NCBI GenBank assembly: GCA_025449905.1
Contig: JANWIN010000004.1
Location: 24,656-88,655 of the forward strand
DNA from: Candidatus Saccharimonadales bacterium
GTDB taxonomy: Bacteria; Patescibacteriota; Saccharimonadia; Saccharimonadales; JANWIN01
Direction: 5' to 3'
Length of the DNA: 64,000 bases
A program made the translations under genes and the position numbers. Below the pieces are notes generated by a model, which had not been told where the DNA came from, did no database searches, and saw only the letters and a program-made list of their open reading frames with translations. Of the stretch, positions 1 through 64,000 are shown one piece after another. The stretch's first letter is position 1; each line of letters opens with the position of its first letter.

Positions 1-20
1 AAAATGACGCCCGTTATAAT

Positions 21-305
21 TTGAAGATTATAGACAACGGCTACCCTCGCCCAGAACGCACCGAGCGTCGAGAAGACTACCGCCGAGAAGAGCCTAGCCC
101 GCAACAGGAGCAACCAGCTGAGGAACCTGCGACTAGCACACCAGTTGATCAACCGGCTGATGCACCACCACCTGAAGAAACTTCTGTAGACGAAGCCAAA
201 GAAGAGGTAGCGGCTGCTGAACCAGAAAGCACTGACGAAGAACGCGAGAATGTAGTAAGTAAGACTCGCCGAGAGCTTGAAGAACTAGATGACCTTGACG
301 TATAA
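21..305 (+). CDS. hypothetical acidic protein; the reading frame is open to the window edge, so this may be the 3' part of a longer gene
   Basis: ORF track (TTG start at 21); no in-frame stop between position 3 and 21; Glu/Pro-rich low-complexity sequence; no family recognised. Confidence 0.3.
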   Translation: MKIIDNGYPRPERTERREDYRREEPSPQQEQPAEEPATSTPVDQPADAPPPEETSVDEAKEEVAAAEPESTDEERENVVSKTRRELEELDDLDV

Positions 306-412
306 TATTACTCGTTAGAAGAGCTCGTTTGCGAGCCAACTTTCGTAAGTTGGGAGCTTTATGTGACAAAATTATCCGCGCTACTAGCGGATATTTTTGT
401 AGAAGGAACGTT

Positions 413-1054
413 GTGAAGATTCAAGTAATTACACTTTTCCCGGAAATGTTTAAACCAGTCCTGGAAACTAGCATGTTGTTTAAAGCCAAGGACAAAAAAC
501 TTGTCGAGTATTTGTATATTAATTTACGGGATTTTGGTTTAGGCAACCGAAAAACAGTCGACGACACTCCTTATGGCGGCGGCGACGGCATGCTACTTAA
601 ACCTGAACCTTTATTTGCGGCAGTTGAATATGCTAAAGAGCAAGATTCTAAAGCTAAAGTCATTTTGATGACGCCGCGCGGCAAAACTTTGACTCAAGCC
701 ATGTCTAAGAAATTGTCTAAAGAAAAAGACTTAATAATTATTTGTGGACGCTATGAAGGCTATGACGAACGTATAGCTTCTATAGTTGATGAGCAGGTCT
801 CCATTGGTGAATATGTTCTAACTGGCGGCGAACTACCGGCTATGATATTGATTGACTCGGTCGTACGCTTAATTCCGGGCGTCTTGGGGGGTGAAAATTC
901 GGCTGAAATAGAAAGTTTCAGTGATGGTAAAACCAAAGAATTTCCTCAGTACACTCGGCCGGAAAAATTCAAAGGCATGAAAGTGCCGGAGGTATTACTC
1001 AGCGGCAACCACGGCGAAATCGCCAAGTGGCGTAAAAACCAACAGAAAAATTGA
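413..1054 (+). CDS. trmD: tRNA (guanine37-N1)-methyltransferase TrmD
   Basis: VKIQVITLFPEMF...DDTPYGGGDGMLLKPEP...ILMTPRG...IICGRYEGYDERI are diagnostic SPOUT/TrmD motifs; GTG at 413 preceded by a GGAA RBS is a more plausible start than the track's 329. Confidence 0.9.
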   Translation: MKIQVITLFPEMFKPVLETSMLFKAKDKKLVEYLYINLRDFGLGNRKTVDDTPYGGGDGMLLKPEPLFAAVEYAKEQDSKAKVILMTPRGKTLTQAMSKKLSKEKDLIIICGRYEGYDERIASIVDEQVSIGEYVLTGGELPAMILIDSVVRLIPGVLGGENSAEIESFSDGKTKEFPQYTRPEKFKGMKVPEVLLSGNHGEIAKWRKNQQKN

Positions 1055-1085
1055 ATTAAAATCTTGAATATTATATAATATTGCT

Positions 1086-1952
1086 ATGTCACCGGAGTCT
1101 TGCGCGCCGCCGCAGAAACCTAAGCTGCCTTTAGCTGAAGTTCATAGAACTGAAGGATATAAGGATATGGGCACCGCTTATGCAGAAACAATGACACCTC
1201 ATATTGTAGACGCGTGTTTGAGACAGGGTCTGCCAGCGGAATTTGTACCTATGTTTGAAGCGCACTTAAAAGATTTACACTTTGTACTCTTTGATGAAAA
1301 GGAAGTTGAAGACCGCGTAAGCCCACAGCCCAGGATGGACGCTCCTAAACTACCTAAAAATGGTGACGAAAATGGCGGTTCATACATAAGGCGGATACTT
1401 GTCAGCAAACAAGAAATTGTGAGACGGGCTGATCTTCTCGAGGAAGTTTTTGGTGAGATTGGGCTTGATAATTTAAACAGAGATAAAGCAAGACAAGTAG
1501 CTGAGGATTGGACCTTTTATGATATGGCCATGGTGGCGCTAGGTAATTCATGCTACATGCAACAAAATCATCCCAGATACATTCCTGACTTTAATGGTCA
1601 AGCAGCCCATGTTAACGCTCACAGGACGCTAAGCTCAAATTTTTTATCTCTGCACCCAGAATACTCAATTTCAGCCCAGGAAGACACACGGCGCTTAATT
1701 AAAGGTTTTGGCATTATGATGGTACAGGATGCGTTATTGGCAAAGGGTTTGGTAAAAAGGGATGCTCATGCCAATTGGATGGTTCAAGGAATTCGCAACC
1801 GGATTCCAGACGCATATAACAGTGTGCAAGTGTCGGAAAGGCTAGAAACAACTCTGCCTAGCAAGGATACTAATAGAAGATTTGCGGAACTCGCAATGGC
1901 TACTTATGACCCAGATATCAAACTTGACGAAGTTGATGTTACGGACCTCTAA
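1086..1952 (+). CDS. hypothetical protein
   Basis: 288-aa ORF in the position where rplS normally follows trmD; no recognisable motif. Confidence 0.5.
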   Translation: MSPESCAPPQKPKLPLAEVHRTEGYKDMGTAYAETMTPHIVDACLRQGLPAEFVPMFEAHLKDLHFVLFDEKEVEDRVSPQPRMDAPKLPKNGDENGGSYIRRILVSKQEIVRRADLLEEVFGEIGLDNLNRDKARQVAEDWTFYDMAMVALGNSCYMQQNHPRYIPDFNGQAAHVNAHRTLSSNFLSLHPEYSISAQEDTRRLIKGFGIMMVQDALLAKGLVKRDAHANWMVQGIRNRIPDAYNSVQVSERLETTLPSKDTNRRFAELAMATYDPDIKLDEVDVTDL

Positions 1953-1963
1953 AACTTAATCAG

Positions 1964-3151
1964 TTAAATTTTTTTACAATAACTACACGTTTCTTCAACC
2001 TCATCGGCAGCTAGCCATTGGCGAGATGCTTTCCACCAGGGCTCCAGGTCTCGGTATGCCATAAACTCAGCAAAGCGGCGGGCTAGCCAACCTAACCGGC
2101 CGTATAAATGCCATTTCTTATATCTAACTGCTGCCCAGTGCGGTCCAATTGGCGTTAAATAGACAGGTTCTTTGGGGTTATATGTTTCAAGAGGCTTCTC
2201 CTTGATACGACGCAGAATATTTTCAGCCACAAAATGACCATCACGAATAGCGGTTTGAGCCATGCCGCTAAATGGTGTATCGGCATTGTCGCCAATTACA
2301 AATATGTCCACTTCAGCTTCAAGATGTTCATTAACCTCCACTCGTCCGTTTTCGCTAAGCTTAAATTTATTAGCTGCAAAGAATGGATTATTAGTAACGC
2401 CGGCCGTCCAAATAACTGTGTGGCTTTTAATCGGCACGCCCTCAACAATTAAGTCGTCAAGAGTCTCGCCACTAACTTTCTTGTCTAGTAATAACCTGAC
2501 ACCCAGCCGCTTTAATCTTCTAGCTGCTACCTGTGAAGTACTGCGAGGCATATTTGGCAAAACCCGCCGGTTGGCTTCAACCAGCTTTATTTGGACTACG
2601 CGGTTTTTTAAGCAGTGTTTCTTTAAAATTTGTTTGATATAGCCGGGTAAAACTCCTGCCAGCTCTACGCCTGTTGGTCCACCACCAACCACAATGTAGT
2701 TGTAGTCAGGCTGGCCGGTATCTATTAACTGTTTGTGCAAATGAGTCTTCAACTCCATAGCTTTTTGGTAGTTCTTTATGCCGAAAGAATATTCTTCCAG
2801 ACCCTTTATGCCAAAATAATTAGTCACTGCGCCAATAGCTAAAATCAAGCTGTCGTATTTAAGCTTTTTGCCACTACTTGTTACCAGGTATTTATTTCTG
2901 CGATCTAACTTCGCAACCTTAGCCACTACTAGTTTGACTGGAATCTTGTCGAATAAATCCTTGAGGCTCATCATCGATTGGGCTCGGCTGCCACCGGTGG
3001 CAGCATGATACAAGCTAGCATGGTAATGAAAGTCTTGATAATCGGAGACCAGAACAACTTCAACTTGATTACTTTTTGCTAATTCCTGAGCAGCTTTTAC
3101 ACCGCCAAAACCGCCGCCGGCAATTATCACTTTATGCTTTTGATTTTTCAT
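1964..3151 (-). CDS. ndh: type II NADH dehydrogenase (NDH-2) / FAD-dependent pyridine nucleotide-disulfide oxidoreductase
   Basis: N-terminal KVIIAGGGFGGVKAA Rossmann motif and second dinucleotide fold IVVGGGPTGVELAG; about 395 aa. Confidence 0.8.
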   Translation of the reverse strand: MKNQKHKVIIAGGGFGGVKAAQELAKSNQVEVVLVSDYQDFHYHASLYHAATGGSRAQSMMSLKDLFDKIPVKLVVAKVAKLDRRNKYLVTSSGKKLKYDSLILAIGAVTNYFGIKGLEEYSFGIKNYQKAMELKTHLHKQLIDTGQPDYNYIVVGGGPTGVELAGVLPGYIKQILKKHCLKNRVVQIKLVEANRRVLPNMPRSTSQVAARRLKRLGVRLLLDKKVSGETLDDLIVEGVPIKSHTVIWTAGVTNNPFFAANKFKLSENGRVEVNEHLEAEVDIFVIGDNADTPFSGMAQTAIRDGHFVAENILRRIKEKPLETYNPKEPVYLTPIGPHWAAVRYKKWHLYGRLGWLARRFAEFMAYRDLEPWWKASRQWLAADEVEETCSYCKKI

Positions 3152-3216
3152 AAATTCTCTTATGATTATACAAGATTACACTTGATAATTAGTGTTAGTT
3201 AAAGTAAGTATTAGTT

Positions 3217-3942
3217 ATGACTCAAAGTAAATTCAAAGCCTTAAACCCAAAAGTTGTATTAGGCGTAGCTGCTCATCCCGATGATCTGGACTTTGGCGCA
3301 GCCGGCACAATGGCCAAGTGGGCCAGAGGCGGTGCCGAAGTTTCATATTTAATACTAACTGACGGCTCACGCGGCTCAGCAAATAGAAAAGTCTCGCCCG
3401 AGGAACTAGTCAAAACCCGCAAACATGAGCAAGAAGATGCCGCCAAAGTGCTAGGTGTCAAAAATGTCTTTTTTTGTAAATGGGAAGATTGCTGCCTTGA
3501 GTGCCATGATGACGTAAAACGCGAAATTGTTAGGGAAATCCGTGAGCTCAAGCCAGATGTTGTGGTGACTATGGATCCAACAATGATATATGCTGCCGAG
3601 ATTGGCTTTATAAATCACTCTGATCATCGGGCTGCCGGGCAAGCTACGCTGGACGCTGTTTTTCCGCTGGCACGTGATCATCTTAGTTTCCCAGAGCTTT
3701 TAAAAGAAGGCTTGGAGCCCCATAATACACCCACCCTACTATTGATTAATTTAGAAAAGCAAAATTGGTTTGAAGATATCTCGAACCAAGTTGAGGCTAA
3801 ATTAAAGGCATTACAGACACACCAGAGCCAGTTACCCGAAATGGAACAGGCTTTAAAAATGATAAAAGAACTAGCTGTTGATATGGGCAAAAAAGCCGGT
3901 TGTGAATTTGCCGAAGGCTTCATGCGAATTGATATCCGCTAA
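3217..3942 (+). CDS. PIG-L/LmbE family N-acetylglucosaminyl deacetylase (BshB/MshB-like)
   Basis: VLGVAAHPDDLDFGAAGTMAKW...LILTDGSRGS signature of the PIG-L family. Confidence 0.8.
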   Translation: MTQSKFKALNPKVVLGVAAHPDDLDFGAAGTMAKWARGGAEVSYLILTDGSRGSANRKVSPEELVKTRKHEQEDAAKVLGVKNVFFCKWEDCCLECHDDVKREIVREIRELKPDVVVTMDPTMIYAAEIGFINHSDHRAAGQATLDAVFPLARDHLSFPELLKEGLEPHNTPTLLLINLEKQNWFEDISNQVEAKLKALQTHQSQLPEMEQALKMIKELAVDMGKKAGCEFAEGFMRIDIR

Positions 3943-3958
3943 CTGCTACAATTAGGGG

Positions 3959-4348
3959 ATGATTGAGGTTAGCGATGAAGAATTTGAGCAGATTGTTAGA
4001 AGCGCGGTTGATGACATTCCTGAAAAATACGGCCGGCATATAAAAAATCTGGCTTTTGTGGTTGAAGATGAACCCAACGACAACCAACGACAGCGACTTA
4101 AGCTGCATCCTGGGACTAGCCTGTTTGGACTGTATGAGGGTATACCGCTGACTAAACGTGGTGCCGGTTATAACTTGGTACTACCTGATAAGGTTACTAT
4201 TTTTAAGAAGCCAATTTTAAATGCTTGTCATACTAGCGAGCACGTTGAAATTCTGGTGCGGCAAACTATTTGGCATGAAGTGGCTCATTACTATGGATTA
4301 GACCACGGAGATATTGACCGTTTAGAAAATAATAGCGCTAAAGATTGA
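3959..4348 (+). CDS. zincin-like metallopeptidase family protein (DUF1025-like)
   Basis: HEVAHYYGLDH metal-binding motif in a small acidic protein typical of this family. Confidence 0.7.
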   Translation: MIEVSDEEFEQIVRSAVDDIPEKYGRHIKNLAFVVEDEPNDNQRQRLKLHPGTSLFGLYEGIPLTKRGAGYNLVLPDKVTIFKKPILNACHTSEHVEILVRQTIWHEVAHYYGLDHGDIDRLENNSAKD

Positions 4349-4936
4349 CTTAGTTAAGTTAAACAACTCTTCGGCCAGCTTAATCTCGAGCACAATTCCG
4401 CCGGCGCCTATTAGGCAACCGATTACATAAAGTAGCGCATCTTCTAAAATTAGCGACAAACTAACTATTACTACCCCCAACGCCGGCAGTGTATCAAGCC
4501 AGGAAAAAGGCGGTGCTACCAAGGCCCCAAAGGTCAAAACAAAAATCACTAAACCGCTAACTCGCAGGAAATTCGGATCATTCAGCAGCCCGCTAAGTCT
4601 TGGTTTTGAATAATGCTCAAGCCATTTTACTCTTTTTGTTAAAGCAGGTAATAATTTAGTTTCGGTTTTTGATGAAATTTTTAGATTGCGCCATTTTTTG
4701 GGAATCCAGATTACTCGACGGCCAATAATAAGTTCAACCGATAAAACCATAACAATAATTTCAAAAATATGCGTCAGTCCGCCAGTCGGAATTGGCAGGG
4801 CCGGTATAGCCATGAGGATTAGAATAATAAAAGCAAAACTCTTTTCGGCAAACACACTTTCCAAATTAGCTAAAGTCTTGGGGCTATGGTCTTTTAACCA
4901 AGCCTCTAATTGCTCACTGAAAGGGCGATCATCCAT
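4322..4936 (-). CDS. ExoD-like exopolysaccharide synthesis membrane protein
   Basis: ALPIPTGGLTHIFE motif and hydrophobic topology resemble the ExoD family. Confidence 0.55.
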   Translation of the reverse strand: MDDRPFSEQLEAWLKDHSPKTLANLESVFAEKSFAFIILILMAIPALPIPTGGLTHIFEIIVMVLSVELIIGRRVIWIPKKWRNLKISSKTETKLLPALTKRVKWLEHYSKPRLSGLLNDPNFLRVSGLVIFVLTFGALVAPPFSWLDTLPALGVVIVSLSLILEDALLYVIGCLIGAGGIVLEIKLAEELFNLTKSIFSAIIF

Positions 4937-4974
4937 AAACCTATATTAGTTGACAAGGTTAAAATAAGAAAACG

Positions 4975-5385
4975 CTAACGGGGTGCAGCAGGCGGAGCTG
5001 GTTTATCATTATCGTATGATTTCACAATATCAATTAGATCACTGGGGATAGTGTTAGCCTTAATTATGTAGCCGTCGGCATTACTTTCTGCTGCTTCCTT
5101 GGCCAAGTTTTCTTGGGCTAAATTGGTTAGCAGGATAATTTTAACTTTTTGACTGGCATGCTTAGGGTTAGTCCGCAGCTCCTTTAAAATTTCCATGCCC
5201 GATTGACCTGGCAACATGATGTCAACGAAAATAATATCCGGACGATACTGCTCTAATATTTTGTAAGTAGCCGGGGCATCATTAACTACCTGAATTTCAT
5301 AGCCGGCACCAGCAAAAGCTGTCCGATACAGCTCTCGAATCATAAAATCATCTTCAATTAGTAGGATCTTTTTTGAGCCAGCCAC
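4975..5385 (-). CDS. single-domain response regulator (CheY-like receiver)
   Basis: ILLIEDD...DIIFVDIMLPGQSGME...K at the conserved position; no output domain; overlaps the upstream histidine kinase by about 30 nt. Confidence 0.85.
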   Translation of the reverse strand: MAGSKKILLIEDDFMIRELYRTAFAGAGYEIQVVNDAPATYKILEQYRPDIIFVDIMLPGQSGMEILKELRTNPKHASQKVKIILLTNLAQENLAKEAAESNADGYIIKANTIPSDLIDIVKSYDNDKPAPPAAPR

Positions 5386-7627
5386 GTGTCCCCATTACTT
5401 GGTTAGTTTCCGACACTAGTTTAGCATGTTTGGCATCGTCATAAATCGGCAGGGTGAAGTAAAAAGTTGAACCTTTGCCAGCTTCGGACTCAACCCCAAT
5501 CTCTCCATGGTGAAGTTCGATGATGGCTTTTGATATATAAAGACCCAGCCCAGTGCCTCGGTTACCGGTTGTTAAACTATGCTCGACACGGTAAAACTTG
5601 CGGAACAACCGCGACTTGGCTTCTGGCGGAATTCCTAGACCATAATCTTTCACGCTAACTCTTGCCAAATCATCCTGGCGAGTAACATTAATCTCAATTT
5701 GGCCATTATCGGGCGAATATTTAATAGCGTTATTAAGTAAGTTATTAATTACTTCGCTAAGAGCCGAGGCGTCAGCGGGCACTGTAATCTCTGGCTCTTT
5801 AGCGCTGAAAATTAGTTTTTGGTTTTTCATTTTGGCACTCGATTGCTGTTGATTACATAAGCTATTGACTAGTTTCGGCAAGTCAACCTTGGTCATATGA
5901 ATCTCCATTGAACCGCGTTCCACCCTGGACACGTTTAATAAGTTGTTTATTAAGGTACTAAGTTGATCGGTGCCGATTAAGGCTCGATGCAGACGCTCCT
6001 GCCCATCGGGCGGTAATTTTGGTGCGTCCTGGTTCTTCATTAGCTCCAAATAACCACGCAGGAAAGTCAATGGTGTTCGCAGCTCGTGTGCAGCAATGGC
6101 CACAAAATCAACTTTCATAACTTCCAATTCGCGGCTTTGTGTTAAGTCGCGGATGGTGATAATGGCGCTAACATCACTGGTCTTATTTTCTAGAATTACC
6201 ACCACCAGGTTTACGTAGGAAGCTTTATTTGGGCTGGGCACTACTAAGCCGTTATATAAATAAATACCCGGTTTGTCATAATCAATTTGGACAGCCTTAT
6301 CATCGTGCAGCCATTGGTAGGCATGTTCAATTTGCTGACCCATTATTTCCGTGTCACTGCGATCCAGTAGCTTAGCAGCCGGCGGGTTAATTGATACAAT
6401 TTTATGGTTGTTATCAATAGCCACAATACCGTCGCTAACGCTTTTAATAATGCTGTTAAGTTTATTATGCTCAATTTCTAGAGTCAGATTTTTATCTTTT
6501 AGACTGCCAATCATCAGCGATAAGTTGCCACCCATTTTATTGAAGTTTTCAGCCAGGTGACCCAGCTCATCATTCGTTTTTACCGGCAGCTTATAGTTAA
6601 AATCACCAGAGCCTAGCCGGTCAGCGCCAGCCGACAAACTCTGTATGGGTGTTAAGATCTGTTTTCTCATTAAAAAGCTCAAAACAAAGACTAAGACAGC
6701 GGCGCCTATAAAAACACTAATTCCCAATCTATAGAGGGCTGATACTTCTTTATAGACACTGGAAATTGGCTCTTCGGTTATTACTCCCCACTTTGTGCGG
6801 CTTATTTCTTTGGAGCTGCTAAGCACAGCTTGGCCTCTTTCAGAAGTAGACTGATGTTGATCATTCTTGCCTTCCAAAAAATGGTTAACCTGATGCACTG
6901 CGGCTACCACCTGATTATTGCGTCTAAATTTATCATCCGGGTGGGCAATTAAGTTACCTTTATCGTCAACCACGTAAGCGTAACCTTGCTCGCCAATTTT
7001 AATGGACAACACTGAATCCCAAAGATTACCCAAGCTGTAATTACCAATAAGGACGCCGGTAATGTCGCTTTGGGAGCGATATTTGCCGAACTCGGCTGTT
7101 GATAAGTGCGACAAATCTTGCTGCTGATTAAACTTTATTAAAGGCACAGCAATCAATACGTGTGGCGATCGATTCTCGTCATATATTACCGGGCCGATAT
7201 ATTCTTTGCCGGCTAGAAAAGTCGCTGCTCTAAAAGCATCGCTGGCGGCAATGTTTACATGTTTTTCAATCAGCCCACTTCGATTAACAACTACTAATTG
7301 TTTGCCTTGTTTATTGGCAAGAGTTATATCTAATAAATCACGGTCGCCTTTTATGTAGGTTGCTAGATTTAGGCTGGCATCTTTAGTGTCCAATAGTCGA
7401 ACGGCGCTAGTCTGAGATTCAAATATAAGATTATCAATTTTAGAGCCCAGAAAATTATCAACTCGTTCAGCAGCTTGAGTGGCTGCCAGATTTTGACGAA
7501 CAAAGGCTTCACGTTTTAATTGCGATTGAGTGGTGAAGATCAAAGCTAAATTAACAACCAATAACGGCCCCAAGGAAACAAATAAAAACAAAAGCAAAAT
7601 TTTATGCCTTATTTTTAAGCCATGCAT
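5354..7627 (-). CDS. sensor histidine kinase (TM, extracellular Cache-like region, HAMP, PAS, HisKA, HATPase_c)
   Basis: H-box AAHELRTPLT, N-box NLLNNAIKYS, G-boxes DYGLGIP/GTGLGL, N-terminal TM segment. Confidence 0.85.
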   Translation of the reverse strand: MHGLKIRHKILLLFLFVSLGPLLVVNLALIFTTQSQLKREAFVRQNLAATQAAERVDNFLGSKIDNLIFESQTSAVRLLDTKDASLNLATYIKGDRDLLDITLANKQGKQLVVVNRSGLIEKHVNIAASDAFRAATFLAGKEYIGPVIYDENRSPHVLIAVPLIKFNQQQDLSHLSTAEFGKYRSQSDITGVLIGNYSLGNLWDSVLSIKIGEQGYAYVVDDKGNLIAHPDDKFRRNNQVVAAVHQVNHFLEGKNDQHQSTSERGQAVLSSSKEISRTKWGVITEEPISSVYKEVSALYRLGISVFIGAAVLVFVLSFLMRKQILTPIQSLSAGADRLGSGDFNYKLPVKTNDELGHLAENFNKMGGNLSLMIGSLKDKNLTLEIEHNKLNSIIKSVSDGIVAIDNNHKIVSINPPAAKLLDRSDTEIMGQQIEHAYQWLHDDKAVQIDYDKPGIYLYNGLVVPSPNKASYVNLVVVILENKTSDVSAIITIRDLTQSRELEVMKVDFVAIAAHELRTPLTFLRGYLELMKNQDAPKLPPDGQERLHRALIGTDQLSTLINNLLNVSRVERGSMEIHMTKVDLPKLVNSLCNQQQSSAKMKNQKLIFSAKEPEITVPADASALSEVINNLLNNAIKYSPDNGQIEINVTRQDDLARVSVKDYGLGIPPEAKSRLFRKFYRVEHSLTTGNRGTGLGLYISKAIIELHHGEIGVESEAGKGSTFYFTLPIYDDAKHAKLVSETNQVMGTRGWLKKDPTN

Positions 7628-7703
7628 TACACTTATGGTATTACTGAATCCACTCTGCTACAACCTTGACAAACGGTAACAATAATTAATATGCTTATGC
7701 TAG

Positions 7704-8330
7704 ATGAATCCACAAAACAATAACCCTGGTCCGCTAACTAATACTAATAGCCAACCAATGCAACCACCACCGCCTGTAGAATTAACTGCACCCCAACCTA
7801 AAAAGAAGCCTAGATCTAAAGGATTAGTTGGCATACTTATTATTCTAGTATTTATTAGCAGCTTAGCCGGAGCCTATGCTCTAGGTAGAAATTCTAAAAA
7901 ACCAGCCGTGGTAACCAATCAGACGCCCTTTAAAACACTGTCTTTGCCGCCAGAAGCCATCGTCGCGGCTGAATGTGAGCCTGGACGCGGCAAGCAGTAT
8001 ATTATCCCTAAAGACATACCAAAGGGCGGGCCGCTTTATGATGTCAATAATAACCGTGTAATAGCGATTGAATATCTTATTAAGGTGCAGGACCTTCTAA
8101 CTAAACCCGATTCATTAACCGACAAAATTACTGATCTTACAAAAAACTATCAGGTAGACCACTTCAGCATAGTGCCTACCGCACCACACGCCGGCGAAAA
8201 CTCCCAGCACATTCACTTAATTATGTTTGTCGTTTCTAAAGATGAGGCTAAAACTATAACTTGCGGTCAAAGTTCTTCTGACGCTACCAATAGTGAAGGC
8301 ACAACTGAAGAGATGATGCATATGCATTAA
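7704..8330 (+). CDS. hypothetical membrane-anchored protein (Pro/Gln-rich N-terminus, one TM segment)
   Basis: ORF track; TM helix GILIILVFISSLAGAYAL; no family recognised. Confidence 0.5.
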   Translation: MNPQNNNPGPLTNTNSQPMQPPPPVELTAPQPKKKPRSKGLVGILIILVFISSLAGAYALGRNSKKPAVVTNQTPFKTLSLPPEAIVAAECEPGRGKQYIIPKDIPKGGPLYDVNNNRVIAIEYLIKVQDLLTKPDSLTDKITDLTKNYQVDHFSIVPTAPHAGENSQHIHLIMFVVSKDEAKTITCGQSSSDATNSEGTTEEMMHMH

Positions 8331-8338
8331 GTGGTAAT

Positions 8339-8860
8339 CTAAGCTTTTTCAATACGACCGCAGGCTAAACGCGGCCCGCCACTGACACCAGAACCAATTG
8401 CGCCCGTTTTATTCGAGTCAATATTGGCATGCACCATTAATGATGTGCCTTCTTTGGGTTGCAAGATTGAAACTGGCCCGTCAGACAAAGTAACTCGAGT
8501 TGTAATAGTCTCTAAGACGCCACTACCATTTTTATCAATCGTAATCATCGGTAAATCACCGGCGTGGTAGCCATGGTTGGTGTCTGGATCACTATTACCG
8601 CTGGGTCCGGGGTCAAAATGGCCACCGGCGCACTTAAAACCATCGCATTCGCAATCACCCTTTTCGTGAATGTGCACGGCGTGCTTGCCGGGCTTTAACA
8701 TTTTGGGGTTACCGTTTAGCTCCAGGTGGATATGAACATATTTCCAACCGCCAATATCGTATTCAGTAAAAATTGCTGAACCATCAACATCCGGGCCGCT
8801 AAGCGTCACTTTAGCTCTGGATGATACTTTTTTATTGTCAGCTGTCAGGTCAACTTTCAT
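8339..8860 (-). CDS. sodC: Cu/Zn superoxide dismutase
   Basis: HAVHIHEKGDC...GGHFDP...HAGDLP...GGPRLACG metal-ligand motifs of the SodC family; no obvious signal peptide. Confidence 0.85.
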   Translation of the reverse strand: MKVDLTADNKKVSSRAKVTLSGPDVDGSAIFTEYDIGGWKYVHIHLELNGNPKMLKPGKHAVHIHEKGDCECDGFKCAGGHFDPGPSGNSDPDTNHGYHAGDLPMITIDKNGSGVLETITTRVTLSDGPVSILQPKEGTSLMVHANIDSNKTGAIGSGVSGGPRLACGRIEKA

Positions 8861-9050
8861 TTATTCCTCCTCCAAGCCACTACTAAAAGTAAGGCACTTA
8901 AAATAACTAGCAATACTATGGGCAAGTTCATGCTGATTGTATGAGCCGGCGTATGGTGGGCAAAAATCACTGGGCCTCCTTAATTTATTTAATTGTAACA
9001 CTGCGCGCTTAGCAAATTCTGTCACAAATTTAACATGCTATAATCCAGCC

Positions 9051-10070
9051 ATGATTAGACTGCCGTCGTATCTCTACCGAGATGCTCGGATGGGTGAACT
9101 GTTGGAACTGTTTATGGTATCAGCCGTAACAGCCTTGCTCGTTAATCGCTTTATTTTGTTTCTACTGGGCTATCCATCTATAGGCGGCAGCAAGCTGCAT
9201 ATTGCCCATATGCTTTGGGGTGGCCTCCTAATGCTGATTGGTTTAATTTTAGTCTTTGTTTTTTTGGGTTACCGGGTGCGCCAACTAGCCAGCATTGTTG
9301 CTGGCGCTGGCTTTGGCCTATTCATTGACGAGCTGGGTAAGTTCATAACTCGTGATAACAACTATTTCTTTCAACCGACGATTGCTCTAATTTATCTAAT
9401 TTTTGTTATCCTATTTATCATTTTTAGAAGCTTAAGCAGCCAACGGCGACTAAGCCAGCAGGAGTACCTAATGAACGCCTTAAGCTTGTCAGAGGAGACG
9501 ATAATGATTGATTTGTCTAGTATTGAGCGCCAACAAGCGCTTAGCTATCTTGAAAAAGCCGATCAATCAAACCCGTTGGTTAAGGCCTTAACTGAGGCTC
9601 TAAATTCGACTAAAACAGTGGATTCCGATAATCGGGCCTGGCTTAAAAAATGGGCTGACGGAGTAGTTAACTTTTATAATAAATTGATTCATCTGCCTTA
9701 CGCGGCCAAAGTTATTGATGGGGTTTTTATAATCAAAGCCCTGATTTTCCCATTGCTATTAATACTTGGACCGATTGATAGTTTAAAAAACGGTATATCC
9801 GGCAAGCTGGATTGGATGACGGTTTTAGAACTTATTAGTTCACTGGTAGCAGGCGCCTATGTGCTAGCCGGCGTGCTTAAAATTAAAAAATCACGCTTAA
9901 AGGCTTATGAGCTTTTTTCTAAGTCACTGTTGATTGATATTTTTATCACCCAGTTTTTTGCATTTTACGTCAGCCAGTTCCAAACCCTGTATGTCCTAGC
10001 TATAAATGTGGCTCTATACTTTGCCGTTCGCTTCCTCATTCAGCAGGAAAAACGCAAACTCGTTACTTAG
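9051..10070 (+). CDS. hypothetical polytopic membrane protein
   Basis: ORF track; start moved to the ATG at 9051, which lies 8 nt after a TATAAT box (leaderless-like); multiple TM helices. Confidence 0.5.
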   Translation: MIRLPSYLYRDARMGELLELFMVSAVTALLVNRFILFLLGYPSIGGSKLHIAHMLWGGLLMLIGLILVFVFLGYRVRQLASIVAGAGFGLFIDELGKFITRDNNYFFQPTIALIYLIFVILFIIFRSLSSQRRLSQQEYLMNALSLSEETIMIDLSSIERQQALSYLEKADQSNPLVKALTEALNSTKTVDSDNRAWLKKWADGVVNFYNKLIHLPYAAKVIDGVFIIKALIFPLLLILGPIDSLKNGISGKLDWMTVLELISSLVAGAYVLAGVLKIKKSRLKAYELFSKSLLIDIFITQFFAFYVSQFQTLYVLAINVALYFAVRFLIQQEKRKLVT

Positions 10071-11004
10071 TATTTTCACAAACGACAACAAGTTGCTCTA
10101 CACTAACTTTTTTATAGCCGCGATTACGTACTTCTAAATCAAAATCAGACTTATTAACTTCTTCTATAGCGTCAAAGACAACGGCTGGGCTTGGGCGGGG
10201 CAATCGTTTATTTACTCTTTCTTTTAACTTCATGCTATGCAGAAGAGACATTATGACCCATTGATAGTCACCCCATCCCTCTGCAGGCACCCGCAATTCT
10301 GCGGGTTCAGCTGATTCCTGGGACTGTTCAATATAACTCCTTATGGTTACTCTAGCAGCTAAATCTGCAATCACTTTATCGGGACCGTGTTTCTTGTACC
10401 AGTTTTCCGGGAGTTCGTAATCAGGGAATTTTTCACTTATTACTTTTTCGGCATCTTCCCATGCTTCTTGATGGTAGCTTTCACCTCTTGTAGCTTCGAC
10501 AATTAAAGCGCCTCGTTTTACTCCGCGAACTAAATTATCAATCGTTTTGCCATTTTCATCTATATGATAACTAGCCATAAGTTTATAACCTGCATCGTAT
10601 TGGCTCTCTTCCCCTATAGGACGAGTAATGTCCGCTCTTCTAAGCACGATAGTTGAATGTCCTGCTTCGTGTGCGTCTAGCAGGGCAACATGTTCAGAGG
10701 CATGGTCTAATACGGCTTCTGAATAATCAACCCCAACAATTCTTAAACCGCTGGGGTGCTGACTGTAAAGACGTCTTATAAAATAGCCATCTCCACATGC
10801 TAGGTCAATAACTCGCCCATCTGTAATGTCGAAGGGAATTTCCGCAATTTCTTGATAAATATTACGGCGCGGCACAGCATACTTGAGAGTAAATCCCCGA
10901 CGTATTCCTGCATACATAAAAGAATAGTCATACTGATCATGAGATACTTCACTTGGGCGACTCAACATAGCCGCAGGATCTCCCACACTTTCACTAGCTG
11001 ACAT
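10063..11004 (-). CDS. class I SAM-dependent methyltransferase
   Basis: Motif I VIDLACGDGYF followed by a post-I acidic residue; about 313 aa. Confidence 0.7.
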   Translation of the reverse strand: MSASESVGDPAAMLSRPSEVSHDQYDYSFMYAGIRRGFTLKYAVPRRNIYQEIAEIPFDITDGRVIDLACGDGYFIRRLYSQHPSGLRIVGVDYSEAVLDHASEHVALLDAHEAGHSTIVLRRADITRPIGEESQYDAGYKLMASYHIDENGKTIDNLVRGVKRGALIVEATRGESYHQEAWEDAEKVISEKFPDYELPENWYKKHGPDKVIADLAARVTIRSYIEQSQESAEPAELRVPAEGWGDYQWVIMSLLHSMKLKERVNKRLPRPSPAVVFDAIEEVNKSDFDLEVRNRGYKKVSVEQLVVVCENTK

Positions 11005-11080
11005 ATTTTATACAATATCAAAAAAATTATATTGCAAGAACTGCTTAAGTAATGCCATAAATAGGGTAAAATAAGGCTAT

Positions 11081-11752
11081 ATGTCTGTAGAGGCTCTGTC
11101 AGAACTTCGAAAAGTTTTAAGTGAGGGCAGGACTTATGAAATACAAAAAGGCCAGGTTATTCTATCAACAGAAGATCGAGAAGTCTTTAATTATATCTCT
11201 TCAGGTTTTGTTAAGCGTTACCTAATTTCTCACAAAGGGGATATTGGCGTGCAGATTATTTACGGGCCGGGTGATTTTTTCCCTCTTAGCCGTGTATATA
11301 AAGTTTTATTTAATCAAGACCTTTATAAAGGACCAGAAATTTATTACTACGAAGCTATGACAGACCTTGAGCTTAGCACTATTGACGCTGCAGAATTAAA
11401 AGAAAAAGTAACCGGCAGTATGTTATTGCACCGTGCTCTTCTAATAGAGGCCGGCAAGCGGCTAGAAACGACTCTTTGGGGGCTGGAAAATATCATGATG
11501 GAGAATTCTCAAAAAAGGGTAGCTCACCAATTGGCCTATTATGCTCGCCATTTTGGCAAAAAAACCAGCAAAGGAGTTGAAATTAAAATCCCTCTAACCC
11601 ATCAAGACTTAGCCGACATCCTTAGTGTTGCGCGTGAGACGGTTTCGCCGGCAATGAAGCAACTTAGAAAAGAGGGCTTGATTAAAACCAATAGACACAT
11701 AGTAGTGCCAAATATAAATAAGCTAGAAAAAGAAGCCTATACAAGCGAATAG
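11081..11752 (+). CDS. Crp/Fnr family transcriptional regulator
   Basis: cNMP-binding-like N-terminal domain and C-terminal HTH (THQDLADILSVARETVSPAMKQLRKEGLI). Confidence 0.8.
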   Translation: MSVEALSELRKVLSEGRTYEIQKGQVILSTEDREVFNYISSGFVKRYLISHKGDIGVQIIYGPGDFFPLSRVYKVLFNQDLYKGPEIYYYEAMTDLELSTIDAAELKEKVTGSMLLHRALLIEAGKRLETTLWGLENIMMENSQKRVAHQLAYYARHFGKKTSKGVEIKIPLTHQDLADILSVARETVSPAMKQLRKEGLIKTNRHIVVPNINKLEKEAYTSE

Positions 11753-11757
11753 TGATT

Positions 11758-12141
11758 TTATTTTTCGAAAGTTTTAATAGCGCTAATTAAATCATCCAGC
11801 GAAACTTCAGCTTTGACAAGATAACCATCCATAATTTTTTTAACATCTGGGGTTAAAAGAGTGCTATCTTGACCAAGGTTTGTCAGCATTATTATTTTCG
11901 GCTGGCTAGTCAAGAGAGATGGGTCGCTGCGCAAGGTTTTTAAAACTTCATAGCCATCTTTTTTAGGCATCATAATGTCTAAAAAAATTAAATCTGGCTT
12001 GTAGCTTTTGGCAACGGCTATGGCTTGCTCGCCGTCAAAGGCAACATTTACATCATAGCCTTTAGACTTAATAAAATTTCTATACATCTCGCAGAGCTCG
12101 GCGTTATCCTCGACCATTAATATTTTATGTATAGCTGCCAT
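11758..12141 (-). CDS. single-domain response regulator (CheY/PilH-like receiver)
   Basis: ILMVEDN...DLIFLDIMMPKKDGYEVL...; no output domain. Confidence 0.85.
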   Translation of the reverse strand: MAAIHKILMVEDNAELCEMYRNFIKSKGYDVNVAFDGEQAIAVAKSYKPDLIFLDIMMPKKDGYEVLKTLRSDPSLLTSQPKIIMLTNLGQDSTLLTPDVKKIMDGYLVKAEVSLDDLISAIKTFEK

Positions 12142-12164
12142 GGCTTATAAGTTCGAACCAATCA

Positions 12165-12938
12165 TTATTTTTTAATAATACTTACCAGTTCTTCGAAGTC
12201 ACCGGTTTCTAAATCTGTAGTTGCTACTTCAGCCGCCACCCCCGGGCAATGCCACTTATTCTCTTTAGTTTTTTTATCAATTGGCGTCCAATCGTAAAAC
12301 TTAATGCAGCCGGTGTAGGTCGCCAGCTTAGTTTTTACAGTTTCATTTACGGCTACGACGTTTCGCGTGTCTTCAGCCTCACCTTTGTCATATTCTTGTT
12401 TGTAAGAATCACCTACTTTATTATCAGCCTTTATCCAATAACCGGGTTTAGCCCCGTTAACGCCAGCCAACCACGAACCTTCGTGGTCAGTAAATTGCCC
12501 GCCTTCGTAATTTTCAACATCCTCACCAAAATACCAAACATTACCATCTTTATCTTGGGCTACATAGTCGCGGGTGGCCTCTGCGACTATGCCGTTAACC
12601 GACACTACATCATGATAAATTAAGGTCTCTACGCCAGTTATTTTTTTGGTAGCACCGGTTATGGTAATAACCGATCTTTCCAGACCTTCCTTAGTATTAA
12701 CTTCATAAACTAGTTTGCGGCCAACCGGTAGCGAAAAGTAGGGATTGGTTATTTTGGTGGTAAAGTCTTCAGGATTTATCGACGGGTTGTATTCCTCGAC
12801 GGCGGGCTGGCTAGACTGCTTTTTATCATCGTTCCTGTTTATAACATAGTACGCACCGCTACCAATTAAAACCAAGGCTAGCAATAAAACTATGATTTCA
12901 ATAATGCCAAAACCGCTGTTATTGTGCTTGTGTTTCAC
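12165..12938 (-). CDS. secreted protein with a prepilin-type N-terminal cleavage/methylation signal (pseudopilin-like)
   Basis: N-terminus MKHKHNNSG|FGIIEIIVLLLALV: short basic leader, Gly, then Phe+1 and Glu+5, followed by a hydrophobic helix. Confidence 0.55.
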   Translation of the reverse strand: MKHKHNNSGFGIIEIIVLLLALVLIGSGAYYVINRNDDKKQSSQPAVEEYNPSINPEDFTTKITNPYFSLPVGRKLVYEVNTKEGLERSVITITGATKKITGVETLIYHDVVSVNGIVAEATRDYVAQDKDGNVWYFGEDVENYEGGQFTDHEGSWLAGVNGAKPGYWIKADNKVGDSYKQEYDKGEAEDTRNVVAVNETVKTKLATYTGCIKFYDWTPIDKKTKENKWHCPGVAAEVATTDLETGDFEELVSIIKK

Positions 12939-12957
12939 AACTTTACTTTATCATAGG

Positions 12958-12998
12958 AACTAAAATGCCCCCAGTCCTGCAGTCCCAGAGCTGGGGGC
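12958..12998 (-). terminator. rho-independent terminator for the KGG stress-protein gene
   Basis: 8-bp GC-rich stem gcccccag/ctgggggc followed on the minus strand by TTTTAGTT, immediately 3' of the CDS at 13022. Confidence 0.5.
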
Positions 12999-13021
12999 AC
13001 TAAGGTTAACTTACAATCTTG

Positions 13022-13192
13022 CTAAGATCGCTTCGAGCTAGCACCACCTTTTCGTCCGGCTTCACTGGCTTTTTTACGGTCGTTTTTAAAATTACCACCG
13101 CTCATTCGGCCGCCTTTACTGGCTATTTCTCGTTGCCTTTCTTTATCCATTGCCGCAAAGCCGCGTTTGCGCGTAAGCATGGTCTGATTCAT
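13022..13192 (-). CDS. KGG-repeat stress-induced protein (YciG/con-10/GsiB-like), 56 aa; not in the ORF track
   Basis: My own translation: MNQTMLTRKRGFAAMDKERQREIASKGGRMSGGNFKNDRKKASEAGRKGGASSKRS. Repeated KGG/RKGG motifs; strong RBS AAAGGAGGG 5 nt upstream; terminator downstream. Confidence 0.7.
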   Translation of the reverse strand: MNQTMLTRKRGFAAMDKERQREIASKGGRMSGGNFKNDRKKASEAGRKGGASSKRS

Positions 13193-13333
13193 AAACCCTC
13201 CTTTTACCCGCCTAAACTTTGTAAAAAAATTGTGCGGGTTAAATTAATTGCCAACTAAGCTTAAAAGCTTGGCAACTTCTTGTCAGTAAAGTTTTTGACA
13301 AACGCAGTGTGAGCTTTTTATCAGAATTTTAAA

Positions 13334-13657
13334 TTAAGCTATAGCTTTGTCTTGGAGAGCAGCACCAAAGTGGTCTTCCATGGTCAGCATGTGCTTACCC
13401 GCTTGATCACTGACTGTAACTAGTCTTTGGGTAAGATCAACAATTGCTCTGGCCTCTGCTTCGGCTTCTGTAACTCTTTGCTGCAACTGTTCACGGAATT
13501 CTTTAATAGTCGGAGTACTAAAAGCCGCCTCATGATCGGTCAAGGCTTTAGATAATATTTGTAGGGTCCGAGAAACTTCTGCAAGTTCTGCCAGCAATTC
13601 ACGAATTTCTCGGTTGGCCGTTTGGTAGGATTGACTATCGATTTTGTATACGAACAT
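13334..13657 (-). CDS. hypothetical small alpha-helical protein
   Basis: 107 aa; heptad-like helical hairpin composition; no WXG motif. Confidence 0.45.
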   Translation of the reverse strand: MFVYKIDSQSYQTANREIRELLAELAEVSRTLQILSKALTDHEAAFSTPTIKEFREQLQQRVTEAEAEARAIVDLTQRLVTVSDQAGKHMLTMEDHFGAALQDKAIA

Positions 13658-13850
13658 TTAAACCTCCGTTAGTCAATGAAATGTTACCACATAGTTTATG
13701 TCTTGTAAATAAGATTATGATAGTAGCGTTTATGTTTTAATTTGGGCTAAAACGGCGTGTGAGAAATTTCACATTCTTGCAATTGTAAAGTGATATAATT
13801 TTCCCACAGCATACTGTTTATGCTTATATAAACTATCAAAAAGGAAAAAC

Positions 13851-14396
13851 ATGGCAAAATCTTCAGCAAAAAGTAAACAAGTTGTTAAGGACCGCACGCG
13901 TTTGGAATGGGCGCTGTTAATAGCACTGCTACTTATAGCATTTCTGCTATTAGCCTCGCGGAATGATTGGTGGCCTTGGAATACGACCAACGATAATTTA
14001 GGCACAGCATTTTACGTAATCAAAGCCAAAGATTCTAAAAATACCAGCAGTTCTGGCCACAGTGCCAGCGGCTCTGGCGGCAGCAGCGGCAGCTCTAACA
14101 ATGGTAGCGCAGGTAGCAATGGTAGCGGCAACGGAGGTAGCGGTGGTGGAAATGGTGGAGGAGGTTCATCTTCTACTACGTCCCGACTCCTAACCTTTGC
14201 GGCTGGAGTTGACACTGGCGACACCAAAGAACAGACTAGCGCCGAAGCTGGCGACTTAAATGAAAACTGTGCACTTTTGGTAAATTCGTCAACTGCTGGC
14301 AAGCAAGAGGTTTGTACCTACACCGAAGGCGATAAAGTCGTAACCGTTACGTTCTTGAACGATCACGTTGTAAGCGCTTCTAAATCAGGCTTCTAG
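13851..14396 (+). CDS. hypothetical membrane-anchored Gly/Ser-rich protein
   Basis: N-terminal TM helix, then about 60 aa of SGSGGSSG low complexity, then a Cys-containing C-terminal domain. Confidence 0.5.
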   Translation: MAKSSAKSKQVVKDRTRLEWALLIALLLIAFLLLASRNDWWPWNTTNDNLGTAFYVIKAKDSKNTSSSGHSASGSGGSSGSSNNGSAGSNGSGNGGSGGGNGGGGSSSTTSRLLTFAAGVDTGDTKEQTSAEAGDLNENCALLVNSSTAGKQEVCTYTEGDKVVTVTFLNDHVVSASKSGF

Positions 14397-14406
14397 ATAA
14401 AGTTAC

Positions 14407-14424
14407 TGGCTTCGGGACTAGGAT
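14407..14424. repeat. 18-bp direct repeat identical to the 3' end of the adjacent tRNA-Gln (att-like remnant)
   Basis: tggcttcgggactaggat is identical at 14407-14424 and 14577-14594; the flanks diverge immediately. Confidence 0.6.
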
Positions 14425-14576
14425 ATCGTGCTCACTGTGTTCGCACTCCGCCTTCGCTGCTCGATAAAATCAGACAAGTCTAATTTTCTCTGCGCGGCTC
14501 ATCTGCCCAACCCACGGTTCTCATCCTAGTTCAAAATAATCCTCCATAGTTCGTACAAAAGGCGAACGACGGAGGA

Positions 14577-14650
14577 TGGCTTCGGGACTAGGATTCGAAC
14601 CTAGATTGCTGGGACCAGAACCCAGAGTCCTACCATTAGACGATCCCGAA
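14577..14650 (-). tRNA. tRNA-Gln (anticodon CTG)
   Basis: Minus-strand 74-nt cloverleaf TTCGGGATCGTCTAATGGTAGGACTCTGGGTTCTGGTCCCAGCAATCTAGGTTCGAATCCTAGTCCCGAAGCCA: 7-bp acceptor stem with U1:A72 and G73 (typical Gln identity), anticodon loop TTCTGGT, T-loop GGTTCGAATCC, encoded CCA. Confidence 0.85.
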
Positions 14651-14702
14651 ATATCTAAGGCTATTATATCTTAGGCGGCATGTGTAATAGAATAAAGCTT
14701 AA

Positions 14703-15194
14703 ATGAGAACTATAAACCGCGAATACATGCGCAGCGTCATGTTTGGGATTGAAAATAGCCTGATTTCTACTGCTGGCCTAATTGCTGGCCTAAGCGTCGG
14801 CAGCAAGGATAAAGAGTTGGTTGTATTAGGTGCAGTAGTAGCCATTTTGATTGAAGCGGTAGCCATGGGTGTAGGTGAGTATCTTAGCGACGATGCTGTG
14901 CAAGAACTCGATAAGATTAAACGCCACCCGGACAATTCGATGCTTAGCGGACTATTGATGACTACGGCCGGTACGGTTGCCGGCCTGATACCGCTGGCGC
15001 CAGTAATCTTTCTGGACTACCCAACTTCATTAATAGTAAGCATCAGCGTAGCCCTCGCCGTACTGTTTTTGCTCGGTTATGTAAAAGGCAGGTTATTAAA
15101 AACCAACCCCATCAAGGGCGGCATAAAAATATTGATTGTCGGCGGTTTAGCTACTAGTGTCGGTGTTGTAGTTGGTCTAATCTTTAAAGTCTAA
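14703..15194 (+). CDS. VIT1/CCC1 family iron/manganese transporter-like membrane protein
   Basis: FGIENSLISTAGLIAGLSVG and repeated GxxxG helices are characteristic of the VIT family. Confidence 0.7.
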   Translation: MRTINREYMRSVMFGIENSLISTAGLIAGLSVGSKDKELVVLGAVVAILIEAVAMGVGEYLSDDAVQELDKIKRHPDNSMLSGLLMTTAGTVAGLIPLAPVIFLDYPTSLIVSISVALAVLFLLGYVKGRLLKTNPIKGGIKILIVGGLATSVGVVVGLIFKV

Positions 15195-15281
15195 AACAAA
15201 CCCAATTCTTAGTTGGTATCCTAGACAATCATCGTCTTCATAAATTTGACATAATTCTAAACAACTGTTATTAATTTATAT

Positions 15282-16100
15282 ATGAAAGCAGAGCCGTTAA
15301 AAGAAGCACTAGATCGCTTTAGCCAACTAGAGGATATTGAAAGACGACGCGAAACAGCCAGTGAATTTATGAAAAATTCATTAGCGGTAGCCGCTAGAAC
15401 CGGTGAAGCTAAACTGGAAGAACTTTGTGCTTCAACCGAAGTTCGCGAGCCAATTTTGGAGTTCGCTAGAAGTTATGAAAGAGACAGAGAAGATCTAGCT
15501 TTCTTGAAAAGCCAACAAGACCTAGTCGATGCCGAGGACTTGGAATCCAAAACCAGGCAATTAGATGAACGTAGCTCAGATCCTCGGTTAAGATTTGCAG
15601 CTCGTTTCTTAGGTTATAGCTCATTAAATAACGCGAGTGATGAAACTGTGGAGACAACAGAGCCCGAACGAAGCGATAATGAGCCACCAATGGACTTAAC
15701 CTTCTTTGAAAGACCACCAGAAGTGGTAGCAGAAGATATGAAAGGGCTGACTATCAGTGTCAAGGGTAATAGTGCTGTCATAACCGAAACATTTCCCCAA
15801 GATGAAAAATATAATGAAAAGTGGGCTAGCGATCCGATTTTTGGCGATAACCGCGTTGATGTAATGGTAAGTAAGTATCGGGGGCATAAAATCCTTTATA
15901 TAAAGGCTGGTGACGCAAACCACAGTCTTGATTGTGTGCGTATAAATGGTATTGAAATTGACGGCAAAAAAATCAAAAGCGCCAACCAAATTTGTGAAGC
16001 TTTAGGTCTGGATGAAGAAGTTGTGGGTGATTTAAGATTCGATGGTAAAAAAATTAAAATTGTTAATTTAAAGCCGCTTAAAAACAAAAAGACTAGCTAG
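15282..16100 (+). CDS. hypothetical acidic protein
   Basis: ORF track; convergent with the helicase-MTase gene; no family recognised. Confidence 0.5.
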   Translation: MKAEPLKEALDRFSQLEDIERRRETASEFMKNSLAVAARTGEAKLEELCASTEVREPILEFARSYERDREDLAFLKSQQDLVDAEDLESKTRQLDERSSDPRLRFAARFLGYSSLNNASDETVETTEPERSDNEPPMDLTFFERPPEVVAEDMKGLTISVKGNSAVITETFPQDEKYNEKWASDPIFGDNRVDVMVSKYRGHKILYIKAGDANHSLDCVRINGIEIDGKKIKSANQICEALGLDEEVVGDLRFDGKKIKIVNLKPLKNKKTS

Positions 16101-16113
16101 ACGTAGCTTTTCC

Positions 16114-19100
16114 TTAGTCCTTTAAAAATACAGCACCCTGGGCCACCGAAAGCGGTCTAAACAATATGTGATTTCCTTGTTTGGTTAGTCGGATGCGAGA
16201 TAAACCACCCGCCACAATAACCTCGGGAGGTATATTTTTAATTTGTCTATAGCGTCGTTTTTTAGCAGTCATGTCTTTAAGGATTACCTCTTCTTCATCG
16301 GCAACATACTGATCATGACTATTAAAAGATGGCTTCAAAACAGTACCGCTATCTAAACGATACTCCTGATCAATTTTTTTAGGATTTCTAACTCGCGCAT
16401 TTCGTTTGACGAATTTAAGGCCGCTTAGCGACCTTTGACCCAATTGATTTGCTAAAGCATCAACATCAGTTAAGCAATCGGCTTGTTTTTCTAAAGTAAC
16501 TACACGACCCCTCAAATCGCCATTGCTATAGACTAGTCCGCTATAAGCTTTGACAACTTTGAAGCCCATTTGCCCAGCAAGATTATTGAACGTCCCGACA
16601 TCGGCCAGATCAAGTGAATATATCTGAGTTACTATAGCCTTGCCACCTACTTTAAGAACTCGGTTCATTTCTTTAAATATAGCTAATCGTTCCAAGGCTT
16701 CTGGATCAACCGATCTTTTGGACGGCCGATACTTTGTACTATCGAGCACTAAACCAAGGCTGACTACATCCATGGAGCCTGAAGCGATGGGTACATTAAC
16801 GACACTGCCGACAATGTTTTTAGGAGCTGGTCTATGATGATCAAAATGATTTAAATTGATATCTAGACTAGTAACATTCCTCGCTAGATTATCAGCAATA
16901 TGCTGTTTTAACATTTCGGGCCCCGAACCTAAATCCAAAATAGCCGGTGCAGCAAGCTCACCGTTTTTTCTATACTCTTCTATTATTGTGCTAGTTAAGC
17001 GTGCCATATTGGCTTGATAGCTGCGACTGGAAAGTTCTTTATAGGTTGATGCGTACTCGGCTCCGCTACTGGCAACCAAACGCCGAGTAGCTAATTCGCC
17101 TTGCTGCTTAAGCCGTCCAAACATTTTGTCGATGCGTTGGGTGGCATTGAAATAGTGTGCGGCCAGCTCTGGATTGACGTCGGCATTTGGTTCGACTTTT
17201 TCGTCTTCAGCGTCTATTAATGTTTTCCTATCAAGTTCAGATAGTGGCACGCCAAATAGTAATTTTCTAATAGCTTGATCTTTACGCTGAATATATTGGT
17301 GAATACCTTCTTCTATAGTTCCGGCGGCTATATAAGTATTGACTGTCAGCGGATTATTTCGACCCGGCCGCTGACATCTGCCAATTTCTTGCCTCTTTTC
17401 TGCCATTGTCCAGCCCTCGTTATAAAAACTAAGATCATCGGCCGCCGAAAAATCCACGCCGACGCCCGATGTCCTACCGCTAACTACCAATAACATTTTC
17501 TGATCCGAATTCTGAAATTCTTGCTGCAACTCGTACCTGGTTTCTTCTGGAGTATCCCCGTGAATTACACCAACTCTAACGTCGTCGGGGAGATCAAAAT
17601 AGTCAATTATAGAATCTTCACCAGCAATAACATCAGTAACAAAGTCGTTTACAAAAACCAGTGCTTTTCTCTTGTCTTCAAAAGTTTTTCTAAGTTCATT
17701 GCCGATATGCAAAGCTTTTGAAGGGATAATATGCGGTACAGCATCAACAGTCGCCGGGTTCAATAAAACGCGCCGGCAAGCTTGCATTTTTGATGAAAAA
17801 TCCAGTTCATCATCATCTAAAATAACCTGATATATTTCAGCTTCTGCTTCGCTAAGTGCAACATATTCAGTCTTTTCCTTTAGCATTGGTAAATCAATGC
17901 AGTCTTCCAGGCTTTTCATTTGCATTCTGGGTATTAACAAGCTGCGTAAATCTCTGACATCACGCGTGTCACCATTATCGCCGCCGCTAATCATTAGATA
18001 AGCCAGCTGTTTGTTACTGTATTTTGCGAACTTATCAGGATAAAGAACCCTTAGGGCCATGGCAATGTCACTGACTTTGTTTGGTGCCGGTGTTGCCGTG
18101 AGCATAACCGTGTAGGCATCTTTACGATTTAACAACTGGTCGGATAGCTCTACTAACTGGCTAGCTCTTTTACCGTCGCTTATATTATTTAACTGGTGTG
18201 CCTCGTCAATTATTAACATATCAAAACCAACTCGCTCCAAGGCCTTGCCGTAAGCTGGGTTGCTAAGTTTTTCATGCGAGATAAGAATGTAATCCCATTC
18301 TTCATTCCGAATATTTTCTACCATGGCTGGGCTGTTAACTTCCAAGACTCGAGGTCCTTCGCCAGTTTTAAAATATCCCAGTTGCTGACCGTTTGAATCC
18401 TTGCTATCCGATAAGTATGTTTGCCAAATTTGCTTTTCCAAAACACCGCTTGGCGCGATAACTACTGCCAGCTTTGCGCCAAGTTTCTCTTTGGCGATGA
18501 TGGCCGAAGCACTTTTGCCCAGTCCCGGATCATCAGCTATTAACATTCGTTTCTTTTCACAGATTTCTTTTATGTTAATTCGTTGGTTTAAATCCGGAAA
18601 TGGCCGCTCGGGTTTAAGGTTTTCAACTACTCTAGCAGGTAATTTAAAATCTACAAACAGAGCTAAGTAGTAGTCCATAACCTCATTAATCACCGAGTCT
18701 AAATGTTCATTATCCAGTTCGGCTACGCTTTCGCGAAGATTATCTAAATAACTAGCTATAATAGCAAAATCATCTTCAGCAGGGTTGCTGCGTTTTGTTC
18801 TGTGGTAAGTCGACAAACAGTCTTGCTTGATGACCTCAACTAAGGCCGCTTTAAGGCTAGGGCTTGATAAAAACTCAGCGGTTAAAGCCATTTGTTCAAA
18901 ATCGGGATTGCCGCGAAAAACAGTAAACTCGCCTAAGTAGTCAGCCAAGAAGCTTTTGACATAATCAATTGGCACATTTGTTAGATTTGGGCGGTAGTGA
19001 AAGAATAAGTCAGTTGCATATGCCGGTCCTAAAAGCTCTACCAATTTTTTAAATTCTTGGGCATCCAGACTCAATCCGGCTCTAATTTCTTCTGTAAACT

Positions 19101-19713
19101 CTCGAAAGTCAGTTTCGGTATCGCTGACTCGTGATCTTGCTCTTTGTTCGCGGTTGCGGAGGCTCTGACTAATAGTTGGTGCAAGATCTGGGGAAATATG
19201 AAGTTCAACCTCATCTTCAGTATTTTTATGAGGTCTAATATTCAGCGGATACTGATTCCTTAAACGCCTAGCAACTACTCGCAAATCTTCAACAGCGAAA
19301 CCGGTTAATCCAGCCAGCGAGCTGATACTAATCATATCTTCTGGTGCCGCAAGGTTTGCAGACAACCTATGCAGAACCTCCCAGTCACAATATAGAATCG
19401 CAGCATCTTCGGACGTAACGCCTAAACTAAAAAGCTGAGAAGCCTCGTCCATTACTTCATCAGTTAGCAACTTAACTTTAGATAATGGTAAGTCCAAAGC
19501 TAAAGCAATCTCAGGACGGCTAAATTTAATTCTCTCCCTAATTCCAGGTATTTCTTGGTTGACTTGGTCCTGGGCAGCGATTTCTATTAATCTCTCTTCA
19601 TATAGACGCCCAGAGTTGTCTTCCTCAACACCTCGGGCGGAAGCTTCTGCACTGTTTTGAGCTGAACTTGACTCTCTGACCATAAGACTGATTCTCTGAA
19701 CATATTTTATCAA
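16114..19713 (-). CDS. large SNF2-family (SF2) helicase fused to a C-terminal class I SAM-dependent methyltransferase domain; about 380-aa N-terminal region of unknown function
   Basis: Helicase motif I LIADDPGLGKSASAI, II MLIIDEAHQL, III MLTATPAPNK, VI QEIGRCQRPGR; MTase motif I AILDLGSGPE, post-II VVSLGLVLD, and RVLKVGGKAIV. Confidence 0.8.
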   Translation of the reverse strand: MIKYVQRISLMVRESSSAQNSAEASARGVEEDNSGRLYEERLIEIAAQDQVNQEIPGIRERIKFSRPEIALALDLPLSKVKLLTDEVMDEASQLFSLGVTSEDAAILYCDWEVLHRLSANLAAPEDMISISSLAGLTGFAVEDLRVVARRLRNQYPLNIRPHKNTEDEVELHISPDLAPTISQSLRNREQRARSRVSDTETDFREFTEEIRAGLSLDAQEFKKLVELLGPAYATDLFFHYRPNLTNVPIDYVKSFLADYLGEFTVFRGNPDFEQMALTAEFLSSPSLKAALVEVIKQDCLSTYHRTKRSNPAEDDFAIIASYLDNLRESVAELDNEHLDSVINEVMDYYLALFVDFKLPARVVENLKPERPFPDLNQRINIKEICEKKRMLIADDPGLGKSASAIIAKEKLGAKLAVVIAPSGVLEKQIWQTYLSDSKDSNGQQLGYFKTGEGPRVLEVNSPAMVENIRNEEWDYILISHEKLSNPAYGKALERVGFDMLIIDEAHQLNNISDGKRASQLVELSDQLLNRKDAYTVMLTATPAPNKVSDIAMALRVLYPDKFAKYSNKQLAYLMISGGDNGDTRDVRDLRSLLIPRMQMKSLEDCIDLPMLKEKTEYVALSEAEAEIYQVILDDDELDFSSKMQACRRVLLNPATVDAVPHIIPSKALHIGNELRKTFEDKRKALVFVNDFVTDVIAGEDSIIDYFDLPDDVRVGVIHGDTPEETRYELQQEFQNSDQKMLLVVSGRTSGVGVDFSAADDLSFYNEGWTMAEKRQEIGRCQRPGRNNPLTVNTYIAAGTIEEGIHQYIQRKDQAIRKLLFGVPLSELDRKTLIDAEDEKVEPNADVNPELAAHYFNATQRIDKMFGRLKQQGELATRRLVASSGAEYASTYKELSSRSYQANMARLTSTIIEEYRKNGELAAPAILDLGSGPEMLKQHIADNLARNVTSLDINLNHFDHHRPAPKNIVGSVVNVPIASGSMDVVSLGLVLDSTKYRPSKRSVDPEALERLAIFKEMNRVLKVGGKAIVTQIYSLDLADVGTFNNLAGQMGFKVVKAYSGLVYSNGDLRGRVVTLEKQADCLTDVDALANQLGQRSLSGLKFVKRNARVRNPKKIDQEYRLDSGTVLKPSFNSHDQYVADEEEVILKDMTAKKRRYRQIKNIPPEVIVAGGLSRIRLTKQGNHILFRPLSVAQGAVFLKD

Positions 19714-19810
19714 AATATTGCAAATTTGTAAAATATAGATAATAAGATAATTCTAGATAATAATATTGACCGACATCTAAAATTAGGATAGAATATAACC
19801 TGAAGTAATT

Positions 19811-21961
19811 ATGACACGTGAACTTGGTGAATATGGCAAAGCTTACAGAGAGGCTTTTGAAGGCTGGTCTGCATTAGAATTTCAAAAGGCATCTCAACCT
19901 GATTTAGCTGATACTTTTGAAGATGCCTCAACTCAGGCTCGCTTAATTATGGACATGCTAGAGGCAGAAGCGACCAATGATTTTCGCCAGCTAATTGATT
20001 ATGAATCGGCTCAAGCTGAAGATAAAACCCGCACAAACATTGAAGCTATTCGGGAAACTCCTACATACCAACGTGGTGGGAAAATTGCCGAGACGCTAGA
20101 AAACCAGATTCAAGCTCGTTTGGCTAGTTTGCCTGAAGTAAATCACTACAGTGAAGCAGATCAAAAAATGGCTACTGCTTTCGTGGTGGGCCGTATAGCT
20201 AGGATAGCTATTCCCCCTAAGGCAATTGAACTGCCGGCTGAGCAGGCAAGTAGTCCTTCTAAGCCAGAAAAGCCGATAAGCAATAAGCTTAAAATTCAAG
20301 TTTTTACTAAAGATAGCATGCTTTTAGTAAATGGAGTTGAAGCTATACCTTTAGCTCGTGAAGTAGGTTCTAGTAAATATACTGCCGAGGAAGAAAGTCT
20401 GATCGAAGAGTATCGTTTAACTACATTAAAATTTTTAGCCGACCACCCAGATGAGGAATTTTTAGCAAGCAAAATCTGGCAAGCTATTGACCGCACTGGT
20501 ACTCCATATAGTTCATCTGTCTGGGATAATTTTATCGGCGAGTGGCTGGAAGATTTAGAGATCAGAAATCAGTCGTTAATAAATGTCCGTAAGCCATCGC
20601 CCGTTGCAAAAAGACGCTATTACTCGCTTGGGGATTTTTCTGTTGATTTCGAAACGTTAAATGAAGATTCTGGTCTCGAACAATTAACTATTTTTAAATT
20701 GTCAAACGGTGAAGTCTTGGCGGGAAAAGCAGGTATGCTCGCTCACCTTCTATCGCGTGCCACAGTAGAAAATCCGGTAGTATCACAGATGCTGCTGGAC
20801 AAACGAGTATATTCCGACGAAGAACTGGTTGATCTAAAATACCCAGAAAATATATTAAGTGGGCTGGTATCAACTGTTAGACAGGATCTAAGAGAAGCTG
20901 GGGTTGAGCAGCAATACAGGATAGAAAAAGTAGACACTGGCGTCGCAAGAGAAGGTCGCGGCCGGAGAAATGAACCCGGCTATTATATGGAGCTGTTGAG
21001 CAGCGGCGAAATTGAAAAGCGAAAAGCTATCCATGAGGCTAACATAATTGCTAACTATATTTACTTGCGAAACGGACTACTCGAGGCCTTGAACTTACCT
21101 ACTCTACCTAGAGCTACTGTTGATATGTTGAAAACACTGGATGAATCTGTCAGCCAGGAAGAATTACTAGCTGTTCGTGATAGTGCCTATGAAACAATAC
21201 AAGTCCTTTTTGGCACCGAAGGCATAGAAAAACTATTAAACGAAGTAGATGCTTCTGATCCGCGCTACGGACTTGCCGATTGGGCGCTTCCTCTGTTAAA
21301 TCAACCTGAAAGTCGCCAAACCTTGGAAAATGCTCTAAGAGCTGATGTTGAAAGGGTTGTTGGCACCACAGAAGCAGAGCCAAAGACAGGCTCTCAAAGA
21401 ATCAAAAGAATTGACTACAACGTTAAAGGCGTCGGCACGCTTCCAGTCAATTATCCAGATGAAGATTTTGAAGTTGAGCATTTCAGCTTAGCGCTCTTGG
21501 CTTCAATTGATCAGGACGATAAAGATATTGTTGTGGCTCAAAATGGGCATGATGCTCCAACACCTCCGGCTAATAATGACAATGGTGAGAATCTTACACG
21601 TCGCAAAAGAAGGGAAGCTAAAATTCGGGAAATAAGGAGCCGAACAGTACCTATGGTTCGTTCTGCCATTCATGAGATGCATCAACGCGGTCTTCATAGG
21701 CCAGAGGGTTCGCTAGTGCCCCAAATTGTCAATGTTTTTCCAAAACTGACAACCGAAACTGTCGAACGTCATATTGGTAAGATTGAACATAAGAATCACG
21801 GGAGAGTTAGTGCGGCAGATATCTTATATGTACATATCGTGACAGAAACTGGCTACACTATAAACTACGAACAAAAGGCTATTAAAGAAGTAGTCAAAGA
21901 AGAACTTGAAAAATATGAGCGTGGTTTAGAAAGACGGCAGCAGGCCAACGGTCGTCATTAA
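19811..21961 (+). CDS. hypothetical 716-aa protein divergently transcribed from the helicase-MTase gene
   Basis: ORF track; AT-rich divergent promoter region 19714-19810; no recognisable catalytic motifs. Confidence 0.55.
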   Translation: MTRELGEYGKAYREAFEGWSALEFQKASQPDLADTFEDASTQARLIMDMLEAEATNDFRQLIDYESAQAEDKTRTNIEAIRETPTYQRGGKIAETLENQIQARLASLPEVNHYSEADQKMATAFVVGRIARIAIPPKAIELPAEQASSPSKPEKPISNKLKIQVFTKDSMLLVNGVEAIPLAREVGSSKYTAEEESLIEEYRLTTLKFLADHPDEEFLASKIWQAIDRTGTPYSSSVWDNFIGEWLEDLEIRNQSLINVRKPSPVAKRRYYSLGDFSVDFETLNEDSGLEQLTIFKLSNGEVLAGKAGMLAHLLSRATVENPVVSQMLLDKRVYSDEELVDLKYPENILSGLVSTVRQDLREAGVEQQYRIEKVDTGVAREGRGRRNEPGYYMELLSSGEIEKRKAIHEANIIANYIYLRNGLLEALNLPTLPRATVDMLKTLDESVSQEELLAVRDSAYETIQVLFGTEGIEKLLNEVDASDPRYGLADWALPLLNQPESRQTLENALRADVERVVGTTEAEPKTGSQRIKRIDYNVKGVGTLPVNYPDEDFEVEHFSLALLASIDQDDKDIVVAQNGHDAPTPPANNDNGENLTRRKRREAKIREIRSRTVPMVRSAIHEMHQRGLHRPEGSLVPQIVNVFPKLTTETVERHIGKIEHKNHGRVSAADILYVHIVTETGYTINYEQKAIKEVVKEELEKYERGLERRQQANGRH

Positions 21962-22057
21962 ATAGTTCACTTTCCATCTTAATAGCTAAGTGCTTCAAAC
22001 ATAAGCATTGACAACTCAGCAGTATGATATACTAACCGCATTAATAATGGAGGGGCT

Positions 22058-22708
22058 ATGAAAAAGGTGCTATTAATAGTATTGGTGGTATTACTTTTAG
22101 GTGGCGGGGCTGCCTATTTACTGACCAAAGACGACAAAAATGACCAGACCCCAACCAATACCGAGAGCCAGCCAACGACCGATACTTCCTCGGAACCCAC
22201 TGCCAGCTTTTCGCCCCTGTCAACAGAAGGTAAGGATTTTGTTGCCACAGTTACCACTACTACTAAAACTGGAACATCCACTGCTAAATTCGAACAAGAT
22301 GGCACCAAAACCCGCTATACCATAAGCACCAGCAATACTAACAGCCAGTTTATTTACACTAAAGACACTTACTACGTTTGTGGTAGCGGCCAATGCTATA
22401 AGTACACGGCTAAACAGTCAAACTCCAGTGGCGTTGACGTCAAAAACTACCAGTACAGCGGCTCAGAGCTAAGTTCTTTCAAAAATTCGGCAGCTTATAA
22501 GGGCAAACAAAGCTGTCCGGCAGGTACGTGTGACGTTTGGTCAGTAACCGCGGGTGGCATAACCTCGACCCTTTATTTAGATGACCAGCAACGTATCAGC
22601 CAAGTTGAAAGTTCTCAGGCGGGCACAACCACCAAGATTACTTACGAATATAAAGACGTCACGATTAGTTTGCCAACCAACGCTAAATCGCCAACAACTT
22701 CGTTCTAA
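22058..22708 (+). CDS. hypothetical secreted/surface protein with a Thr-rich linker
   Basis: N-terminal signal/anchor MKKVLLIVLVVLLLGGGAAYLL, then TPTNTESQPTTDTSSEPT low complexity. Confidence 0.5.
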   Translation: MKKVLLIVLVVLLLGGGAAYLLTKDDKNDQTPTNTESQPTTDTSSEPTASFSPLSTEGKDFVATVTTTTKTGTSTAKFEQDGTKTRYTISTSNTNSQFIYTKDTYYVCGSGQCYKYTAKQSNSSGVDVKNYQYSGSELSSFKNSAAYKGKQSCPAGTCDVWSVTAGGITSTLYLDDQQRISQVESSQAGTTTKITYEYKDVTISLPTNAKSPTTSF

Positions 22709-22761
22709 CTTTTGCCAGCTAAGCCTAGTTTTTAAAGCTTAACTATCTTATATTTAACTGT

Positions 22762-23046
22762 ATGCATAGCGCTCGTCACAAACAGACATTTTGGGATAAG
22801 TTTTGGCGTGATGAACACGGTAACGATATTATTTTAAAGCGGCCTAACAAATTATTGATAATATGGGCAGCAACGGCTTTTCTGAGGGTGTTTCTGCATG
22901 GTGGCTTCTTAGAAGACATATTAAGAGCCATCAGCCTAATTGCATTAGTACTTTGGTGTCTAGTTGAAATAGCTTGGGGCGTAAACTACTTTTGGCGCTC
23001 TATTGGCTGCATGGTCCTAATTATTATTATCTTCGCCACCATCTAA
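22762..23046 (+). CDS. hypothetical small membrane protein
   Basis: 94 aa with two hydrophobic helices. Confidence 0.4.
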   Translation: MHSARHKQTFWDKFWRDEHGNDIILKRPNKLLIIWAATAFLRVFLHGGFLEDILRAISLIALVLWCLVEIAWGVNYFWRSIGCMVLIIIIFATI

Positions 23047-23089
23047 AATTGTACAAGATATTGACGATCGTCATTTCGTTGTACAATTT
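23046..23089. repeat. 44-bp palindromic repeat element, copy 1 (AAATTGTACAA ... TGACGATCGTCA ... TTGTACAATTT)
   Basis: 11-bp terminal inverted repeats flank the perfect 12-bp palindrome TGACGATCGTCA (23062-23073); lies between convergent genes. Confidence 0.6.
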
Positions 23090-23110
23090 CAGAGTTAGAG
23101 TAAGGTGCTG

Positions 23111-23608
23111 TTAACTGTATGAACTGCGTATCTGGAACAACAGCCACAAGCCGATAGCTGAACCTATAAGACTCATTATGAAAGTTCCAACGCCGCCATA
23201 GTCTGTAAACAGAAGTATTACGCCGTAAACAATGTTAACCAGTGCGGCATAGAACATTAAGTTCCAACCAGCTTTTTTACGGTCGCGCGTCCCACGGAAA
23301 GCAGCAATGTACAGAACTGCCTGGACAACTAAAACTATAATCGCCAGCCAAATCCCAACGGTTAGACGGTCTTTGTTAAGGTTGCTGCCGGTAGAAGTCT
23401 TATAAAAACTGTTTGCATAATCAATTAATTTGTTGACGGTATGTGCCCAGTGGTATAGGTTCCAAGCAGCAAGTAGCATTAAAGCTCCTAAAACTACATT
23501 GATCCAGGGCAAATACTTAACCAGCCATTTTTTACCATTTTCTGGTAATTTAGGGGCACTTTTAAAAACGTCCGCCAGGGACTTTTCTAATGAATTTACT
23601 GCAGACAT
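23111..23608 (-). CDS. hypothetical polytopic membrane protein
   Basis: 165 aa, four predicted TM helices; GGAGG RBS upstream. Confidence 0.55.
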   Translation of the reverse strand: MSAVNSLEKSLADVFKSAPKLPENGKKWLVKYLPWINVVLGALMLLAAWNLYHWAHTVNKLIDYANSFYKTSTGSNLNKDRLTVGIWLAIIVLVVQAVLYIAAFRGTRDRKKAGWNLMFYAALVNIVYGVILLFTDYGGVGTFIMSLIGSAIGLWLLFQIRSSYS

Positions 23609-23763
23609 TATGTCTTTTCCTCCTTAATTTATTAATACTAGGATAACCCGTTATTTTTCCGCTCGCAAGCCCCGTCAGAAATAAGCCGCTCAAAGCGGCT
23701 GTTGCAATGGCCACAGGCTGTAGCGGATTTCCTACGGGGCAAGTTTAATATTAGTATAAAAAG

Positions 23764-24324
23764 ATGCTTGATTTACCGGACGATGCTGTGGCGGCTGCCA
23801 AGGTTATATTAGGGCAACTACTAGTTCGAGAAATTAATGACTATAAATTGATGGGCAAAATCGTGGAAACTGAGGCCTACGACCAGAAAGATGCGGCTAG
23901 CCATAGTTACCGCGGCCAAACGCCGCGGACAGATGTTATGTTCGGCCCACCAGGCCGAGCTTATGTTTATTTTACCTACGGCATGCATTACTGCATGAAC
24001 ATAGTCATCGGCAAGCCAGGCTATGGTAGCGCTGTATTAATTCGGGCAATTGAACCTTTAAAAGGTATTGAGCAAATGAAAAAGAAGCGAGGAACGGATA
24101 ATATTCACCAATTAACTAATGGGCCGGCAAAATTATGTCAAGCTTTGAGCATCAATAAAGAATTCAATGGCCATGATTTATCCAAATTACCCCTAAATCT
24201 ACAACTTGGACAAAAAATTCCACCCAGTCAAATTTTCAAAACTACGCGTATAGGTATATCCAAAGACACCCACCGTTTATGGCGTTTTTACATCAAAGAC
24301 AACCTCTTCGTCTCTAAACCCTGA
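23764..24324 (+). CDS. mpg: DNA-3-methyladenine glycosylase (Mpg/AAG family)
   Basis: GKIVETEAYDQKDAASHSYRGQTPRTDVMFGPPGRAYVYFTYGMHYCMNIV is the core Mpg family signature. Confidence 0.85.
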   Translation: MLDLPDDAVAAAKVILGQLLVREINDYKLMGKIVETEAYDQKDAASHSYRGQTPRTDVMFGPPGRAYVYFTYGMHYCMNIVIGKPGYGSAVLIRAIEPLKGIEQMKKKRGTDNIHQLTNGPAKLCQALSINKEFNGHDLSKLPLNLQLGQKIPPSQIFKTTRIGISKDTHRLWRFYIKDNLFVSKP

Positions 24325-24340
24325 GGTATACTTAAGCATA

Positions 24341-24967
24341 ATGCGCGCTAAAAAAGTCCAGCCCCGGCAACAGCTTATTATTATTGCTTCTGCTGGAGTA
24401 CTTTTCTTGGTTTCAGCTGCCCTCGCTTCGGCACACACCCTAAAAGGTTTAGAGAAACAGGTTTTTGATTTTATTTATGGCTGGCCAAATGGGCTAAAAC
24501 CGGCGCTCTGGACTATTACGCAGTTGGGCAGTATATGGACGTTTATAGCCGCTAGTTTAATCTTTGTTTGGCAGCAAAAGAAGCACCTAGCCGCCAAATT
24601 AATAATTTGCGGCTTAAGTTCATATCTTCTGACATCCGTTCTAAAAGGCTTAATTGACAGGCCCAGGCCGGAACTTTTACTGCCTGGCGTCGTCACCAGA
24701 GAAATAATGGCCCCGGGCATGGGCTTTCCCTCAGGCCACACCGCCGCTATAACCGTAGCGGCTTTAATCATTGCCCCATATCTTAAGAAAAAATACCGCT
24801 GGTTGGCTTACTTAGCTATTGCAATGGTGGCAATTTCCAGAATATATCTGGGAGTACATGCGCCGCTTGATGTCGTCGGTGGTTTTGCTCTAGGGGTAAT
24901 AATTGTAAAGTCTTATGAGCTCTTGGCGCTCAAGCTAAAACTTGAAAAAGTTGACCAGCGGGACTAA
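24341..24967 (+). CDS. PAP2 family phosphatase (undecaprenyl-diphosphatase/phosphatidate phosphatase-like)
   Basis: PAP2 motifs KGLIDRPRP ... PSGHT ... RIYLGVHAPLD. Confidence 0.8.
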   Translation: MRAKKVQPRQQLIIIASAGVLFLVSAALASAHTLKGLEKQVFDFIYGWPNGLKPALWTITQLGSIWTFIAASLIFVWQQKKHLAAKLIICGLSSYLLTSVLKGLIDRPRPELLLPGVVTREIMAPGMGFPSGHTAAITVAALIIAPYLKKKYRWLAYLAIAMVAISRIYLGVHAPLDVVGGFALGVIIVKSYELLALKLKLEKVDQRD

Positions 24968-24996
24968 AATTAGGTTGGAAGTGTGAGGCTTCCGCC

Positions 24997-25029
24997 GACC
25001 CTAGGTAATCACCTGGGGTCTTTTTGTTT
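24997..25029 (+). terminator. rho-independent terminator after the PAP2 gene
   Basis: gaccctagg/cctggggtc stem followed by TTTTTGTTT. Confidence 0.55.
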
Positions 25030-25101
25030 GATCTCGATGAATAATTTAACCGCCTCTGTATATATTTGCAATAATACTACTAATATGGTAAAGTCTATTA
25101 A

Positions 25102-26364
25102 ATGAGTCAAATCGAGAGCCTTAACTTTCTTGAGGCGGGCACCGCTGCTGAAGTTGCAGAGCAGTGGGGAACACCAGTTTTTGTATATAACGAAACAACC
25201 CTTGCTGGTCAGGCTGAAAAGGCTTTAGCTTTTGATGCTCCTTACGGACTAACGGTTCGCTATGCTATGAAAGCTAATCCCAATCGCTTTATTATTAATG
25301 CGCTTGCTCGGAGAGGCATTGCTATAGACGCCAGTTCAGGTTTTGAAGCTAGCAGGGCAATACAAGCAGGTGTTAATCCGCAGGATATCTTATTAACCGG
25401 CCAAGAACTCCCTAAAAACTTAGAATCGTTAGTAGAGCAAGGCATCCTCTTTAATGCTTGCTCACTTCGACAACTACACGAATATGGCGAGAAGTTCCCA
25501 GGTACAAATGTTAGTGTCCGGATAAATCCTGGTTTAGGGTCAGGACACTCGAATCGCACAAATGTTGGCGGTCCTTCATCGAGTTTTGGTATTTGGCATG
25601 AATATACAGACCAAGTATTAGCAGTGGCAAAAGAGCACAGCCTAACTATTAATCGTATGCATACGCACATAGGCTCAGGCAGCGATCCTGAGGTATGGAC
25701 CCGTGTGGCAGAAATGAGCCTTGAGCAAACTAAGCATTTTCCTGACGTTGAAGTTTTGAATTTAGGCGGCGGATTTAAAATCGCCAGAATGCAGGATGAA
25801 ATCGAAACAAATTTGGGTACTATCGGTCCAGTTGTTGCCTCTGCTTTAGAAAAGTTTTATCAGCAAACTGGCAGACAACTTAAGTTAGAAATAGAACCCG
25901 GGACATTTTTGGTGGCTAATGCCGGTTCTTTAGTCACCACTATTCACGACATCGTTGACACCGGCGAAGAAGGCTATACTTTTTTGAAAATAGATAGCGG
26001 TATGACAGAAGTTATGCGACCCAGTTTGTATGGCGCTCAGCATCCAATTGTAGTAGTAAATAATAGCCCTGAAGAACACAAAAAATACGTTGTGGTTGGC
26101 CATTGTTGTGAATCAGGCGACCTTTTGACTCCATATCCAAGCGACCCAGAAGTCGTAGCTGAAAGGCTCCTTCAAAAGGCCGATGTCGGGGACCTTTTAG
26201 TAGTTGAGGGTGTTGGTGCATACTGCGCGTACATGTCTGCGCAAAATTACAATTCATTTCCTCTAAGACCTGAAGTTATGAGAACTTGCGCGGGAGAGTT
26301 AATTGAAATTTGCCGCCGCGAGACCCTTCCGGAGATGCTTCAGCTGGAAACTGGTTCCGATTGA
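25102..26364 (+). CDS. lysA: diaminopimelate decarboxylase (Orn/DAP/Arg decarboxylase family 2)
   Basis: YAMKANPNRFII PLP-lysine region; GGG motif LNLGGGFKI; C-terminal EPGTFLVANAG ... GHCCESGD. Confidence 0.8.
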   Translation: MSQIESLNFLEAGTAAEVAEQWGTPVFVYNETTLAGQAEKALAFDAPYGLTVRYAMKANPNRFIINALARRGIAIDASSGFEASRAIQAGVNPQDILLTGQELPKNLESLVEQGILFNACSLRQLHEYGEKFPGTNVSVRINPGLGSGHSNRTNVGGPSSSFGIWHEYTDQVLAVAKEHSLTINRMHTHIGSGSDPEVWTRVAEMSLEQTKHFPDVEVLNLGGGFKIARMQDEIETNLGTIGPVVASALEKFYQQTGRQLKLEIEPGTFLVANAGSLVTTIHDIVDTGEEGYTFLKIDSGMTEVMRPSLYGAQHPIVVVNNSPEEHKKYVVVGHCCESGDLLTPYPSDPEVVAERLLQKADVGDLLVVEGVGAYCAYMSAQNYNSFPLRPEVMRTCAGELIEICRRETLPEMLQLETGSD

Positions 26365-26792
26365 AGCGACTTAGTTCGCTTTAGTTCTTTGCATCTAGGA
26401 CAGTAACCACGGATTTCCAGCTGATGATCCATGGCTTTAAAGCCTTGTTTATCAACCATACTTTTTATGTTTTTCTCTATAGCTGGTTGGTCGGGCAGGG
26501 TAATCACCTTACCGCAGTTTATGCAGGTGAAATGATGATGGTGATGCTGAAAAATATCGCTCAACTCAATTTTGGTTAGCCAGCCAAGGCGCAGGCGATT
26601 TATTACTCCCAGCTCCTCAAATAAGGCAATGTTGCGATAAACAGTTGCCTGATCGTGTTTGGGTACCAGCAGAATTAGTTGATTAACTGTCAGGGCAGGA
26701 TGCTTTTGCAAAACAGCAAAAAGTCTGAGCCGGGGTTTGGTTATATAGTGCTTGTTTTTCTTAAGCAGAGACTTGAGGCGGCGAATTTCCAT
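26340..26792 (-). CDS. Fur family transcriptional regulator (Zur-like by genomic context)
   Basis: Winged-helix N-terminus; HHHHHF ... CINCGK ... CPRCK metal-site motifs; divergent from a ZIP transporter. Confidence 0.8.
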   Translation of the reverse strand: MEIRRLKSLLKKNKHYITKPRLRLFAVLQKHPALTVNQLILLVPKHDQATVYRNIALFEELGVINRLRLGWLTKIELSDIFQHHHHHFTCINCGKVITLPDQPAIEKNIKSMVDKQGFKAMDHQLEIRGYCPRCKELKRTKSLQSEPVSS

Positions 26793-26805
26793 ATCGCAAT
26801 TTTAC

Positions 26806-26834
26806 TATAATTTGCGAAAAATTTGCAAATTATA
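26806..26834. promoter_or_regulatory. candidate Zur/Fur box in the divergent promoter
   Basis: Inverted repeat TATAATTTGC-GAAAAATTT-GCAAATTATA, 14 bp upstream of the regulator's start and upstream of the ZIP gene. Confidence 0.5.
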
Positions 26835-26858
26835 AGGAAGAGGGGTATATTCCAGATA

Positions 26859-27614
26859 ATGGCAAATTATTGGCAAGTTATATTTTTCTCGCTGGTCGGT
26901 GGCGTATTTTCGCTGGTCGGTGGCCTGTTGATGCTCAGCCACAAAAAAACGGCTGAAATTTTAGCCGCCTATGCCACACCCTTTGCAGCCGGGGCTCTGC
27001 TGGCTGCAGTTTTTATGGATCTTTTAAAAGACGGGCTGGAAGTAGCCTCGGCTGATACGGTTTTACTGGCTACTATGATTGGTCTTGTATCTTTCTTTTT
27101 TGCCGAGCGGTTTTTGCATTGGTTTCACCACCATCACCAGCACGAAAATAGTGACCCGGCGATTGGGCTAATAGTTGTTGGTGACACTATCCATAACGCT
27201 CTCGACGGTGTGGCTATTGCCGCAGCCTTTTTAATAAGCGTTCCAACCGGCATAGTTACAACCATAGCGGTAGCGGCGCACGAAATTCCTCAGGAAATTG
27301 GCGATTTTGGCTTATTGTTAGCCAAAGGCATGAAACGGACTAAAGTCCTATGGGTCAATGTTTTTAGCGCACTGGCAACGACTGTGATGGCAATTATAAC
27401 TTTTGCTTTGGGTAGTGAGGATAAATTGCCGTTGGGGTGGCTGATTGGAATTAGTGCCGGCTTTTTGCTTTATATCGCCGCCAGCGATATTATTCCAGAG
27501 ATTCATGAAAAGGCTCATCCTAAGCGTCTATTTGATCTGCAACCGGTAATGCTTCTTGTAGGTGTGATAGTGGTGAGTGTTGCCATTCAGCTGGCTCATC
27601 AATTTGTCGAATAA
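26859..27614 (+). CDS. ZIP family zinc transporter (ZupT-like)
   Basis: His-rich loop HHHHQHE; GDTIHNALDG and HEIPQEIGDF motifs; start taken at the ATG at 26859 rather than the track's TTG at 26823. Confidence 0.8.
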   Translation: MANYWQVIFFSLVGGVFSLVGGLLMLSHKKTAEILAAYATPFAAGALLAAVFMDLLKDGLEVASADTVLLATMIGLVSFFFAERFLHWFHHHHQHENSDPAIGLIVVGDTIHNALDGVAIAAAFLISVPTGIVTTIAVAAHEIPQEIGDFGLLLAKGMKRTKVLWVNVFSALATTVMAIITFALGSEDKLPLGWLIGISAGFLLYIAASDIIPEIHEKAHPKRLFDLQPVMLLVGVIVVSVAIQLAHQFVE

Positions 27615-27876
27615 ATTCTTGGTTTTGGATTCGAACCTGATCTCTATATTTTCTAAAGCCACTTTTGACAATCAAACTACCACCTACAATAGCTGCGGCT
27701 CCCAAAAGCCTTTCAGCTATACTTTTGCTGTTACCAAATAATAGGCGGCGTCCCACCTCGGCACTTAACAGACCTACTGGAACACTGATGGTTGGTAGGC
27801 TTTCGGCAACTTCCTCCGTGAAATCACAAGCTGCGCCAAGCCACTCTATCCCTGTTGCAAACACCTGCTCGCTCAT
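27520..27876 (-). CDS. hypothetical protein (doubtful; overlaps the ZIP gene's 3' end by about 95 nt)
   Basis: ORF track only. Confidence 0.3.
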   Translation of the reverse strand: MSEQVFATGIEWLGAACDFTEEVAESLPTISVPVGLLSAEVGRRLLFGNSKSIAERLLGAAAIVGGSLIVKSGFRKYRDQVRIQNQEFIRQIDEPAEWQHSPLSHLQEALPVADQIDA

Positions 27877-27938
27877 AGACTAAATTTACCACTTTTTTGC
27901 CAGAATGCAAATTACAGTCAACTGTTATAATTTAGACC

Positions 27939-28145
27939 ATGCTAAAGGCAAAAAACAAAAAATTAGACATTGCTGTTTTACTAGCCCTGGCTGTTATAAT
28001 TGCGGGTTTTATTATTTTTTCGCTAAGCTCTTCAAATCAAGAACGGGCCAATAGTATTAAAGAAGCCTGCAAAAGGGCCGAAAAAAATCGTTCCACTGAA
28101 CTGTCTCGCGACGACTACATTTGTCTGACGGGTAGAACAGAGTAA
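27939..28145 (+). CDS. hypothetical small membrane protein
   Basis: 68-aa ORF with one TM helix. Confidence 0.3.
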   Translation: MLKAKNKKLDIAVLLALAVIIAGFIIFSLSSSNQERANSIKEACKRAEKNRSTELSRDDYICLTGRTE

Positions 28146-28168
28146 CAAATGTGTCGTAAAATATCAAC

Positions 28169-29230
28169 ATGCTAATTGCATTAATTGTTTTGGGATTTTT
28201 GTGCTTGGCTCTGGCCGGCCTGGCATTGTATTTCTTGCTCAAAAAACCAGCCACCGATAATAGCACCCTGATGCTCAAACAAGATTTAACGCAGCTCAGC
28301 GAAAATGTTAGCAAACTACAAACCGGCCTGCAGAAGCAATTCACCGAACAACTGGGACAGAGCAACAAGCAGATGACCGCCCAATTTCAGGCCAGTGCCA
28401 AAATCATCACTGACGTTACTAAAAAACTTACCGAGCTGGACAGAACCAATAAAAATGTCGGCGATATTGCTTCGGAGCTTAAAACTCTGCAAAACGTTCT
28501 GCAAAACCCCAAGCAACGCGGCGTGATTGGCGAATATTACCTGGAGCAGATTTTAAAAAACATGTTGCCACCTGGTGCTTATCAGCTGCAATATAACTTG
28601 GGCGATGGGCAAGTGGTTGACGCTGTGATTAAACTGGACGACAAACTTCTGCCGATCGACAGCAAATTCAGTCTGGAAAACTACAACCGCTTAGTTGATG
28701 CTAAAACAGAGGAAAAACCGGCCTTGGAGCGAGCCTTTAAAGAAGATTTAAAAAAACGTATAGATGAAACAGCTAAATACATTAAACCGGGCAAGGGCAC
28801 TCTAAACCAGGCTCTGATGTTTGTGCCTTCGGAAGCCATTTACTATGATCTGCTGGCCAATAAGGTTGGGCTTGGTAAGGTCTCTGGTCGCAGTTTGATG
28901 CAATACGCCGCCGGCGATAAGAAAGTTACGATTGTTGGTCCCAGTACACTGTCGGCCATGATGCAAATTATTATTCAGGGCCTGCGTTCTATGGAAATTC
29001 ATAAGGACACCGAGCAAATACGCAAAAACATCGAAGCCCTAAGCAAGCACTTGGTTGCCCATAACGGCTATATGCAAAAGCTTGGCAACAGTTTAGGCAC
29101 TACTGTTGGGCATTACAACACCACCTACAAAGAGCTAGGCAAAATAGACCGCGATATTGTCAAGATTGCTGAAACTAAGCCATCTGTTGAGCCAATCCTC
29201 CTTGATAAGCCCACAAACGATAATGATTGA
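28169..29230 (+). CDS. rmuC: DNA recombination protein RmuC
   Basis: N-terminal TM helix, long coiled coil, and the conserved RmuC C-terminal block MFVPSEAIYYDLL. Confidence 0.8.
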   Translation: MLIALIVLGFLCLALAGLALYFLLKKPATDNSTLMLKQDLTQLSENVSKLQTGLQKQFTEQLGQSNKQMTAQFQASAKIITDVTKKLTELDRTNKNVGDIASELKTLQNVLQNPKQRGVIGEYYLEQILKNMLPPGAYQLQYNLGDGQVVDAVIKLDDKLLPIDSKFSLENYNRLVDAKTEEKPALERAFKEDLKKRIDETAKYIKPGKGTLNQALMFVPSEAIYYDLLANKVGLGKVSGRSLMQYAAGDKKVTIVGPSTLSAMMQIIIQGLRSMEIHKDTEQIRKNIEALSKHLVAHNGYMQKLGNSLGTTVGHYNTTYKELGKIDRDIVKIAETKPSVEPILLDKPTNDND

Positions 29231-29262
29231 CAGTAATTTATAAGTGTGATATAGTATTATAA

Positions 29263-29691
29263 ATGACAGCAAGTTTAGAGTTCAGCGAACTAATAGTAAA
29301 TATGCGCATAAACGCAGGTTGGTCAGAAAAGCGTGCTCGAGAAATTCTCAGCCTTGAAAAATCTCAAGAGATATATCCAGACCGTGAAGCTAGCTATTTA
29401 GAATACAGAGGGCTGGCTATTGGTGAGTTAGCAGTACGCCAGAGCTTAGATAATGAAGAAGCTGATGGCTCCTATGTCGCATTTTCCTGGCAAGAACCTG
29501 CCACTGTTCTACTAGCTGCTAATAGATTTTATACTACAAATGGCTATTCTGACGATACTTCAACGGCGCGCTCCCATGAAGCTGTAGACTCTCTAGTTGA
29601 TCAAATTGTTACTTGGAAAACTTCTTTAGGAAGAGTCGCAGTTGATTTACAACCTAGTGCAGGTCCAATTTCTGCAAGTCACCAGCTTTGA
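29263..29691 (+). CDS. hypothetical protein
   Basis: ORF track; no motif recognised. Confidence 0.45.
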   Translation: MTASLEFSELIVNMRINAGWSEKRAREILSLEKSQEIYPDREASYLEYRGLAIGELAVRQSLDNEEADGSYVAFSWQEPATVLLAANRFYTTNGYSDDTSTARSHEAVDSLVDQIVTWKTSLGRVAVDLQPSAGPISASHQL

Positions 29692-29704
29692 GACAACTTA
29701 ACCT

Positions 29705-31021
29705 TTAACTGAGTAAATCAATCATAAGTGCGGCGCTCCAGGATAGAGTACGGCTGCCGGCTGGCGAGCCGTCAATCGGTGAAAAGTATTCCCGGAAGCC
29801 ACTCTTTTTTATCATTTGAATCATTTGCATCTTTATATGCTCAGCCTCTTTTTCAAAACCATATCTTTTTAAACCTTCAATAATTAACCAGTTGGTATTT
29901 ATCCAAACCGGACCTTGCCAATAGCGATGCGGGTCAAACCAGCTAGAGTTTAGCGGCACGCTCGGTACTGGAAATTTTGGCCCGAAAACTTTGCTTTGGT
30001 GCAGCATTTCAATTAATTCAGCCGCCCGTTCTTTGCTAATACAACCGGCATAAAGTGGCATCAGTGCGCCTATACTCGGCTCAATTATAAGATTATGGGT
30101 AACAAAGTTACGTGAGTAATACTGCTTGGTCTGTTCGTCCCAAAGTGATTCCAGGGCTGCTTCACTTTTGCGCATACTTTCCAGCAGCTTTTCGGGGAGT
30201 TTAGCATCTATGGCTTTGGCAATTTGTTTCAGTTGGTGGTTAGCGCGAATTAAGATGCAGTTAAAGTTAATGTCTTCAATGGCAAAAATTGAATGATCGA
30301 GTATTTTATCTATATCGTAAGCTTTTCGCTTTAATCTTCTTTGAACAGAGAATAGCACTAAGGTTTCAAAGTTGGTCAGTCTTTCGCTAGAGCGTACAAA
30401 ACGCGTATCTCTTCTAACTAAATGAACAGCTGGTTCAAGAAGCTTGCTTGATAAAATCCTTATCCATAAAGGAAATTTATGATCTTTTAAGGCTCTCATC
30501 CAGGGTGGTGTGTTATCTAGGCCGGTTTCCCAAGGATGAACCTGCAGGGTCAAACCTTCATCATGCGGATCGCGCTCAGCGTACAGCCACTCGTGGTAAC
30601 GAACAATGTGCGGGTAGGTAGACTTAAACCAACTATGTTTTTCGACTAGACTAAGCTTCTCGCCAATTTTGACGACGGCCTCGGCTACCATTGGCGGCTG
30701 GGTTAATCCGCTGGTTGCTACGTTATTAGGTGAATTAGGATTTAAGTCGGCTCGAAATAATTCTCTGTCGCGATAATGCTCGCGGCCTGGCAAAAATATA
30801 ATGTGTGGCAGCATACCGTTTAGCCATTGGCCGCGTAGCAAGCTTTTTATCTCTTTCTGTGCTCGCTCAACATCGTAGTGGCGAATTCCAATAGAGATAA
30901 AACAACTGTCCCATAACCACTGATGAGGATACAAGCCGGCCGCCGGAATGGTGTAGTCACCCTTGTCGCTGGCGCGCAAAACTTCACGCGCGCCAGCAAT
31001 GATATCGGCCGGCTCTTCCAT
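29705..31021 (-). CDS. six-hairpin glycoside hydrolase, GH63-like (glucosyl/mannosylglycerate hydrolase-like)
   Basis: N-terminal YPHQWLWDSCF and WLNGMLPHIIF motifs resemble GH63/MGH family enzymes. Confidence 0.55.
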   Translation of the reverse strand: MEEPADIIAGAREVLRASDKGDYTIPAAGLYPHQWLWDSCFISIGIRHYDVERAQKEIKSLLRGQWLNGMLPHIIFLPGREHYRDRELFRADLNPNSPNNVATSGLTQPPMVAEAVVKIGEKLSLVEKHSWFKSTYPHIVRYHEWLYAERDPHDEGLTLQVHPWETGLDNTPPWMRALKDHKFPLWIRILSSKLLEPAVHLVRRDTRFVRSSERLTNFETLVLFSVQRRLKRKAYDIDKILDHSIFAIEDINFNCILIRANHQLKQIAKAIDAKLPEKLLESMRKSEAALESLWDEQTKQYYSRNFVTHNLIIEPSIGALMPLYAGCISKERAAELIEMLHQSKVFGPKFPVPSVPLNSSWFDPHRYWQGPVWINTNWLIIEGLKRYGFEKEAEHIKMQMIQMIKKSGFREYFSPIDGSPAGSRTLSWSAALMIDLLS

Positions 31022-31094
31022 TCTTCAAGTATAACTCCACCGCAGTAAAATTGCTCATGCTTGCGTGGCATGAACTGGTTGTTATGCTAGATAT

Positions 31095-32246
31095 ATGTCC
31101 AATCTGCCAGAAACTGTTGAACTGCCAGGACTCGTTGACCTCCATGTACATCTTCGGGAGCCAGGCGACAATAAAGCTGAAACAATAGAATCGGGAACCA
31201 AAGCAGCAATGCTGGGCGGCTATGTTTTAATCTGCGATATGCCTAATAACCCGGGGGAACCAACTTGGACAGAAGAAGCAATAAAGACAAAACACAAAAT
31301 TGCGAGACAATCTGCCTGGATTCCCACAGCTTTTTATGCTGGCTGGCAGCCAGGTAATGAAACGGGCATACATGAACTTCCTAAGATGGCTACACACGCA
31401 ATAGGCCTGAAACTTTATGGCGCACCGACTACAGGAAACGATAAAGACTACGAAGCGCAGGAATTTAGAGCTGGAGTTGAAGCTTGGCATGAAGCAGCAC
31501 CCGATAAACCAATTATGTTTCATGCAGGTACGGAAAACTTAGAAGATATGATTGGCTATGTGGCTGGCGATTTTGGTCATCATTTACACGTCTGCCATGT
31601 CAACAGTCGCGACCAGGTGTCATTGGTGATAGGAGCTAAGGCTGATGAATTACCCGTAACTGCCGGTGTTACTCCTCACCATTTATTAAAAACCTCGCAT
31701 GATGTTAGAAGTGAGGGATGGTTTGCTCGCATGCAACCTCCCTTGGCCGAACAGGCTGATGCTGAATACCTTATGCACAAGCTAGATATTGGAGACATTG
31801 ACGTAATAGAAACCGACCATGCACCGCACAGTCAAGATAGCAAATGGGATGCTGAGCATGAGAATCCATTCGGTGTTCATGACCCTGAGCATAAAACATG
31901 CTTTGGTGTACCGGGAATTGAGTTTGCGGCGGGGTTGATGCTTTATCAAGTGAAAAAAGGCCACTTGACTCTAGCTAGGCTCATTAGTGCGATGTCACAC
32001 AAGCCTGCTGAAATAATTGGTGTAAAAATTGGTAAGAACACAAAAGTAACACTGGACACTATTGAATATAGAATATATGAAGATCAACACGATGTAATCT
32101 CAGGTTCTGGCTGGACGCCCTTTTTAGGTAAGATCGGCTTGGGCGGTGTTGAAAGACTCACAATTTCAGGAGAAACTTTAGTTGATCATGAGCGCACTCC
32201 GGGAGTTGATACAAGAGTTATATCTCAAAGGGGAACAGTAATTTAA
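31095..32246 (+). CDS. pyrC: dihydroorotase (amidohydrolase superfamily)
   Basis: LPGLVDLHVHLREPG metal-binding motif; ICDMPNNPG; VIETDHAPH; directly upstream of pyrD. Confidence 0.8.
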   Translation: MSNLPETVELPGLVDLHVHLREPGDNKAETIESGTKAAMLGGYVLICDMPNNPGEPTWTEEAIKTKHKIARQSAWIPTAFYAGWQPGNETGIHELPKMATHAIGLKLYGAPTTGNDKDYEAQEFRAGVEAWHEAAPDKPIMFHAGTENLEDMIGYVAGDFGHHLHVCHVNSRDQVSLVIGAKADELPVTAGVTPHHLLKTSHDVRSEGWFARMQPPLAEQADAEYLMHKLDIGDIDVIETDHAPHSQDSKWDAEHENPFGVHDPEHKTCFGVPGIEFAAGLMLYQVKKGHLTLARLISAMSHKPAEIIGVKIGKNTKVTLDTIEYRIYEDQHDVISGSGWTPFLGKIGLGGVERLTISGETLVDHERTPGVDTRVISQRGTVI

Positions 32247-33208
32247 TGGCTTTTGAAAATCATCCGTTACACCCCGGTGAAGGTGTACCAATATTTATAG
32301 CTGCCGGACCACTAAAAGATGGCCCGCAACTTGAACCGTTTCTGGCTATTGAAGATCCATTAGTGGTACCGGTACTTGTGAGTGGTGGTTGGACCTTAGG
32401 TGAATGGGCTGGAAATGCCACCAGTGAAAATCCACAAGATTTTGTTTATTATTCTGACAAACAAATGGCTGGCAACGCCCGTGGGTTACCCAATAGTGGC
32501 CTAGAAGGCATGCGCCAGCTAAAAGAACCTATCAGGCGTTTAAGTGATAAAGGCATAAAAGTAATTATCCAAGTCACCAACCTTCCTCACGAAAAGCCGA
32601 TCGATGTAATACCTAACCTTGTAGAAGAAGCTGCCCTGCTTAAACCTACTGGAGTTGAAGTTAACCTTAGCTGCCCCAATGGTCTCGACGATGACGGCAA
32701 CCTACATCCGCCAACTTGTGACGATGTTGATGTTAGCGGGGAGGTTATGTCTGAAAGTTGGTACAGGGTTGGCGATGAAGTTGTTTTGGGAGCTAAAGAC
32801 TCGCCACATGCTGCTTCGTTGGAGAGTGGAGTAAATAGAGTTGCTGTCATAAGACTTATCACAGCTATTAAACCCTACATAAATTTTATTACTGGCATAA
32901 ACACTATTGGCGGCCAACTGTTTCCTGAATTAAAGTGCGCCAAGGGCAAGGGTGGTATGAGCGGACCGGTTGTGGCGCCTATAGCTCATGAATGGCTAAT
33001 AGCTGCAAACGATGCGCTAGAAGGAGATAGTAAAGTTGCCATCCTCTCATGTGGTGGTGTTGATTCGCAAAATGCTTCAATAGAAATTCCTACTCGTCAA
33101 CAAGAAGGAGCGCTGCTTATAGGTGGCGCGCAACACTTCTTTAGAGCCCAGAAACCTGAGCAGCTAGCTCTACGATGGGCTCAAGCTTATGCGGACAGCG
33201 CAGAATAA
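32246..33208 (+). CDS. pyrD: dihydroorotate dehydrogenase (class 1-like)
   Basis: NARGLPNSGLEG, VEVNLSCPNG, ILSCGGVDSQNAS motifs; start codon overlaps the pyrC stop. Confidence 0.75.
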   Translation: MAFENHPLHPGEGVPIFIAAGPLKDGPQLEPFLAIEDPLVVPVLVSGGWTLGEWAGNATSENPQDFVYYSDKQMAGNARGLPNSGLEGMRQLKEPIRRLSDKGIKVIIQVTNLPHEKPIDVIPNLVEEAALLKPTGVEVNLSCPNGLDDDGNLHPPTCDDVDVSGEVMSESWYRVGDEVVLGAKDSPHAASLESGVNRVAVIRLITAIKPYINFITGINTIGGQLFPELKCAKGKGGMSGPVVAPIAHEWLIAANDALEGDSKVAILSCGGVDSQNASIEIPTRQQEGALLIGGAQHFFRAQKPEQLALRWAQAYADSAE

Positions 33209-33230
33209 CCTCTGATATAATCTAGGGAAT

Positions 33231-34280
33231 ATGGGGTATGAAATTAAGAAGGTTGCTGATGTTGCTGATGTGCTTAAAAAGCGCCTAAAAACGATGGAGC
33301 ATAAACCTAGTATTTTGCGCGCTATTGAACTTAAAGCCCTGGCCGATGAAATTCCACTACTAAAGCCTGAAAAACGGGCCGCGTTTGGCAAAGAACTCAA
33401 CAAACTAAAAGCTGAACTACAGAAGATGGTTGAAGTGGCCGAGGAAGAAACTACCAAACTCGAACCGATTGATGTTACCGCGCCATTTGATGTCAATACT
33501 CGCAAAAGGCCTAGACCGCTAAGCAGCGAACTAGGCAGCCAAAACCCGATCATGGCTGATCAGGACGAGCTGATAAATATTTTTGCCCGCATGGGCTTTA
33601 CGGCCATTGAATCTCGACAAATTGATGATGATTATCACATGTTTGGCAGCCTGAACTTTCCCGAGGGCCACCCAGCGCGTGATGATTACGATAGTTTTGT
33701 AACGGCCGAAAAAGACAAAAATGGCAAGCCTTTCATTGCCCCAGCTCACACCAGCACCATGCAGAATCGTGTGCTCAAACAATTCAAACCTAATCTAGAA
33801 AAAGGGCAGGCCATTGCCGTGGTCATCCCAGGCCGTGTTTTCCGCAATGAAGACTTAGACCCAAGGCACGAGCATACCTTTCAGCAAATTGAAGGCGTTT
33901 ATGTAGATAAGGGTATTCATGCTGGCCATTTGATCGCCACGCTTAAAACTTTTTTGCAGGAGTACTATGGCCAGGAACTGGATGTCAAAACCCAGCCGTT
34001 TTATTTCCCATTTACTGAACCGAGCTTTGAATTCGCTATGAGCTGTCCATTTTGCCGAAAGAAAGGATGTAATGTTTGTAGTTACTCCGGTTGGATTGAA
34101 ATTTTGGGCTGCGGCATGATTCACCCTAATGTTTTGAAGGAAGCTGGCATTGACCCAAATGTTTTCACTGGCTTTGCATGGGGCGTCGGCACCATGCGCT
34201 TAACCATGATGAAATACGGCATTGAAGATATTCGCCACTTCAATAGCGGAAAACTAGAATTTTTGAGGCAGTTCAAATGA
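33231..34280 (+). CDS. pheS: phenylalanine--tRNA ligase alpha subunit
   Basis: FPEGHPARDDYDSF ... class II aaRS motifs 2/3 RVFRNEDLDPRHEHTFQQIEG, GCGMIHPNVL. Confidence 0.9.
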   Translation: MGYEIKKVADVADVLKKRLKTMEHKPSILRAIELKALADEIPLLKPEKRAAFGKELNKLKAELQKMVEVAEEETTKLEPIDVTAPFDVNTRKRPRPLSSELGSQNPIMADQDELINIFARMGFTAIESRQIDDDYHMFGSLNFPEGHPARDDYDSFVTAEKDKNGKPFIAPAHTSTMQNRVLKQFKPNLEKGQAIAVVIPGRVFRNEDLDPRHEHTFQQIEGVYVDKGIHAGHLIATLKTFLQEYYGQELDVKTQPFYFPFTEPSFEFAMSCPFCRKKGCNVCSYSGWIEILGCGMIHPNVLKEAGIDPNVFTGFAWGVGTMRLTMMKYGIEDIRHFNSGKLEFLRQFK

Positions 34281-36838
34281 AAGTTAGTTTGAACGCTATT
34301 CGGTTCATGAATCAGCGATACGGCACAGCTGGCGAAGTTGTGCCGGCTGGTGGAGTCAATCAACTTGTTGAGAAAATTGGTGCTCAGCTAGGTGCAGTCG
34401 AAGAAGTCATTGATGTTGGTAAAAAATATAAGGGTATTGTTATTGCCAAAGTTGTTTCCTGCGAATCTCATCCTGACGCCGACAAGCTTAGTCTTTGCCG
34501 AATTGATGATGGCCGAAAAGTAAAAGGTGTTAAACGTGGTCCGCGTGGTCTAATCCAAGTAGTCTGTGGCGCCCCAAACGTAAAAGAAGGCATGCTAGCT
34601 GTCTGGTTACCACCCGGCACAATCGTACCAGCCACAGCCGACAAAGATCCGTTAAAACTTGAAGCTCGCGAAATCCGTGGGCAAGTTAGCAATGGCATGC
34701 TTGCTAGCTCGCATGAGCTAGGGCTTAGTGAAGACCATAGCGGCATCCTTGACGTTGATCAAAGTGTAAGGCCCATAAAACCAGGCACTAGCTTCGCAGA
34801 AGTTTATGAACTTGAAAATGACGTTGTCATTGATATTGAGAACAAGATGTTTACACACCGCCCAGACCTTTTCGGCTTTTTAGGAATATCGCGAGAACTA
34901 GCTGGCATTCAGCAAAAACCTTTCATAAGCCCTGAATGGTATAAAGAAAATCCAATTTTTCCCGCAATAGAAGGGCAACGATTGGAGCTGAAAGTACAAA
35001 ATGAACTGCCGAAACTTGCGCCTAGGTTCAACGCCGTTGCTATGAGTGATGTAAAGGTTGGCCCCAGCCCAATTTGGCTACAAGTTGAATTATCACGAGT
35101 TGGCATCCGACCCATCAATAACATTGTTGATTACACAAACTTTTTTATGATGGAAACTGCTCAACCGCTTCATGCCTATGACTACGACAAAGTTACGGCC
35201 AAAGATGCCGGTGCCAAGCACGCCACAATCACCATTCGCCATCCTAAAAAAGGTGAAACCATCACATTACTGGGCGGAAAAGAAGTCAAACCTCATCCTG
35301 AAGCTATAATGATCGCTTCTAAAACTAAGGCCATAGGCATTGGTGGGGTAATGGGTGGGGCAGACACAGAAGTAGACGCAACAACGACCAATATTATTTT
35401 AGAAGCCGCTAACTTTGATATGTACTCTATACGTAAAACTGCCATGGAGCACGGCTTGTTTACTGACGCGGTTACTCGTTTCACAAAAGGACAAAGCCCC
35501 TTACAGACAGTGACTGTATTGGCAAAAATTGTAGATGAAATTCGAAAATTCGCTGGAGGTAAAGTTGCCAGTAATTTGAGAGATAGTAAGCATCGTTTGC
35601 AAAATCCAGAGCCGGTCAAAGTCACAGCGAAATTTATTAATGAGCGGCTGGGGTTGAACCTAACGCCTGCCAAGATGGCAAGACTACTAGAAAATGTTGA
35701 ATTTAAAGTTATGAGGCTAGCCGGCGGCAGTCTGGGTGTGATGCCACCATTTTGGCGGACTGATATTCATATACCAGAAGATGTAGTTGAAGAAATTGGC
35801 CGGTTGTATGGCTATGACCATTTGCCGTTGGATCTGCCAAAACGGGATCTAACATCAGTTGAACCAGAGCCAATGCTGGAATTTAAAGCAGGCCTGCGCG
35901 AGGTTTTGTCAGCTGCTGGAGCTAACGAAGTTCTAACTTACAGTTTTGTCCCCGGCCAGCTAATGAAAAAGGCCGGCCAGAACCCTGCCAACGCTTTTAA
36001 GATTGCCAATGCTCTGTCGCCGGAGCTGGAATATTACCGAATGAGCCTAGTGCCCAGCTTGCTTGATAAAATTCACCTAAACATTAAATCTGGCTTTAAT
36101 GAATTTGCTTTATTTGAGATTAATCAGACTCACGCTAAAGATTTGATTGAGAAGGATGGCTTGCCAATTGAAGAATACCGACTGGGGCTGGTTTTTGCAG
36201 CCGAGGCTAAGCGGGCTAAGTACAAGTACCAAGGCGCAGCGTATTATCAAGTTAAAAAATACCTGGAGCTTCTGCTAAGCCACTTAAATATTGAAGCTGT
36301 TTATGAGCCTATGACCTTGCGTGAGCCCAAAATGGAGGTCGGCAAAGCCGCCGCCGCACCTTTTGAAAGGCAACGCTCGGCCTACGTCATGACCAAAGAC
36401 AACAAACTAATTGGCGAAATAGGCGAATTCAAGCCTAGTGTGACTAGTAAGTTCAAACTGCCGGCCTTTACGGCTGGTTTTGAAATTGATGTCGCCCAGC
36501 TATTGAAACAGCAGTCACCACAGTCCAGCTACCAGCCAATACCTAAATTTCCTAAAGTTGAGCAGGACATTTCACTAAAAGTGCCAGGCAGGGTTGACTA
36601 CGCCCAGCTTCATAGTGTGATCACCAAAAACGTCGATAAATTTAAACCCAGCAACCCACAATTCAGCCTTAATGGTGTGGATATTTATCAAGACGAAGAG
36701 GATAAAACCCATAAGCACATTACTTTCCATCTGGAAATTGCCTCATTTGATAGAACTTTGACAGCCGAAGAAGTAAACAAATTATTAGACAAAGCTGCCG
36801 CAGAAGCCAACAAAAAACTAGGCGCCGAGAGGCTATAG
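34277..36838 (+). CDS. pheT: phenylalanine--tRNA ligase beta subunit
   Basis: 853 aa; tRNA-binding, B3/B4, B5 and FDX-ACB-like regions; translationally coupled to pheS. Confidence 0.9.
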   Translation: MKVSLNAIRFMNQRYGTAGEVVPAGGVNQLVEKIGAQLGAVEEVIDVGKKYKGIVIAKVVSCESHPDADKLSLCRIDDGRKVKGVKRGPRGLIQVVCGAPNVKEGMLAVWLPPGTIVPATADKDPLKLEAREIRGQVSNGMLASSHELGLSEDHSGILDVDQSVRPIKPGTSFAEVYELENDVVIDIENKMFTHRPDLFGFLGISRELAGIQQKPFISPEWYKENPIFPAIEGQRLELKVQNELPKLAPRFNAVAMSDVKVGPSPIWLQVELSRVGIRPINNIVDYTNFFMMETAQPLHAYDYDKVTAKDAGAKHATITIRHPKKGETITLLGGKEVKPHPEAIMIASKTKAIGIGGVMGGADTEVDATTTNIILEAANFDMYSIRKTAMEHGLFTDAVTRFTKGQSPLQTVTVLAKIVDEIRKFAGGKVASNLRDSKHRLQNPEPVKVTAKFINERLGLNLTPAKMARLLENVEFKVMRLAGGSLGVMPPFWRTDIHIPEDVVEEIGRLYGYDHLPLDLPKRDLTSVEPEPMLEFKAGLREVLSAAGANEVLTYSFVPGQLMKKAGQNPANAFKIANALSPELEYYRMSLVPSLLDKIHLNIKSGFNEFALFEINQTHAKDLIEKDGLPIEEYRLGLVFAAEAKRAKYKYQGAAYYQVKKYLELLLSHLNIEAVYEPMTLREPKMEVGKAAAAPFERQRSAYVMTKDNKLIGEIGEFKPSVTSKFKLPAFTAGFEIDVAQLLKQQSPQSSYQPIPKFPKVEQDISLKVPGRVDYAQLHSVITKNVDKFKPSNPQFSLNGVDIYQDEEDKTHKHITFHLEIASFDRTLTAEEVNKLLDKAAAEANKKLGAERL

Positions 36839-38584
36839 ATGATAAAAAAAGTTCTTTTCAGCCTAAGCGCAGCCCTTAGCTTATTTTTTCTATCAGCCAG
36901 CCCGTTAGCGCATGCCGATGTTAATGATTTTGTTATTAATAATTTTGATGGCACCTACACACTCAGTACAGCTGATAAGCAAGGCGAACTACATATAGTC
37001 GAACAAATTGACTTAACTTTTAGCGATTATAATCATGGTATTTTGCGAGCTATACCAAAAAAGTATAAGGGCCAGTCTCTTAAGCTCCATGTTAATAGTA
37101 TTAGTTCTAACAGTGGTGCGCCAACCCAGTACACGTCCTACACCGACAGCGGAAACACAGTGCTTAAAATTGGTGACAAAAACCGTACCATAACTGGCAA
37201 ACAATCATATACTATCGATTATACGGTCGACAATGTTATAACTTTTTATCCTGACCATGATGAACTGTATTGGGATATTAATGGTGATCAGTGGAATCAA
37301 CTGTTTGAGAAAGTTAAAGCCCACTTTATTTTATTGTCTGAAAATCTTAGTTCCATAAAAGAAGCTTGCTTTACAGGCAGTTTTGGCTCAGTGCAAAAAA
37401 ACTGCCGCATTACAAATCCAGATATTACGAACACGGTTGTCACAACCAATCAACCGCTAAAGGAAAACGAAACCCTGACAACTGTTATTGCTTTTGATAA
37501 GGATATTTTTCAACCAGCTACTTTTTGGGACAAGTTAAATGACCAAAAAGGATTATTAATTGCGCTAATTGCCCCAACACTTATTTTTGGTGGCTATGCT
37601 TTTGGACGCTGGTACAAAAAGGGGCGCGACTTTAAGGGTAGGGGGGTAATTGTGCCCGAATACGGCCCGCCAGATAATCTGACACCGGCCGAAGTTGGTG
37701 TTATAGCTGATTATAAGTTAGACAACAAAGACTTTTCGGCTACGATTATTGACTTCGCGGTCAGAAAATACATCCTCATCCACGAGATAAAACAAAAGAA
37801 AATATTAAAAGACTCCAAAAAGTACGAGTTGGAATTGCTAAGCACAGACATATCAGGCCTTAAGCCTCATGAAGCAACTATACTGACAGGATTGTTTGAT
37901 AGCTTTACGCCCGGGTCTAAAGTTTTTATCGAGGATTTGAAAAATAAGTTCTACATTACTGTTGCCAAAGTTCGCAAAGACTTGCTGAAATCCTTAACCG
38001 AGGCTGGTTATTTTGACGGGAACCCGATTAAAGCCAGCGGTGGGCTGTATGCTTTAGCAATTGGCTTAGCATTGGTTGGCCTTACTTTTGCACCAGATTG
38101 GTGGCGAGTAGGCGTACCACTGGCAGCAATCCCAGTCTTTATCTTTGGCACACTTATGGACCGTCGCACACCAAAAGGCGTGGCTGCCAAAGAACATATT
38201 GAGGGGCTTAAACTTTATCTAAAAGTCGCTGAAAAAGACCGCATTAAAATGCTGCAAAGTCCTGATGCGCCTTACGCTGAAAAGTCTGCCGCTCCCAAAA
38301 TGACCGTCCACTTGTATGAAAAACTTTTGCCATATGCCATTTTACTGGGCGTGGAAAGGGAATGGTCTAAGAAGTTTGAGAATATCTATACCCAGCCGCC
38401 TGATTGGTATGACGGCGACTTCAGAACCTTCAATACTGTGCTATTTATAAGCAGCCTCAACAGCAGCGTCGGAACTATGAATACAAACTTCTCTGCGCCT
38501 TCAAGTTCGTCCAGTAGCGGCTTTAGTGGTGGCGGCGGCTTCTCAGGCGGTGGTGGAGGCGGCGGAGGCGGGGGTGGCTGGTAA
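36839..38584 (+). CDS. DUF2207 family membrane protein
   Basis: Signal peptide, large extracellular domain, TM segments and a C-terminal poly-Gly tail (GGGGFSGGGGGGGGGGGW) typical of DUF2207. Confidence 0.7.
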   Translation: MIKKVLFSLSAALSLFFLSASPLAHADVNDFVINNFDGTYTLSTADKQGELHIVEQIDLTFSDYNHGILRAIPKKYKGQSLKLHVNSISSNSGAPTQYTSYTDSGNTVLKIGDKNRTITGKQSYTIDYTVDNVITFYPDHDELYWDINGDQWNQLFEKVKAHFILLSENLSSIKEACFTGSFGSVQKNCRITNPDITNTVVTTNQPLKENETLTTVIAFDKDIFQPATFWDKLNDQKGLLIALIAPTLIFGGYAFGRWYKKGRDFKGRGVIVPEYGPPDNLTPAEVGVIADYKLDNKDFSATIIDFAVRKYILIHEIKQKKILKDSKKYELELLSTDISGLKPHEATILTGLFDSFTPGSKVFIEDLKNKFYITVAKVRKDLLKSLTEAGYFDGNPIKASGGLYALAIGLALVGLTFAPDWWRVGVPLAAIPVFIFGTLMDRRTPKGVAAKEHIEGLKLYLKVAEKDRIKMLQSPDAPYAEKSAAPKMTVHLYEKLLPYAILLGVEREWSKKFENIYTQPPDWYDGDFRTFNTVLFISSLNSSVGTMNTNFSAPSSSSSSGFSGGGGFSGGGGGGGGGGGW

Positions 38585-39027
38585 TGCCTGCTGAACCGCA
38601 GCCAAATATAGACAATCGCCGTCAATTATTTGTTGATGGACTAGTGGCTGTAGATTACTTTCCCTCATTGGACAAAAGCCAAAGAGAGGGACTTGTGGGT
38701 TATTTAAATAGAAAGCACATAAGTATGGGTTACTTGACCTTACAACTAACCCTTCCAGAAGTTGTTGGACAAATTGAGAATGGATCTAATCCTGTTTTAT
38801 TTGAAAGAGCATCCTACGAGGCTACGCTGCAAGAAGTTGCCGGCGCAGTTTCAATAGCTGCTTCATTCCTAGACCGTTTTGTTTGGGCGCCGTTTAGAAC
38901 GAAGGAAGTGTGGGCCAAAAATAACGAAACACCGCTGCAAGTAGAGAGACGCTATCGCAGGAAACACTATAAATTGGAAGATTCTGAAGTCTTTAAGAAA
39001 TGGCTGGAAAGTCAGCAAATCACCTAG
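38584..39027 (+). CDS. hypothetical protein
   Basis: ORF track; overlaps the previous stop codon. Confidence 0.45.
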   Translation: MPAEPQPNIDNRRQLFVDGLVAVDYFPSLDKSQREGLVGYLNRKHISMGYLTLQLTLPEVVGQIENGSNPVLFERASYEATLQEVAGAVSIAASFLDRFVWAPFRTKEVWAKNNETPLQVERRYRRKHYKLEDSEVFKKWLESQQIT

Positions 39028-39096
39028 CCTGCTCTTCTCTGCCCTTCGTCAACTCTTAACATGTTAAGCATAAATTTTAAGTTATAATTATATGTA

Positions 39097-40866
39097 ATGA
39101 AACATATTTGGCGGATTATTAGATTTACCAAAGATTTGTGGCCCTATTATTTGGCCATAAGTATCTTTAGCGTGCTAATTGCTGGCATGGGCTTAATAAT
39201 CCCTCTGTTATCCGGTAATGCTATTGATGAATTGAGGTTAGGCACAGGTAGCAATATTGAGACACTGGTTTGGCTGGCTATCGGCATATTCTTAGTCGAC
39301 CTCGGCACAACGGTTGTCTCTAACATTAGCGGCTATCTGGGCGATCGCATGTCTACAAAACTGCAGCGGATTTTAAGCAACCGCTACTATGAGCACATTA
39401 TTAGTTTGCCACAGGAATTTTTCGACAAAGAGCTGTCCGGCAAGATTATTAACCGCCTAAACCGTTCCATCAGCCAAATAACAAACTTTATGCAAATGTG
39501 GAGCAATAACTTTCTACAGTTTGTTTTTAGCACCATTTTTGCCCTGGTGGTAATTGCTTACTTTAGCTGGCCGATTGCGCTGCTTCTGTTCACCCTTTAT
39601 CCAATCTTTATATTTATGACTGTTAAAACAAGTAGCAAGTGGATGAAATACGCTACGCGCATCAACAGGCAATGGGATGTCGCTACCGGCCGTTTCGCCG
39701 AGGCCATAAATCAGGTCAAAGTCGTAAAAAGTTTCAATCAGGAAAAATTCGAGCTGAAATTTTTTGACCGCCGCTACCGGCGTATGACCAATATTGCTAA
39801 GCCCCAGTCTATTTTATGGCACAAGCGCGATGTTCAGCGTCGGGTGATTTTAAATCTAATATTTTTAGGTGTCTATCTTTTGGTATTTATTCAGGCGGCA
39901 AATGGCGCATTTACAGTTGGCCAAGCTGTGACTCTAATTTTGTATGCCGCCCAAATTAGAATCCCAATCTTTACTATCAGTTTCTTAGTAGAGAATACCC
40001 AGCGGGCGGTGGCCGATAGCAAGGATTATTTCGAGATTATGAACATCACTCCGGCGATTGAAGATAAACAGGGAGCCAAAAAGCTAAAAATCAGCCGCGG
40101 CGAGATAAAGTTTGAAAGTGTCTCCTTTGCCTATGACCAACAAGCTGTTTTAAAAACAGTTAGCTTTAGCGTTAAACCTGACAGTAAAGTGGCTCTAGTC
40201 GGCGAAAGCGGCGAGGGAAAGACAACCATAGTAAATTTGCTGATGCGGCTTTATGAACCGCAAAAGGGCAAGATATTAATAGATGGGCAAGATATTAATG
40301 AAGTCACTCAAGCCAGCCTGCGGGCCAACGTTGGGGTGGTCTTTCAGGACCCGGCATTATTTTCTGGCACAATTCTTGAGAACATTGCTTACTCAAACCC
40401 AGACGCCACTAAAGAGCAGGTAGTTTCGGCGGCCAAATCGGCCAATGCCCACGAATTTATTAGCAAATTTGAAAAAGGTTACGACAGCGAGATAGGCGAG
40501 CGCGGCCTCAAGCTCAGCGGCGGTCAAAAACAGCGTATCGCTATCGCCCGAGCACTATTAAAAGATGCGCCAATTTTAATTCTGGATGAGGCCACTAGCA
40601 GCCTGGACAGCAAAAGCGAAGTTTTGGTCCAGCAAGCCCTGGGGCGCTTGATGGAGGCCCGCACTACTTTGATAATTGCTCACCGTCTAAGCACCATTCA
40701 ACATGTCAATGAAATAATTACACTGCGCGGCGGCAAGGTTGATGAAATTGGCTCACCGGAAAAACTGGCCACCAGCGGCGGTATCTACGATCAACTACTC
40801 AAGCTCCAGCGCCGCCACACTGACACTAGCGCCAAGAAGCTAAAAGAATTTGAAATAGCTGGCTAG
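39097..40866 (+). CDS. ABC transporter permease/ATP-binding fusion (MsbA-like exporter)
   Basis: Six-helix TMD; Walker A GESGEGKTT; signature LSGGQKQR; Walker B ILILDEATS; H-loop IAHRLS. Confidence 0.85.
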   Translation: MKHIWRIIRFTKDLWPYYLAISIFSVLIAGMGLIIPLLSGNAIDELRLGTGSNIETLVWLAIGIFLVDLGTTVVSNISGYLGDRMSTKLQRILSNRYYEHIISLPQEFFDKELSGKIINRLNRSISQITNFMQMWSNNFLQFVFSTIFALVVIAYFSWPIALLLFTLYPIFIFMTVKTSSKWMKYATRINRQWDVATGRFAEAINQVKVVKSFNQEKFELKFFDRRYRRMTNIAKPQSILWHKRDVQRRVILNLIFLGVYLLVFIQAANGAFTVGQAVTLILYAAQIRIPIFTISFLVENTQRAVADSKDYFEIMNITPAIEDKQGAKKLKISRGEIKFESVSFAYDQQAVLKTVSFSVKPDSKVALVGESGEGKTTIVNLLMRLYEPQKGKILIDGQDINEVTQASLRANVGVVFQDPALFSGTILENIAYSNPDATKEQVVSAAKSANAHEFISKFEKGYDSEIGERGLKLSGGQKQRIAIARALLKDAPILILDEATSSLDSKSEVLVQQALGRLMEARTTLIIAHRLSTIQHVNEIITLRGGKVDEIGSPEKLATSGGIYDQLLKLQRRHTDTSAKKLKEFEIAG

Positions 40867-40884
40867 CGGTTATAATAAAAAGCC

Positions 40885-41412
40885 ATGGCCGAATTACCTA
40901 AACGCATCGCTGCCCTGACCTTGGCAGGAGTCTTTTTAATTACCACCATTGGCTTTAGCGTCTTGATTATTGTTCAAATCAATCAGCAGAATAAAAATAA
41001 TAGCGGCCAGCAGGACTCGATTAATAAGCAGCTAAAAGGTACAAAACTAGAGAATTTTACACCCGTTAGTAAGGTTGACAAACTGAAAATTACCGATTTG
41101 GAAAAAGGTAAAGGCGTAGCCGCGAAAGCTGGAGATAACGTAACTGTTTATTATATTGGCGCTCTGGCAAATAGCGGCGTAGTGTTCGATTCATCTTCCG
41201 ATCATGGTAGTGAACAACCAGTCAGCACCGTTAATTTAAGCGAAGTGATAAAGGGCTGGAGTCGTGGCATCCCAGGCATGAAACCGGGCGGAACGCGCCG
41301 CTTATTGATACCTGCCGACCTCGCCTATGGCGCCAATCCTCCAGCTGGGGCGGGCATTCCTGCCGATACTGATTTGGTGTTTGATATAACGCTATTGGCA
41401 GCCCAAAAATAG
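40885..41412 (+). CDS. FKBP-type peptidyl-prolyl cis-trans isomerase, membrane-anchored
   Basis: GDNVTVYYIGALANSGVVFDSS ... IKGWSRGIPGMKPGGTRRLLIPADLAYG. Confidence 0.8.
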   Translation: MAELPKRIAALTLAGVFLITTIGFSVLIIVQINQQNKNNSGQQDSINKQLKGTKLENFTPVSKVDKLKITDLEKGKGVAAKAGDNVTVYYIGALANSGVVFDSSSDHGSEQPVSTVNLSEVIKGWSRGIPGMKPGGTRRLLIPADLAYGANPPAGAGIPADTDLVFDITLLAAQK

Positions 41413-41416
41413 CAGG

Positions 41417-41450
41417 CGCTAAATAGCGTGGTTTTTAGCCAATTTGGTGC
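41417..41450 (+). terminator. probable rho-independent terminator after the FKBP gene
   Basis: ggcgcta/tagcgtgg hairpin followed by TTTTT. Confidence 0.4.
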
Positions 41451-41473
41451 AAAAAACACTACATATGGGGCTA

Positions 41474-41502
41474 TTGACATTAACTAATACGCTAACTATA
41501 CT
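41474..41502 (+). promoter_or_regulatory. sigma70-type promoter for the grx-trxB unit
   Basis: TTGACA (41474-41479), 17-nt spacer, TATACT (41497-41502); RBS AAAGGGGA before the ATG at 41568. Confidence 0.55.
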
Positions 41503-41567
41503 GAAGACACAACTTAAATATTCAACATAAACACCTCACATAAATTCATCAAAAAAAGGGGACTAAG

Positions 41568-41816
41568 ATGCCAAAAAACATCACTATCTTTACTACCAAC
41601 ACCTGCGCTTACTGCGGCATGGTAAAAAAATGGCTGGGCGCTAAGGGCTACAGCTACGAGGAAGTCAACATAGACGAGCATCCCGAACGACAGCAAGAAG
41701 CCCTACAAGCCAGCGGCCAGTTAGCTGTACCGGTTACGGTTGTTACTCGCCAAGACGATTCACAAGAAGTAGTTGTGGGTTATAATTTAGCCAAACTAGC
41801 CCCTGCCGTCTCGTAG
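41568..41816 (+). CDS. glutaredoxin/NrdH-like redoxin
   Basis: CAYC active site in ITIFTTNTCAYCGMVKKWL; about 80 aa thioredoxin fold. Confidence 0.75.
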   Translation: MPKNITIFTTNTCAYCGMVKKWLGAKGYSYEEVNIDEHPERQQEALQASGQLAVPVTVVTRQDDSQEVVVGYNLAKLAPAVS

Positions 41817-41955
41817 ATTTGTTTTATATAAATACATTGCGGTGTCGAAACTTGCGCGCTTCATTCAGCGTACTATTCAAGTACGCCTCATTACAGTGCT
41901 CAGCTTCTCTTAGCACTGCATTCATCTAAAACAAATCTGTTAGAATAGAAAAAAT

Positions 41956-42921
41956 ATGGTTGAAGAGACGACTGATAAAAATAAGGTTTGGGATGTGGTG
42001 ATGATTGGCGCTGGGCCGGCTTCACTAGCCGCCGCCGTCTATACAACCCGTGAAGATATCGAGACTGTATTATTCGAAAAAGGTGCTATTGGCGGTTTAG
42101 CGGCAGTAACCGACTGGGTAGATAATTACCCGGGCTTTCCCAAAGGCATCTCCGGACTAGATTTATCTGCTAATCTTCAAGCCCAAGCCGAACGTTTCGG
42201 CGCCAAGATTGAGCTGGGCGAAGTCAGCAAAATTGAAGATAAGGGTGATTATAAGCTCCTGCAAACCACTGAAGGGGAATATAAGGCCAAGGCCATCTTA
42301 ATCGCCACAGGCAGTGATTATAAAAAAATTGGTGTACCTGGCGAGGCGGAATTTTATGCCCGAGGCGTACACTACTGCGCCACCTGCGACGGTGCCTTTT
42401 ACCGTGACAAAAAACTGGTGGTGGTTGGCGGTGGCAACTCAGCAGCTCAGGAATCATTATTCTTAACCAAATTTGCCACCCATATTGATTTGTTAGTGCG
42501 CAGTACTTTTAAGGCTAGCGATATCTTGCAAAAAGAAGTTAAACAAAATCCTAAAATCACAATTCACATAGGCACCACAACTGATGAAATTGTCGGTAAA
42601 GACGGTAAAGTTACAAAAGTGATTGGAACGGACACGGCCAGCGGCAAAAAAGTGGAGTTTCCAACTGATGGGGTGTTTGTGTTTGTTGGCCTATCACCAA
42701 ATACCGAATTTTTGGCTGGCAGTAGTATTGAGCTTGATAACATTGGACTGATTAAAACTAGCATGAACGATTTGCAAACAAATATGCCCGGTGTGTTTGT
42801 GGCTGGCGATGTTCATTCCGGAGCGACCATGCAAATTGCCAGCGCCGTTGGCGAAGGCGCCACGGCCGCTCTACATATCCGCGAGTATCTTGAAGGCAAA
42901 CCACATCCGATTCAGAATTAA
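41956..42921 (+). CDS. trxB: thioredoxin-disulfide reductase
   Basis: GAGPASLAAAVY FAD motif; CATCDG redox-active disulfide; VVGGGNSA NADPH motif. Confidence 0.9.
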   Translation: MVEETTDKNKVWDVVMIGAGPASLAAAVYTTREDIETVLFEKGAIGGLAAVTDWVDNYPGFPKGISGLDLSANLQAQAERFGAKIELGEVSKIEDKGDYKLLQTTEGEYKAKAILIATGSDYKKIGVPGEAEFYARGVHYCATCDGAFYRDKKLVVVGGGNSAAQESLFLTKFATHIDLLVRSTFKASDILQKEVKQNPKITIHIGTTTDEIVGKDGKVTKVIGTDTASGKKVEFPTDGVFVFVGLSPNTEFLAGSSIELDNIGLIKTSMNDLQTNMPGVFVAGDVHSGATMQIASAVGEGATAALHIREYLEGKPHPIQN

Positions 42922-43595
42922 ATGGGGGGGTAGCCGGGGAAGAAGTCACCAACTAGTTCGTTCTTGGGCACACCCAGTTTTTCTAGCTCTTCCATAAAAG
43001 TTTCAACCATTGGCTCTGGCCCGGATATATAAATTCGCTTGGCCTTGCCGGTTAATTTCAGTATTTTTTGCGAGGTTAAGCTCTGGCCTTTTTCTTTTAC
43101 GAACAAAACCGGCTTTATACCATACTTCTTAAACAGATCTAAAAATATAGCGTCCCGGGCTTCATTAAGCGCCCAGATAAATTGAATTTCGCGCTTTTCA
43201 CCTGTATCAAGCAAGTATTGAACTATGCTGTGAAACGGTGTGACGCCAATGCCGCCGGCTACAAAAACCAAAGGAATACTTTTATCTTTGGGTAGGACAA
43301 AGTCTCCCATTGGCTCAGCCAAATCAACCTCGGCGCCTTCTTTAAGCTTAAAGAGTGTTTTCTTGAATGAGCTACCTTTAGCGCCGGCGTCTTTGGTGGT
43401 TATAGACCAGAGATTATTCGTCGGCGATGCTGAAATCGTAAACCAGTGCTTTTTGCCGCGTTCGTCTGGGTTTTTATGCGGTAAGTAAAGTTCAGTAAAC
43501 TGGCCGGCTGTAAATTTAACCTTGCGGGGTAGCCGCCACCAAAAAGTTGTAACGTTATGATTAATTTTCTCCTTGTGGTCAAACACCGCTTTCAT
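42918..43595 (-). CDS. FNR-like FAD/NAD(P)-binding oxidoreductase
   Basis: Ferredoxin-reductase-type motifs RLPRKVKFTAGQF ... WFTISASP ... FVAGGIGVTP; start trimmed to the internal ATG at 43595 (MKAVFDH) to avoid a 185-nt overlap with ppa. Confidence 0.6.
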   Translation of the reverse strand: MKAVFDHKEKINHNVTTFWWRLPRKVKFTAGQFTELYLPHKNPDERGKKHWFTISASPTNNLWSITTKDAGAKGSSFKKTLFKLKEGAEVDLAEPMGDFVLPKDKSIPLVFVAGGIGVTPFHSIVQYLLDTGEKREIQFIWALNEARDAIFLDLFKKYGIKPVLFVKEKGQSLTSQKILKLTGKAKRIYISGPEPMVETFMEELEKLGVPKNELVGDFFPGYPPI

Positions 43596-43640
43596 AGGCC
43601 TTTTTAGTGTACAATAAGTGCTGAAATTAAGGAGAAATAA

Positions 43641-44168
43641 ATGCCTGACTTTAATAAAATACTGAACCCTGGAGACATAGAAAAGGGAATAGTAAATACC
43701 GTTATTGAAATTCCTAAATGGTCTACTTTGAAAATTGAGTGGAATCGCGAACTTGCCTGCTTTGAATTGGACCGCGTTGAGCCAAGTATTTTTGCTAAGC
43801 CAGCCAATTATGGCTTTATTCCGCAAACTCTAGATGGCGACGGTGATGAGTTAGACACATTGGTTTTGACTAATGACCCTATCCCAACCGGAGTTTATGT
43901 CAAAGCCAAAGTCATCGGCGTACTTAATTTTGAGGACGATGGTGACGAAGATCATAAAATTGTTTGTGTCCCGGTTGATGATAGAAATACGGGAGATGCG
44001 ATTCAGTCTTTAGATGATGTCCACGATCGCTGGAAAGAAAAAATTGAACATCATTTCAACCATTACAAAGACTTATATAAGCCTGGCTCTACTAAAGTAT
44101 TAGGCTGGGGTGATGCCGAAGCAGCTAAGAAAATAATCCAAGAATCGATAGAACGCGCCAAGAAGTGA
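43641..44168 (+). CDS. ppa: inorganic pyrophosphatase (family I)
   Basis: EIPKWSTLKIEWNRE ... YGFIPQTLDGDGDELD metal-binding Asp cluster. Confidence 0.9.
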   Translation: MPDFNKILNPGDIEKGIVNTVIEIPKWSTLKIEWNRELACFELDRVEPSIFAKPANYGFIPQTLDGDGDELDTLVLTNDPIPTGVYVKAKVIGVLNFEDDGDEDHKIVCVPVDDRNTGDAIQSLDDVHDRWKEKIEHHFNHYKDLYKPGSTKVLGWGDAEAAKKIIQESIERAKK

Positions 44169-44581
44169 AAAACATACGAACTGTAGCTAAAGCTGTTCTT
44201 TTTAATGGCGACAAAGTTTTAACTGTACGCCGAAGCAAAACCGATCCGCGTCGTCCTTTAGAGTGGGATTTGCCTGGTGGGATTGTTGAAGACGGCGAAG
44301 AGTTCAACGAAGCTTGCGCCAGGGAAATACTAGAAGAAGTAAATATAAAAGTCGATCCTAAAAAGCTACATCTAGCTCATGCGCAAACTGAGATGGTTGA
44401 AGGTAAAGGCAATACATCTTGGCTTATTTATGTAGGTAGGATAAACGAGACAAAAGTAGAGCTAAGCTTTGAGCATGATAAATTTCAATGGGTAAGTTTG
44501 GTGGAAGCCATAAAACTAAACTATTATGAGCGTCAGCTTCGTGCTCTTAACCATATAAAAGAAAATAATTTAATACCTTGA
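44165..44581 (+). CDS. NUDIX hydrolase
   Basis: Nudix box GGIVEDGEEFNEACAREILEEVNI. Confidence 0.8.
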   Translation: MKNIRTVAKAVLFNGDKVLTVRRSKTDPRRPLEWDLPGGIVEDGEEFNEACAREILEEVNIKVDPKKLHLAHAQTEMVEGKGNTSWLIYVGRINETKVELSFEHDKFQWVSLVEAIKLNYYERQLRALNHIKENNLIP

Positions 44582-44614
44582 TTTATAGCTTAAAAAGTAT
44601 TATAATAAGTTAAT

Positions 44615-44920
44615 ATGGAAAGTTTTTATTCTTTGGCTGACTTTGATAAAGATCACGACAGGTGGGCGGCTACTGGTCGTCATGGAGCAGCGGCGGAAGA
44701 GTTTTTCTATTTCTACACTAAACGCGATGAGCACAGCGGAAGATTAAGACCAGCGGTTGAGCTAACATCAGAAATAGCTCAGCAGTACCATCATCATCTA
44801 GCTGGGCTGGTAACCGTCGACGCCGTTCCTTTGGCAGTTCATGGCAGAATACAAAAAGCAGAGCTTGCTGACTTTGCGGCTAAATTGACTGACCTGTATA
44901 CAACAGTTGAACAAGCTTAG
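44615..44920 (+). CDS. hypothetical protein
   Basis: ORF track; no motif. Confidence 0.4.
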   Translation: MESFYSLADFDKDHDRWAATGRHGAAAEEFFYFYTKRDEHSGRLRPAVELTSEIAQQYHHHLAGLVTVDAVPLAVHGRIQKAELADFAAKLTDLYTTVEQA

Positions 44921-44976
44921 TTCTATCTATATAATTGCCAAAAGAAAAACACTAGCGTTTAAAGGGTAAAATATTT

Positions 44977-45993
44977 ATGAAAATTAGGGTGGCTATCAAC
45001 GGCTTCGGAAGAATTGGGCGCAACACTTTTAAAATTGCTTTTGATCGACCCGACCTGGATATCGTCGCTATTAACGACCTAACTGATACCAAAACCCTAG
45101 CTCATCTTTTGAAGCATGATAGCAACTACGGACTTTACGACAAAGATGTTAAATCTGACGAACAACACATCATAGTAGAGGGCCAACCAATCAAGGTTCT
45201 GGGAGAAAAAGATCCGTCAAAATTACCTTGGAACGAAATGGGCGTTGACGTGGCCATTGAGTGTACCGGTTTGTTCACGCATCACGAGGATCTAGAGATG
45301 CATCTTAAAGCCGGTGCCAAGCGGGTAGTTTTATCGGCACCGGAAAAAGATGACACTCACCACGACACTTACTTAATTGGCGTTAACGAGCACGACCTAA
45401 AACCAGAACACACGATTATTTCTAACGCCAGTTGTACAACCAACTGCATTACACCTGTTGCCGCGGTAGTGGAAAGCAAATTTGGTATTGAAAAAGTTAT
45501 GATGACCACCGTCCATAGTTATACAGCCAGCCAAAAATTGCAGGATGCCCCAGCCAAAGATTTGCGCGAAGCCCGGAACGCTGCCGAGAACATTGTGCCG
45601 ACCACGACCGGCGCCTCAATTGCGGCGTCTAAGGCTCTGCCAGCCCTAAAAGGTGTCTTTGGAGGTATGAGCATTCGCGTGCCCACCCCGGTGGTCAGTC
45701 TTAGCGATTTTGTCTTTATAACCAAGCGCAAAGTCACTGTTGATGAAGTCAACCAGGCTTTTGTTGAAGCGGCTCGAAATCCTTACTACCAAGGCATATT
45801 AGATGTTACCGAGGAAGAACTAGTTAGCAGCGACTTCATCGGCAATAGCCACTCGGCAATTGTCGATTTAAAACTTACAGCTGTGATTGATGGCGATATG
45901 CTCAAAGTTGTAGCTTGGTATGACAACGAATGGGGCTACTCCAATCGTCTAGTGGAAATGGTTGCCGAAGCCGGCAAACAACTTGCCCGATGA
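44977..45993 (+). CDS. gap: glyceraldehyde-3-phosphate dehydrogenase
   Basis: INGFGRIGR NAD motif; active site ASCTTNC; WYDNEWGYS. Confidence 0.9.
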   Translation: MKIRVAINGFGRIGRNTFKIAFDRPDLDIVAINDLTDTKTLAHLLKHDSNYGLYDKDVKSDEQHIIVEGQPIKVLGEKDPSKLPWNEMGVDVAIECTGLFTHHEDLEMHLKAGAKRVVLSAPEKDDTHHDTYLIGVNEHDLKPEHTIISNASCTTNCITPVAAVVESKFGIEKVMMTTVHSYTASQKLQDAPAKDLREARNAAENIVPTTTGASIAASKALPALKGVFGGMSIRVPTPVVSLSDFVFITKRKVTVDEVNQAFVEAARNPYYQGILDVTEEELVSSDFIGNSHSAIVDLKLTAVIDGDMLKVVAWYDNEWGYSNRLVEMVAEAGKQLAR

Positions 45994-46433
45994 AGATTTT
46001 TATTGGCGCTGATCACCAGGGTTTCCACTTGCGCAACGCTTTAATTAGCTATCTAAAAAGTGCCGGCTATGATGTAGTTGATGATGGCGACAAACAACTT
46101 AATCCCGAAGATGATTTCCCGATTTTTACGCAAAAAGTTATTAAAGACGTTCTGGCCAGTGACGACAACGAATCGCGCGGTATTTTAATCTGCGGCAGCG
46201 GCCAAGGGATGTGTATAGCCGCAAATCGTTTTAAGGGCATTCGTGCATGCCTGGGTTTTGATAAAGAAAGTATCCGCAGTGCGCGAAGTGACGATAATGC
46301 CAATGTACTATGCCTACCATCAAAAATTTTAGAAAAAGACGAGGCCAATATTATGGTTGAGCTATTTCTAAATACTCAATTTGCTGATGCGCCGCGTTTC
46401 AACCGTCGTCTCCGCGAAATAGATGAGTTCTAA
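45990..46433 (+). CDS. rpiB: ribose-5-phosphate isomerase B
   Basis: MKIFIGADHQGF ... ILICGSGQGMCIAANRF; ATG overlaps the gap TGA stop (ATGA). Confidence 0.85.
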   Translation: MKIFIGADHQGFHLRNALISYLKSAGYDVVDDGDKQLNPEDDFPIFTQKVIKDVLASDDNESRGILICGSGQGMCIAANRFKGIRACLGFDKESIRSARSDDNANVLCLPSKILEKDEANIMVELFLNTQFADAPRFNRRLREIDEF

Positions 46434-47064
46434 AATGAGCGTTATTTGCCCGACAGTTACCGCCACCAATAGCCACATTTACCGCGCCCAGTTGGAAAAG
46501 GTGGCCAAATTTTCCAAGCGCATACACTTAGATTTTGCCGATAGTGAGTTTACTGATGTACAACTGATGGACTTAAGCCAAGCCTGGAAGCCAGAAGGCT
46601 TAGTTGTTGATTTGCACATGATGTTTAAAAATCCTACCGAACAATTAGAACATGCTATTAAACTCAAAGCTGACCTAATTATCTTGCAAGCTGAATCGGA
46701 AGGAAATTTCAGAGATTTAGCCAGTCGGATTAAACAGTCTAATATAAAAGTCGGCATAGCTTTATTACCAAAAACGTCGGTAGCAAACATATCTAAAATC
46801 TTGCCAATCCTTGACCATGTTTTAATTTTTAGCGGTCACTTGGGGCACCAGGGCGGTCGGGCTGACCTATCACTACTTGGTAAAATAAGTGAAGTTAAAG
46901 AAATCAAGCCGGATATTGAAATCGGTTGGGACGGTGGCATTAATGATCAAAACTCTAAAACCTTATCGACAAATGGTGTTGATGTCCTAAATGTCGGCGG
47001 CTTCATCCAGCAGGCCAAAAATCCGGCCAAGGCCTACTCAAAACTCATCAAAATCGTCTCTTAA
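46423..47064 (+). CDS. ribulose-phosphate 3-epimerase-like TIM-barrel protein (divergent Rpe family)
   Basis: ICPTVTA ... HLDFADSEF ... GWDGGIN pattern parallels the Rpe motifs ICPSILSAD ... HLDVMDG ... VDGGI. Confidence 0.55.
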   Translation: MSSKMSVICPTVTATNSHIYRAQLEKVAKFSKRIHLDFADSEFTDVQLMDLSQAWKPEGLVVDLHMMFKNPTEQLEHAIKLKADLIILQAESEGNFRDLASRIKQSNIKVGIALLPKTSVANISKILPILDHVLIFSGHLGHQGGRADLSLLGKISEVKEIKPDIEIGWDGGINDQNSKTLSTNGVDVLNVGGFIQQAKNPAKAYSKLIKIVS

Positions 47065-47106
47065 ATTGTACAAGATATTGACGATCGTCACAAAAGGGGA
47101 CAATTT
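47063..47106. repeat. 44-bp palindromic repeat element, copy 2
   Basis: aaattgtacaagatattgacgatcgtcacaaaaggggacaattt; shares its left half with copy 1 and its right half with copy 3; central TGACGATCGTCA at 47079-47090. Confidence 0.6.
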
Positions 47107-47678
47107 CAAAAAAGTGCTGGGTAGAGTTTTTTGAAATGCTTCATCATATTGCCAGTCGGCTGAAAATCTACCACCTCCAATAGCTGCAAATGTTGCTCAA
47201 TTCCGTAGGCTTTTTGGATTGCATGAAAGGCCTCAAGATAGGGCAGAGGGTGAATCCACAGACTTAGCTGCAGTTGCTTAAAGCCTAACTCTTTTAGTAA
47301 CCGACGGATGTGGTGTCTGGCGTCGCGTAATGGTTCAGGAATATCGAAGGCCACTAGACGCCAGCGACCATCCCACTTAGCAATTTTAGGTTGCTTATAT
47401 TTTAAGAATGTAAGTTTTTCTAGTTCTTCTATGCCGGTTTTGGTAATTGCGAATTCGGCCTTGCCATAAGTGCCACTCTTTTTAATTAAGCCAACCTCCT
47501 CTAGGTTGTAAAGTTGGCGTTGAACCTCTCGCCGTGTCGGTCGTTTACCAAAGTTGGGATTAACCAACACTTTGTCCATAATTTCGTTTAAGCTAGCACC
47601 GGCGCTAATTTCTTTGATGACCTGCATATACCAAAAAGCAGCATCGCTAATTTTGTGTGGCCAAATATATTTCCCCAT
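47106..47678 (-). CDS. PaaX family transcriptional regulator
   Basis: N-terminal winged helix; C-terminal PaaX_C block WDGRWRLVAFDIPE ... RRLLKELGF ... SLWIHP. Confidence 0.7.
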   Translation of the reverse strand: MGKYIWPHKISDAAFWYMQVIKEISAGASLNEIMDKVLVNPNFGKRPTRREVQRQLYNLEEVGLIKKSGTYGKAEFAITKTGIEELEKLTFLKYKQPKIAKWDGRWRLVAFDIPEPLRDARHHIRRLLKELGFKQLQLSLWIHPLPYLEAFHAIQKAYGIEQHLQLLEVVDFQPTGNMMKHFKKLYPALF

Positions 47679-47684
47679 TTGCTA

Positions 47685-47728
47685 AAATTGTACCAAAAGA
47701 TGACGATCGTCACAAAAGGGGACAATTT
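47685..47728. repeat. 44-bp palindromic repeat element, copy 3 (in the divergent paaX-like/tkt promoter region)
   Basis: aaattgtaccaaaagatgacgatcgtcacaaaaggggacaattt; TGACGATCGTCA at 47701-47712; 7 bp upstream of the regulator's start codon. Confidence 0.6.
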
Positions 47729-47781
47729 GGGTGGTTACAAGGGGTTTGGTATAGTCATAAGCATGATTATAGGGCGTAAAT

Positions 47782-48639
47782 ATGGCCGGTAAATTTTCGG
47801 TTGAACAGCTGCAACTTAAGGCTGAAGCAATCCGCGAGGACATCATCCGCATGCTGGAACATGCTGGTAGCGGCCACAGTGCCGGACCGCTTGGTTTGGC
47901 CGATATTTTTACCGCGTTATATTTTGACATTTTGCAGCACGATCCTAAAAACCCAGACTGGGCGGAGCGTGATATGCTAGTGCTTTCAAATGGACACTGT
48001 GTGCCGGTGCGCTATGTGACCATGGCGCACGCTGGCTATTTTGATAAAGCCGAGCTTATGACTCTGCGCAAATTTGGCTCGCGTCTGCAAGGCCACCCGG
48101 AAAGATTAAAACTGCCGGGCATGGAAACTACCAGCGGGCCGCTGGGTAGCGGCATCAGCCAGGCGTCCGGCATGGCGCTGGGGTTGAAAATGGATAAAGC
48201 CAGCCACCGCTGGGTGTATGTGGTGACTAGCGACGGCGAGCTGGATGAAGGCAACTCGTGGGAGGGAGCCATGCTGGCGTCCAAATATAAACTCAATAAC
48301 CTAGTCGCCATAGTTGATAGAAATAACATCCAAATTGACGGCCCAACAGAAAACGTTATGCCACTCGAAGATTTAAAGGCCAAGTGGGAGGCTTTTGGCT
48401 GGCACGTTATTGAGATTGATGGCAACAACATAGAAGCTGTGATCGACGGCTGCGCCATGGCTCGAGCGATTGTTGAAAAACCATCCGTTATTTTGGCGCA
48501 CACAGTGCCGGGTAAGGGCGTGGACTTTATGGAGTACGACTTTCATTGGCATGGCAAACCGCCTAATCACGAAGAGGCTAAAAAGGCCTTGCATGAACTG
48601 CGAACATTGAAGGGCAAAATAAAAGGTGAGCATGAGTAA
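47782..48639 (+). CDS. transketolase, N-terminal subunit (TPP-binding)
   Basis: GHSAGPLGLADIF ... GPLGSGISQASGMAL ... DGELDEGNSWE. Confidence 0.85.
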   Translation: MAGKFSVEQLQLKAEAIREDIIRMLEHAGSGHSAGPLGLADIFTALYFDILQHDPKNPDWAERDMLVLSNGHCVPVRYVTMAHAGYFDKAELMTLRKFGSRLQGHPERLKLPGMETTSGPLGSGISQASGMALGLKMDKASHRWVYVVTSDGELDEGNSWEGAMLASKYKLNNLVAIVDRNNIQIDGPTENVMPLEDLKAKWEAFGWHVIEIDGNNIEAVIDGCAMARAIVEKPSVILAHTVPGKGVDFMEYDFHWHGKPPNHEEAKKALHELRTLKGKIKGEHE

Positions 48640-49603
48640 TCATTTTATAGTCAATATTGATGCCAAGCTGGAGGAAGAGCCAATCCGCAAGGGTTTTGGT
48701 CGCGGTCTGCTGGAGGCGGGCAAGCAAAACGACAAAGTTGTGGCGCTCTGTGCCGATTTGACCGATTCAACCCAAATGAGCTTGTTTAAAGAAGCTTTTC
48801 CGGACCGCTTTGTTGAAGTTGGGGTGGCTGAGCAAAATTTGGTAACTGTTGGTTCAGGTCTGGCCGCTACCGGTAAGATGCCGTTTGTATCATCTTACGC
48901 AGCGTTTAGCCCGGGACGCAACTGGGAGCAAATCCGCACCACAATTTGTTTAAATGATCGTCCGGTTAAGATTATCGGCTCACACGCCGGTGTATCAGTT
49001 GGTGCTGATGGCGCCACTCACCAAATGCTGGAAGACATCGCTCTAATGCGTGTTCTGCCCAACATGACTGTCATAGCTCCTTGCGATAGTGTTGAGGCCG
49101 AAAAGGCTACCATTGCTTTGGCTAGTTATAAAAAGCCAGCTTATATGCGTCTGGCCCGGGAAGCCACACCAGTTATTACGACTGTTAAAACGCCGTTCGA
49201 GATTGGCAAAGCCTACGTTTTTGCTGAAGGTAAAGATGTCAGTCTTATTACCACAGGCACTATGACTTATCAGGCGCTGGCAGCAATTGAGCCATTGTTT
49301 AAACAGGGTATCAGCGCCGAAGTTGTGCACGTGCCGACTATCAAACCCTTAGATGAAAAGGCAATTTTAGCCAGTGTGAGCAAAACCCGTCGGGTTGTTA
49401 CTGCTGAAGAAGGCCAGGCGGTTGGCGGTTTAGGTGGTGCCATCGCTGAGCTTTTGAGTGAACATGATCCGGTGCCAATTAAACGCATTGGTATGCGGGA
49501 CCGCTTTGGCGAATCTGGCGAGCCAGCTGAACTCCTAAAGCATTTTGGCCTGACCGCCAAGCAAATTGCCCTAGCTGCCTATCAAGTTGTGGAGAAAACC
49601 TAA
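48626..49603 (+). CDS. transketolase, C-terminal subunit (pyrimidine-binding plus C-terminal domain)
   Basis: RKGFGRGLLEAG ... VGVAEQNLV ... FSPGRNWEQIR; overlaps the N-terminal-subunit gene. Confidence 0.85.
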   Translation: MSMSNHFIVNIDAKLEEEPIRKGFGRGLLEAGKQNDKVVALCADLTDSTQMSLFKEAFPDRFVEVGVAEQNLVTVGSGLAATGKMPFVSSYAAFSPGRNWEQIRTTICLNDRPVKIIGSHAGVSVGADGATHQMLEDIALMRVLPNMTVIAPCDSVEAEKATIALASYKKPAYMRLAREATPVITTVKTPFEIGKAYVFAEGKDVSLITTGTMTYQALAAIEPLFKQGISAEVVHVPTIKPLDEKAILASVSKTRRVVTAEEGQAVGGLGGAIAELLSEHDPVPIKRIGMRDRFGESGEPAELLKHFGLTAKQIALAAYQVVEKT

Positions 49604-50511
49604 TGACAACCTTAGAGGAAATTAAGAAAAATAATCAAAAAGCTCGGGTTGCGATGACTAGGGCGCGCAAAGGCCATTATGCATTGGGAGCGTTTAACCT
49701 GGATAACCAGGAAACCCTAAAAGCTGTTTGTTTAGCGGCCAAAGCCAAGAATGCACCAGTTTTAGTTGAAGTTAGCCACGGCGAGGTTGAAGCTATAGGG
49801 CTAGAGAATGTTCGCGATATGGTTGATAACTATAAAGATGAATACAAAATTGAAATGTACATAAATCTTGATCACTCGCCATCAGTTGAAGCCGCTAAGG
49901 CTGGCATAGACGCCGGCTTTGAGTTCATTCATATTGATATCTCCCAGGCTGACCATGATGCAACGGAAGCTCAAATAATAGATAAAACTAAGGAAGTTGT
50001 TAAATATGCCAAGAAAACTGGCGCGCTGGTGGAGAGCGAGCCGCACTATTTTGGCGGCGGTTCCAATGTTTTTAAAGAGAAGTTTGATTACGATGAAATA
50101 AAGAAAACTTTCTCGAGTCCGAAAGATGCTAAAGCCTTTGTAGAAGCCACTGGCATTGATACTTACGCGGCGGCGGTTGGTAACCTGCATGGCCATTATC
50201 CGGCGCCTAAAGTCCTTGATTTAGAGCTGTTGCAGCAGGTCAGAGATGCCGTTGATTGCAATGTTTCGTTGCACGGTGGCAGCGGTACTCCGGGCCACTA
50301 CTTTAAATCAGCGGTAAAAATTGGTGTTACTAAAATAAATATTAATACTGATATGCGCATCGCCTACCGCAAAACCCTAGAAGAAGAGCTAAAAGCTAAT
50401 CCTGACGAGTTTGCGGTGGTAAAACTGATGGATAAAGTTATCGAAGCCGTTCAAAAAGTTGTTGAGTCAAAAATTGATATGTTCAATGCCGAAGGTAAAG
50501 CCAAGCCCTAA
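49603..50511 (+). CDS. fba: class II fructose-bisphosphate aldolase
   Basis: GAFNLDNQE; NLDHSPS; LHGGSGTP; metal-binding His pattern. Confidence 0.85.
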   Translation: MTTLEEIKKNNQKARVAMTRARKGHYALGAFNLDNQETLKAVCLAAKAKNAPVLVEVSHGEVEAIGLENVRDMVDNYKDEYKIEMYINLDHSPSVEAAKAGIDAGFEFIHIDISQADHDATEAQIIDKTKEVVKYAKKTGALVESEPHYFGGGSNVFKEKFDYDEIKKTFSSPKDAKAFVEATGIDTYAAAVGNLHGHYPAPKVLDLELLQQVRDAVDCNVSLHGGSGTPGHYFKSAVKIGVTKININTDMRIAYRKTLEEELKANPDEFAVVKLMDKVIEAVQKVVESKIDMFNAEGKAKP

Positions 50512-50536
50512 CAGGGTATGATAAACTTAAGCGTAA

Positions 50537-51538
50537 ATGAGCCAGATTGATGTCTTAAGCGTCGGTGATGTCGTAACAGATGCTTTTATAAAATTGCAGG
50601 ACGACCAGGCTTATGTGCAGGAAAACGACCATGGCAAATGGCTGACCATGCAGTTTGCCACAAAGTTGCCGTTTGACCACGTCGAAATCGTTGAAGGCGT
50701 TGGTAATGCCGGCAATGCGGCGGTCGGTTTTGCCCGGCTGGGCCTAAAAACCGGTTTTGTGACTAATGTTGGCGGCGATCAATACGGCCGCGATATTATC
50801 AACTCGCACCACACCAATGGTGTAGACACGCGCTTTATTCACATCAATCCCGATAAAAAGAGCAATTACCACTACGTGCTTTGGTATAAAGAAGAGCGCA
50901 CCATTTTAATTAAGCATGAAGATTATGAGTATCATTGGCCGCACCTGCGTCCAGATGAAATCCCCAAATGGATTTATTTTAGTTCGATTAGCAAGAACGC
51001 TTTGCCATTTCATGACGATTTAGCGGAGTGGCTGGAACAGCACGAAGATGTTAAACTGGCGCTGCAACCAGGCACTTTTCAAATAGAAGCCGGCGCTGAA
51101 CGCTTAAGCCGACTGTATCGCCGCTGTGAAGTATTGCTTGTTAACCGCGAGGAAGCGGTCAAAGTTGGCGGTGGTAAGCATGAGGATATCAACGACTTAT
51201 TTACAAAGCTGCACGCTCTAGGCCCGCGAATCGTAGTTATTACTGATGGTCCGGACGGAGCCTATGCCAGCTCACCGGAGGGCAAGCTTAAAATGCCGGC
51301 CTACCCAGACCCCAAACCGCCATATGAGCGAACCGGCGCAGGCGATGCTTTTTCACTGACATTTGTAGCCGCTCTGGCCAAAGGCAATAACATTCAGGGC
51401 GCCTTACAGTGGGCGCCAATTAACTCAATGAATGTTGTGCAATCGGTTGGCGCCCAAAAGGGTTTATTAAACGAGCAGCAAATTACCGAGCTGCTAAAAG
51501 ATGCTCCCGAGTGGTATAAGTCTGCACCACTGGCCTAA
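50537..51538 (+). CDS. PfkB family carbohydrate/sugar-phosphate kinase
   Basis: N-terminal GxGNAG-like VGNAGNAAVG; C-terminal TGAGDAFSLTFVAALA anion-hole motif. Confidence 0.75.
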   Translation: MSQIDVLSVGDVVTDAFIKLQDDQAYVQENDHGKWLTMQFATKLPFDHVEIVEGVGNAGNAAVGFARLGLKTGFVTNVGGDQYGRDIINSHHTNGVDTRFIHINPDKKSNYHYVLWYKEERTILIKHEDYEYHWPHLRPDEIPKWIYFSSISKNALPFHDDLAEWLEQHEDVKLALQPGTFQIEAGAERLSRLYRRCEVLLVNREEAVKVGGGKHEDINDLFTKLHALGPRIVVITDGPDGAYASSPEGKLKMPAYPDPKPPYERTGAGDAFSLTFVAALAKGNNIQGALQWAPINSMNVVQSVGAQKGLLNEQQITELLKDAPEWYKSAPLA

Positions 51539-51570
51539 GCTAAGCCGCTCATGCTAATCTAAAAGCAACT

Positions 51571-52818
51571 ATGAGCAGGATGTTATCCGAACTTCTCGGG
51601 GTTGCCGAGCCTAACTTAACTAGAATAATCAGAGGCTTGGAAGTGGCCAGTGGCCACCCCAATATTGATGTGCGTTTAACAGCCGAAGTGATTGGTTTGG
51701 CGCGGTTGAAAGTCAGGGAAATGGGACTAGATGTTGATGATACTAGCGGGCGAGAACTTTATCATAGCTTACAACAAATGATAGCCAAGCATGATGAGTT
51801 TTTAGCCGAACACTTAGAGGCCAAGTCTGACGGTGAAGTTAACTTGATAGGTTTAAAGAAGACCATTGATAAGCTAGATTTGCCCAGAGGCTGCTGGACG
51901 CTTAAAAATTCCGCCGCCAAAAGATTACTTAAAACTTCTCCGCCCAAGCAAGCTATGAAAAAGCTTGGCTACAAGTCGATAGATTCAATGCTCAAGCGTG
52001 AACCGCCGGCCAATATCTATCTAGCCATTCAGTTGGCCGAGTCGGGTATGTGGCAACAAAAATTTATCAAAAGCTATAAAGGTTTAAGCCCTAGCGACTT
52101 TACTAAAAGTGAAGTCAAAGTCCTGATTGTTAACGAAGACCACCTACTAGCTACTAGCCGTGATTATGTCAGACGTCACCGCCACAATATTGTTAGCCTT
52201 AAAGAATTTGGCATTATTGCACTGTTGCCATTACCAACCAAGTCTTTACCGGGCGCACATTTAACAATCCTAACGATGCTTATCAGCGCTCTTAATGATA
52301 TGCGGGCCCATAGTACTTATCTCAAACTCCAGCAGGTCAAGCCCAACTTTGGCGCTTTGGTCAGCAAGACCTTGCAGGGCCAGCCAGTTGGTCTGACAGT
52401 TGCTGGCCAGCACTTGCCATGGCGAATAATTCAGCAATACCTTAGTCGCCTGGAGATCATTCATCATCCGGATATTTTTGGTCCGCACGTCCAACCCGAG
52501 GATGTCGCTTGGCATAAACCCGAGGAGGTTCTGTTTCGTTTGGAGCCAGCCTTAAAGTTTTGGGAAAATGTTGATTTTGTCGGTGCACTTTATAAAGACC
52601 AGCCAGTATCGTTTAATCTTATGGATAGCGCACTTAGTTATTGCAACTCTTTGGCTTATACCAATCAAGCAACTCACTACTTCCGCGATAGCTTACTTAC
52701 CGAGCTTTACTTACGCTATTTACTGGAGACGCCACTGGGCGAGCGGGCACTTAATAAGCTGGATGATGGGCTGGTCGGTGAGCATGTTGATTTATTTGAG
52801 GGGGTAGAAGTTGGCTAA
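51571..52818 (+). CDS. hypothetical protein
   Basis: 415-aa ORF in the same operon as pfkB; no motif recognised. Confidence 0.5.
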   Translation: MSRMLSELLGVAEPNLTRIIRGLEVASGHPNIDVRLTAEVIGLARLKVREMGLDVDDTSGRELYHSLQQMIAKHDEFLAEHLEAKSDGEVNLIGLKKTIDKLDLPRGCWTLKNSAAKRLLKTSPPKQAMKKLGYKSIDSMLKREPPANIYLAIQLAESGMWQQKFIKSYKGLSPSDFTKSEVKVLIVNEDHLLATSRDYVRRHRHNIVSLKEFGIIALLPLPTKSLPGAHLTILTMLISALNDMRAHSTYLKLQQVKPNFGALVSKTLQGQPVGLTVAGQHLPWRIIQQYLSRLEIIHHPDIFGPHVQPEDVAWHKPEEVLFRLEPALKFWENVDFVGALYKDQPVSFNLMDSALSYCNSLAYTNQATHYFRDSLLTELYLRYLLETPLGERALNKLDDGLVGEHVDLFEGVEVG

Positions 52819-53380
52819 GTACCAAATTTGCATATCAGGGTCGCACACCGGCAAAAGTGTTGAATCCGGTAAGATTTTAGCCCAAGAATTAGGGCGAGCC
52901 GTAGCTAAGGGCGGGCATACCTTACTGACCGGCGCCACTATAGGACTACCTCATTTGGCCTCCGAAGCTTATAAAAAAGCTGGCGGTGAATTCAGTATTG
53001 GTATTAGTCCGGCTTCCTCTAAGGTCGAGCACGTTATGAAATATCGCTTGCCGGTGGAGACCTATGATGCTGTGCTTTACAGTGGAATGCACTATGCTGG
53101 CCGCGATGCCTTTTTAATTAATTCCAGCGATGCGGTCTTGAGCGTTGGCGGGCGGATGGGAACGTTTCATGAATTTGCCATCGCTGTTGAAACTGATACG
53201 CCAATTGGCTTTTTGCGCGGCGCTGGAGGCGTAAGCGATGAAATAAAAAATGTGCTAGAAGCGACTGGCGAGGGCAGCAACAAGCACGTCGTTTTTGCCG
53301 ACAGCGCCGAAGAACTTTTAAAAAAGATTGAGCACATACTAGATACTGATTTTGCCAAGTACCGCGACATCTATAAATAA
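52811..53380 (+). CDS. TIGR00725/LOG-like (SLOG) Rossmann-fold protein
   Basis: YQICISGSHTGKS ... GATIGLPHLASEAYKKAGG ... GGRMGTFHEFAIA pattern of LOG/DprA-like Rossmann proteins. Confidence 0.6.
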   Translation: MAKYQICISGSHTGKSVESGKILAQELGRAVAKGGHTLLTGATIGLPHLASEAYKKAGGEFSIGISPASSKVEHVMKYRLPVETYDAVLYSGMHYAGRDAFLINSSDAVLSVGGRMGTFHEFAIAVETDTPIGFLRGAGGVSDEIKNVLEATGEGSNKHVVFADSAEELLKKIEHILDTDFAKYRDIYK

Positions 53381-53449
53381 CTTGAATAATGTTCGTTTTT
53401 AGCGTATAAACTTAAGCAGTTTAGATACTAACCTACAAAGGAAATAAAA

Positions 53450-54070
53450 ATGAAAAAAATCAACACTCGCGGCCCTGTCCAGCTAGTTGGTGGCCAACAG
53501 GCTGGGTTCACCGCCGTTGAAGGCCTCTTGATTCTAGTAGTCGTCGGCATTATTGGCGGTGTTGGCTGGTTTGTTTTTAAGTCTAAAGATGACACCAACA
53601 AGACCTATGATAACTCAGCAAATTCATACACCAACCAAACCGCTAAAACCACAGAGTCTACTACTATGTGTGAAGCATCTGAAGAAGGTATGTTGCACAT
53701 TCATGAGCTTGGGATACAGCTTAAACTAGATGCCAAGGTTCTAGACGCGACTTGCGCTAAGATTAAAGACTATGACAGTCACTATCCAATAGGTTTATCT
53801 ACCAAAGCTTTAGAGAAATACGATGCTAACTGTAAGGCAGAGATGGGAAGCGTGGCGCAAATTGTAGTTTTTACAAACCCAAATGGCACTGATGCTAGTG
53901 TTGCTAACGGAACAAACATTGAGAATTTTCCAGATGCAATAAAGGTAGGTAATAAATACTACGCCATCTTTAATATTGGTCATCAATCGCCTTGTGGGAA
54001 AGAGTTTATAGAAGCTCAACATGAAGCTCTTGAAGGCTTTGAAAAAAGCGAAATAGAAAAAATGGAATAA
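53450..54070 (+). CDS. type IV pilin-like protein (prepilin-type N-terminal cleavage/methylation domain), paralogue 1
   Basis: Leader ...QQAG|FTAVEGLLILVVVGIIGGVGWFVF (Gly-1, Phe+1, Glu+5, hydrophobic helix); Cys pair in the C-terminal domain. Confidence 0.75.
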   Translation: MKKINTRGPVQLVGGQQAGFTAVEGLLILVVVGIIGGVGWFVFKSKDDTNKTYDNSANSYTNQTAKTTESTTMCEASEEGMLHIHELGIQLKLDAKVLDATCAKIKDYDSHYPIGLSTKALEKYDANCKAEMGSVAQIVVFTNPNGTDASVANGTNIENFPDAIKVGNKYYAIFNIGHQSPCGKEFIEAQHEALEGFEKSEIEKME

Positions 54071-54075
54071 GTCTG

Positions 54076-54765
54076 ATGAAAAAACTATCACAAAACGGAC
54101 CTGCCCAGCCAGTTGGAAATCAACAGGCTGGGTTTACGGTAATCGAAGGGTTACTAATCTTGGTAGTTGTCGGAATTATAGGCGGAGTTGGTTGGTTTGT
54201 GTTGAAATCTAAGAACGATTCTGAAAATACGCCTAAAGTTCAGACTGATCCTGAGTACATACCTAATGTTACGCAAAATAAAGTTGATCCTTATGCCCGG
54301 TGGAAGACCTACCACAATGATAAATATGGTTTCAGCATAAAGTACCCAGAGGGCTGGAAAACAATTGACATGAATCAGAATGATATTATTGGATTTGCAT
54401 CCGCAGACATAAAGTTTCCTAATGCTGAAGAAGGCCAGCTTAACCTTAATCCGCTAAGAGGTTCATGGCTTGAATTGTATGCCGGCAAAAACGTTGCCCA
54501 TGAAGACGGCTCAAAAGATTCCTACGAGTCAGATTTAAAAACCAACTCTGAAGCAGTAAAGGCCTTTAGCGGCAATTACAAGACAATAAAGATAGACGGA
54601 TACAACGCAATCTGGAGTACCATTTCACCAGAAGGAAGCTATATTGAAGCGAATACTTACGCTAATAATAATTACTATCTTTTTAGGTTTAATGTGCCGG
54701 ATGAAGAAAATAAAAAATCACAAGATTTGTTTAAAAAAATCCTAGCAAGTGTGGACTTAGAATGA
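54076..54765 (+). CDS. type IV pilin-like protein, paralogue 2
   Basis: MKKLSQNGPAQPVGNQQAG|FTVIEGLLILVVVGIIGGVGWFVL. Confidence 0.75.
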   Translation: MKKLSQNGPAQPVGNQQAGFTVIEGLLILVVVGIIGGVGWFVLKSKNDSENTPKVQTDPEYIPNVTQNKVDPYARWKTYHNDKYGFSIKYPEGWKTIDMNQNDIIGFASADIKFPNAEEGQLNLNPLRGSWLELYAGKNVAHEDGSKDSYESDLKTNSEAVKAFSGNYKTIKIDGYNAIWSTISPEGSYIEANTYANNNYYLFRFNVPDEENKKSQDLFKKILASVDLE

Positions 54766-55424
54766 AAAAGCTATCACAAAACGGGTTTACGGCAGTAGAA
54801 GGTCTCTTGATTTTGGTAATTGTTGGGATTATCGGCGGCGTAGGTTGGTTTGTCTGGAACAATAGATCAGCTGGAGTGAAGCCAGCGGCCGACAAAAGCT
54901 CGCAGTCAATTAAAGCTGTTTCTGCAAAAGATACCACGAAGACTTTCTCTTATTCCTATCCGAGCAGTTGGAAGCTACAAAAATTTGTTTGGCAAGATTG
55001 CTGTGAAGGACCACCTAAAAGTGAGCCAGATTGGAATAAAACCTCACAAACGATAACACTACAGAATAAAAGCAATGATAAAGCAGAAATCATTATTAAT
55101 GGCTTTACGAACTTTCCTGATTCGGTTGACAGAGAAATCGAGTCAGAAATAGAGTCAATTGATAAAGACCAATTCAATACATATTCAAAGGTTACCATCA
55201 ATGGCTACAAAGGGATTAAGCATGTGCTTGATTTCGTCGGCCCGAGTGACGCAGAAAAGTACAAGGATACAACCTACATAATTTTTCATGGAAATGATAA
55301 GGTCAATCTTTACTTTAGGGAACGATATAGCAACGCAACACTAAATGGTGAGAATGATTTTGATGCAACAAACTTATATTCCGATTTTGAAACTATTGTA
55401 AACTCAATTAAATTTAATAGCTGA
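54762..55424 (+). CDS. type IV pilin-like protein, paralogue 3
   Basis: MKKLSQNG|FTAVEGLLILVIVGIIGGVGWFVW; CC pair in the C-terminal domain. Confidence 0.75.
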   Translation: MKKLSQNGFTAVEGLLILVIVGIIGGVGWFVWNNRSAGVKPAADKSSQSIKAVSAKDTTKTFSYSYPSSWKLQKFVWQDCCEGPPKSEPDWNKTSQTITLQNKSNDKAEIIINGFTNFPDSVDREIESEIESIDKDQFNTYSKVTINGYKGIKHVLDFVGPSDAEKYKDTTYIIFHGNDKVNLYFRERYSNATLNGENDFDATNLYSDFETIVNSIKFNS

Positions 55425-56161
55425 TGATGAAAAAACTATCACAAAAAGGATTTACAGTTATCGAAGGCCTATTGATTTTACTAATTGTCGGGATCATTGG
55501 TGGCGTCGGTTGGCATGTTCATAAGACAAAAGATGATACTAGCAATACTTATGACAATTCTGTTAATACAGGCGAACCAAGCAAAAACACCATAGATTCT
55601 TTCGAGGAATGCAAAAAAGCCGGAAATCCGATCCAAGAAAGCTATCCTGAAAGATGTAGTGCTGGGAGTAAAAGCTTCACAAACATAGCTCAAGAATCCA
55701 AAGATTGGCTGCAATATGTTGCCAAGGATGGGACATACAAAGTTAAACTCAACGATGGTTGGGTTATAGACAAGCTTAAATCTTCAGACATTTTACTAAC
55801 TTTTAATAACGAAAACCTAAAACCTAAAGCAGGCAATCGGGCACTGGTAAAAACCGTAAGTGACGGACCCGGTGAATATTACGACAGTATTCTATTTATA
55901 AAAGTAGAAAATGATCGCTTTTCAACTGATAGCTCTACAGAGACTCCAGTCTTTAATACGTTGAGCGGCATAAAAGTCTACAGAACCAAAAGCGTTGAGG
56001 ATAACGATGGCCAACCTTTACCGAAAGGTACAAAAAGGTATTACTACGCAATTGGTCACAAAAATAAAACTTTCACAGTACTTTACAGTGTTCAACCGGG
56101 TGAGACAGACTACCATGAAGAAGTAGAAAAGGTAGTACAGACCGTAGAACTCACATACTAA
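55424..56161 (+). CDS. type IV pilin-like protein, paralogue 4
   Basis: MMKKLSQKG|FTVIEGLLILLIVGIIGGVGWHVH; C-terminal domain with a Cys pair. Confidence 0.75.
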   Translation: MMKKLSQKGFTVIEGLLILLIVGIIGGVGWHVHKTKDDTSNTYDNSVNTGEPSKNTIDSFEECKKAGNPIQESYPERCSAGSKSFTNIAQESKDWLQYVAKDGTYKVKLNDGWVIDKLKSSDILLTFNNENLKPKAGNRALVKTVSDGPGEYYDSILFIKVENDRFSTDSSTETPVFNTLSGIKVYRTKSVEDNDGQPLPKGTKRYYYAIGHKNKTFTVLYSVQPGETDYHEEVEKVVQTVELTY

Positions 56162-56180
56162 TCGTTGTTACAATTAAAGG

Positions 56181-58142
56181 ATGGCTTTCCATCTTAAAAG
56201 CGAATATAAGCCTACCGGTGATCAGCCGGCGGCTATTGCGGCATTGACTGCAGGGCTCGAGAAGAACACTAAAGAGCAGACACTTTTAGGTGTAACCGGC
56301 TCCGGCAAGACTTTTACGATGGCCAATGTCATCCAAAACGCTCAAAAACCGACGCTGGTGCTCAGCCACAATAAAACCCTGGCCGCCCAGCTGTACAGCG
56401 AGTTCAAGCGCTTTTTCCCGGATAATCCGGTTCATTACTTTGTTAGTTACTTCGATTATTACCAGCCGGAGGCTTACATTCCGCGCTCTGATACTTATAT
56501 AGAAAAAGACAGCCAGATAAATGAAGAAATTGACCGGCTGCGCCACGCTGCCACCGATGCGCTATTAACCCGCCGCGACGTGATTATTGTGGCCAGCGTG
56601 AGTTGCATTTACGGTATTGGCTCGGTGGAAGATTACGGTGATATGGCGGTGAAGATTAAGAAAGGCGAGCGATGCCTGCGAGACAAACTGATGCGCCAAC
56701 TGACCGATATCCAGTACCGGCGCAATGATGTGGCTTTTGAGCGCGGCAACTTTAGGGTACGCGGCGATACGGTGGATATTTATCCGGCTGGCGAGGAAGA
56801 TGCTTACCGCGTCGAGTTTTTTGGCGATGAGGTAGAGCGCATGACCAAAATTGACCCGCTGACCGGCACAATCCTCGGCGAACCGCCAGAAGTTAGGATT
56901 TTCCCCAGTTCCCACTACGTCACACCGGAGGCTAAGCTTAAAGGAGCATTGGGTCAGATTCAAAAAGAATTAGGGGAGCGCCTGGCTTATTTTAAAAAGA
57001 ACAATTTATTATTAGAAGCTCAGCGTCTAGAGCAACGCACTAAGTTTGATCTGGAGATGATGGAAGAGACCGGTTTTGTTAAAGGTATAGAAAATTACTC
57101 AAGATATCTAACTAACCGTGAGCCGGGTGAACAGCCAGCCACGCTGCTGGACTATTTCCCGGATGATTACCTGATGTTTATAGACGAGTCGCATATGAGT
57201 ATTCCGCAGGTCCGCGGTATGTATAACGGCGACCGGGCTCGCAAGGAAGTCTTGGTAGAGCATGGTTTTCGCCTGCCCAGTGCGCTAGACAACCGGCCGC
57301 TGACCTTTACCGAATTTGAGCGGCATATGAATAAGGTGGTTTATGTCAGTGCCACGCCGGCCGACTATGAACTGTCGCGCAGCGCCAAGCCGGTTCAGCA
57401 GATTATCCGCCCGACCGGACTAATTGATCCCAAAATTGATATTCGGCCGATTGAGGGCCAGATTGATGATTTAATTGCTGAAATACGGGCGACGGTTGAA
57501 AAGCGCCAGCGAGTGCTGGTAACTACGCTAACTAAGCGGATGGCCGAAGATTTAACTGATTATCTAAAAGACGTCGATATTAAGGTCACTTATCTTCATA
57601 GTGATGTTGAGACACTGGAGCGGACTGATATTTTGCGTGACCTGCGCCTCGGGACTTATGACGTAGTAGTTGGTATTAATCTGCTGCGTGAGGGGCTGGA
57701 TTTGCCGGAAGTTAGCCTAGTGGCTATTTTGGATGCTGATAAAGAGGGGTTCCTGCGTAGTGAACAAGCCTTAATTCAAACTATTGGCCGGGCGGCGCGG
57801 CATATTGATGGGCGGGTGCTGATGTATGCCGATCATGAAACGGGCAGTATGAAGCGGGCTATTGGCGAGACTAACCGGCGCCGTAAGATTCAGGAAGAAT
57901 ATAACAAGGAGCATAAGATTACGCCTAAGGGCATTTCGACAAAGATTGAAAAAGGTTTACGTCCTGATTTACCGGAGGAGGCTAAGCGGGCCAAGCTGGA
58001 TCTTAAGAAGATTCCTAAGGATGAGTATGGGCACCTTATCAAGGATTTGACGGGGCAGATGGATTTGGCGGCCGCCAACCTTGAATTTGAAAAAGCTGCT
58101 GAGCTTAGGGACATTATTTCGGATATTAAAGCTAAAATGTAG
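56181..58142 (+). CDS. uvrB: excinuclease ABC subunit B
   Basis: [13 protein letters not shown] Walker A; DESH box; beta-hairpin; C-terminal UVR domain FEKAAELRD. Confidence 0.95.
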
Positions 58143-58412
58143 TCACACTTTTTTGAATCGCGGGACTTTTTTGCCTTGCCACTCCACGATTTCTAGCCAT
58201 TCACTCAGTGGTCTTACGAAAGTGGGCTTGTTTTTGATACGAAGCGAACTGTAAATTACGCAAATTTCGTCGTTGGCTTCAAGCACTCCCAATTCCTTCA
58301 CTTCATAAAGGCTGTCTGGGTTTTTATAGTGGGTGTATTTACCGCCAATTGTGACTTTAGTTCTTGCTTCTGCCAACTCTCTATTTAATTGCTCATCAGG
58401 TTTGTGGGCCAC
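58143..58412 (-). CDS. DUF1653 domain protein
   Basis: GKYTHYKNPDSLYEVKELGVLEANDEICVIYSSL matches the DUF1653 pattern; GTG start. Confidence 0.65.
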   Translation of the reverse strand: MAHKPDEQLNRELAEARTKVTIGGKYTHYKNPDSLYEVKELGVLEANDEICVIYSSLRIKNKPTFVRPLSEWLEIVEWQGKKVPRFKKV

Positions 58413-58669
58413 TAAAGTATATTTTAATAGTCTTTTCTAATAAATAAACCCATTTCGCGCTGGTTTCACCAGCTACCCGAGATACTTTTGTCTCCAGCAA
58501 CAAAAGTATCCAAAAATGCCGCAGGCGACTTCCGGCTCTATAGGAACTCCATTGTCAAGCGCTACCATGCTCACCGCTGCCGCTAAAGCTCCACGGCTTC
58601 GCTCTAAAGGTAGCTTTGACACTACGTTCCTCAGGAACCTCCAGAGCCTGAAAAGCCAGTGGTGTTCGG

Positions 58670-59125
58670 CTATTTTTTGAGGTAGCCGAGTTGGTGAAGG
58701 ATTTTGATAGTTGGCGGAGAGATAATTTCTAGCTTCGCTAATTCTTCTCTTGAAAACCAGTGAAGATCGGAAAGGTCATCTGTAGGATCGATGTTTATTT
58801 TATTGGCAACTTCTTTCATGGCAATTTTATAATCGAAAAATTTCATCTTTACTAGAACCCGCTCACCGGTGTTGCGCAGAGTCTTTTCGCTTTCGCCATG
58901 ATGGATTTCTTTGAAAGGCGTAATTTCGGCATCTTTTATATCAATTCCAGTTTCTTCCAGGGTTTCTCGAATCAATGCCTGAAGTTTTGTTTCGTCTTCT
59001 TCAATCCCACCACCTGGCACAACCCATAGCCCTTCATAGGCGCCGGTTTTGCCGAACAATACCTTGCCATCTTTAGAAAATATAAAAGCTCCAACAATAT
59101 CACGCTCAATAGTACGCATGCACAA
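58670..59125 (-). CDS. NUDIX hydrolase
   Basis: Nudix box GGGIEEDETKLQALIRETLEETGI. Confidence 0.75.
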   Translation of the reverse strand: MCMRTIERDIVGAFIFSKDGKVLFGKTGAYEGLWVVPGGGIEEDETKLQALIRETLEETGIDIKDAEITPFKEIHHGESEKTLRNTGERVLVKMKFFDYKIAMKEVANKINIDPTDDLSDLHWFSREELAKLEIISPPTIKILHQLGYLKK

Positions 59126-59152
59126 AATTATACGCCCGGAGGGGGTGTTCGA

Positions 59153-59425
59153 CTATTTCTTTGGTTTATTTAGATAGTAAAGACCTGCTAAAACAAAGTA
59201 TCCTGTGAAGGTAAGGGTGATGAGACCTTGTCCCAATATAAGGGGCATATCGTCTAGTTTTATAAACTTAACCAAAATGATTAATAGGGCGGCATAGCGG
59301 ATAGTCATTCCTAGCAGTGATAGATCCCGAGAAGATTTAGTTTTATGAACTCTTCTTATCTGTAGAACGATATCAATGTTCAAAGCCAAATAAGAAACTA
59401 GCGTCAACCAGTCTAATAAATCCAT
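59153..59425 (-). CDS. hypothetical small membrane protein
   Basis: 90 aa, three hydrophobic helices. Confidence 0.4.
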   Translation of the reverse strand: MDLLDWLTLVSYLALNIDIVLQIRRVHKTKSSRDLSLLGMTIRYAALLIILVKFIKLDDMPLILGQGLITLTFTGYFVLAGLYYLNKPKK

Positions 59426-59512
59426 AAGCGGAATTATACTTGTTGAGGCTGTTTAAGGCTATTTAGGAACGTGTGGTTGCAGTATTGGGCTAATCATTAG
59501 ATAATTATTTGA

Positions 59513-60943
59513 ATGAGCATATCTGATGTATCTCCTCGTGATTTCTTTTCTGAGACACCACCGCCTCGTATTATTGGGACTGAGTGCGAGTACAATGTAC
59601 AAAACTATTCAAAACTTTCCAGCAATATTAAACTTGTTGATTATATAAGTGATAGAGCTCTTGAAAATTGCGGAATAAGTCATTACGGGGGCTATTTAGA
59701 TAATGGCGCTCGCCTGTACTACGATGTCGGCCATTTAGAATATGCGACACCTGAATCATTAGGGCCACGTCAGGCAGCAGCAGCAGATTTAGCTGGCGTA
59801 TTAGTAATGAGAGAAGTTATAAAAAATAGTGAATACCCGCATAGCGGCGTTTTTCGTCTGGCCGGTTCATATCTGGAGCGGAATCCAGAAGCATCTGACG
59901 CACAGGGTGTAACCAGCGGTTATCACGAAAACTATTTAATACCGCGAAATATTACCCGGAGCCCTTTTATCAATATGCTTTTACCGGCACATCTGGCTAG
60001 CCGCATATGGTCTGGTGGAGGAACGCTTAAAACAAGTTTTGTTTTCTCACAGAAAGTTTGGGGCGTATTTGGACCACCCATTAGTGAATCATATGGCCGT
60101 AGGACCAGTCATCAACATAAACCAATGGTATTACTACCCACCGCAGCAATGGACAGCGATGTATTGGGCGACCCTAAGTGGGCGAGAGCTGAAGTTCGTT
60201 TTGGAGATGCCGGTCTGTCGCCAGCAAGCAGATTTCTGAGCTTAGCTACGACATCATTAGTGTTAAGAATTGTAGAACATAGAAAAAAATTGGACGATCA
60301 CCGTCTTTGGGCAGTAGATTTTAAAAACCCAGCCGATGCAGCTCATTTATTTGCTAGTGACCTAAGCCTTAAAGACACTGCTCCGACGACTGAAGGTAAA
60401 AGATATACAGCCCTAGATATGCAGGAAATCCTTGCAGGCTTGGCATTCGACTTAAGTATGGAAATAGACCTCCCTCCAGACGAAAGCCTAGCTTTAGCAA
60501 TTTGGCCCGATATTATCGCGAAAATGAAGGCCGCTAAACCAGAAAAAGGAGATTATGGTCTGTTGCCCAGCGAGCTGGATGTTGCAGCTAAGCATGCTTA
60601 TCTATCTCGCCATTTTAAGCCAAAAAATTTGCACCGGTCTAATGCGCCTGCTGCTTGGGCGAACTTAATATGGGATAGAATTGAGCCGGCTGGTGGCGGT
60701 ACTTTATGGTGGCGGAATCATCCATCTAAACTAGTTCCCGGTCATGAAATTGATGCGCTGACTGTGAGTCCTCCACAAACTCGGGCAGCTCTTAGGTCTA
60801 GATATATACAAGATTATGGCGACAGAATTAGCAAAATAAATTGGTGCAGCATTGATATAGTCGATGGAGATGATGTGACTAATAGCGAGAGCACTAAAGT
60901 ACAGACTGTCGCACTGCCCGACCCATATTTGGCTTTCTTATAA
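59513..60943 (+). CDS. PafA/Dop family Pup ligase/deamidase homologue (carboxylate-amine ligase fold)
   Basis: RIIGTECEYNV, NGARLYYDVGHLEYATPE and GYHENYLIPR align with the PafA/Dop N-terminal catalytic blocks (RIMGIETEFGV / NGARLYLDVGSHPEYAT / GCHENYLIVR); 476 aa. Confidence 0.8.
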   Translation: MSISDVSPRDFFSETPPPRIIGTECEYNVQNYSKLSSNIKLVDYISDRALENCGISHYGGYLDNGARLYYDVGHLEYATPESLGPRQAAAADLAGVLVMREVIKNSEYPHSGVFRLAGSYLERNPEASDAQGVTSGYHENYLIPRNITRSPFINMLLPAHLASRIWSGGGTLKTSFVFSQKVWGVFGPPISESYGRRTSHQHKPMVLLPTAAMDSDVLGDPKWARAEVRFGDAGLSPASRFLSLATTSLVLRIVEHRKKLDDHRLWAVDFKNPADAAHLFASDLSLKDTAPTTEGKRYTALDMQEILAGLAFDLSMEIDLPPDESLALAIWPDIIAKMKAAKPEKGDYGLLPSELDVAAKHAYLSRHFKPKNLHRSNAPAAWANLIWDRIEPAGGGTLWWRNHPSKLVPGHEIDALTVSPPQTRAALRSRYIQDYGDRISKINWCSIDIVDGDDVTNSESTKVQTVALPDPYLAFL

Positions 60944-60950
60944 GTTTAGG

Positions 60951-61223
60951 CTACTGACCATTAACCTGACGGAAACCATCAATAAAATCTTGAGGATTAC
61001 CAACTTCTAGAAGCCCATCAATTTCAGTCAATAATTCATCAACGCTCGCAGTTACCTTGTCTTCATTTTCGTCTAAGACATCATCAATGTCATCCATCCA
61101 CTCATCAGCTTTTGTTGCCAGTTGTGCGCCGCGCACTGCTGTTTCGCCGGCATTTGTAGCCACATCTGCGCTTTCTTCTTCGGTTCTTGTCTCACTTTTT
61201 GGGCGGTGTATTCTTTCTGACAT
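60951..61223 (-). CDS. Pup-like ubiquitin-like modifier (Pup/UBact family), C-terminal ...QVNGQ
   Basis: WMDDIDDVLDENEDK ... QDFIDGFRQVNGQ parallels Pup DDLLDEIDDVLEENAEDFVRAYVQKGGQ; acidic, predicted disordered N-terminus; terminal Gln; convergent with the PafA/Dop homologue 8 bp away. Confidence 0.65.
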   Translation of the reverse strand: MSERIHRPKSETRTEEESADVATNAGETAVRGAQLATKADEWMDDIDDVLDENEDKVTASVDELLTEIDGLLEVGNPQDFIDGFRQVNGQ

Positions 61224-61319
61224 AATAACTCCTTTATTTTTGATAATTGTATATAACAGTTCTGTTTTTTGAAAGCATAAACATCACTGAATTTGAGGAT
61301 GAGTTATAATTATCACATT

Positions 61320-61610
61320 ATGGCAAAGTTTACACGCGAGGATGTTTTAAAGCTGGCCAAATTAGCCAAGCTGGAATTATCTGATGATGAAGTGGGCAGT
61401 TTTGCCGTCGAGTTAAAGGAGATACTTGGTTATGTTGAACAACTCCAAGATGTTGACATCGAAGGATTGGAGCCAACTTCGCAGGTTACCGGCCTCACGA
61501 ATATTACCAGAGCAGATGAAGTGGTTGACTACGGCGTCACGCCCCAAGAACTGCTTAAAAACGTGCCAGCTGTCAAAGATGGCCAAATAAAAGTTAAGCG
61601 AGTGCTATAA
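61320..61610 (+). CDS. gatC: Asp-tRNA(Asn)/Glu-tRNA(Gln) amidotransferase subunit C
   Basis: About 96 aa; LAKLAKLELSDDEV ... typical GatC; start at the ATG at 61320 with a GAGGATGAG RBS. Confidence 0.8.
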   Translation: MAKFTREDVLKLAKLAKLELSDDEVGSFAVELKEILGYVEQLQDVDIEGLEPTSQVTGLTNITRADEVVDYGVTPQELLKNVPAVKDGQIKVKRVL

Positions 61611-63029
61611 ATGGCAGCTTGGCCAGCCATTACCGATATTGCTGAAGGTGTAAAGACCGGCCGCCTTAAAGCAGTTGAACAAGTAAAACAATCATTGAAA
61701 GCCATTGACGACGCGGCTGAATATAAAGCTATCATTGCCAAAACTGAAAAGCGCGCCCTAGAGCGCGCCGAAGAGCTAGATAAGCGTATATCCAATGGTG
61801 AAACTGTTGGCCGGCTGGCTGGTGTGCCGTTTATTGCAAAGGATAACTTTTTAGCTTACGGCGCCGACACCACCGCGGCCAGCAATATTTTGAAAGGCTT
61901 CGATGCACCTTATCAAGCTACGGCAATTGAGCGACTAGAGGATGAGGGTGCAATCTGTGTGGCTAAAGCCAATCTAGATGCCTTTGCTCATGGCTCATCA
62001 ACTGAAAACAGCGACTTTTTTACCACGCTCAACCCGCATGACAAAACCCGGGTACCAGGCGGCTCATCCGGAGGCTCTGCCACGTCTGTAGTTCTAGACA
62101 TGGTACCTTTTGCCATTGGCACCGATACTGGCGGCTCAATTCGCCAGCCAGCCAGCTTTACCGGAGCTGTTGGCTACAAACCTACTTACGGTTTAGTATC
62201 GCGTAGCGGCGTAGTGGCTATGGCAAGCAGCACGGATGTAATTGGGCCGCTAGCAAAGACAACTAAAGATGCGGCAATGGTTTTAGATGCCATGGCCGGC
62301 CAGGATACGTTGGACAGCACAACTATCGAAAGAGACGATAGCTACGCAGATTTATCAGCCAGCCTTAAAGGTAAAAAAATCGGCGTTATAAAAGAATACA
62401 TGAGCGAAGGACTGGACAAAGATGTAAAAAAACAGATTGACGAGGCGATTGCTAAGCTCAAAGAAGCAGGGGTAGAAATCAGCGAAGTCAGCTTGCCGTC
62501 GCTACCGCTAGCCTTGGCGGTTTACTACATTATTATGCCGGCGGAAGTCAGCAGTAACCTATCGCGTTATGATGGTCAGCGTTTTGGCTACACTTATGAG
62601 AAAGCCAAAGATTTAGATGAGAGCTACAGCAAATCGCGATCTAAGGGCTTTGGCCGTGAAGCCAAGCGTCGAATTATGATTGGCACCTATGTGCTGTCCA
62701 GCGGCTATTACGACGCTTATTATAAAAAAGCCCAAACGGTGCGAACTAAACTGATCAATGAATTCAACGAGGCCTTCAGTAATGTTGACTTTCTTCTTGG
62801 CCCAACGACGCCAACTACAGCTTTTAAGATAGGAGAGAATACAGACGACCCACTAAAAATGTATTTAAGTGACATTATGACTGTAGCTGCTAACTTAACC
62901 GGCGTGCCGGCTATCAGCATTCCGGCCGGTGAGGTTGACGGACTACCAGTTGGCCTGCAATTAATGGCTGCCCAGAGTCGTGACAAACAATTACTGCAAC
63001 TAGCCAAAGCTGCGGAGGCACTATGGTAA
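61611..63029 (+). CDS. gatA: Asp-tRNA(Asn)/Glu-tRNA(Gln) amidotransferase subunit A (amidase)
   Basis: Amidase signature GGSSGGSATSVV ... GTDTGGSIRQPAS. Confidence 0.9.
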   Translation: MAAWPAITDIAEGVKTGRLKAVEQVKQSLKAIDDAAEYKAIIAKTEKRALERAEELDKRISNGETVGRLAGVPFIAKDNFLAYGADTTAASNILKGFDAPYQATAIERLEDEGAICVAKANLDAFAHGSSTENSDFFTTLNPHDKTRVPGGSSGGSATSVVLDMVPFAIGTDTGGSIRQPASFTGAVGYKPTYGLVSRSGVVAMASSTDVIGPLAKTTKDAAMVLDAMAGQDTLDSTTIERDDSYADLSASLKGKKIGVIKEYMSEGLDKDVKKQIDEAIAKLKEAGVEISEVSLPSLPLALAVYYIIMPAEVSSNLSRYDGQRFGYTYEKAKDLDESYSKSRSKGFGREAKRRIMIGTYVLSSGYYDAYYKKAQTVRTKLINEFNEAFSNVDFLLGPTTPTTAFKIGENTDDPLKMYLSDIMTVAANLTGVPAISIPAGEVDGLPVGLQLMAAQSRDKQLLQLAKAAEALW

Positions 63030-63400
63030 GGTTGGTTCCAAAAGCAATGCGTCCCAAAAAAATGCGTAAAAAATGGCACAAATTACAGCAAAACCTATCC
63101 AAGCGGGAAAATTGGTCTCAGGCTATACTTGAAGCCGATAAATTATTGGATAGAGCCTTAAAAAAGAAACGCATGAAAGGCAAGAGCACTGGCGAGCGCC
63201 TGGCGGCTGCCCAAGATTTAATGAGCGACAACGACCAGATATGGAAAGCCCACAACAACGCTAAGAAACTAAAGGAAGACGCGCAGGCTAAATTTAGCAA
63301 AAACGAAGTTAAAAAAACCCTGTTGGCTTTTGGCCAAGCATTGAAAGATTTGGGTGCGCTAAGAAATGGCAAAGATAACGGTAAAAAAAATGGCAAATAA
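63023..63400 (+). CDS. hypothetical highly basic small protein inserted between gatA and gatB
   Basis: 125 aa, Lys/Arg-rich; start overlaps the gatA end and stop overlaps the gatB start. Confidence 0.45.
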   Translation: MVRLVPKAMRPKKMRKKWHKLQQNLSKRENWSQAILEADKLLDRALKKKRMKGKSTGERLAAAQDLMSDNDQIWKAHNNAKKLKEDAQAKFSKNEVKKTLLAFGQALKDLGALRNGKDNGKKNGK

Positions 63401-64000
63401 ATACCACTCAGCCATTGGCATTGAGTGCCATGTTCAGCTCAACACTAAAACCAAGCTGTTTGCCGCCGTTGGCAATGATGCACGCGGCGCCAAACCCAAC
63501 AGCTTAATAAGTCACATTTGCTTAGGAATGCCCGGCGCTTTGCCGGTATTAAATCAAAAAGCCGTGGAGTTGGCGGCGCGGATGGCTTTTGCCGTTAACA
63601 CCAAACCACAAAAATATAGTTACTTTGAGCGCAAACACTATTTTTATCCAGATCTACCCAAGGGTTATCAGATTACCCAGCTCCAGAAGCCTATTATTAA
63701 GGGTGGCTATGTTGAAATTGATTCGCTGTCCAGCGAAGATGGCCAGACTAAAAAAATTAAACTGAACCGCGTGCAGATAGAGGAGGACGCCGGCAAAAAT
63801 ACTCATCCGGCCGGTGCGGACTACTCACTTGTGGACTTAAATCGTGCTGGCACACCGCTATTTGAAATTGTTAGTGAGCCAGACATATCTAGCGCCGAAG
63901 AAGCCAAAACTTACGCCCGCGAACTCTATTTGCTAGTCAAATACTCAGGTGTTGGTGATGCCGACCTTTACCACGGTAACATGCGCTTTGACGTCAATGT
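63390..64000 (+). CDS. gatB: Asp-tRNA(Asn)/Glu-tRNA(Gln) amidotransferase subunit B (5' partial; continues past the window end)
   Basis: MANKYHSAIGIECHVQLNTKTKLF ... NRAGTPLFEIVSEPD matches the GatB N-terminus; no stop before 64000. Confidence 0.85.
   Translation, partial: MANKYHSAIGIECHVQLNTKTKLFAAVGNDARGAKPNSLISHICLGMPGALPVLNQKAVELAARMAFAVNTKPQKYSYFERKHYFYPDLPKGYQITQLQKPIIKGGYVEIDSLSSEDGQTKKIKLNRVQIEEDAGKNTHPAGADYSLVDLNRAGTPLFEIVSEPDISSAEEAKTYARELYLLVKYSGVGDADLYHGNMRFDVN

Follow-up and report, generated by a model that had tools for sequence, protein, structure and literature searches.

Pupylation is usually viewed as an actinobacterial, proteasome-linked process that requires two opposing paralogues, Dop and PafA, between which actinobacteria split the work of deamidation and ligation. 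Saccharibacteria in cultivation depend on Actinobacteria as hosts, and these hosts possess pupylation; saccharibacterial genomes are small. The actinobacterial system (e.g., that of Mycobacterium tuberculosis) comprises Pup, Dop, PafA, Mpa, and PrcAB. Dop has an active site similar to that of glutamine synthetase (GS), and either PupQ or PupE may attack ATP there; Arg227 and His241 hold the catalytic phosphate, and a Dop-loop of 40-65 residues lies ahead of strand beta2 (PMC8599861). About 20 substitutions turn Dop into a ligase (PMC7947786). In Corynebacterium glutamicum, pupylation takes place without a 20S proteasome, and ARC disassembles pupylated ferritin in a non-degradative manner (PMC12288473). 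Some Planctomycetes have a single-copy Dop/PafA homologue, the outgroup in Hecht et al. 2021, which is reported to align in part with the Dop-loop and to be 29-31% identical to Dop and PafA (PMC7947786). The UBact systems, found in Gram-negative bacteria and candidate phyla (e.g., in Poribacteria, loci L016-L019), likewise combine a Pup-like tag with a Pup-ligase-family enzyme outside the Actinobacteria; their tags end in ...YRQRTG[QE] and are encoded beside proteasome subunits. In Saccharimonadales records, genes of the kind described here already carry the automatic NCBI names "PafA2 family protein" and "ubiquitin-like protein Pup"; no literature on pupylation or PafA in Saccharibacteria, Patescibacteria, or CPR was found.

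The window, a stretch of DNA of 64 kb analysed at its full length, contains a convergent gene pair whose stop codons are 7 nt apart (Table 1). Both open reading frames (ORFs) lie where the original prediction had put them, and its reading of them as a Pup and a PafA/Dop-family enzyme is borne out by Pfam: the enzyme scores 165.2 bits against Pup_ligase PF03136 (cut-off 25), and the 90-residue ORF scores 41.3 bits (E=3e-10) against Pup PF05639 (cut-off 27). Similarity of UvrB places the genome in the Saccharibacteria/Patescibacteria and not in the Actinobacteria, as predicted; the host genome is thus CPR, in contrast to that of the actinobacterial system. The pair is flanked by a NUDIX gene (58670-59125), an ORF for a small membrane protein that matches nothing in Pfam, GatC, and an ORF that is probably GatA-like, judged without Pfam from its sequence and a 47% match to an ORF of a Poribacteria locus. 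Of the predicted flank of NUDIX, small membrane protein, and gatCAB, gatB is not visible within the 64-kb window. On balance, the pair probably forms a pupylation module of two genes that is self-contained and native to Saccharibacteria, and in which a Gln-ended Pup would be both deamidated and ligated by one enzyme.

Table 1. Coordinates of features at the Pup/enzyme locus, numbered from the first nucleotide of the window.
Feature	Position	Strand	Basis or remark
476-aa Pup-ligase/deamidase-family enzyme gene	59513..60943	+	Distinct "E-R type" clade, by sequence neither Dop nor PafA
GhExE ATP/Mg motif, G22-T-E24-C-E26	59576..59590	+	Aligns to Dop Glu8/Glu10
Catalytic strand YYDVGHLEYATPE, with Mg ligands Y69 and E76 and catalytic Asp D71	59717..59755	+	Dop/PafA structure alignments, conservation counts
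R225-A-E227-V-R229, clade-defining, in place of canonical Dop/PafA R-L-H-V-I	60185..60199	+	Conservation counts
90-aa Pup-like modifier gene, end ...FRQVNGQ	60951..61223	-	Pfam Pup match; homologues beside clade enzyme genes
Pup residues 60-90, VDELLTEIDGLLEVGNPQDFIDGFRQVNGQ	60954..61046	-	Lines up in register with actinobacterial Pup at its ligase-binding helices and Gly-Gln end
Pup residues 42-59, WMDDIDDVLDENEDKVTA, extra upstream copy of acidic helix motif	61047..61100	-	Clade Pup alignments
Shine-Dalgarno AAAGGAG	61229..61235	-	5 nt upstream of Pup ATG, read from sequence
Promoter-like TTCAAA-16-TACAAT	61246..61273	-	Upstream of Pup gene; weak, number of such sites in the region equal to chance

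The enzyme has the Dop/PafA fold, with a beta-sheet cradle and a C-terminal domain. The predicted motifs RIIGTECEYNV, NGARLYYDVGHLEYATPE, and GYHENYLIPR are all present; their counterparts in Dop/PafA are the GhExE motif, the strand that bears the catalytic Asp, and the His that serves as an Mg ligand. Residues E24, E26, Y69, D71, E76, and H138 are conserved, the first two invariably so in 62 members of the clade to which the enzyme belongs, and D71 is equivalent to D94 of Dop. This enzyme and the actinobacterial ones have in common the GhExE motif, the catalytic Asp, and all but one of the six Mg ligands; with Acel Dop as the reference (E8, E10, Y92, E99, H155, and H241), five ligands are identical. 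The sixth, at the position of His241, is Glu227 with an Arg two residues on. Glu occupies this position in 179 of 182 clade sequences and Arg the position of R229 in 176 of 182, whereas canonical Dop/PafA-type sequences have H-x-[ITV] (His in 18 of 23). Judged by sequence, the exchange of His241, whose role in Dop is taken from PMC8599861, for Glu counts as a conservative metal-binding change. In the Poribacteria enzymes the motif is RLH, unlike the E-x-R of the window enzyme.

The wider motif E-V-R-x-x-D is also found in Escherichia coli GlnA, in a single short local hhalign alignment (16% probability, E=0.0017), and in YbdK, where it was read by eye because comparison of the clade profile with E. 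coli YbdK gave no usable alignment; the motif is probably ancestral. GS and YbdK-type ligases differ from the window enzyme in that they act on free glutamate or glutamine and lack a Pup-binding C-terminal domain. The phosphate-holding Arg227 of Dop is also lost: its position is taken by Pro209 according to hmmalign and by Met213 in the MAFFT alignment, and Arg stands there in 31 of 182 clade sequences versus 20 of 23 canonical ones. With His241 replaced and Arg227 lost, the chemistry of the enzyme could be altered unpredictably.

The enzyme is by sequence neither Dop nor PafA and is equally distant from both, with an identity of only 22-26% to either. Its NCBIfam scores are nearly equal and far under the equivalog cut-offs (125.1 bits for the Dop model TIGR03688, cut-off 492.3; 113.1 bits for the PafA model TIGR03686, cut-off 551.3). 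In two-enzyme loci, one enzyme favours the Dop model and the other the PafA model, both again under the equivalog cut-offs. The original prediction had proposed looking for a Dop-specific loop, and alignment to Dop/PafA structures reveals no such insertion: the spacing from ExE to NGxR is about 36 residues, where Dop-like sequences have about 80 and PafA-like sequences about 33. Both the lack of a Dop-loop and the presence of E-x-R set the saccharibacterial clade apart from the single enzyme of Planctomycetes, which it resembles in being homologous to both Dop and PafA and in belonging to a non-actinobacterial phylum; the only Pirellulaceae locus retrieved (L022) has two ligase-like ORFs and an Mpa-like ATPase. 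When the enzyme is compared with PafA-specific residues (D-V-G-S, Y-A-T-A, and alpha-loop H/W/E/G/S/S/A/R/S; Table 1 of PMC7947786), the D-V-G and Y-A-T near the catalytic Asp are PafA-like, whereas the Ser is missing, a Dop-like Pro replaces the Ala, and the alpha-loop is longer than that of the actinobacterial enzymes and contains R-R-T, unlike PafA. Dop-specific and PafA-specific positions are therefore mixed in a mosaic. A C-terminal D-P-[YF] was considered as a further PafA marker and was dropped, being found in Dop-like sequences too.

These features bear on the proposal that the enzyme is only a hydrolase (a deamidase or depupylase), or that the system is a relic in which Pup acts non-covalently or is inactive. 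This is improbable, given the missing Dop-loop, the PafA-like residues near the catalytic Asp, and the failure to keep the phosphate-holding R227 and H241 of Dop. Strong conservation of the enzyme, together with a C-terminal G-Q in the Pups of eight loci, argues against decay.

The clade is CPR-specific, is typified by metagenome-assembled genomes (MAGs) labelled Saccharibacteria, and includes at least 180 clusters at 50% identity, with 30-51% identity among aligned members. Assemblies with clade enzymes include GCA_034520885.1 (L030), GCA_964428995.1 (L031), and GCA_036842965.1 (L029), and L002 lies on the 504-kb contig JAJZMX010000004.1. In a neighbour-joining tree (BLOSUM distances, no bootstrap, midpoint root), which is rough and serves for clade membership only, the clade stands apart from all Dop and PafA sequences. 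The original prediction had raised horizontal acquisition, conceivably from an actinobacterial host. The residence of cultivated Saccharibacteria on pupylating Actinobacteria fits a recent transfer of this type, as does the resemblance of the C-terminal 30 residues and MSERI start of the Pup to actinobacterial Pups. However, the low identity of the enzyme to Dop and PafA, the diversity and old separate standing of its clade in the tree, and its retention of the E-x-R motif of GS/YbdK where Dop/PafA-type sequences have H-x-[ITV] all speak against it. An atypical composition, which the prediction had suggested as a check, is also not seen: the locus has a GC content of 0.444 and the window a mean of 0.445 (GC content overall about 43-44%), and its codon usage departs from that of the window genes by no more than 1.6 SD, so that the composition is native. 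Recent transfer from a host is accordingly very hard to credit.

The 90-residue ORF is a genuine gene, as predicted, with a Shine-Dalgarno sequence ahead of its ATG. It is not a chance ORF, because it is kept at the same position beside the enzyme gene in seven other loci (L001, L002, L003, L005, L023, L024, and L030). Scans for promoters and terminators gave counts no higher than chance expectation. The protein ends in Gly-Gln after two short helices, and its gene adjoins that of a Dop/PafA homologue. PDB Pup chains match it at E=0.006-0.06; its NCBIfam score (28.7 bits, TIGR03687) is under the cut-off of 41.45. Residues 60-90 align to the M. tuberculosis Pup chains 7px9_G and 3m91_B by phmmer and also in the clade Pup alignment. 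The DDIDDVLDEN helix, which the original prediction took as the hallmark, is an acidic helix motif, but it is the extra upstream copy; the other copy, VDELLTEIDGLLEVGNPQDF, is the one that keeps register with the C-terminus. An alternative PDB alignment (3m9d_G) matches the upstream copy across a 23-residue gap. The predicted extension of the modifier is likewise real, the extra length coming from this second copy, which also occurs in the Pups of L001, L002, and L023.

The window tag thus shares its family, acidic helices, and terminal G-Q with actinobacterial Pup and differs in its length of 90 residues, its duplicated helix motif, and its NGQ end. The NGQ end is a real variant, found also in L003 and L023, and the remaining Pups of the clade terminate in GGQ or PGQ. 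All eight Pups beside clade enzymes end in Gln, which must therefore be processed, in agreement with the predicted need for Dop-type chemistry. The tag is not of the UBact kind, for which a C-terminus ...Y[RK]QR[TS]G[QE] and proteasome linkage are defining: it ends in FRQVNGQ, has no proteasome neighbours, and matches Pfam Pup, whereas the Pup HMM gives E>0.4 for the UBact-type tags of L016-L019.

The C-terminus of the tag closely imitates that of actinobacterial Pup; this and an episymbiotic lifestyle on pupylating hosts could also point to a host-directed module, in which Pup, the enzyme, or both would be delivered into the actinobacterial host to disturb its pupylation-proteasome system. 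Neither a secretion signal nor linked genes for secretion are apparent, the neighbourhood consists of housekeeping genes, and the enzyme is strongly diverged from host enzymes, all of which make delivery into the host very unlikely.

A convergent Pup gene with a Gln end lies beside the clade enzyme in 8 of 12 assessable loci; in the other 4 it is absent within 10 kb, and the clade enzyme may therefore have other roles. Across 14 clade loci, the enzyme and Pup alone are recurrent, with no conserved synteny beyond Pup. Other recurring families near clade enzymes are generic (ABC ATPase, GT2, histidine kinases, and SNase-like). A 757-aa ORF at 5354-7627 matched ORFs close to the ligases of L005 and L014 and was considered as an ATPase partner, but it encodes a histidine kinase. 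Of two ORFs of about 200 aa upstream of the L015 enzyme, considered as proteasome subunits, one is an HhH-GPD glycosylase and the other an unknown protein.

The window contains one PF03136 gene, where the actinobacterial system has two enzymes. HMMs built from canonical loci detect no Mpa-like AAA ATPase or proteasome subunit in the whole 64 kb, which upholds the prediction of a single paralogue with no proteasome or Mpa in the window. The same HMMs find no match in 13 related clade loci (within 10 kb on either side where contigs allow). They do match in all 11 canonical loci retrieved, each of which has an Mpa-type ATPase, proteasome subunits, or both no more than 10 kb from its ligase gene. 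C. glutamicum, a precedent for pupylation without a 20S proteasome, keeps Dop, PafA, and ARC; none of these extra components is seen near the window pair.

The locus could nevertheless be an ordinary multi-component pupylation system seen in part. Its second enzyme, which would be a true Dop or PafA, would then be encoded elsewhere in the genome together with an Mpa/ARC ATPase and perhaps a proteasome, and the enzyme described here would perform one reaction only. The genome is seen here as a 64-kb window of a 126.5-kb contig and its relatives as 10 kb on either side. In L014, a MAG labelled Saccharibacteria, genes for an AAA ATPase, a Dop-like enzyme, and a PafA-like enzyme form a canonical cluster, and a second group of single ligase homologues, of the RLH type, occurs in the Saccharibacteria MAGs L009, L015, and L020. 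The N-terminus of the window Pup (MSERI..., with a G-x-x-A-V motif) resembles those of Mpa-engaged actinobacterial Pups, a hint at a partner not yet seen. Against this stand the contrast between 11 of 11 canonical loci and 0 of 14 clade loci with Mpa or the proteasome within 10 kb, the small size of saccharibacterial genomes, and the enzyme itself, which is equidistant from Dop and PafA and thus unlike one member of such a pair. A system with its other parts elsewhere is unlikely, although it retains a real chance of being correct.

In the favoured two-gene module, the C-terminal helices of Pup would bind the groove of the enzyme, with the terminal Gln side chain beside ATP and Mg, and the side-chain oxygen would attack the gamma-phosphate of ATP. 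The acyl-phosphate-type intermediate may then react with water to give deamidated PupE, which the same enzyme would ligate; alternatively, it may react directly with a target lysine to form the isopeptide bond. The tag would perhaps be regulatory, or would pass substrates to another unfoldase or protease. It is probably proteasome-independent, because the neighbourhood encodes neither an Mpa ATPase nor a 20S proteasome; the predicted proteasome-independent tagging holds at the scope of the window and of 10 kb on either side in its relatives, and at that scope only.

A more tentative, and rather unlikely, extension is that the "E-R type" enzymes are a surviving form of the pupylation enzyme as it was before duplication, with a GS-like site that handles a Gln-ended Pup alone, either by deamidation followed by ligation or by direct acyl transfer from Gln to lysine, as in the gamma-glutamyl-transferase reaction of GS. 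Pupylation would then have begun as proteasome-independent two-gene tagging before the split of Dop and PafA.

If the missing parts do lie elsewhere in the genome, the locus would amount to an ordinary, if divergent, pupylation system in a phylum new to it. If the two-gene reading is true, the pair would offer a natural minimal system for understanding how one active site both deamidates and ligates, and its clade would provide an outgroup to root the Dop/PafA tree and to test whether ligase or hydrolase activity came first and whether pupylation preceded its proteasome link. It would also make protein tagging a regulatory layer in ultra-small episymbionts, and the pair may show the Pup system as it was before its tie to the proteasome.

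The finding of a Pup gene beside a Pup-ligase-family enzyme gene in the window is real. Both reading frames lie where the original prediction placed them, and both match their Pfam families above the curated cut-offs. The two genes are convergent, with 7 nt separating their stop codons, and a ribosome-binding site (AAAGGAG) lies 5 nt ahead of the Pup ATG. The exact Pup sequence has no entry in the protein collection while three other window proteins, the enzyme included, are present, so the Pup ORF was probably not called in the source annotation or was called with another start. Around the pair lie genes for a NUDIX protein and a DUF1653 protein, a small membrane ORF lacking a Pfam match, gatC, and an ORF taken as GatA-like on its sequence and on a 47% match with an ORF of a Poribacteria locus. 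The mechanically delimited gatC ORF begins at TTG (MRMSYNYHIMAKFT...); the true start codon seems to be an internal ATG (MAKFTRED...), in which case Pup and gatC, which diverge, would be separated by about 100 nt. Elsewhere in the window are tandem paralogous ORFs beginning MKKLSQ[NK]GFT[AV][VI]EGLLIL..., a start resembling a type IV pilin-like N-terminal signal (no Pfam match at E<=0.01), and an ORF of the SLOG cluster4 family.

Features of the window and of database loci (L numbers) retrieved with Pup-ligase-family genes, ±10 kb where contigs allow
Feature	Source	Coordinates	Strand	Note
Pup-ligase-family enzyme gene, 476 aa	window	59513-60943	+	Pfam Pup_ligase PF03136, 165 bits
Pup-like modifier gene, 90 aa	window	60951-61223	-	Pfam Pup PF05639, 41.3 bits
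Pup with N-terminal-half motif	window	60954-61223	-	[VAL]-G-x-[AST]-A-[VT]
gatC, mechanical ORF	window	61293-61610		TTG start
Tandem paralogous ORFs	window	54762-56161		possibly from 53450
SLOG cluster4 (LDcluster4) ORF	window	52811-53380		102.6 bits
SNase-like/GT2 sub-branch	L006	12010-12594		
SNase-like/GT2 sub-branch	L007	5969-6604		
SNase-like/GT2 sub-branch	L031	11506-12078		
AAA ATPase, Dop-like, PafA-like cluster	L014, CAYWMQ010000026.1	1733-6784		labelled Saccharibacteria
Complete bacterial-type cluster	L010, JACPJU010000002.1	5413-11365		labelled Candidatus Aenigmatarchaeota archaeon
Mpa-like ATPase, then Pup-ligase-family gene	L021, JARVJX010000025.1	400-3172		labelled Nitrososphaeria archaeon

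In sequence, the window enzyme represents a third type, distinct from the Pup deamidase/depupylase Dop and the Pup ligase PafA. It scores 125 bits on the NCBIfam Dop equivalog model (cut-off 492) and 113 bits on the PafA model (cut-off 551). Enzymes of the two-enzyme loci L010, L012, L013, and L014 likewise fall under both cut-offs, yet at each locus one enzyme favors the Dop model and the other the PafA model, at 200-450 bits. The Mg ligands of A. cellulolyticus Dop (Glu8, Glu10, Tyr92, Glu99, His155, and His241; PMC8599861) map to E24, E26, Y69, E76, H138, and E227 in profile alignments to PDB sequences, and the catalytic Asp94 of Dop maps to D71. The 40-65-residue Dop-loop is not present in the alignment to Dop and PafA; from ExE to NGxR, the clade of enzymes that group with the window protein has about 36 residues, Dop-like sequences about 80, and PafA-like sequences about 33. 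At the discriminating positions of Hecht et al. (PMC7947786, Table 1) the enzyme is a mosaic, PafA-like at D-V-G and Y-A-T and Dop-like at the next Pro. Its alpha-loop is unlike that of either enzyme, being longer with a conserved R-R-T, and a clade-specific extension (P-x-D-F-x-S-[DE]-x-P-P-x-R) precedes the first strand.

The active-site motif further defines the clade. Canonical-type sequences in the set (Dop-like, PafA-like, Poribacteria UBact-associated, and the L009/L015/L020 group) carry R-[LVF]-H-[VLI]-[ITV]-x-G-D, where the clade has R-x-E-V-R-x-x-D. In hmmalign alignments Glu takes the His241 position in 179 of 182 clade sequences, and Arg stands two residues further on in 176 of 182; the canonical-type matches have His (18/23) and Thr, Ile, or Val (20/23) at these two places. 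In Dop the catalytic phosphate is held by His241 and Arg227 (PMC8599861); Arg227 is kept in 20 of 23 canonical-type versus 31 of 182 clade sequences, the window enzyme having Pro at the aligned position. E-V-R-x-x-D also occurs in a strand of E. coli glutamine synthetase (RRIEVRFPD), which was the sole segment of GlnA aligned to the clade profile by hhalign (E=0.0017, low probability), and, read by eye, in E. coli YbdK (GTVEVRVMD). Because both superfamily outgroups have E-x-R, the simplest reading of this one motif is that the clade keeps the ancestral form and that H-x-[ITV] is a derived character shared by all other Pup-ligase-family enzymes; a convergent origin of E-x-R in clade and outgroups is possible.

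The clade is deep and diverse. A word-indexed search returned 86 enzyme homologs, the nearest at 50% identity, several of them NCBI-named [quoted passage not shown]. In a full HMMER scan, the clade profile was matched at E<=1e-3 by 4,584 of 1.84 billion cluster representatives. The best 150 of these (one per 50%-identity cluster) all score at least 253 bits; Dop scores 171 bits on this profile. In a rough neighbor-joining tree the clade stands apart from Dop-like and PafA-like enzymes and from a second Saccharibacterial group. The window UvrB is 82-93% identical to proteins named "Candidatus Saccharibacteria bacterium" or "Patescibacteria group bacterium", and other, unrelated window genes have 54-65% identity to Saccharimonadales-locus genes; the contig is therefore Saccharibacterial rather than actinobacterial. 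Two UvrB matches (P0170 and P0175, 82-83% identical) are labelled Candidatus Limnocylindria/Limnocylindrales (Chloroflexota) and are probably mis-binned Saccharibacterial contigs. The enzyme gene is native in composition: its GC content of 0.444 nearly equals the mean over 35 window genes (0.445), and its codon usage falls within 1.6 SD of theirs. This composition and the depth and diversity of the clade speak against a recent gain of the gene from an actinobacterial host, a donor suggested in the original prediction. The second Saccharibacterial group (L009, L015, and L020) comprises single genes of canonical R-L-H type, with Ser replacing the His in L015; no Pup, ATPase, or proteasome genes lie within 10 kb, and L015 (contig of 729,692 bp) has an HhH-GPD glycosylase and an RND transporter as neighbors.

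HMMs for the Mpa/ARC ATPase and both proteasome subunits were built from the retrieved canonical loci, with representatives verified by Pfam. They match all 11 such loci (L010-L014, L016-L019, L021, and L022), none of the clade loci, and no stop-to-stop ORF of the 64-kb window, in which the clade ligase HMM finds a single gene; the predicted lack of proteasome and Mpa/ARC genes and of a second paralog thus holds throughout the window. Pup adjoins the clade enzyme convergently in the window, L001, L002, L003, L023, L024/L025, and L030 (gaps of -7 to 60 nt) and lies beside it on the same strand in L005. No Pup gene occurs within 10 kb of the enzyme in L004/L029 (where tRNA-Cys and tRNA-Leu come after the enzyme gene instead), L006, L026/L027, or L031; the survey left out L007, and the L008 contig stops 65 nt past the enzyme gene. 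In a sub-branch without adjacent Pup, a staphylococcal-nuclease-like (SNase-like) gene and a GT2 glycosyltransferase recur close to the enzyme gene. Since ORF clustering across 14 clade loci finds only the enzyme and Pup to be recurrent, and Mpa and proteasome genes are missing from these loci, the unit consists of these two genes.

Canonical-type loci also lie in bins labelled Saccharibacteria or archaea. Either some Saccharibacteria carry the classic system or the L014 contig, with no Pup detected in 10 kb, is mis-binned. In the L010 cluster, on a DPANN-binned contig, Dop-like and PafA-like genes are accompanied by genes for an Mpa-like ATPase, a proteasome subunit, and a Pup ending ...YVQLGGQ. 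Its close similarity to the Anaerolineae locus L013 points to possible mis-binning or transfer. L021 lies on a thaumarchaeon-assigned contig.

The window Pup matches M. tuberculosis Pup (DDLLDEIDDVLEENAEDFVRAYVQKGGQ) in register over its last 30 residues (VDELLTEIDGLLEVGNPQDFIDGFRQVNGQ). The stretch DDIDDVLDEN, first likened to mycobacterial DEIDDVLEEN, is a further copy of the motif lying upstream of the one in C-terminal register, and it makes up most of the extra length. Among the other clade Pups, those of L001, L002, and L023 likewise have two copies, and those of L003, L005, L024, and L030 have one. Every one of the eight clade Pups has a C-terminal Gln (in GGQ, NGQ, or PGQ), and one is NCBI-named [quoted passage not shown]; the UBact-type tags of Poribacteria loci, ending ...YRQRTG[QE], are clearly distinct. 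The N-terminal half of Pup is supposedly disordered, and M. tuberculosis Pup has an AGSTAAGQ stretch similar to the motif shared there by the Saccharibacterial Pups of the window, L001, L005, L023, L024, and L030. Some begin MSER..., as does the Propioniciclava Pup of L011, and this N-terminus (MSER..., G-x-x-A-V) resembles that of actinobacterial Pups engaged by Mpa. Such conservation hints at a binding partner.

Gln is the last residue of all the associated Pups, and since no second family enzyme is seen, the one present would have to process the amide. In the mechanism proposed for Dop, the side-chain oxygen of PupQ or PupE attacks ATP to give a phosphorylated intermediate in a glutamine synthetase-like active site, and PafA makes the same glutamyl-phosphate, then resolves it with a lysine (PMC8599861). 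Dop becomes a ligase through twenty substitutions and deletion of the Dop-loop (PMC7947786). Given the absent Dop-loop, the PafA-like residues near the catalytic Asp, and the glutamine synthetase-like metal and phosphate site, one enzyme could plausibly perform both deamidation and ligation. Glutamine synthetase has a gamma-glutamyl-transferase reaction, and by analogy the Gln acyl group might pass directly to lysine. As Mpa and the proteasome are absent nearby, in the window and the clade loci, the outcome of tagging would probably be non-degradative or served by another unfoldase. C. glutamicum offers a precedent for proteasome-free pupylation but, unlike the window locus, keeps ARC, Dop, and PafA (PMC12288473).

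Full-text literature searches turned up no paper that links Saccharibacteria, Patescibacteria, or CPR to pupylation, PafA, or "proteasome accessory factor", and Hecht et al. list a single-copy homolog from Planctomycetes and sporadic ones from several phyla, with none from CPR (PMC7947786). Names for these Saccharibacterial genes are already assigned automatically by database pipelines. The main interest lies in the single-enzyme architecture and the seemingly ancestral type of active site, not in horizontal transfer.
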